Part shown: piece by piece, positions 1-56,267 of the stretch | How positions within the stretch are numbered: position 1 is the first letter of the stretch | Layout: every line of letters starts with the position of its first letter | Assembly (NCBI RefSeq): GCF_001194135.2 | Contig: NC_068981.1 | Location: forward strand, 27,201,061 to 27,257,327 | Source: Octopus bimaculoides | Taxonomy: Eukaryota | Reading direction: 5' to 3' | Length of the DNA: 56,267 bases | The notes under the pieces: model-generated | Databases searched by the model: none | What the model was told of the DNA's origin: nothing | Seen by the model: the letters and a program-made list of their open reading frames with translations, nothing else | Position numbers and translations under genes: made by a program

Positions 1-311
1 TATATATATATATATATATATATAAACAATATATATATATATATGTATATATATATATCTTCATATATGTATATGATATGAGTCTATGTATATCCATGAG
101 TGTTTGTGTGTATGGGTGTAGTACGGTACATGTGTGTGTGCGCCTTTATGTATATATATTTTTTTTATATATGTATAATTACATGCAACCATGTACTTAT
201 ACACACGTTTACACATGTACATATCAATATGCATACGCATACGTATGCATACACACACACTCACACACACGCACGCATACATGCACACCCACACATATAT
301 ATATCAAATGC

Positions 312-349
<38 letters not shown>

Positions 350-761
350 TAACGTAGGTAATCTCATCACACGTACACACTAACACGTGCACTCATATAT
401 GTATATGATATATTCACTCATAAGTAAACATACGTATATGTGAAAATACGTTGCTTATTAAATTTCAGCATTGCACACATAGCATTTAATTGTATTATAG
501 ATATATTTTTAGGAAAATTTCGATATGTTTAGCAAGTATATCGCTTGGCTGAATATTTATATGTAAATAGATATGTGTGTATGCAAGTGTAAATACATCA
601 ATATATAGAGAGATAGATATGTATCTGTCGAAGTATGTGTTTGTGCTTATGTACGTGGTTATGCGTGTATCCCTAGCCGAGTGGAATTCTGAACAGAAAA
701 ACATAACGGGTTAGTATAGCATAATACATGACTAACTTTATGTACGGAAAGAGCTTCTTAC

Positions 762-883
762 CCAGCTGAAATGTAATACATCAATCGGTGACAGATATAC
801 AACTGTAGGAACAGCTGAATTATTAGTAGTAACGGAGATAGAAGTTCAAACGTATGTACGTACGAATCAAGAATTGTGGTTTG
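762..883 (-). CDS. Candidate 122-nt exon (an overlapping plus-strand alternative exists at 766-851)
   Basis: Acceptor ccgctttatcag and donor GG|gtaaga; phase-0 frame is open (QTTILDSYVHTFELLSPLLLIIQLFLQLYICHRLMYYISA). Confidence 0.15.
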
Positions 884-1264
884 CTGATAAAGCGGATTTT
901 AATTACCACGTTACGAAAGCAAAACTTTACATAAAAAAAACCTACATGTATAAGAATATAACCGTGTAAATCTAATTATCAGTCTATTTGTCTACATATC
1001 TATTTATCAGTGTATGTGTCTATCTATTTATCTATATATGTACCTATATACTTTTACACATAAATATATATGTACACACGTACACAAACATACTTGTATA
1101 GATAGAGCGTATATTGCATGTATGTTTATGAATGTTTGTAACAGCTTTATTACATAGTACAAATAACTTTAACACGAGAGATGTAAACTGCAAGCGTGTA
1201 TGTGTGTGTGTGTGTGTGTGTGAATATATGTATGTACAAATGAGGGTATGCGTGGACGGTGGAA

Positions 1265-1326
<62 letters not shown>

Positions 1327-1499
1327 AAGGCACATAAGTGTGTGTCTGTGCCTGTGTGCATACAGCCATGCATTCATTCTGAACAAGTGTGCATGTCATC
1401 GTGTATTTATTTCAGCGCTGCATACATAGAAAATGTTATATTCAATATTACACATAATGTAATTTCAAATGATGACAGACACACAGACACAGATACACG

Positions 1500-1530
<31 letters not shown>

Positions 1531-1751
1531 ACACGCGCGCACAGACATAGGCACACACGAACACACAAGCCTACACGGGACAAACACACACCTGTTCTGT
1601 GCATGAAATGCGAGACAGTTCGCAGTACAAACGCTATATATAAGTGTTCATCTATTATGTATATGTGTCTGTATGAATACGTATATGTGCGTGTTTTGTG
1701 TTTGATTGGTTGCGTGTGCGTGTGCGTATGTTTGTGTATGGGTGTGTGTGA

Positions 1752-1788
<37 letters not shown>

Positions 1789-1823
1789 TACGTGTTAGAT
1801 TGAGTAAATACTATCACACTTAC

Positions 1824-1854
1824 CTCCTCAAATATTGCCGGAAAATGACCATTT
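1824..1854 (-). CDS. Candidate 31-nt micro-exon
   Basis: Consensus donor GAG|gtaagt and acceptor attcattcatacatag; open as NGHFPAIFEE. Confidence 0.2.
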
Positions 1855-2031
1855 CTATGTATGAATGAATATATGTTTGTACGAATGTATGTATGTATGT
1901 ATGTATGTATGTATGTAGCATATACATGTAGGGACATAATCTTCGGTGAATTTACGTCGGGTCTCCTCAAATATACATACATGCACGCACACAAACGCGC
2001 ACAAATGTATAAACATAGAGCGACGTGTGTG

Positions 2032-2067
<36 letters not shown>

Positions 2068-3066
2068 NNNNNNNNNNNNNNNNNNNNNNNNNNNNNNNNN
2101 NNNNNNNNNNNNNNNNNNNNNNNNNNNNNNNNNNNNNNNNNNNNNNNNNNNNNNNNNNNNNNNNNNNNNNNNNNNNNNNNNNNNNNNNNNNNNNNNNNNN
2201 NNNNNNNNNNNNNNNNNNNNNNNNNNNNNNNNNNNNNNNNNNNNNNNNNNNNNNNNNNNNNNNNNNNNNNNNNNNNNNNNNNNNNNNNNNNNNNNNNNNN
2301 NNNNNNNNNNNNNNNNNNNNNNNNNNNNNNNNNNNNNNNNNNNNNNNNNNNNNNNNNNNNNNNNNNNNNNNNNNNNNNNNNNNNNNNNNNNNNNNNNNNN
2401 NNNNNNNNNNNNNNNNNNNNNNNNNNNNNNNNNNNNNNNNNNNNNNNNNNNNNNNNNNNNNNNNNNNNNNNNNNNNNNNNNNNNNNNNNNNNNNNNNNNN
2501 NNNNNNNNNNNNNNNNNNNNNNNNNNNNNNNNNNNNNNNNNNNNNNNNNNNNNNNNNNNNNNNNNNNNNNNNNNNNNNNNNNNNNNNNNNNNNNNNNNNN
2601 NNNNNNNNNNNNNNNNNNNNNNNNNNNNNNNNNNNNNNNNNNNNNNNNNNNNNNNNNNNNNNNNNNNNNNNNNNNNNNNNNNNNNNNNNNNNNNNNNNNN
2701 NNNNNNNNNNNNNNNNNNNNNNNNNNNNNNNNNNNNNNNNNNNNNNNNNNNNNNNNNNNNNNNNNNNNNNNNNNNNNNNNNNNNNNNNNNNNNNNNNNNN
2801 NNNNNNNNNNNNNNNNNNNNNNNNNNNNNNNNNNNNNNNNNNNNNNNNNNNNNNNNNNNNNNNNNNNNNNNNNNNNNNNNNNNNNNNNNNNNNNNNNNNN
2901 NNNNNNNNNNNNNNNNNNNNNNNNNNNNNNNNNNNNNNNNNNNNNNNNNNNNNNNNNNNNNNNNNNNNNNNNNNNNNNNNNNNNNNNNNNNNNNNNNNNN
3001 NNNNNNNNNNNNNNNNNNNNNNNTATACATGTATGTATGTATAAATATGTACATACATACATACAA

Positions 3067-3278
3067 GGTGGCGAGCTGGCAGAATCGTTAGCACGCCGGG
3101 CGAAATGCTTAGCGGTATTTCGGCTGACATTACGTTCTGAGTTCAAATTCTGTCGAGGTTGATTTTGTCTTTCATCCTTTCGGGGTCGATGAATTAAGTA
3201 CCAACTGCGTACTGGGGTCGATCTATTCGACTGGCCTCTCTCCCCCAAAATTTCGGGCCATGTGCCCAGAGTAGAATT
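3067..3278 (+). mobile_element. tRNA-derived SINE, family A
   Basis: GGCGAGCTGGCAGAATCGTTAGC head (A-box-like), GAGTTCAAATTC B-box-like motif; the body is shared with many other copies in the window. Confidence 0.9.
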
Positions 3279-4728
3279 ATATACACATATACATATATAT
3301 GTATGTTGTATGTATGTAAGTATATCTATAGATGTATAAATGTCTATATGTAGGCACATATATGTACATAACGGTATATACATATATAAATTCATATATT
3401 AATATGCATACATGAACATAACTTCATATGCGTACATACACATACACACATTTATTTATCTATGTTTTTATGTTGAAGTAAGAACGTCATATACAGACGG
3501 AAGATACGTGTGGAAGATGCTGCATTTCTCTATCCGTATTTGTTTGTGCGGTCGCAAGTGTGTGCATGTTTCTAGTTGTGTCTGGGAAAGAGTATATTCA
3601 ATATTTTTGTCCAAAATGAAATTTTGAGAAACACGAATATATATTATAAATTATCCAGAATCGAAGATTTTTCCGAAATAAAAAGACCAGCATGAAATAT
3701 TTACATGCGGGTGCGTGTGTGTATTTATGTGTGTGTATACATGTATATATATATATATATATATATNNNNNNNNNNNNNNNNNNNNNNNNNNNNNNNNNN
3801 NNNNNNNNNNNNNNNNNNNNNNNNNNNNNNNNNNNNNNNNNNNNNNNNNNNNNNNNNNNNNNNNNNNNNNNNNNNNNNNNNNNNNNNNNNNNNNNNNNNN
3901 NNNNNNNNNNNNNNNNNNNNNNNNNNNNNNNNNNNNNNNNNNNNNNNNNNNNNNNNNNNNNNNNNNNNNNNNNNNNNNNNNNNNNNNNNNNNNNNNNNNN
4001 NNNNNNNNNNNNNNNNNNNNNNNNNNNNNNNNNNNNNNNNNNNNNNNNNNNNNNNNNNNNNNNNNNNNNNNNNNNNNNNNNNNNNNNNNNNNNNNNNNNN
4101 NNNNNNNNNNNNNNNNNNNNNNNNNNNNNNNNNNNNNNNNNNNNNNNNNNNNNNNNNNNNNNNNNNNNNNNNNNNNNNNNNNNNNNNNNNNNNNNNNNNN
4201 NNNNNNNNNNNNNNNNNNNNNNNNNNNNNNNNNNNNNNNNNNNNNNNNNNNNNNNNNNNNNNNNNNNNNNNNNNNNNNNNNNNNNNNNNNNNNNNNNNNN
4301 NNNNNNNNNNNNNNNNNNNNNNNNNNNNNNNNNNNNNNNNNNNNNNNNNNNNNNNNNNNNNNNNNNNNNNNNNNNNNNNNNNNNNNNNNNNNNNNNNNNN
4401 NNNNNNNNNNNNNNNNNNNNNNNNNNNNNNNNNNNNNNNNNNNNNNNNNNNNNNNNNNNNNNNNNNNNNNNNNNNNNNNNNNNNNNNNNNNNNNNNNNNN
4501 NNNNNNNNNNNNNNNNNNNNNNNNNNNNNNNNNNNNNNNNNNNNNNNNNNNNNNNTATATATATATATATATGTATATACATACATACACACATACATAC
4601 ATACGTACATACGTACATATAAGCAATAATAAATCTCTGACCGATATGTAAACAGTAGCAGGAAATTTTAGAGTATATGTGCCACCTAAATGTGGCTCAC
4701 CCATATAGTATTTTGGTTTTGAAATCGG

Positions 4729-4823
4729 TTCTCATCCCTAGCCGCTGATTGTCACACGCTGATGACGGGTTACTACCCAGAAACTCGCATCCGTGTGTAT
4801 CACGAAAGGCTAGAGATGGGAAC
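4729..4823 (+). ncRNA. Type I hammerhead-ribozyme-like motif (probably mutated)
   Basis: Order is cacacg, CTGATGA (4759-4765), c-gggt-tact-accc-a, GAAAC (4780-4784), tcgc, ATC, cgtgtg. Stem I extends outward via tgat/atca and a 16-bp helix (4729-4744 with 4808-4823; one mismatch, one G-U). Confidence 0.6.
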
Positions 4824-4903
4824 TATGTTTTCCTTTCGCTTATACTACTCGGACACAGATAGTCTGCCGTTAGCCAGCTGGAGGACATGTCTTCCTGGGG
4901 CTA

Positions 4904-4973
4904 TAAGCAGTAACATCGTCCCCTATGGGTCAGCCAAATTTAGGCGGCAAATATACCTCACATATATATTTAC

Positions 4974-5020
<47 letters not shown>

Positions 5021-5107
5021 TGTGTGAGTGTGTATGCGTAAATATACATGTGAAGTATACTTGCCACCTAAAGTGGTATGACACATAGGGGATGATTCTA
5101 CTGTTTA
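4904..5107. mobile_element. MITE-like element: 53-bp terminal inverted repeats around a (TA)/(TG) microsatellite
   Basis: 4904-4956 and 5055-5107 are reverse complements at 42/53 positions, with CAGTA near the tips (Tc1/mariner-like). A partial third TIR copy lies at 4673-4705. Confidence 0.65.
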
Positions 5108-5515
5108 TATATATATATATATAAGTGCGTGTGTGTATGTAGGTGTGTGTGGGTGTGTGTATGCATGCACATACAAATGTATATCTATCTATCTATCTAT
5201 ATATATATATATGTATATAAATACATACATATATTTCATGTATGTGGGACCTTCTTTTGTCAGTCAAGTTACCATATATTCTAACAGTTTCAAACAGTTA
5301 CACTTTAGATGTTCGATTTGCTTGCTCCCCACCTCCACCACCCCCCAAAAAAAAATCTAAGCATTACAGTTTTTGCAAGAAAGCTAGCGAATGTGTGCGA
5401 CAACAACGACAAAAAACGGAAAAGATGGTAAAGGTAATTACCAGATCAGCAACATGTATTACAGCCAGTATTTACATATATTTCATATATACTTTATATA
5501 TACATGTATATATAT

Positions 5516-5550
<35 letters not shown>

Positions 5551-5796
5551 GTTTATTCTTATACATGCATATAATGATATATATATATACACATATATAA
5601 ACATGCATATGTACATATGTAATATACGATATAATTATAAGCAGGGAAATGTGTTCATCTATTTCTCCGCAGACTTAAAAAAGTGAAGAACCTTAATTGA
5701 TTTTCGAACCTTATTCTGTACTCATCAGAGACTAAATTGTGACAGTCTCGAGAGAAAGGAACCAAAGTGTTTATATACTAATATAAATCTATAAAG

Positions 5797-5883
<87 letters not shown>

Positions 5884-5955
5884 CACACANNNNNNNNNNN
5901 NNNNNNNNNNNNNNNNNNNNNNNNNNNNNNNNNNNNNNNNNNNNNNNNNNNNNNN

Positions 5956-5993
<38 letters not shown>

Positions 5994-6134
5994 TACATAT
6001 ATATACACTGATACATCTAAACACATAAGAGGTATGCATCATAGGATTCCTTGCACGCTAGAAAGAACAGCTAAGTTCCAAACCACTATAAGGGATAAAA
6101 TTTCGGAGGGATTGAAAACTAAAATATTTTTCTT

Positions 6135-6400
6135 TCCCTAACTAATGATTGGAAAGAAGGACAAATCGTAAAATTACCAAAAAAAAAAAAAAAAAAAANN
6201 NNNNNNNNAATTGTTGCGTAAAGAACAAGCCGGATTTAGGAAGAACTGTTCATGTGTAGATCAAATTGCCACTCTTCGCATCATCTTAGAGCAAAGCGCA
6301 GAGTGGAAATCACCGCTTTATATTAACTTTATTGATTTAGAAAAAGCATTTGATAGTGTAGATAAGGAGGGCTTATGGAAAATTAATGTGATAAAGCATT
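6135..6400 (+). mobile_element. RTE-like LINE reverse transcriptase fragment
   Basis: DWKEGQIVKLPKK before the 10-N gap, then LRKEQAGFRKNCSCVDQIATLRIILEQSAEWKSPLYINFIDLEKAFDSVD (QAGFR and FIDxxKAFDSV motifs). Confidence 0.85.
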
Positions 6401-6667
6401 TAAAATAAGCCCGCAGAATTTTCGGTCAAACTAAAGCGTTTGACCTAAGCAAAAAAAAAAAAATATATAAAACAAAAGTTAGTGTAATAGGTGTAAAAAA
6501 AAAAAAACTTGCTGTAAACGAATATGAAAAAAAAATGCGGGCTCACGAACGGGGTTGGAGGACTCGGAAAATTCAGAGGACTTGGAAAATTCACATCGTC
6601 AGACCTTGACCTTTAAACTCCAGTGTTTGACCCGAGGAAAAAAAAATGTCTGATAGTTGTACAACAA

Positions 6668-6683
6668 ACGAGGCATTTGTCTA
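6668..6683 (-). other. 28S rDNA R2 target-site remnant at the 3' junction of the R2 element
   Basis: Minus strand reads TAGACAAATGCCTCGT; the canonical 28S sequence immediately downstream of the R2 insertion site is TAGCCAAATGCCTCGT (15/16 identical). No other rDNA is seen in the window. Confidence 0.8.
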
Positions 6684-8580
6684 TTGCGAATATTGACTTT
6701 GCCAATTCTTTCCCTTTGATTATAGTGTGCGGTCCTTCTCATGCCTCGTCATTAGCGGCACGCACGAAAGCAGGCACTACAAAAAACTCATTCTTGGGGC
6801 GATTCCAACTGTCCCGCCAAGGGAACATATGAACCACCTATTTCGTCAATCCGGTATTATTGTCATATTTTATGATTTCAGTTACTCCTAGTCATCATAC
6901 AGGGATCCTGCCCGCAAGGTCCCTATGCTGAGAGCTAACTTCTAAGCATATTTTATGTGTGTAGCATAGCCGTCCTGCTGAGTAGTCGTCAGAATGACCT
7001 GTCCTTAATGTCCAAGGCATCTAGCGCCGCACTCGCAGGCCGGCACCAGGCACCACAGGCACCGATTATGAGTCCATGCACTTCTACCAGCCGATCAAAC
7101 TCTTGCAAAAGCAATGGTATGACCGGTCGATACGTGCACACTTTCTCAAGAGATGCCTATCTCAAGGCATCTCCGTGCCCCAACTGAACGGTCACGGCGA
7201 CTACTACTACTTTCTCAGGACGGCTAAAGACTAAGCTGGGCCACCCATCTATGAGAGTGCACCAGCTGGATGTCAGGTTCGTATTCGGTAGTGTCAGCAG
7301 GGAGCAACGGCAAGTCGAAGGAAGCTACTAATCGTTGATTCTGTTTGGCTAATCCCACAGAAACAGCAATCTTTTCACAGAGGTGTATCCCGACGTCAGA
7401 AGGTGTATATTACGGCGGATGACACATTTGGGGATCAGCCTCACCATCTGGTGAAAACTTAACCCGCCATCACGCCGGCTACTATATAGAAAGGAAGAAA
7501 TAGTGCCTGGAAGGTGAAGATACCATCTAACTCCTACATGGATGACTGTTAAGTCTCTCTTGAAGGCAGCACCTGCGTGAGACTATAAAATAGTCTCGAC
7601 AAATAGTACTCCTATAACAAGAGGAATTTCTGTCGGGGTTTCAGTGGAGCCCTGCTAATTTTATCGATATCCAGTGACACCTGCTCCACCGAATCTAAAC
7701 AAAATTCCCGACTCGAGCTCGAAGTCCATGTAGAAACATTAAATGCTAGGTAGGAAAGCACGTAGTCGTCGCCGTCATGCATGAAGCGTGAGGAGGCGAT
7801 GGGGCGACGTCCCGGCTGCGTGAGCGAAAGCATGTACGTGCACAGCAGTGACGACAGCTAGGCGCAGGCGAGAAAGGAACCGAACGTTTGAAGGTTAGAG
7901 GACGAATGAGCTGAACTGCGGCGGCTGCTGACGAGCGAGCTAGCGAAGCTACCGGGTTGCGAAGCATAGGATGACTGCGACAGCAAGGGTGAGGGCGCTC
8001 ACGTTAGGGTGGGCGAGGTGGCGGCGGAAAGTTTGGGGCACGCCGGATGTTTAGGGTCGAGACGCACGCGGTAGCGTGGGGCTACCCGTTGGCAGAATGG
8101 AGCGACGAGGACACTTCTTCCAGACAGTTACCCCTTCCGATCAGCAACAACCCTACATAATAGTATGGACCAGAGGGTCCATACTACTATGGACTTCCTG
8201 CGATTGTCATCTAGAGTGTGACTGTTCTACGTGGCGCATCCGGTGATTTCCCGGACACACCACGTCAGGGTATCGACCAAGTGGCTCACGCAGTCCCGCC
8301 AGTGACAGCCGCCAAGCTGCCAGCATCGGCTGCAGTAGCGTCCACGATGATGAGCGCATGAGCTCGAGCTTTCGTGCTGAAAGCACGATCGCGAGCACGA
8401 AAGCACGGAGATATCGGCGTATTGCAGTCGATGCAGGCAGCGCAGTGGAGAGGGCAACCGGCTGACTGGCGGTAACGACCACACCGTCTCGGCCCGGTCG
8501 GCGGGAGAGCTACGAGGCTGGCTGGCAGCGGCAGCATCGGACGCGGGACGCGGGTGGATGTGAAGGACGACACCGCGCCC
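6684..8580 (-). mobile_element. Internally deleted, decayed R2-clade non-LTR retrotransposon (zinc-finger/Myb remnants, RT-end/thumb, REL endonuclease C-terminus, about 250-nt 3'UTR)
   Basis: Minus-strand translations read SYLAFNVSTW...DIDKISRAPLKPRQKFLLL*EYYLSRLFYSL (7833-7561) and VRWYLHLPGTISSFLYSSRRDGGLSF (about 7530-7450). Further down they read VVVVAVTVQLGHGDALR*ASLEKVCTY...VEVHGLIIGACGAW...LLSRTAML (about 7215-6960). These match the R2 motifs APLKPQQ, WLHLP..GGLG and the REL domain. The upstream RDRAFSTKARAH resembles a degenerate CCHH finger. Stops and frameshifts are present, and most of the RT and the Zn knuckle are missing. Confidence 0.85.
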
Positions 8581-9600
8581 CTCCAGGCTAATGCTGAGTC
8601 CAAAAGTCTTGCAGGAAACAGAAATACGATTCATAAGTATTTGCATGACATCCATTGTATGAGTGACTAAGTCACAGTCATCTGCATAAAGGATGTTGTG
8701 AAAGAGACTGGAAAACTTTTGAACTGGCAGCAAATCGGCGCAGATTATAGAGGCGGCCAGTAGATCGATATCTGACATATATTCCCAGAGAGCTCACCTT
8801 AGCAAAAACATGAGTAAATCCTACCGCATTCTTTGGCGACAAGGAGGCGACTTTATATCTAGTATGGGCCGCCTACATGCAGGTCGCTGACTACATGTTT
8901 CCAACCCGTCAGGTCTGCATGCTTCACCACATTCCCATGGCCACAGGACTTCCGAATGAAAAGAAATGTACTAAAAATATATAAATATATATACTAAAAG
9001 TAAAATGAATATATATAGGGGAAAAAAACAAATAAACGCACATATCGAGCAGAGATCAGCAATAGCTGTGCAGAGTTTTAGATCCAATAAGGCTGGCACA
9101 ACACCTCATGGACCCTGTCCAACTCATAGACCCTGTCCACCTCATAGACCCTGTCCAACTCCATAGACCCTGTCCACCTCATAGTCCCTGTCCAGATACA
9201 AGCCGGAGCAAGATGTTTGGTGCCAATATGAGTCGCAGGTTCAGGGATGTGGGAGCGCCCTGATCTCTAGCACAAACCAAAGATCCTCAAAACGTCCAAT
9301 GCCATTCCCTGCATATCTGCTTTCATATCGAAGTGACATTCCACCAGAGACATGCTTGAACAGAAGCTTCGGGGTCCCACAATCCTAGTGGTCTTTCAGC
9401 ACGCCGGACAGCATTCCGGAATTTCTGCGTACCCGTGGTATTACTATATAGCCATGAGCCTACAGTAGGTTCATCCGACTTTTGAACAGGTCTTGTATTT
9501 CCGACCTTTCAACAGGTCCTGCTAGGTGTCTAGCAACTCCCCTCACAAAACTATCTGACAAGTGGGAACGTGAAACTCTGAGTAACAGGTTTTGTGATAT
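8581..9600 (-). mobile_element. Internally deleted RTE-clade LINE (putative 5' region, start of AP endonuclease, RT segment around YADD)
   Basis: 8790-8585 reads GIYVRYRSTGRLYNLRRFAASSKVF...ILYADDCDLVTHTMDVMQILMNRISVSCKTFGLSISL, typical of RTE/BovB-like RT. About 8860-8815 reads SRLLVAKECGRIY, resembling the RTE endonuclease N-terminus (RSALVARELAR). Assignment of 8950-9600 as 5'UTR is tentative. Confidence 0.7.
9104..9194. repeat. 18-bp minisatellite, 5 units
   Basis: (c/a)ctcatagaccctgtcca x5; the first base alternates c,a,c,a,c and unit 4 has a 1-nt insertion. Confidence 0.95.
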
Positions 9601-9698
9601 TTTTGTTGCTTTTTAATAAAGCATATTACTCTACCTCTGGTAATCGAGTACTATTTTTCCCACCTTGCTTCGCATTTACGTGCTTACTCTGGTGTGTG

Positions 9699-9741
<43 letters not shown>

Positions 9742-10114
9742 CCCCCTCACAACTGAATGGATAGAACGTCTTAGATACATGCAAATTTAAACTTACTAAT
9801 ACATACGTACAAGCAAACACAATCATATAAACACGTATACACACTCACATATATACGTATAATCTTAAAGTATACGCATATATACACTTATCCATCTACA
9901 CATATATATGTCTATTTTCGCAAACAACGATTAAAACTGAAATTTCTTTATACATATTCATATATATATATATACACACACATACACACACGCGCGCGCA
10001 TATATATATATATATAATATATNNNNNNNNNNNNNNNNNNNNNNNNNNNNNNNNNNNNNNNNNNNNNNNNNNNNNNNNNNNNNNNNNNNNNNNNNNNNNN
10101 NNNNNNNNNNNNNN

Positions 10115-10154
<40 letters not shown>

Positions 10155-11406
10155 CACACATACTCATATGTGCATGCATGTACCCACTCATACAAACACA
10201 TATACTCAAACAACACATACACACACATACATACGCACGCTATAATACACATACATCCTGTAGCTGGCTGGATGTGGTGTGCCATATCAATTCGATACGA
10301 TGTAGCCCACTACTAATTTAGAGTATAGATGTAACGCTTCAGGGTTCTCGCGTCGGAGTAACCAGCGAACATCGAAGAATTAGCACCAAGAAGGAAGAAA
10401 TCCTAATTACATATTTATTCCTTCACACGAAAGGTTGTTAAAGAGACAGTAGACATTCTTGTGGTAGTTATGACAAGGATGACTTGCTGATTAATAGTTG
10501 ATATGGTTGTCCGTCAGTAGAGAGTGAAAGAGTAAGGTGGTCATGGTGCTGACTAGAAAGGAAGAAAGGATAAAGGCAGCTTCGTCTTTTTTACGGTCGA
10601 AAACCTCTCTTAGCATGCTGAACGAAGGGCGAAGGGAAGTGCTGCTCTTGGTCAAGGTTGATGCAAAGCATGATTTCTGTAATTAATTGCGGTAGCACAT
10701 TTCTCTTTGAGAATGCTCTCTGACACACGGTTTCTGTTTTATTATAACTTATACTCCACCGCTTCATCGTTTAATGGGAGAAAATACTTAAGAAATATAT
10801 ATATATATATATATATATANNNNNNNNNNNNNNNNNNNNNNNNNNNNNNNNNNNNNNNNNNNNNNNNNNNNNNNNNNNNNNNNNNNNNNNNNNNNNNNNN
10901 NNNNNNNNNNNNNNNNNNNNNNNNNNNNNNNNNNNNNNNNNNNNNNNNNNNNNNNNNNNNNNNNNNNNNNNNNNNNNNNNNNNNNNNNNNNNNNNNNNNN
11001 NNNNNNNNNNNNNNNNNNNNNNNNNNNNNNNNNNNNNNNNNNNNNNNNNNNNNNNNNNNNNNNNNNNNNNNNNNNNNNNNNNNNNNNNNNNNNNNNNNNN
11101 NNNNNNNNNNNNNNNNNNNNNNNNNNNNNNNNNNNNNNNNNNNNNNNNNNNNNNNNNNNNNNNNNNNNNNNNNNNNNNNNNNNNNNNNNNNNNNNNNNNN
11201 NNNNNNNNNNNNNNNNNNNNNNNNNNNNNNNNNNNNNNNNNNNNNNNNNNNNNNNNNNNNNNNNNNNNNNNNNNNNNNNNNNNNATATATATATATATAT
11301 GTTCAAAAAAAGGAAAAAGACAAAAAACAACAAGAATAAACAACAACGTGAGGAAGTGATACAGAATGTGTTACTGGATGCTCGGGAAAGGAAAGAAAGA
11401 GAATTT

Positions 11407-11433
11407 GACGTTTCGAGTGGAGCCCTTCGTCGG
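11407..11433 (-). ncRNA. Minimal hammerhead-like motif of the Penelope pLTR type
   Basis: Minus strand CCGACGA-AGGGCTCCACTC-GAAAC-GTC; resembles CTGANGA..GAAACGTC but with U4 changed to C and a weak stem I. Confidence 0.4.
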
Positions 11434-12028
11434 AAACAAAGTAAGTCCAAAGAAGAGAAAGACGGACGAAGAAAAAATCGCCAACGATATCCACGAGGTT
11501 ACATTGTAGAATGTATATATATATATATAAGGGCTTGTTGTTTATACCCAAGAAATAGACTTGTTTGTGCCCAAGAAATGGGTTTGCTGTTTGTACGAAA
11601 CAAATGGACAACGCACAGGTTATAATTATTTCTAAAACGCCATTCTCAATTAGTAAATTTTATTTCCCGTAACAATTTAAAGGAATGTTAAAGGGAATTT
11701 ATTTTAATGACATGAACTTTCTGTATAAAGAATCAAATGAAGAAAATGAAAAACAGTGGAAAGTTTTGTAATCAGGGACATGGTAATGTTGAATATTTAA
11801 GAGAATTTGCAGCGTATAAGATGTTTGTACGCAATTCCAGAACAACAAAAAACGTTTCTTTCACTGCATCATTTAAATTTCATTTGTGTCTAAATATTTT
11901 CGTTCTTTGAAACTACAGCAAAACCCTGACAAAAATTCGTGCTACATCTGTTTTGTTAGTGAACAAGTTTCGGTTTCAGAGCAATATTGAGATTGAAATG
12001 AGATATAAATTTTACAGTGAAACCAAAC

Positions 12029-12138
<110 letters not shown>

Positions 12139-13038
12139 TGCGTGTGCGCGTGTATTTTCTTGAATGGCTTACAAACATCTACGCTGCAATTATTTTTCTT
12201 AATACCATTCTGTGAAAGAGAATCGGATAAAGTTTGTGCGCAAAATTTTGTTTTCATCTTCATTTATAGCATAGATAATTTTTTCGTCTGAAATGCGACC
12301 TTCGGCCTCCAGGACACATTGGTCGGCCCAAGGCTATCGTTGAAACGACTTACTGGCGAACAGGGGTGGGGAGAGGACCAGGAGTATTCACACGATCGGA
12401 TTTTTTCCCTAAAGAAAATGGATATACTTCCCAACCGCAAGGTTCCGGGTACAGTACCACTGCATGGCATCTTGGGCAAACACTGGAGTTTAAAGGTTAT
12501 GTTTTTGTAGACCTATTTCNNNNNNNNNNNNNNNNNNNNNNNNNNNNNNNNNNNNNNNNNNNNNNNNNNNNNNNNNNNNNNNNNNNNNNNNNNNNNNNNN
12601 NNNNNNNNNNNNNNNNNNNNNNNNNNNNNNNNNNNNNNNNNNNNNNNNNNNNNNNNNNNNNNNNNNNNNNNNNNNNNNNNNNNNNNNNNNNNNNNNNNNN
12701 NNNNNNNNNNNNNNNNNNNNNNNNNNNNNNNNNNNNNNNNNNNNNNNNNNNNNNNNNNNNNNNNNNNNNNNNNNNNNNNNNNNNNNNNNNNNNNNNNNNN
12801 NNNNNNNNNNNNNNNNNNNNNNNNNNNNNNNNNNNNNNNNNNNNNNNNNNNNNNNNNNNNNNNNNNNNNNNNNNNNNNNNNNNNNNNNNNNNNNNNNNNN
12901 NNNNNNNNNNNNNNNNNNNNNNNNNNNNNNNNNNNNNNNNNNNNNNNNNNNNNNNNNNNNNNNNNNNNNNNNNNNNNNNNNNNNNNNNNNNNNNNNNNNN
13001 NNNNNNNNNNNNNNNNNNNNNNNNNNNNNNNNNNNNNN

Positions 13039-13116
<78 letters not shown>

Positions 13117-13134
13117 TTAATAATAATAATAATA
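13039..13134. repeat. (AAT)n microsatellite
   Basis: Direct reading. Confidence 0.95.
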
Positions 13135-13333
13135 AAATCTTTAAAATCTACAACTTCTGTGAATACCTATACTTTCCATTATCCCTGAGTTTTCGAAAAT
13201 GTAAGCATCCTATTTATTCCATGAACACTACTGTCTTCCCCGTTCGGACAGACAAAAATATTAAATATTAAATATTAAAACCTTAATATCTACAATTTTC
13301 TGTTAAAATTTTACTTTCGTTTATTTCTTTTCC

Positions 13334-14486
13334 TTTCGAACAACGAAAAAAAAAACAAATAGAGAAACAAGACATGCAACATAAAGTGTATACCCCTTCG
13401 CCAGTTGTCCCTGTTTCATCTACTCCGCGTTTCGAAGGCAAGGACAATACGCGACTTCGTTGAAACAGTCCTTCCCGCAAAGCAAATTAAATAAAATTTG
13501 GGATTTTTTGCAGAGGGTGAAACTGTTAACAAAAACACGACAGTGAGAACAAGACAGTAAAACCAAACAGTGGGGGCTGTTGAGCCAAGACGATAGAAAA
13601 ATTGTTATGAACGCTAGGTAGACGAGCCATGAGGAGACCGGAAACGATACGTCTTTTCTTTGGCAAGTAAGTGGACAGAAAGAGAGATCTCCTTTCGTCA
13701 CGTGTCAGCGACGAGAGAGTCAAGGAAGAAGAGGGAGAGAAAGAGAGAGAGGGGGGGAATTGTGAAAGGGAGAGAAGAATATGGAAAGGGTGGGATAGAA
13801 AAACAGAAAGGATGAAGAACAAGAGAGGGAGAGAGATAGACAGAGAAGAGATAGTAGAATAGTGGCCATCATAATAAGTTAAAACTTACTTGGAAAAGGA
13901 TGTGTGGCATTCGATCATATAATAATATAGATAATATATAAATATATGCATATATCCATACATATATGTACATACCTACATCTATATGTATACATACATG
14001 CATATATGGGTACAGGACTTTAAAAAATGTTAAACACAATGAGAAACGAAAACATAGAAAACGAACTTTTTCGAACAACGAAAACAAAAAAAAACAAAAA
14101 AACAAACAGAGAAACGAGACATGCAACATAAAGAGTATACCCCTTCGTCAGTTGTTCTTGTTTCATCTACTCCGCGTTTCGAAAGCAAAGACAATACGCG
14201 ACTTCGTTGAAACAGTCCTTCCCGCAAAGCAAACTAAATAAAATTTGGGANNNNNNNNNNNNNNNNNNNNNNNNNNNNNNNNNNNNNNNNNNNNNNNNNN
14301 NNNNNNNNNNNNNNNNNNNNTAAACAAGAACAAGACAGTGAGAACAAGATAGTAAAAACAAGCGGTGAGAGCCGTTAAGCCAAGACGATAGAAAAATTAT
14401 TATGAACGATAGGTAGACGAACCACGAGAGAAGAGACAAAAAAAGCACGTCTTTTCTTTAGCAATGAAGTGGACAGAAAGAGAGAC
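13334..14486. repeat. Two diverged tandem copies of a roughly 350-400-bp unit, period about 735 bp
   Basis: 13334-13686 aligns to 14069-14486, with a near-identical CpG-rich core (catctactccgcgtttcgaa..acaatacgcgacttcgttgaaacagtccttcccgcaaagcaaa). Confidence 0.9.
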
Positions 14487-14522
14487 TCCAGGAGCTCTAA
14501 CCAGACCTGTGGTAAAGGGAAG

Positions 14523-14564
14523 TAATAATAACAATAACAACAACAACAACAACAACAACAACAC

Positions 14565-14639
<75 letters not shown>

Positions 14640-14651
14640 CAATAATAATAA
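14523..14651. repeat. (AAC)n/(AAT)n compound microsatellite
   Basis: Direct reading. Confidence 0.95.
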
Positions 14652-15880
14652 TAGCCACCAGGGCCGGTCACAAAACATAGAGGAAGACACAAATGAGGGA
14701 CAGTGAGGTTAAACAACCAACAAACACAACGTTTAACAAAGAGATTGCATCAACAATATGCTTCCCCAATAGGGGGGTCTTCCACCGTAAGGTGACCAAA
14801 AAGACCTCAACGGCTCCTCGGGAAGTACCGTCATTTTTCCCTCTTCCATCCGGCCTACAAACCCATTCACGCGGGCCATTTTTGCCACCTTTCAACGAAC
14901 TTCTTGGATGACAGTACCTCTCTCCAGCCTCAATTTCCTTTTCAGATGGAACCCAGAAAAATCAATGAGGCCTTGGCCAAAGAGGAAAGTACCCATCTTC
15001 AACCCTTTCAATCGGGTTCACCACACAACTTCTTTTTCCATAGCCACCAGACAGAGAAAATTGCCCTCCCTTCCCGGCCAAAGGAAGGAGGTGGTGGGAT
15101 ATTTACAATAGACTCGGACGATAGCCGGATCCGTTCTACACGTGACAATAACTGTTCGACAAAGCTCCACAACTCAGCAATGTATGGACACTATACGAGA
15201 GCAAGCAGAACAGTTTCATCGCTCCGCATGCATCTTGGGCAAGTAATGGATCGAGTTCCAGTACGTAGAGAATGCGTGAGAGTCGGCATCCTTGTCAGGC
15301 TCAACGTGCGACACTAAACGATTACGAGAGGTGGCCATTTACTTTGGCCACTGAACAGATGTCGCTGTACATTGCAGCGGTCAACCTCTGAAAATGGGAC
15401 CGAGACCAGCTGCCTTGAGTAAAGCCTCCAAGCTTTCGATTGATTCAAATGGATCAGGGCCTCACCAATGCCTTCGTCTTTACCTAACCTCTCTATGATA
15501 TATCGTAAAATTCAGCAAAGTGCCACTGAAATTCTGCACACATCTGCTTCGACTCGTGTAGCATGAACCCGTCCCGACCCATCAAAGACCGAATTGTAGT
15601 TTTATTTCTTGGTTGCGCCTCACCCACCAAGGCCCGGGCTTTCGTTCCCACCCTAGCTCTGAGAATGCAATGTCCTTGCTTGGTGTTGAATAACTGGCTG
15701 AGAACCAATACCAATCTCGTTGGCAGGACGTCGCTCGCTATACCGTTACTGAGTTCCTCTTCTAGTTTCCTAACTAGATCTCATTCTACTCAAGTCTTCT
15801 CTATGGCCAGTTCTCAACTAAATTCTACAGCTTCTACTCGAATCACCTGTTTTATTGGCCTCACACCATCGGTTGTTGAC
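14652..15880 (-). mobile_element. Tx1/L1-clade LINE, internally deleted, with 3'UTR ending in an (ATT)n tract
   Basis: Minus strand gives GHCILRARVGTKARA...NKTTIRSLMGRDG (EN-RT linker), then LLKAAGLGPIFRG..AAMYSDICSVAKVNGHLS..QGCRLSRILYVLELDPLL (RT). It then runs directly into CPRCMRSDETVLLALV*CPYIAELWSFVEQLLSRVERIRLS (C-terminal Zn knuckle) and KRKLRLER. Confidence 0.8.
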
Positions 15881-15965
15881 CCCGGTGGAATTTGAAATCA
15901 GAACGTAAAGACGGGTGAAATATCGCTAAGCATTTTGCTCGGCGGTCTAACAATTCTTCCATCGC
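15880..15965 (-). mobile_element. SINE family A, 5' fragment
   Basis: Reverse complement of the family A head and B-box region. Confidence 0.7.
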
Positions 15966-15999
15966 ATCTTAATAGTGATAATAATAAGGATAAATGCCA

Positions 16000-16468
16000 C
16001 GAACCTTCGCAGAATGTGTGAGCGGAGAGTCGAAAGCGTGACTCAAATTTTTAGTGCTAGTGAAAGTCTTGCACAGAAAGAGTGCAAGCGCAGACGCGAC
16101 AAGGTATCCCCATACCATCACTGGCTACTATTGTCGGAAGTATGGATACGTAGTAACGGATGATTGGTACCAACATACCCCGGAAAAGGAAATGGACGAA
16201 AAGGGGAAGGTAAAAATCTTCTAGCACTTTAACTACTGGGTAGACAAGTTGCTAGAGCACCGAAGGCCTGATATAGCAACCTTTACGAGGGACAAACAAG
16301 TCTGCCTAATAATCGACTAACAGTTCCAGGAGATCAACATATTATTAAGAAAAAAGAGAAAACATTGATAAATATGGAGTCCTGGGAATTGAGATCGATA
16401 AGATGTGGCAGCTACAAGAGTCAAATATAAAGGTTGTCCCTATTGTCATCGGAGCATCTGGAAACTTT
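16000..16468 (+). mobile_element. R4/Dong-like non-LTR retrotransposon fragment (Zn knuckle plus REL endonuclease)
   Basis: RMCERRVESVTQIFSASESLAQKECKRRRDKVSPYHHW, then with frameshifts CRKYG..WYQHTPEK..KIF*HF..DKLLEHRRPDI..CLIID..VPGD..KY..WQ..KVVPIVIGASG (RHD, PD..D and PIVIGALG motifs). Confidence 0.8.
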
Positions 16469-16474
16469 AGATAG

Positions 16475-16528
<54 letters not shown>
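16469..16528. repeat. (GATA)n microsatellite
   Basis: Direct reading. Confidence 0.95.
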
Positions 16529-16534
16529 TTCACA

Positions 16535-17170
16535 CTGATTCCTTCTCTCCGGCTTATATGTCTACAGTGAACGCAGTACCGTCTACTCCAGCCATTTTCG
16601 CAACTTTAACCCACTTTTCAATAAACTCACTCGAGGACAGCACTTCCTTTCCACTCTCAATTTCCTTTTCAAGTGAAACTTGAAGAAGCCAAAGGGAGCT
16701 CTATCGAAGAGGAATGTATCTCTCCTCATGCTTTTCAGTCTTGTCCACCCAACATCCTCTTTCGACACAGCTACCAGTCAAAGGAAAACAGCCTTGCCTT
16801 GCCGATTGGAGGAGGGTGGCGGGGAAATCATCACTACAGATTCAGCTGACAGACGGATCCGTTCCACACATGACAGTAACTGTTTGACATAACCCCAGAA
16901 GTCAGCAATGTCCGGACTGTCACTCTGCGCGCACCTCGGAAAGTCCGTCTGACAGCACATCCATACTTGTAGAGTTCATTACGAACTGGTAGCGCCCCAC
17001 TCCACCCCTACAGCGCTGCCAAGAAAAGGACATCTGGAAAAATTATCCATGACATTTCCCGACCAGAAAGTCCTCCAGAACAAACTAGCCAGTTCGTTTT
17101 CGTCGAACATCAATCAACCCATTCATTTGCCCGACTGGTAGAGCGCTGCGAACGCTTAACAACATTCTAG
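16535..17170 (-). mobile_element. Second Tx1/L1-clade LINE fragment (C-terminal region), same family as 14652-15880
   Basis: Reads LASLFWRTFWSGNVMDNF...ALPVRNELYKYG...IADFWGYVKQLLSCVERIRLSAESVVMISPPPS...FFKFHLKRKLRVER. Clearly homologous to 14920-15250 at the DNA level. Confidence 0.8.
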
Positions 17171-19161
17171 ACGAAATAATAATGATAATAATAATGATAA
17201 TAATAATACTTTCTACCTTATGAGACATTCCCGTTTTATATTTTACTCATATTGTATACAGAATTATGTTATCCAATGTATGTTATCCAACAAGTCTGCT
17301 GTTCTTTCATTGATAGACATTTGGTTGCTAATTCTAGACTCTCGAGCAAATATGTATATGCTGTCTCAATGGTTAGGACACTCCTTGTCATTTTTGCCAT
17401 AGACAGGTGACACTATATTTTTAGGAGTGAGTACTTCGAACGCAACTATTAACCTCCCCTTATAGGACGAGAGTCAAAATTGATTTCAGCGAGGTTTATA
17501 TATNNNNNNNNNNNNNNNNNNNNNNNNNNNNNNNNNNNNNNNNNNNNNNNNNNNNNNNNNNNNNNNNNNNNNNNNNNNNNNNNNNNNNNNNNNNNNNNNN
17601 NNNNNNNNNNNNNNNNNNNNNNNNNNNNNNNNNNNNNNNNNNNNNNNNNNNNNNNNNNNNNNNNNNNNNNNNNNNNNNNNNNNNNNNNNNNNNNNNNNNN
17701 NNNNNNNNNNNNNNNNNNNNNNNNNNNNNNNNNNNNNNNNNNNNNNNNNNNNNNNNNNNNNNNNNNNNNNNNNNNNNNNNNNNNNNNNNNNNNNNNNNNN
17801 NNNNNNNNNNNNNNNNNNNNNNNNNNNNNNNNNNNNNNNNNNNNNNNNNNNNNNNNNNNNNNNNNNNNNNNNNNNNNNNNNNNNNNNNNNNNNNNNNNNN
17901 NNNNNNNNNNNNNNNNNNNNNNNNNNNNNNNNNNNNNNNNNNNNNNNNNNNNNNNNNNNNNNNNNNNNNNNNNNNNNNNNNNNNNNNNNNNNNNNNNNNN
18001 NNNNNNNNNNNNNNNNNNNNNNNNNNNNNNNNNNNNNNNNNNNNNNNNNNNNNNNNNNNNNNNNNNNNNNNNTATATAGCTGAAGGATTAAAATTAATCA
18101 AACGACATACTAAGTATGTCTAACTGCTGGAAATAACAGTCAAAACTCTTATTTAAATCGACAAAATACACTGATGTTAACTCTACAGAAATCAATCAAA
18201 TGTAGGCAAACGGGCTGCCAACATATATTCAATCTCCCAACATGCATTCAAGTATTTGAACTCAGGTGGACTGGTTTCTGCACTGACAAAAATAACCTCA
18301 GCTTCCTCAGCGCGCCTTATCATGATAGAGACGCCGAACCCGTCATGTTGAAATCTGCGCTGCAACTGATTCGTTTTGAGCCGAAATCATGTCAGCCACC
18401 AGTGTGAAAATAATTTCAATACGGAGAAAATAATTCACGAGAAAAAATAATTCACAGGCACCTTCATTGGCTGTGCTACAACTTCATTATTTGAAACATC
18501 CTCCGATGTGTGCTCATCTGACACCATATTTTCAGTAAATGCAGTAATTAGTTCGAACGCAAAATGTTATATTCAAGCATTCTAAGACAATTAAACATTC
18601 ATAGCGAGCTATATCAATAGCATTCATAATTTTATTGAAAATATTTTTTTCAAAAACATTTAGTTCTCGGAACGGTGTAAAGTCTCCATAGTGAGAGATA
18701 ATTACGCAGTTTTTAGGTAAGAATATCTTTGCAAACAATATTCATTTTTATATATTCGTCACCTCTTCTACTTTGAGAGTAATCTATTATTTTTGTCATT
18801 CCATCAAGAATTAACACGAAGATACGTTCTACAGAGTGCTACGTACACCTGCCCATGAGAAAGTATTGTCTGCCAAAGAAATAACTGAAATGTTTGGCCT
18901 TCAGATTTGATATTGTAAATAAATATCTCTCTAAAACAAATGGAACGAAACGTATGGGCATCATTTGAACTGGGTTTGCCTAGTAGATTAAAATCGCTTA
19001 ATTTTCCTTCGTCTAATTTCTTGTATTTTATATCCGTCGTGTATTTTCGTGCAACTATCGTATAGGTTGGAAATCGTTGATAATTATTTTGATATAATTG
19101 AACAGTGTACGTACATATTTATAGCTATTTGTACTTTAAGTGAAGAGTACAAACAGCTGTT

Positions 19162-19197
<36 letters not shown>

Positions 19198-19198
19198 C

Positions 19199-19230
<32 letters not shown>

Positions 19231-19691
19231 TGTATGTATGTACCTATCTATCTATATAAGTGTACTTTTGTGTTTGTCTGGCAGCCACCGCTTCAAAACC
19301 GGCAGTAAGAAGAGAAAATGTAACGTTCTCTCAAAAACACCGCATGCAGTTATTATCAGGCTTTACCAAATCAATTGAATCGGCGGTGGGATTCGTTCGA
19401 CTAGAAAAGCCTTTAAGGTGGTGTGGTGCTGAAGGCAGTAGTCCAGTGACTGAAACAAAAGCTAAACGGTGTAGTTAATAAATTGGGGCAAAATTATTCA
19501 GACATGTACCCTAGCTGTCTGAAAACTGCAAGGAAATATACCCTTATGAAAAAGATGTTCCAAATAAACAGGAAATTCACAAATTACTTTTCCGTTGAGT
19601 GTCCTGTATTTAACCGAGCCTTTTCTGTTTATTGCTTCTATAAAGAATTCTAAAGAAACAATTTCTATGTATTATCTATCAATATATATTT

Positions 19692-20105
19692 TTCTACTCT
19701 AGGCCCAAAATTTTGTGGGAGGGGGACAGTCGATTAGATCGACTCCAGTACGCAACTGGTACTTAATTTATCGATCCTGATAGGATAACAGGCAAAGTCG
19801 ACCTCGGCGGAAGTTGAACTCAGAACCTAAAGACAAACGAAATACCAGCTAAGCATTTCACCCGGCGTCCTAACGTTTCTTATTTCTTAATTGCCACAAG
19901 GGGCTACACACAGATGGGACAAACAAGGACAGACAAACGGATTAAGCCGATTATATCGACCCCAGTGCGTAACTGATACTTATTCAATCGAAGGATGAAA
20001 GGCAAAGTTGTCCTCGGCGGAATTTGATCTCAGAACGTAGCGGCAGACGAAATATCGCTAAGCATTTCACCCGGCGTGCTAAGCGTTTCTGCCAGCTCGG
20101 CGCCT
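19692..20105 (-). mobile_element. Two tandem SINE family A copies
   Basis: The motif ggcaaagt(c/t)g(a/t)cctcggcggaa...cagaac...gaaata...ctaagcatttcacccggcgt occurs twice. Confidence 0.85.
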
Positions 20106-20414
20106 TTCTCATATCTATTTCTCATATATATCGTTAACATCCTCCTCATGAAATAATCTCATCGACTGGATCTCTTGGCTTTCAGGTATATGGAACTCCG
20201 CATATCCTCTTTTATGTTGGATTACTAAGTGATAAGTTAACTGAGTCCACTATAGGAACTTTATATGATCACCATATGACTCTAAAAATCTATGTATTAA
20301 AATACATGTATATACTTTTACAAGTGTATATACATATATATCAAATTATATATATATGTATATGCACACAAACGCACACAAACGCATAGGTGTATACATT
20401 ATTGCATTCTTTTA

Positions 20415-20602
20415 TTTGTTTCAGTCCTTTCACTGCGGCTGTGCTGGAGCATCACCTTTAGTCAGAGAAATCGATCCAAGGACTTATTCTTTGTAAGCCT
20501 TGTACTTATTCTAGCGATCTTTTTTACTGAACCGCTAGCTAACAGAGACGTAAACACACCAACATCAGTTGTCAAGCCATGGTGGGTGACAAACACAGAC
20601 AC

Positions 20603-20679
<77 letters not shown>

Positions 20680-20682
20680 GAG

Positions 20683-20725
<43 letters not shown>

Positions 20726-20757
20726 CGATGGGCTTCTTTCAGTTTCCATCTACCAAA
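20415..20757 (-). mobile_element. SINE family B, 3' half with internal (TA)(GA)(GATA) microsatellite
   Basis: tttcagtc..ctgcggctgtgctggagcatcacc...microsatellite...gacgatgggcttctttcagtttccatctaccaaa; the end is the reverse complement of the motif seen at about 44000-44030. Confidence 0.7.
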
Positions 20758-21251
20758 ACATGTATAAAATTTTCAAATAATTATCAGTCAGTTGCTTTGT
20801 GCTTTATGGTTAATATAAGTTAATATAGATAAATATATGTGAAGAGATATTTGTGTGCGTAATTAATACATATCATATGTCCATAATAGATCACTTTTCG
20901 ATGCATTCTCAAGTATGGAACGACGTACTTCCATAGGTAATGCATAACATGATCGAATTTTAGCTATTATCTAACAAAAGTAATGTCAGAAAAACTTAAG
21001 GGCGGAATACAGCCGATTAAATATTCATTCACCCCACTACCTAAGCGGTACCTTAACTTTTCGATCCTAAAATCACAAAAGGTAGTTTTGATCTGAATGA
21101 AATTCGACATCCGAATATAAGGAAAGGACGTGACTTAAGGCCGCAAAATATTTCGAGTAGCACTCAAAAAAGCGTCTGCCAAATGTTAGCTTTCATCATA
21201 CTCATAACAACAACTATTATAACGAAAACAACAACAACAACAACAACAACA

Positions 21252-21314
<63 letters not shown>

Positions 21315-21446
21315 TAGAAGAAAGAAAAATGTTAGAAGCAAGCATGACAACTACGGCTCATTGCAGATGTAATGGAGGTGATCGTCCCGACAGAACATAA
21401 ATAAAACACAGCAGACAACTGTGACGTGATGGAGACTTAAAGTTAT

Positions 21447-21530
21447 CTACACGCCTATCGCTTTGCTTTCCACTAAACTCTGTCTCGTCAGTTTGAAGTC
21501 GGCACTGGCAGTTTGATCACTTTTGCAGAC
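21447..21530 (-). CDS. Candidate terminal coding exon
   Basis: Strong acceptor ttttatttatttctgcag|G; phase-0 frame reads VCKSDQTASADFKLTRQSLVESKAIGV*. No good donor and no homology recognised. Confidence 0.2.
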   Translation of the reverse strand, partial: VCKSDQTASADFKLTRQSLVESKAIGV

Positions 21531-22109
21531 CTGCAGAAATAAATAAAACAATATACATACTTACACCACTCCCCTACACACACACGCGAAAACACACACA
21601 CACTTACGTATAGTTTGAATATGTATGTATGTATGCATGGATGTATGCATGTATACATGCATCTATGTATGTATGTATTTATGCATATATGTAAGCATAG
21701 ACATGTATGTGTTTGTATGAAAAAGCGAGTACGAGAGAGAGAGAGAGAGAGCAAAACATGTTGAATGAAATGGTATACATCGTTGGTGGCAAGCAGTTTA
21801 GCAAAGAGGAACAATATACAAAACTGAAAACATCAAGAGTCTTCAGTGCGATGGTGATAGTCGTGGCGTCACTTATGATGATGATGACGATGATGTTGAC
21901 GTTATCCACGATACTGTTGGTGGTGATGATGTTGTTGGGTATATTTACAAACAGAAAATTGTTTTCAATATCAATAAACACTTGGGACAAGCAGTTTGTA
22001 AATCGTTATTATTTCATAGAATATAGAAAGAATATAAAAATCATATAATTAATGATATTGTTCCTATTAGGGATTGAAATTTTGGTATAAAACCAGCGAT
22101 ATAAAGGGA

Positions 22110-22460
22110 TGTATACTGAGTTTTCTTAATTTCAGTACTTCATTGGCACTTTATTTTATCGACCCCTAGGAAGTACATTTGAATCTCAGAACGTAAAGAG
22201 ACGGAAAATATGCCGGCTAGCATTTTGTCCCATATACAATTCAACCAACAAAAGTATTTCAAATTTTGACACAAGGTCTGCACTTATTCACTTATGTGGG
22301 AGTAGCTTAGTAGGATATATCGATCCCAGTGCTTATGGTGTGTGCAATGAAAAACGCTTCAGATGAAGGTGGCGAAATTTGATCTTAGAACGTAAAAAGC
22401 CGTAAGAAATTACACTGCGCATTCTGTCTGAGGCGTTAAAGATTCTATCAGCTCGCCGTC
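22110..22460 (-). mobile_element. Two tandem decayed SINE family A copies
   Basis: tcgacccc...atctcagaacgtaaag and tcgatcccagtgc...atcttagaacgtaaaaag...gattctatcagctcgccgtc. Confidence 0.75.
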
Positions 22461-22462
<2 letters not shown>

Positions 22463-22524
<62 letters not shown>

Positions 22525-22635
22525 TATATACATACATACTTACATACATACATACATACTTACATGCATACATACATACATACATGCATACATACATACA
22601 TACATACATACATACATACATACATACATACATAC
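22463..22635. repeat. (AAT)n plus (ATAC)n compound microsatellite
   Basis: Direct reading. Confidence 0.95.
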
Positions 22636-22779
22636 GTATATTATAGATAAGTTACGACAAAACCTGAGTTAAAAGATTAATGACAATAATAACTGAAAAG
22701 AGATGGAATTACATGGTGATTTGTGTAGCCGACCATGAATTTTGAATTGAAAACTGCTGGTTGCGACAAGTGGGGCAGT

Positions 22780-23330
22780 GAAACAAGAAAACAGAATTGA
22801 CGATATGGGTGCTCTTGGACAAATTATTAGGAAGAATTTCTAAAACTCAATCGTTGATAAAATTCTGTTTGATGCCAAACGTGAAGAAAAGGAACCAAAT
22901 ATTAACCACCTCCTGAGTGCAGAAATCTACCAAAAAGCTAGAAAGTAACAAATCCTTGCATGACTCTTTTGATTGCAATGGGTTGTTATCCAATTTTGTG
23001 GATTCAACGTGGTAAAAAAGTGTCACCCTACACAGGAACCAGAATCTGCTTCGGTAAATGTTAATTACAGGATTTTATATTTATCGAATGTGAGTGAGCA
23101 TACTTCAAATAAGGAGACCTAATACAATCGTATAGCTTAGAAAAAATGTGTAAGATAGATTTTGAAATGCCATATTATAATGTGGAAACTGAGAAAATCG
23201 AGATGTATCGAAACCTGATGATTTTGGAACTCATTGGTGAAAATATTTCGCATAGTAACTGGTGCACTCGAAACAACACATAAAACGTAGAAAGTTATAG
23301 AAATTGCTAGATATATTGTCGATAGGCAGA
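22780..23330 (+). mobile_element. Highly decayed RT fragment, probably R4-type
   Basis: Pieces such as LSAEIYQK/LESNKSLHD and RRPNTIV fall in the order expected around RT domains 2-3; many frameshifts. Confidence 0.35.
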
Positions 23331-25836
23331 AAAACTTTCATCTTGTATTCGGTTAGAATCCCTGAGAAATAGTCTTGATATATGAGGAAACTTTTCACCA
23401 AATCTTACGGGGTAGTGTTCCTTCTATTTAATTAAGCGTATAGATTTTAATAATAATATCTATAACATTGATGGTGGTGTTCTGATTAAAGATGAGGATA
23501 ATAAAATTTATCTTTATAACAATCCTAATTTAAGTTTCAAAATCCTTGTCAAATATACTTTGAAGAGTTTGAATATTATAAAGGACGAGTTAATTATGAA
23601 AAGCCAATTTCAATCAATCTATTGTTTACACGTTAGAAATATTATCACTTAAATGCGTCTTTAGTGAAGTATATAGGCAATCTAACGTATGTGAATGTTT
23701 TTGCATTGCTGGCATAATAAAAATGATCGGTACTACTATTTTACTAACACCAATATATTTCCACTTAAATAACCATAAACCACCAGTCCATGCATGCATG
23801 CATGCATTCATACATATATATATACATACGTACAGATACACACTCATATATATNNNNNNNNNNNNNNNNNNNNNNNNNNNNNNNNNNNNNNNNNNNNNNN
23901 NNNNNNNNNNNNNNNNNNNNNNNNNNNNNNNNNNNNNNNNNNNNNNNNNNNNNNNNNNNNNNNNNNNNNNNNNNNNNNNNNNNNNNNNNNNNNNNNNNNN
24001 NNNNNNNNNNNNNNNNNNNNNNNNNNNNNNNNNNNNNNNNNNNNNNNNNNNNNNNNNNNNNNNNNNNNNNNNNNNNNNNNNNNNNNNNNNNNNNNNNNNN
24101 NNNNNNNNNNNNNNNNNNNNNNNNNNNNNNNNNNNNNNNNNNNNNNNNNNNNNNNNNNNNNNNNNNNNNNNNNNNNNNNNNNNNNNNNNNNNNNNNNNNN
24201 NNNNNNNNNNNNNNNNNNNNNNNNNNNNNNNNNNNNNNNNNNNNNNNNNNNNNNNNNNNNNNNNNNNNNNNNNNNNNNNNNNNNNNNNNNNNNNNNNNNN
24301 NNNNNNNNNNNNNNNNNNNNNNNNNNNNNNNNNNNNNNNNNNNNNNNNNNNNNNNNNNNNNNNNNNNNNNNNNNNNNNNNNNNNNNNNNNNNNNNNNNNN
24401 NNNNNNNNNNNNNNNNNNNNNNNNNNNNNNNNNNNNNNNNNNNNNNNNNNNNNNNNNNNNNNNNNNNNNNNNNNNNNNNNNNNNNNNNNNNNNNNNNNNN
24501 NNNNNNNNNNNNNNNNNNNNNNNNNNNNNNNNNNNNNNNNNNNNNNNNNNNNNNNNNNNNNNNNNNNNNNNNNNNNNNNNNNNNNNNNNNNNNNNNNNNN
24601 NNNNNNNNNNNNNNNNNNNNNNNNNNNNNNNNNNNNNNNNNNNNNNNNNNNNNNNNNNNNNNNNNNNNNNNNNNNNNNNNNNNNNNNNNNNNNNNNNNNN
24701 NNNNNNNNNNNNNNNNNNNNNNNNNNNNNNNNNNNNNNNNNNNTATATATATATATATGTATATATGAACATATTAACACACAATTATATATGCTGATAT
24801 ACTGATAATGTGTTGAACAAACGCATATATAAGCTCGTAAACATTCCCACAAACGAGTGTATGTGTATGTGTATGTGTATTTGAGTCTATGCGAGAGTGT
24901 AGCTACATATATCTATATTGTGACATTTCCTTTATAATTCCAGCCATTTATCACACATGAAATTATTTCCTTATAACGACTTCCTTAATTTGTTTATTAC
25001 TAAACTTCTCTTGCAGCATCCCTACAGATATGTCCCTTTAATCCCATCAATTATCATTTAGAGAAATGTTTTATACAGGATAGAATTATTTCATATAAAA
25101 CGTTGTCATGCGACTATTATGTATGAGAAAAAGTTTCCATGTGAGTATTTATTGCGTCCCTTTCAGTTTACATGCCGGATAAAAATTAACAATGTGTTGG
25201 GGTTAGAGTGGGGTCCAGGTATCTTCATTAATCTGAAGGAGATAAAACTGAATACCTGTCCATTTCCAGTGCTGTTTAGCTCGGCTGCCCAAGTTGTTAG
25301 AGTCTCTGCACTGACGATCAGAAGATCGTTCTTCGTTTGCCCGAAAGGGCTGCATGCAGTGCTGTTACAGGAAAGACTTCATTTCACCTTGCTGTGCGAC
25401 TAATACACCTGACGTTTGGTATATTGTACAACTTTATAAGCAATATCCTTTTAATGAACGGTGTCACCTAAGGTGCAGTACAAAAGTTTGAGAACTATAT
25501 AAAACTAAATACATTCTTTTACATGCAAACATTTCTACATGCTAAGCAATGCATGTGAATCTGTGTGCACGCGTGTGCAGGCATGTGTATGTTTATAAGT
25601 ATGTATTAAATATGCAACTATGAGTAACGTCGTAAATTTTATCGAATATTTTATCCTTATTTGAAACGTTAAATGAATTAAAAATATAATTGTTCCAAAA
25701 AGAGCTTAATGTTTTTTGTTTTAATCTGGTACTTTCTCTAGCAGTTTCTTTTTTCGTTTTCTAAAATAAAAGATCTGAAGAAACCAACGACTTATTTAGC
25801 GATAGAGAGCTGAACATACATAAAACCGACACAAAT

Positions 25837-25886
<50 letters not shown>

Positions 25887-26069
25887 TGTATTATTATATG
25901 ATTGAACGCCACGCATCCATTTCCAAGTAATTTTATCTTAATAATTTTGAAGTGACTCTACCCTGTATTGTTCTCGCTCTCCCCCATTGACTTTCTCTGT
26001 CTTCTTTTCTCTGACTTTTTCTTCCCTTCTCCCCCTTTCGTTTTTTTCTCTCTCGTCCTTTCTCTAATT

Positions 26070-27030
26070 CTTTTTCTCCCCTTCACTGTACAGCTCCGAA
26101 ACAGCTGGGCTCTCTTACCTCAGGGAAGACCTAGATGGAAAGGACTCAGCATACAAAAAGATCATGCATGGGTATGTTGCACGGAAGCTTTGAGAAGACA
26201 TTGGAATTGACACGAAGCGCAGCCTCCCTTGGACACAAGACACTACATCACATCATACTTTGAAGGCTATGCGTTTGCACGCCAGGAACAAAAGATTGCC
26301 ACAAATTACCTGGTGAACAAGAGAGACAATGATGCTCTTGTAATCCCAAGGTGCAACCGCATGTGTAGGTTATGCCCTGTTTCTGTCGAAGACATTACGG
26401 ATCTGATTAGCAGCTGTCCTAAAATGTCAAGGTACTACCTCTCTATGCGGCACGATGTTGTTGCTAAAACAATTTACAATGCCATCCGCAAAAAAGACTG
26501 TCATGAAATAACTTATAAAATCCCTCTATTATGGAATAAATTCATAAATACCAACTCAAGGAATACTGGTGGAATATTCCATTCAAAACTTCTGTCAAAT
26601 GTAAGCATAACAAGCCGGATATTGTTGTTTGGGACAGAGTAAAAGGTATGTACCATCATAGAAGTTAGCCGTCCTGCAGATATAAATATCTCTTTGAAAT
26701 CGAAGAAAAAGCGGATACCTATGGACAACTTTCAGCTTCTATATCCAGACTATGAATTCATATTCATACCAATAATAATTGGAGCACTAGATTTTGTTAA
26801 TAAATGCTTAAAGGAGAATCTGGATTAACTGGGATTTTCAGAAAGAGACACTGACCGGCTGAATTGTACATTATAAGTGCAATCTATGAGTGGATCGGTA
26901 AAAAATATGCAAGATTTTTCTGAAGTTCCAAATGGGAATTCGTATGTGTTACCTAGATCCCAAAGATGGAGCCTTGTATCTTTGTTGGAAACCGGCTCTC
27001 GCCTCAGTGGAAGATTTATAAAAATTAAAA
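26070..27030 (+). mobile_element. R4-like non-LTR retrotransposon 3' fragment (Zn knuckle plus REL endonuclease plus 3'UTR)
   Basis: FEGYAFARQEQKIATNYL..CNRMCRLCPVSVEDITDLISSCPKMSRYYLSMRHDVVAKTIY, then PDIVVWDR..TIIEVS.PAD..LQLLYPDYEFIFIPIIIGAL in shifted frames. Confidence 0.85.
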
Positions 27031-28448
27031 AATAGAAGAGACATACATACATACGTAAATATATACATACATACTACTCGCTTTTCAGCTTTCGTCTAAC
27101 AAATTCACTCACAAGGTTATGTTCTCTAGAAGACGACTTTTGTACAATGTGTCGCACAGTGAGACTGAATATAATACAACTTGACATAGCACACTAACAT
27201 TTATATGTAAGAAACACATTTTGGTTAATACCAATGTCTCTCTTCTCATAACATTTCATATTGCTTCAATAGTATCGAGTTAAATTGTGCCTGTACAAGA
27301 TTTTACTCTCTATAAGTACTTTATGATATTTTCACTTGACAGTAAATTACACCTGATATGTATTATCAGAATTTCAACATAATTTATACAGCAAATGAAA
27401 TATATAATTAATCTTATTTGCAACTCATCACAAAGTCACTACATTATTACAAAAACTAAAGTAGAACACTGTGATTCTTCATTCTCAAGAGCAATTGTAT
27501 CGTAATTGAAAAAAATATAAGCAGTCGAAGAATGAATCAAGATTCAATCTATTTTTTTTCTGTAAATTAGTGTATGTAGTTGGTATTAAAACTACGCAAT
27601 TCATTCAAAATACTGAAGTCATAAAATAACCTCAACAATCTCGGAGCATATGATTGTGAGATTATACAGTATTATTTTAGTAACTTATAGTCTCTTTAAT
27701 AAAGCTTAGTAAATGACTGGTAGTTATTTAACAGAACAGAAAATCTGAAAAAACAAAACCAAGTCGTGTAATGCTCAACATCAAAGCGTAAAAAAAAAGA
27801 AAAAAATTCAATCGTAATGTTGGCCATTATTTTCACGATCTTGATCTTAACCACACATCATAGACTGAGCTAAAACAATGACGTTACAGGTATCTTAAAG
27901 GAGGGAAATGCATTGAATTAATAGAATTCATAGGGCGCTGATCTAAAAGCATTTTGCTATTTAATTTCATCGAGTTTAAAGCTACTACTATCCTTACTTG
28001 GTTTAGCAAATACAAAATCTTCATATATATGTAGCCTTGTGCTTCATGTAGCTATTGAATACATTATGAGAATTCTCTTAATTTGAAGTTATTACAAATC
28101 TCCATAAACCAAACTGACCAACATGTAAATATCGAATTGTCATGTCTTCCTAAATAAATATATTGATGCCTTACTAAAGCTAAAACGAAACGTAAAACAG
28201 GAAACAATGCAATTAATATGGTTTCCAAATGGTATATTTTTCTATTGTTTCGTGTAATAAAAAGTAGAAAAGAAAAGTGCTCTCAGTGCAGATCTAATGA
28301 GATCAGATTCAAAATGTACCGAACCATGAATGCTGCAGTTCATGGGTTTGCCGAACATAGAATGCAGGATTTATGCATTTTAACCCGCAAAATATATATA
28401 CATACACACACACACACGCACACACACACACACACACACACACGCACG

Positions 28449-28490
<42 letters not shown>

Positions 28491-29001
28491 NNNNNNNNNN
28501 NNNNNNNNNNNNNNNNNNNNNNNNNNNNNNNNNNNNNNNNNNNNNNNNNNNNNNNNNNNNNNNNNNNNNNNNNNNNNNNNNNNNNNNNNNNNNNNNNNNN
28601 NNNNNNNNNNNNNNNNNNNNNNNNNNNNNNNNNNNNNNNNNNNNNNNNNNNNNNNNNNNNNNNNNNNNNNNNNNNNNNNNNNNNNNNNNNNNNNNNNNNN
28701 NNNNNNNNNNNNNNNNNNNNNNNNNNNNNNNNNNNNNNNNNNNNNNNNNNNNNNNNNNNNNNNNNNNNNNNNNNNNNNNNNNNNNNNNNNNNNNNNNNNN
28801 NNNNNNNNNNNNNNNNNNNNNNNNNNNNNNNNNNNNNNNNNNNNNNNNNNNNNNNNNNNNNNNNNNNNNNNNNNNNNNNNNNNNNNNNNNNNNNNNNNNN
28901 NNNNNNNNNNNNNNNNNNNNNNNNNNNNNNNNNNNNNNNNNNNNNNNNNNNNNNNNNNNNNNNNNNNNNNNNNNNNNNNNNNNNNNNNNNNNNNNNNNNN
29001 N

Positions 29002-29034
<33 letters not shown>

Positions 29035-29249
29035 CAAGACAGTACACACAAGGGATATCTGCTACATGAATCGTGAATTTATTTCTCTAAGTAATTTCAG
29101 AATTCGTGAAATATGTTCACTCCATTTAAAGGATAGTAATAGAGCTATATACTTAAATTAATTTACTTCTTTACTACGTTTCGTCATTCGAGTGCAATTC
29201 TGCTGATGTAACAGACTGATTCCGGATACTAAGTTCCATGTCTATTGTC

Positions 29250-30400
29250 AGTGTTCAACTTTCACACCCATCTAAAAGTATTAAATGGGCCAGTTCTATC
29301 TTCTCTTTTTTTCTAATTGTCTGAGCTGCTTTTGTATGGAGGAAAGTGGTTCCAAGTTATTTAAGGTTTTCTACTTCAGGATTTTGACTATCACACGCGA
29401 TGGCAGATGTTGGACTATGAATGTAGCTATTAATCAAAATCTTATTCTTTTCTTACCTGGCTATCAGGCTGTTCATTCCTGACACTATTTTCAATCTGGT
29501 GTTGAATACCTGGAGTTCTGTTTTGTTATTTCAAATTAGATCCATGTCAGTTGAACACAGGTTGTAAAAGAGCTGCCTTTCAATGGATATGGTGGCGTGG
29601 AAGTCACGTAATCTCACCTGTATGCTATTTTCCAAGATGTTCGAAAATACTAGGGAAATGACATAGTCTTGACTGTTCTGATTTAAAATGAACAACAGAA
29701 CAATGTTCAATCTTCGAAGTATACTTGAGTCATTTGAGTCATTGAGTTAAATATCGAAGTTAAAATCTGTAGTCGATTGCCACAAAACCAAGTCCAGTCA
29801 TAGTAATTTTGAAGTCATTGAAGTTGTGGTAGTGGCCAGTTGTTGGCGTTGCTGATGGTTTTCTATCGACAATCTTATGTTAGATATTTATTCCGATATA
29901 TTTCATTATGACCTAATTACTGCAAATTTTCCTGCGAGGACATCAGCCTTCCACAGTCGTCTGTTTAGGAAATCTCTCAACATTACTTTACTGAGGTGAC
30001 AACTCTACGTGATGATTCTTTTTATACTGGTAAAGCCTTCATTTGTACTTATGGGGATAGTTTATCAGTAAGAAATTTCTCAAATGCGTCTATATGTGGC
30101 TGATAGTTCTATAGTAAGTTTTGGTCATCTGTGTTTCAGGGTTTCTTGAATTTTGTTAATTCCCAAGGTTTTCACTTCTTTCAGCATATACTTTGCGTCT
30201 TCAACTTTCTCTTGAATTATTGGAACAGCTTCAAGGTCTCTGCTGTTATTGTTGACTTTCTTCAGAACCTCAGTTTCATATCTATGTTAATATCTGTGTT
30301 TCTTACAGTACTCATACCATATTCTGATGACAGCAGACTTGTCTGTGACAAGATATCACTTTTTCACTTCAATGGTAATAGAAATTTGTTGCCTTGAATT
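29250..30400 (-). mobile_element. Decayed LINE-like segment (possible AP endonuclease and upstream ORF remnants)
   Basis: Strand-biased composition, and ILINSYIHSPTS resembling the APE IINxYAP motif; no long open frame. Confidence 0.3.
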
Positions 30401-30643
30401 TGTTAACATTTTTAATATATCAAAAGAAAAAAAAAACAACTTTCGTATCGCCTTTCTTTAACCCAGAGTCGATACAGTCGCATTGGTCCTGTACCCACTT
30501 AGCAGCTTCATACACTTTCTTTTATCACATCACTGTACTGTACTGATCAGTTGATTTAGGATGTGTTAATTAGTTATTGTCTAGATCTCGTCGACAAAAA
30601 AGAAGCCCACAATATCCTCGGTGATTTCATAATTTGTCCTTAC

Positions 30644-30786
30644 TCTTTTTCTTCACTGTTTAAACTGCACTTCACTGAAATAATTTTCTCTACTTTCGTC
30701 CAATATTAAATGCACTTCGCCGAGAATTTTAATTCGTTTTCGTCTAGAAAGGAACATTGTTCGTTTGTTCTCAAAATAAATCGCTG
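30644..30786 (-). other. Candidate 143-nt exon (non-coding or terminal coding)
   Basis: Strong acceptor tttctgtttcttttcttgttactctacag and donor A|gtaagg; all three frames hit a stop within the exon. Confidence 0.25.
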
Positions 30787-30936
30787 CTGTAGAGTAACAA
30801 GAAAAGAAACAGAAATTATATAAGATTTGTGATGTATTGAATATCTTGAGAAAGGAGCATAAATTACCATGTGGCGTTTTCAAATATAAATTACAAATAG
30901 AAAAAAGATGATTATAATAACACAAAAATAATAAGA

Positions 30937-30937
<1 letters not shown>

Positions 30938-31000
<63 letters not shown>
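30938..31000. repeat. (TAG)n microsatellite
   Basis: Direct reading. Confidence 0.95.
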
Positions 31001-31001
<1 letters not shown>

Positions 31002-31997
31002 TTTCAAATTTATTAAATAAATTTACAGCGCTGGCTATGAATTATTACTGTATACAACATATTTGCTGTTATGATTCAAATTCCAAGTAAAGGATTAGTA
31101 CATAATCTGTTGGTTGTAAATAAATGTTACGCTTGATGGCTTTAATTTCAAATAATAATCAACATAATCAATCGTAAATTAATCCGTCATGTACAACGCA
31201 CTTTTATATGTATATTTATATGAGTGAATGTCAATAAATGTGCGTGCATGTATCAATCTTTTCTAAAAGAAAAACAGAGACACACCTAAACTCGCGCCTA
31301 CATATATATATATATATATATATTAGCTTTAAGAAAGAGCATGCACACAAATTGATGCATACAATAATTTTCAAATTTTACCGATACATAGAGATTCACA
31401 TACAACAGACACATACACGCACACACACACACACACACATACACACACACGCACACACACACNNNNNNNNNNNNNNNNNNNNNNNNNNNNNNNNNNNNNN
31501 NNNNNNNNNNNNNNNNNNNNNNNNNNNNNNNNNNNNNNNNNNNNNNNNNNNNNNNNNNNNNNNNNNNNNNNNNNNNNNNNNNNNNNNNNNNNNNNNNNNN
31601 NNNNNNNNNNNNNNNNNNNNNNNNNNNNNNNNNNNNNNNNNNNNNNNNNNNNNNNNNNNNNNNNNNNNNNNNNNNNNNNNNNNNNNNNNNNNNNNNNNNN
31701 NNNNNNNNNNNNNNNNNNNNNNNNNNNNNNNNNNNNNNNNNNNNNNNNNNNNNNNNNNNNNNNNNNNNNNNNNNNNNNNNNNNNNNNNNNNNNNNNNNNN
31801 NNNNNNNNNNNNNNNNNNNNNNNNNNNNNNNNNNNNNNNNNNNNNNNNNNNNNNNNNNNNNNNNNNNNNNNNNNNNNNNNNNNNNNNNNNNNNNNNNNNN
31901 NNNNNNNNNNNNNNNNNNNNNNNNNNNNNNNNNNNNNNNNNNNNNNNNNNNNNNNNNNNNNNNNNNNNNNNNNNNNNNNNNNNNNNNNNNNNNNNNN

Positions 31998-32036
<39 letters not shown>

Positions 32037-32299
32037 GCACACATATAAGTAGTTGTATGTATGTATATATATATATATATATATATAAATATATACATAT
32101 CGTGATAGATAGATAGATATATAGATAGACTGTATAATGTATTATATCCCGCCGTTTTCACCGACAAATGTACTCTACACATACTTTTCAGGTGTCAAAA
32201 TCTTGAAATTTGAATTTCAGTTAACCATCCTCCGACACCTAAGTAGATGTACTTTAGTTATGTTTGCATAAGCTTTTAAGTGCCTTTCACCTAGTTGGT

Positions 32300-32700
32300 G
32301 TCATTCAAATCCTTATTTCAAATGGAGATTGTGCAAAGACGATTGCCCGACAGCCCACACAGCGTTCTGCAAACAGAAACTCATCGTTCCGAAATATTCG
32401 TCAATAGATTTTTCCTTGAACCACAGAGAAATTCCTGTGCTTCTGAGCCAACGTCGACATATTAGGGTCCAACAATTTACATTGTAGGTGTTACGCTACC
32501 CACGCCAATGATTTGTTTCCGGTGGTTAGATGTTGTGTAGGAACAAAGCACACAGTCTACATACGCTGATGGAAATTTTATGCAAAAGTTTGTCACTCAT
32601 TGAAGTACAAACAGCAACAGGATTTTCATCTTCAGATACTGAAATAAGTAACGAACTCCCTTCACATATATTTCATATCTACCTTCGTCACTTCTTTAAA
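32300..32700 (+). mobile_element. Very decayed LINE RT fragment (possible)
   Basis: A frameshifted ILGPTIYI (LGPxLF-like, about 32460-32490) is followed by TYADG (YADD-like, about 32560). Confidence 0.3.
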
Positions 32701-33129
32701 TAAATGACCTCGCTTTATCAGTCTCCATCCCCTCAAAACCTCAATAATTCTTTGACTATATTGAGAATAAGTATTTCACTTCATTTCACTTCACTTCAAA
32801 TGCTGAAAGTACAAAAACAGAAATATTTCAAACCTTCAACTCTTTACATCAAGAAATTTCAATACTTGAATGGATTAGCAAGCGACATGTAGACAATCTA
32901 AATAGAGATGATGTAATTTCATCGTTAGACACTATAAAAATGCAGAATATATATTTATTTGCATTTCACACTTTGAGCTGATTCACAGTTTCCTAGTGTT
33001 AATCATCAGGATCTGAAGAGTTTAATTTAGCAAATTACGTATTATTTACGCAGGTCATATTTACAAAGAACAAGAAAAGCTACTCATCTTCCATTTTATT
33101 GTTGCTGATGCTTATAGCCGTATCACCTA

Positions 33130-34800
33130 GTACTTGTTTTGAACATTTTATCACAATCATTTCCAAGGCTTCGGGAACTCACCCCTGTCAAACAGGCCGC
33201 CATTGGTATCTTTCTTTACGTTCATGTATTTAATAAATTCTGGACCAAATTCTCTTTGCCCCGATGTGTGCACTCGTATTTTACGATCTTCCGTGACATC
33301 TTTCAAGCAGTCTTGAAGAATAGGTTGGTTTTCTTGAACGAGTTAAAAAGCATTTCTTTGGTATACCACAGGATTATGCCCATCCGAATGTTCAGCGAAC
33401 AAAATCTGTTTGAATATTCTCTTTTTTTACTTCGGTCATGCCGGGGCACCGTCTCGAAGAACTTTTAGTCGAATGGATCGGTACTATGACTTCCTTTTTT
33501 AAAGCCTGGTTCTAATTCTATTGTTCTTTTGTTGATTTTTTTTACCGAAACACTAAGTTATTGTGTGTGAAGAGAGATAGGCAGATAGATTGGTAGAAAT
33601 AGGAATAGATAAATAGATAGAAGGAAAATGATATCTTCGGTACCTCTTTGTAATTCTATATTTCAACCAGAGTTTTCTCAATCTTCTGACCAAATGGTCC
33701 CACAGCTTACGAAAGCTGTAGCCAATATACAGTGACTGTTGAAGATCTGGGACTATTTACTCCATTTGAACTTTAGGAAAGACTGTGACAGGAGATCTAG
33801 AATGATGTCATTTTGTGAAGATCTGCAGGTAAAGGTTAGTGCGGCTCACGTTAGTAGGTAGATGGGAAATGTGTGATGCCAGAAGGAGAGACGAGGGAGA
33901 TATATGCATCAGACTAAAGGAGTCACAAAAACTAGCAATATTTGAGCGCCAGGTGACATAAGAAAAGACAAGTAAAACAAACAACAACTTTCTGGGCAAG
34001 AAACAGATATGCGGACATAAGTGAAGTTTTGATAATCAAACTATTTACCCAAAATTGAGTAGTAGTGTGGTGGAGCAGTATCCCATTTCGGGTTTCAACT
34101 GACATCTTTGTAATTTGGTAGGTGAGGGAACTTGTGAGTTGTGCATTGCACAGAGACAACTTCCGTGAGTTTTTGGTGATTGTTTTGCAAGATACATGTT
34201 GAAGGGTAAGTGTGATCCAGTTTATAGTGAACGATTTCTCAATTATTTAAACTTTTACATAGTGAATGAAATATCAAATGTACTCACAACTAAATCAAAC
34301 TCAGACCTTAAATTGTAAGCATTGTTGTGCATGTGATGTGTGATGTAGAGGCGCATTAAATACATGTGTAGTTATTGTTGATGAGTCTAACAGTGATTCA
34401 TGTCAGTGCCAAGAATTGTTGACATAGAACAGGCATATCGCTGACAACTTTGAAGTGCAGTAGGGGAGTGTTTGTAGCTCCTGAGTGTTTGTAGCTCCTG
34501 AATAATATGTCGGGCAGTGGTTATAATACAGTGTACGGATGAATCTGATAGTTATATACAACGCTATGATCTGTTATAAAACGGATTTGATGGTCGGGCA
34601 GACTTCACTTGTGTTTAATGTATCTATATGTAGGTTAGGATTGAGAATTATGGATGTGGAAATTTGAATATTCGACATATTTTGGTTTCTGCATCGGTGG
34701 CATTTTATAGGGAGACTATGGGAGGTAAGAGATGTGAGAATTTTCAATGACTGCAGAGAGAAAGTGAAATGAAATGGAATAGGTACCCCAAAACGTAGGA
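33130..34800 (-). mobile_element. Decayed LINE-like segment (possible APE end through RT N-terminus)
   Basis: TDHSVV (SDH-like, about 34570), SCGIPKE and LFDRGEFPKPWK (GxFPxxWK-like, about 33170-33200) occur in LINE order. Confidence 0.35.
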
Positions 34801-35549
34801 AGAAATATAATCAAATGCTTGTTAGTGGTTCAAGGAATTTTCAGGCTTGCTCGTGTATTTGCAAACGTGAAAGCGGTAGAATCTGAACAAATGTAAGTGG
34901 AACTCATTGATGCCGATGTCCGGAAGAGGAGAATGGTAAAAGAGAGCGCGGGAAAGTATAAATGCTCATGTTTGCGCCTTTGGAAATGAAATGATGGATT
35001 GTAAATATTGGTTGACTGATTGGTATCGCAATAAAACTGGGTATGAAAATTACGTGCTAATGGAGTTTAAAATAGATCGATGTGGGGAAAAAGAAGGATG
35101 AATTGTCCTGTAGATTTATTTGTAGTTTTTCTTTGCTTGAAAAAGGGTAAGACGTATTTGATTGTTGGAAGCCTGGTCTGAATAATTGCAAATAGCACGA
35201 GACAGTATTTGGTGAGGTAAAATAAGGTGGTTCTATGAGACTACAGCGGAGGATTAATTCTCGATCATTTTAGAAATAAAATGGGTATGCGCGTGTATGC
35301 ATTTTTATGTGCTTTTGAGGCAGTGCGAATCTGTGCATGTGTGAAATAAAATGCACATACATTCCCACCTATGGACGCTAATCAATACTGTGGACTAAAC
35401 AAACTTTTGAATAAGTTCAAGTTTTGTGAATATTTGACCTAAAAAAAAGGCTATTTTCACTGTGGTCTGCTATAGAAGTAACTCTCGCTCCCGGCAAACT
35501 GGTCAAATACGTCACAAACATACTGGAACTCATTTAAAGTTTCTTACGT

Positions 35550-35607
<58 letters not shown>

Positions 35608-37438
35608 GTGTGTGTGTGTGCGCGTGTGTGCGTGTTCATGTGCATGTGCGTATTTGTCCCGGGTATGATTTTAAATTGCGCTCTGTAATGGTTCCTTGCT
35701 TCGGAAGTTTCCAGGAATTTAAGGAGTGTGGAACCACTTTTTGCCACATTTATTCCCTTAACAACTCTGACCCAAAGTAGTAGCACTTTTCCTTAGCTGT
35801 CCATATAAGGGAAGGTAACTCTATACAAATCCTGCATCCTGATGACTATTTGGCTTTGGCATTCTTTCGCTTAGACCGATACAAGTTTGAAGATCGAGAA
35901 AGTGACACTGGCTCTGTAATTCATTGTGCAGGTTTTTCAGTTACACAAAAAACTAACATAAAAAACATCAAAAATATCACACAAGTAGGGGACAGATAGG
36001 ATACTATTGTCAGATTTGGCTCAGCACACAACTGATCATGAAGTGAGCGTCGTTTTAGCCGTATCTTGTTGAACCCTCATTCGTCGAAGGGACGAGAGTT
36101 TCTAACATGTATGTGTATAATCGAATGTGATATTTGTGTCACCTAAAACTGAATGTTAAATAGAAACATCTAGTCTTTTACATGAGAAATCAGATTTTAC
36201 CCCCGATATTCTTCTAGATATGATTACTTTGTATTCTTACACACTCAATCTGGTGTTAGACTTTGTATCATAATCCCTTTTTCCACGTATTCTATTTACA
36301 GAAATTTTGGTATTTATATGAGTCAGGCTGTGGGCTATTTCATGCTACATAATTATATCAAAGATATATGCCGAAAGAACCCACCGTAAAATGACTTCAA
36401 AATTGCTAATTAACGAAATGTCTGTTAATTATTACACTAGAATCGCTAAGAGTTTAGAAGTTAAATGAACCCTCAAAGTAACTTAAATTGTAAATTACAG
36501 CTAAAGGGACAGACAATGCCATTTAGAGTTCAGCGCTTTTGCCTGAGTCACGGCTTAGCGTCGAAGATATTACTCGAAGCGACGCGATTATCTTCCGAGA
36601 TAAAACTTTTCATATATTTAAAATTTTGTAACAATCTTAACATATATTTTGTACGTTTATAATTTATATTATATAAGTTCCATTCTTCTTTTACACGTCA
36701 TGCGTAGAGTAAAACTCATTTGATAAAAAAAAGGCAAAAATAAACATGATCTGATAAACATGCTTCAGCTAGTTAGATGAAGATTTTTGCAATTTTCATA
36801 GAAAACAAGCACCATTCCATGATACAAGTTTTCCAGCAAAAAATAAGACAACTTCAAATCGATAAAACGCGATAAATCTTGAATCTTATTGTTAATTTCT
36901 TAGTTTGCATCGGAAATTTATTATCCACATTCCAGAAATGACGTTGTTAAATAGCAAACATCGAAAACCAAATTAAATCGATCGATGCCCGGTCAGGTAG
37001 AGAAATGTGAACTCATATGACCTCAATTAAACACTTTTTTCTTTATTTCTTACATTTTTTCATCTTGATTTTTCCACTCGTTTTCTTTGATATTTTTTCT
37101 TCTTTCTTTAAAACTTCTATTAGTTGTTTGTGGCTATTGTATTAATAGGAAGAATAATTTTTCTTGCGTTGGTACGGATGGATCTATCTTCCAGAGATTT
37201 TGACGTCTAATCTAAGTCATATTTATATTGTTTATTTCGAAAAATATTCTTTCTGTAGCAGGAACGAAAAAGCAAATTACAAATTACATGACCTTCCCGT
37301 TTGGGTATAGTGAAATGACCGGGAAATAAATGAAGCAAACATGAAATTATGCAGTAAAGCTGCCCATATATGTGTGAGTGTATATGTTTATATGTGTGTG
37401 TGCGTGTGCATGTGTGTATCAGCACAATATAAGGTGTA

Positions 37439-37483
<45 letters not shown>

Positions 37484-38199
37484 ATATATACATATATATA
37501 TATACACACATTCATTAGCATAATATAGGTGTATATATATGTATATAAATTATATATATATACATAGAGAGACGGGAAAGCGAGAGATATGTAATATATA
37601 TGCATATGCATATATTGTACTATTATATATACGTATATTTATATACACACGCATACACACATGTACAAGCTTATATTTTATGCATAAATATACATATATA
37701 TATGAAAATAATTATACACACGCATATATATGTGTATGTGAGTGTGTGTATGTGTGTATGTGCGCATGTGTGTTGCATTCTCTCACTTTGATTTCGACGT
37801 GTGAGTCATTACATTTTAGACATGCCTGCGTATTTCGTAGACTCGTGTACCGTTTATGTAAGTTCACAAGCAGAATCAGCCTGTCACTATATGACAACCC
37901 TAGATTTATGCATTACATGCACAATCAATCCAGTGATCTTCTGTACTGTTGTCGTTTATACATTATGAACCAAAACTTTTCTTCGCTGATAAGTTATTGT
38001 AAAGAAACTTGACGAAACACTATGCTGTGGTATTGAAATCAGGATTTAACAGCTGCAAAGTAATCTTTTTAATCACTTAACTAATCATATAATGGAAGAC
38101 GACACAGCAATGTATATGACTATCTCTTGATCATAGCTGCATGATTATCAGCTTTCACTTCAGCTATCATATAGGTGATTCATCTGAGATTGAATGTAG

Positions 38200-56267: not shown

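What the first reader, a model, noticed from the sequence alone, without database searches (positions are those of the whole stretch)
6668..8580. R2 retrotransposon outside rDNA that still carries the 28S target sequence at its 3' junction
Seen: R2-type protein motifs on the minus strand, then a 250-nt 3'UTR, then TAGACAAATGCCTCGT, then unrelated sequence. Established: R2 inserts at TTAAGG/TAGCCAAATGCCTCGTCATC in 28S rDNA and is normally co-transcribed with rRNA. Here the match is 15/16 at exactly the expected position, but there is no rDNA unit and no upstream 28S at the 5' end. Inference: either an R2 transcript with 28S read-through was copied to an ectopic locus, or this lineage uses dispersed 28S-like half sites. 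Either would be evidence of an octopus R2 lineage escaping rDNA.
Basis: partly seen in the sequence, partly recalled or inferred. Interest (0 to 1): 0.85.

Follow-up and report, generated by a model that had tools for sequence, protein, structure and literature searches.

The report
Dead octopus R2 copy outside rDNA
This is a broken, ancient copy of the ribosomal-gene-specific jumping gene R2 lying outside the ribosomal genes of an octopus, still carrying 16 bases of 28S rRNA gene at its tail. It is most likely a stray retro-copy of an R2 transcript that read through into 28S, a known kind of by-product and not a lineage that has left the rDNA.

Summary
On the minus strand, 7764..6935 is a decayed R2 thumb and restriction-like endonuclease (RLE). 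It is followed by a 251-nt 3'UTR (6934..6684) and then TAGACAAATGCCTCGT (6683..6668), a 15/16 match to the 28S sequence just 3' of the R2 site. No rRNA gene lies anywhere in the window.

An Octopus sinensis contig carries the orthologous locus with the same junction. Its 16-mer has a different single mismatch, so the ancestral 16-mer was a 16/16 match. The junction is therefore real and older than the species split.

Three further non-rDNA R2 copies in O. bimaculoides and O. vulgaris end at the same junction. Their authentic 28S tails are about 40, 91 and 247 nt long, and one copy also keeps about 20 nt of upstream 28S. The repeat that flanks the window copy has no 28S-like 16-mer in its other units.

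The best reading is sporadic, dead-on-arrival retro-copies of R2/28S read-through RNA, as described for R1 in Drosophila. A lineage that uses dispersed half-sites or has escaped the rDNA is not supported. DNA-level dispersal of rDNA fragments is not excluded.

One extra finding: this copy's 3'UTR contains an antisense copy of the downstream 28S. An unrelated canonical R2 has one too.

The parts
6668..6683 (-). 16 nt of 28S rDNA (positions +1..+16 after the R2 insertion site), TAGACAAATGCCTCGT, a 15/16 match.
   Evidence: The O. sinensis ortholog reads TAGCCAAATGCCTCAT, so the ancestral state was a 16/16 match. It is in register with the R2|28S junctions of L001 and L002.
6684..6934 (-). R2 3'UTR, 251 nt.
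   Evidence: The stop TAG is at 6937..6935. The last ~50 nt align with the 3'UTR ends of L001, L002 and L003.
6741..6768 (-). Antisense-28S block B inside the 3'UTR. TTCGTGCGTGCCGCTA/ATGACGAGGCAT is the reverse complement of 28S +9..+41 with a 5-nt deletion.
   Evidence: The UTR x 28S duplex is -42.1 kcal/mol against -26.0 +/- 3.0 for shuffles (0 of 300 reach it).
6801..6815 (-). Antisense-28S block A inside the 3'UTR. GGGACAGTTGGAATC is the reverse complement of 28S +52..+66 (14/15).
   Evidence: The L003 ortholog also matches 14/15 but with a different mismatch.
6935..7764 (-). Decayed R2 ORF remnant: end of the RT/fingers, thumb (ISRAPLKPRQKF...), linker and RLE endonuclease. The CCHC region is deleted at about 7235.
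6424..6667 (-). 3' flank: units of a ~150-170 nt repeat (…TTTACAGCAAG|TTGTTTTACACCTATTACAC…). The R2 + 16-mer abuts it at TTGTTG, with a possible GT microhomology.
7765..8590 (.). GC-rich (57-66% GC), CpG-rich block of unknown origin. It replaces R2 residues ~572-716, which the O. sinensis ortholog still has. It is not part of R2.
8590..8817 (-). RT fragment (…LYADDCDLV…FGLSISLE) of a different, APE-type LINE. It is not R2.

Best explanation
The window holds an ancient, dead, 5'-truncated and internally deleted pseudo-copy of a three-zinc-finger (A-clade-like) R2 retrotransposon. It sits in repeat-rich, non-ribosomal DNA of an octopod.

Proposed origin (inferred). [quoted passage not shown] Its RNA kept downstream 28S sequence at the 3' end, because R2 has no known 3' processing signal. 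A reverse transcriptase, R2's own or another LINE's, then copied that RNA at a nick or break outside the rDNA. Synthesis started inside the 28S tail at about +16, perhaps on a GT microhomology, and stopped before the 5' end.

Result. An R2 3' end followed by a short 28S tag and then unrelated DNA. The copy could not function (no promoter, truncated) and has decayed since before the split from O. sinensis.

Shown: R2 identity, the 28S tag, the ectopic position, the orthology and age, the variable tails in sister copies, and the absence of the tag from the target repeat. Inferred: the RNA intermediate and the priming step.
For: (1) R2 identity. PDB hits are to R2 proteins only. L002's near-intact copy scores 5e-132 to R2Tg, against 5e-73 for R2Bm and 1e-8 for L1 ORF2. 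It has three N-terminal Cys/His fingers plus a Myb-like stretch. All of the closest full-length relatives whose contig reaches the 3' junction end at ...|TAGCCAAATGCCTCGTCATC.

(2) Orthology. Collinear blocks link window 8817-12497 to L003 7296-4072 at 83-95% identity. The R2 part aligns to L003 at 81-82%, and the second block (80.8%) runs through the UTR, the junction and about 200 nt of flank. L003 has the same 16-mer|TTGTTG junction.

(3) Independent ectopic copies. 28S tails are 16 nt (window/L003), about 40 nt (L002b), 91 nt (L001) and about 247 nt (L002a). The 5' ends also differ: residue 716 in the window, 572 in its ortholog L003, 335 in L001, 1 in L002a. No other LSU piece lies within +/-10 kb. 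Random rDNA fragments would not be expected to have such short 28S pieces.

(4) L002b. It keeps only about 18-21 nt of upstream 28S. That is within the 9-36 nt that R2 ribozymes leave on the RNA (PMC3774820). This stretch is joined through a GTA microhomology to an internal R2 fragment, as expected from R2 RT template jumping (Bibillo & Eickbush, cited in PMC2718515).

(5) Target repeat. Its other units lack the 16-mer.

(6) Precedent. Ectopic R1 copies in Drosophila carry up to 14 nt of downstream and 7-28 bp of upstream 28S. This was read as evidence that transcript ends carry 28S (PMC2718515, sections 14-15).
Against: No target-site duplication or empty site could be defined for any copy. 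The 5' side of the window/L003 copy is rearranged and differs between the two species.

There are only four independent copies, and all were found through annotated protein fragments.

Two of the copies lie tail to tail 4.2 kb apart in L002. That hints at a local DNA-level event or a hotspot.

No octopus rDNA with a resident R2 could be examined, so the source element is inferred. GT microhomology fits end joining as well as priming.
Confidence: 0.6

Rival explanations
1. DNA-level dispersal. Pieces of R2-occupied rDNA units were moved out of the rDNA by recombination or captured during break repair. Later deletions and TE insertions trimmed them to R2 plus a stub of 28S.
For: No TSDs were found, and the 5' flanks are rearranged. 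Two R2 copies lie 4.2 kb apart, tail to tail, in L002. The L002b structure is composite. Extra-rDNA R2 copies displaced by recombination are discussed for Drosophila (PMC2718515).
Against: All four 28S tails are 247 nt or shorter, and the only upstream piece is about 20 nt. No further LSU fragments lie within +/-10 kb. Three of the four independent copies are 5'-truncated or rearranged, as TPRT products are. The upstream stub in L002b has the length that ribozyme cleavage leaves.
Confidence: 0.2
2. R2 inserted by its normal endonuclease into a dispersed 28S fragment or a 28S-like half-site that was already at this locus.
For: Ectopic R1 targets in Drosophila share 4-9 bp with the 28S site (PMC2718515). 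The flank upstream of L001's R2 happens to end in ...GTAAGG.
Against: Other units of the flanking repeat have CAGCAAG|TTGTT with no 16-mer. No upstream 28S is present in the window, L001, L002a or L003. Tails run on into 91-247 nt of authentic 28S elsewhere. That means true 28S rather than a look-alike site, so each locus would need its own prior 28S insertion.
Confidence: 0.07
3. Assembly artefact: a chimeric contig joining an rDNA read to unrelated repeats.
For: The window is a gap-rich draft with 20 N runs.
Against: The region 6209..10022 has no gap. The same junction and flanks occur in an independent assembly of another species.
Confidence: 0.02

Closest known systems
R2 non-LTR retrotransposons, three-zinc-finger (A-clade / lineage A) type, e.g. 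R2Tg and oyster R2-1_CGi
   Same: It has the R2-type thumb and RLE endonuclease. Sister copies have the RT, the CCHC knuckle and three N-terminal fingers plus a Myb-like stretch. The 3' junction is exactly at ...|TAGCCAAATGCC of 28S. The best PDB matches are A-clade R2 proteins.
   Different: This copy is not in an rDNA unit. It is truncated, has lost the RT and CCHC regions, and is riddled with stops. No cephalopod R2 appears in the searchable literature. Mollusc R2s are known (PMC5035012, PMC12247875).
Non-28S insertions of R1, and extra-rDNA R2 copies, in Drosophila (Stage & Eickbush 2009, PMC2718515)
   Same: These are rDNA-specific elements found outside the rDNA that carry short pieces of flanking 28S: up to 14 nt downstream and 7-28 bp upstream for R1. 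They were interpreted as retrotransposition of transcripts whose ends carry 28S. The extra-rDNA R2 copies are incomplete and are not the source of active elements.
   Different: Here the element is R2 in a mollusc, and the tails reach 247 nt. TSDs and target similarity to the 28S site could not be shown. The copy is far older, being shared between species.
Non-target-specific R2 families R2NS-1_SMed and R2NS-1_CSi (Kojima et al. 2016, PMC5035012)
   Same: They are R2-clade elements found outside 28S genes.
   Different: Those families have many near-identical copies with no 28S at their junctions, which is a true loss of specificity. The octopus copies all still carry 28S from the canonical site and are degenerate.
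Fish R2 families with 28S-derived sequence in the 3'UTR (Kojima et al. 2016, PMC5035012)
   Same: A piece of 28S has become part of an R2 3'UTR.
   Different: As I read the paper's text, the fish sequence is a 28S-like stretch at the 3' end of the UTR, tied to a 110-130 bp upstream shift of the 5' junction. The paper's figure was not available, so orientation and source region are my reading. Here the 28S pieces are antisense, come from downstream of the site (+9..+66), and lie 57-131 nt inside the UTR.

Membership tests
R2 (R2 clade of non-LTR retrotransposons) | A C-terminal restriction-like (PD-(D/E)XK) endonuclease after the RT, instead of an N-terminal APE endonuclease. | tested here: met
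   Window 7240..6941 aligns to the RLE of R2 protein 9nl2 (residues 991-1093) and to residues 1016-1115 of the octopus R2 from L002. The catalytic residues are partly mutated in this dead copy.
R2 (R2 clade of non-LTR retrotransposons) | An R2-type thumb/linker following the RT (the APLKPxQK... motif). | tested here: met
   ISRAPLKPRQKFLLL at about 7650 aligns to 9nl2 residues 697-806 with a domain E-value of 1.7e-10.
R2 (R2 clade of non-LTR retrotransposons) | A CCHC zinc knuckle between the thumb and the endonuclease. | tested here: not met
   It is deleted in the window copy (residues 898-1015 missing). It is present in the L003 ortholog and in P0001-P0003 (…CPRCRLGAETISHVSGVC…). The loss is therefore secondary.
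R2 (R2 clade of non-LTR retrotransposons) | A reverse transcriptase domain and N-terminal zinc finger(s) plus Myb. | tested here: not met
   Both are absent from the window, which is 5'-truncated at residue 716. Sister copies have them: RVT_1 at 1.6e-18 in L002a, and three Cys/His fingers with a Myb-like stretch by eye in L002a and L002b. Pfam did not call the fingers.
R2 (R2 clade of non-LTR retrotransposons) | A 3' junction at the canonical 28S site, TTAAGG|TAGCCAAATGCCTCGTCATC. | tested here: met
   The match is 15/16 in the window and 15/16 in L003 with a different mismatch. It is 20/20 in L001 and L002a. Full-length relatives L004, L008-L011, L013 and L014 all end there.
R2 (R2 clade of non-LTR retrotransposons) | Residence within a 28S gene of an rDNA unit, allowing co-transcription. 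| tested here: not met
   There is no rRNA in the 56-kb window and no upstream 28S. This copy is ectopic.
R2 (R2 clade of non-LTR retrotransposons) | A 5' HDV-like self-cleaving ribozyme. | tested here: inconclusive
   The 5' end is absent from the window. Rfam finds nothing in the 5'UTR of L002b, but Rfam may not model R2 ribozymes.
Ectopic retro-copies of rDNA-element read-through transcripts (as for non-28S R1 insertions) | An intact element 3' end followed by a short, variable stretch of downstream 28S. | tested here: met
   Tails are 16, about 40, 91 and about 247 nt in four independent loci.
Ectopic retro-copies of rDNA-element read-through transcripts (as for non-28S R1 insertions) | A target-site duplication, or a defined empty site. 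| tested here: inconclusive
   No TSD is recognisable. The 5' flanks are other TEs or rearranged DNA. No outgroup empty site was available.

The most novel reading that the evidence does not exclude
Some R2 lineages carry, inside the 3'UTR, an antisense copy of the 28S sequence just downstream of their insertion site. Two examples were seen. In the octopus window/L003 copy the blocks match 28S +9..+41 and +52..+66. In L008, an unrelated canonical R2 with about 34% protein identity, the block matches +44..+75.

This would be a functional element. In the R2/28S co-transcript it would pair with the read-through 28S tail, placing the R2|28S junction at the tip of a long hairpin. That could define or protect the RNA's 3' end, or allow pairing with the sense strand of the target DNA. 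The short 28S tags on ectopic copies would then be a footprint of that RNA 3'-end biology.
Probability: 0.2. Interest if true: 0.7.

Novelty: new member of a known kind. Interest (0 to 1): 0.35.

Why it matters
Taken alone, the finding is a fossil. It shows that octopods have, or had, a canonical 28S-specific, three-finger R2, which the searchable literature does not describe for cephalopods. It also shows that R2 occasionally leaves dead copies elsewhere in the genome.

The variable 28S tags of 16 to 247 nt, together with a ~20-nt upstream stub in one copy, give a natural record of what the ends of R2 RNA look like in vivo. The 3' end of R2 RNA is poorly defined experimentally, and it matters to groups engineering R2 for gene insertion.

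The antisense-28S blocks in the 3'UTR would be the more interesting result if they prove to be a recurrent, selected feature. They suggest RNA-RNA or RNA-DNA pairing at the target that current R2 models do not include.

Tried and rejected
1. Rfam on the whole window and on 5800..9800 found no rRNA, no R2 3'UTR element and no ribozyme. The only hits were microsatellite-driven miRNA false positives.

2. Pfam found nothing on the stitched window peptide. PDB phmmer was needed to identify it.

3. More octopus copies were sought by protein search. Three searches returned only P0001-P0004 and P0013. P0001 and two window ORFs are not on record as genes. No tool can search eukaryotic genome DNA, so a real census of copies was impossible.

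4. A TSD search around L001, L002a, L002b and L003 found none. The LINE that abuts L001's R2 does not resume after the 28S tail.

5. The idea that the GC-rich block 7765..8590 is rDNA spacer or the R2 5'UTR found no support. It has no similarity to any fetched locus, no Rfam hit and no coding signal. Its origin remains unknown.

6. The idea that L001 and L002a share a 5' truncation point was rejected. L002a continues upstream to the N-terminus.

7. Antisense-28S is not general. It is not significant in L001, L002a, L004, L009, L010/L011 or L013/L014.

8. A search for an HDV-like ribozyme in the L002b 5'UTR with Rfam found nothing.

Full report
**1. What is in the window**

Read on the minus strand, the region has this layout:
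- single-copy flank down to 8817;
- an RT fragment of an APE-type LINE at 8817..8590 (…LYADDCDLV…FGLSISLE);
- a GC-rich block at 8590..7765;
- an R2 remnant at 7764..6935;
- a 251-nt 3'UTR at 6934..6684;
- the 16-mer TAGACAAATGCCTCGT at 6683..6668;
- units of a ~150-170 nt repeat at 6667..~6424;
- on the plus strand, an RT fragment of another LINE at 6211..6408 (Pfam RVT_1, E = 2.8e-6, just below Pfam's cut-off).

The window is a gap-rich draft with 20 N runs, but 6209..10022 is gap-free.

**2. It is R2**

- A stitched translation of the remnant hits only R2 proteins among solved structures. The hits are 9nl2 at 1.1e-16, 9nl3 and R2Tg at about 3e-11 to 5e-11, and R2Bm at 2.6e-5. Thumb and restriction-like endonuclease (RLE) align separately.
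- In 5.8 billion proteins the only hits at E <= 1e-3 are four Octopus fragments, from O. bimaculoides, O. vulgaris and O. sinensis.
- Their loci were fetched as L001, L002 and L003.
- L002 holds a nearly intact copy, L002a, of 1116 codons with two stops and one small deletion. It has three N-terminal Cys/His fingers, a Myb-like stretch, RT, thumb, CCHC and RLE.
- The L002a conceptual protein matches A-clade R2s at 5e-132 to 2e-127. R2Bm scores 5e-73 and L1 ORF2 scores 1e-8.
- Against L002a, the window fragment covers residues 716-1115. It lacks 898-1015, including the CCHC knuckle, and has at least 3 frameshifts and at least 6 internal stops.
- The closest full-length relatives from other organisms share about 28-35% identity with it. 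The contigs that reach the 3' junction (L004, L008-L011, L013, L014) all end at …|TAGCCAAATGCCTCGTCATC. Three of the relatives (L004, L012, L013) also show upstream 28S at the 5' end; L012 does not reach its 3' junction.
- The family is therefore a bona fide 28S-specific R2, not NeSL, R4, R8 or R9. This rests on target site and nearest neighbours. A formal tree with those outgroups could not be built here.

**3. The 16-mer is real 28S flank, in register**

- It is the only match in the window.
- In alignment A1 it lines up with the R2|28S junctions of L001 and L002a.
- There the 28S continues for 91 nt in L001 (10887-10976/7, with CpG-to-TpG decay).
- In L002a it continues for about 247 nt (10914 to ~11160; Rfam LSU, 148 bits).
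- So it is not an internal part of the UTR.
- No rRNA occurs elsewhere in the window, and no upstream 28S was found.

**4. The junction is real and old**

- L003, an O. sinensis contig, is the orthologous locus.
- Five collinear blocks link window 8817-12497 to L003 7296-4072 at 83-95% identity.
- The R2 part aligns to L003 at 81-82%. The second block (80.8%) runs through the UTR, the junction and about 200 nt of 3' flank.
- L003 reads …CACAA|TAGCCAAATGCCTCAT|TTGTTGCACA….
- The two species differ from 28S at different positions of the 16-mer. The ancestral tag was therefore 16/16, and the insertion predates their split.
- L003 keeps the 358 nt (CCHC region) that the window has lost, and its R2 homology extends further 5', to residue 572. 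In the window that stretch is replaced by the GC-rich block. That block has CpG o/e of about 0.9-1.2 and no match in any fetched locus; its origin is unexplained.
- The window species is an octopod other than O. sinensis. This is inferred from the identities; the record itself could not be found.

**5. Where the tag came from**

- The 3' flank is a repeat whose other units read …TTTACAGCAAG|TTGTTTTACACCTATTACAC….
- At the junction, the same TTGTTG… is preceded by …GCCTCGT instead.
- The 16-mer is thus not part of the target. It arrived with the R2, with GT as a possible 2-nt overlap. This counts against a pre-existing half-site.

| Copy | R2 residues present | Downstream 28S tail |
|---|---|---|
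| Window / L003 | 716-1116 / 572-1116 | 16 nt |
| L002b | composite | ~40 nt |
| L001 | 335-1116 | 91 nt |
| L002a | 1-1116 | ~247 nt |

- Within +/-10 kb of these copies no further LSU sequence is present.
- L002b lies on the minus strand at 17364 to 15378 and is composite. In order, it contains:
  - an R2 thumb-to-CCHC fragment;
  - a GTA overlap;
  - about 18-21 nt of upstream 28S (ACTATGACTC…TTTAGG);
  - the R2 5'UTR, fingers and Myb;
  - an internal deletion;
  - the last ~40 nt of the 3'UTR;
  - about 40 nt of downstream 28S.
- The length of the upstream stub fits the 9-36 nt that R2 ribozymes leave on the RNA in many lineages (PMC3774820).
- The microhomology joint looks like the template jump for which the R2 RT is known (cited in PMC2718515).
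- Drosophila offers a direct precedent. Ectopic R1 copies carry up to 14 nt of downstream and 7-28 bp of upstream 28S. This was taken to show that the transcript ends carry 28S. Extra-rDNA R2 copies exist there too, and are incomplete and not the source of active elements (PMC2718515).
- Downstream 28S on the RNA template is known to affect R2 priming (Luan & Eickbush 1996, cited in PMC12203849).

**6. Verdict on mechanism**

- The most likely origin, at about 0.6, is sporadic reverse transcription of R2/28S read-through RNA at non-rDNA breaks. This gives dead-on-arrival copies tagged with variable 28S tails.
- DNA-level dispersal of rDNA fragments, at about 0.2, is not excluded. No TSD or empty site could be defined, the 5' side is rearranged, and two copies sit 4.2 kb apart in L002.
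- Insertion into a pre-existing 28S fragment or half-site (about 0.07) and misassembly (about 0.02) are unlikely.
- Nothing indicates a lineage that replicates outside the rDNA.

**7. Side observation: antisense 28S in the 3'UTR**

- The 3'UTR of the window copy contains two blocks that are the reverse complement of 28S just downstream of the insertion site.
- Block A at 6815..6801 is GGGACAGTTGGAATC, matching +52..+66 at 14/15. L003 also matches 14/15, at a different position.
- Block B at 6768..6741 matches +9..+41 with a 5-nt deletion (24/28).
- The predicted UTR x 28S duplex is -42.1 kcal/mol, against -26.0 +/- 3.0 for shuffles (0 of 300 reach it). For L003 it is -38.2 (1 of 300).
- L001 and L002a are not significant.
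- One of the five unrelated canonical R2s whose 3'UTR could be tested, L008, has a 3'UTR block antisense to +44..+75. Its local alignment score is 30 against a null maximum of 25 (0 of 500).
- The other four show nothing.
- The pattern could reflect recurrent capture or a selected pairing element. Only a broad survey can tell.

**8. Novelty**

- R2 in molluscs is known (PMC5035012, PMC12247875).
- No paper on octopus R2 was found.
- Ectopic copies of rDNA-specific elements carrying 28S tags are a known kind.
- The finding is therefore a new member of a known kind and of modest interest. The antisense-28S element is the one lead that could be more.

Noticed in passing
window 6815..6801 and 6768..6741 (minus strand); L003 ~11070-11135; L008 ~4238-4272: The R2 3'UTR contains antisense copies of the 28S sequence just downstream of the insertion site: +52..+66 and +9..+41 in the octopus copy, and +44..+75 in L008, an unrelated canonical R2. 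The predicted duplex with the read-through 28S tail is far stronger than for shuffled sequences. The signal is not significant in six other R2 3'UTRs.
   Followed up: partly
window 7765..8590: An 826-nt GC-rich (57-66% GC) block with CpG o/e of about 0.9-1.2 sits in an AT-rich, CpG-poor neighbourhood. It is absent from the O. sinensis ortholog, where R2 RT sequence lies instead. It has no similarity to any fetched locus, no Rfam hit and no coding signal. It contains a 16-bp hairpin at 8156-8191.
   Followed up: partly
L002 15378..17364 (minus strand) and 6930..11160 (plus strand): Two ectopic R2 copies lie tail to tail, 4.2 kb apart, on O. vulgaris chromosome OX597831.1. One is nearly intact, with only two stops. 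The other is a composite with an apparent template-jump joint (GTA microhomology), about 20 nt of upstream 28S, an internal deletion and about 40 nt of downstream 28S.
   Followed up: partly
window 6424..6667; L003 3630-4091 (opposite orientation) and 11166-11560; window 12474-12497: A ~150-170 nt repeat unit (…GGTCAAACACTGGAGTTTAAAGGTCAAGGTCTGACGATGTGAA…TTTACAGCAAGTTGTTTTACACCTATTACAC…) flanks the R2 copy. It recurs in inverted orientation about 7 kb away on the other side of the locus in L003.
   Followed up: partly
window 8590..8817 (minus strand) versus L003 7296-9345: The 5' side differs between the two species. O. sinensis has a long APE-type LINE (5'UTR to early RT) followed by a 123-nt inverted RT piece. 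The window has only a later RT piece of the same LINE family, in the opposite relative orientation, sharing a 39-nt overlap. This points to an inversion/deletion history that was not resolved.
   Followed up: partly
L010 7119-7143 and L011 5590-5614: In a canonical R2 from freshwater metagenomes, the 3'UTR ends with GTTCGTAACTAGGACTCTCTTAAGA, a 28S-upstream-like 25-mer, directly before TAGCC. This resembles the 28S-derived 3'UTR ends reported for fish R2.
   Followed up: no
L001 2657..3004: A second, more divergent R2-like fragment lies 5 kb from the L001 R2 copy. It shares 38% identity with the region just N-terminal of the RT core.
   Followed up: no
window 26229..26642 (plus strand): A 137-codon ORF has a C-x2-C…H…C…RHD motif (CRLCPVSVEDITDLISSCPKMSRYYLSMRHD) and a weak zf-RVT hit (E = 0.057). 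It is probably the C-terminal remnant of another LINE.
   Followed up: partly
window 5800..6020, 9670..9770 and many other places: Long TA/CA microsatellites border most N gaps. They produce spurious sub-threshold Rfam hits to mir-297, mir-466 and mir-1277.
   Followed up: yes
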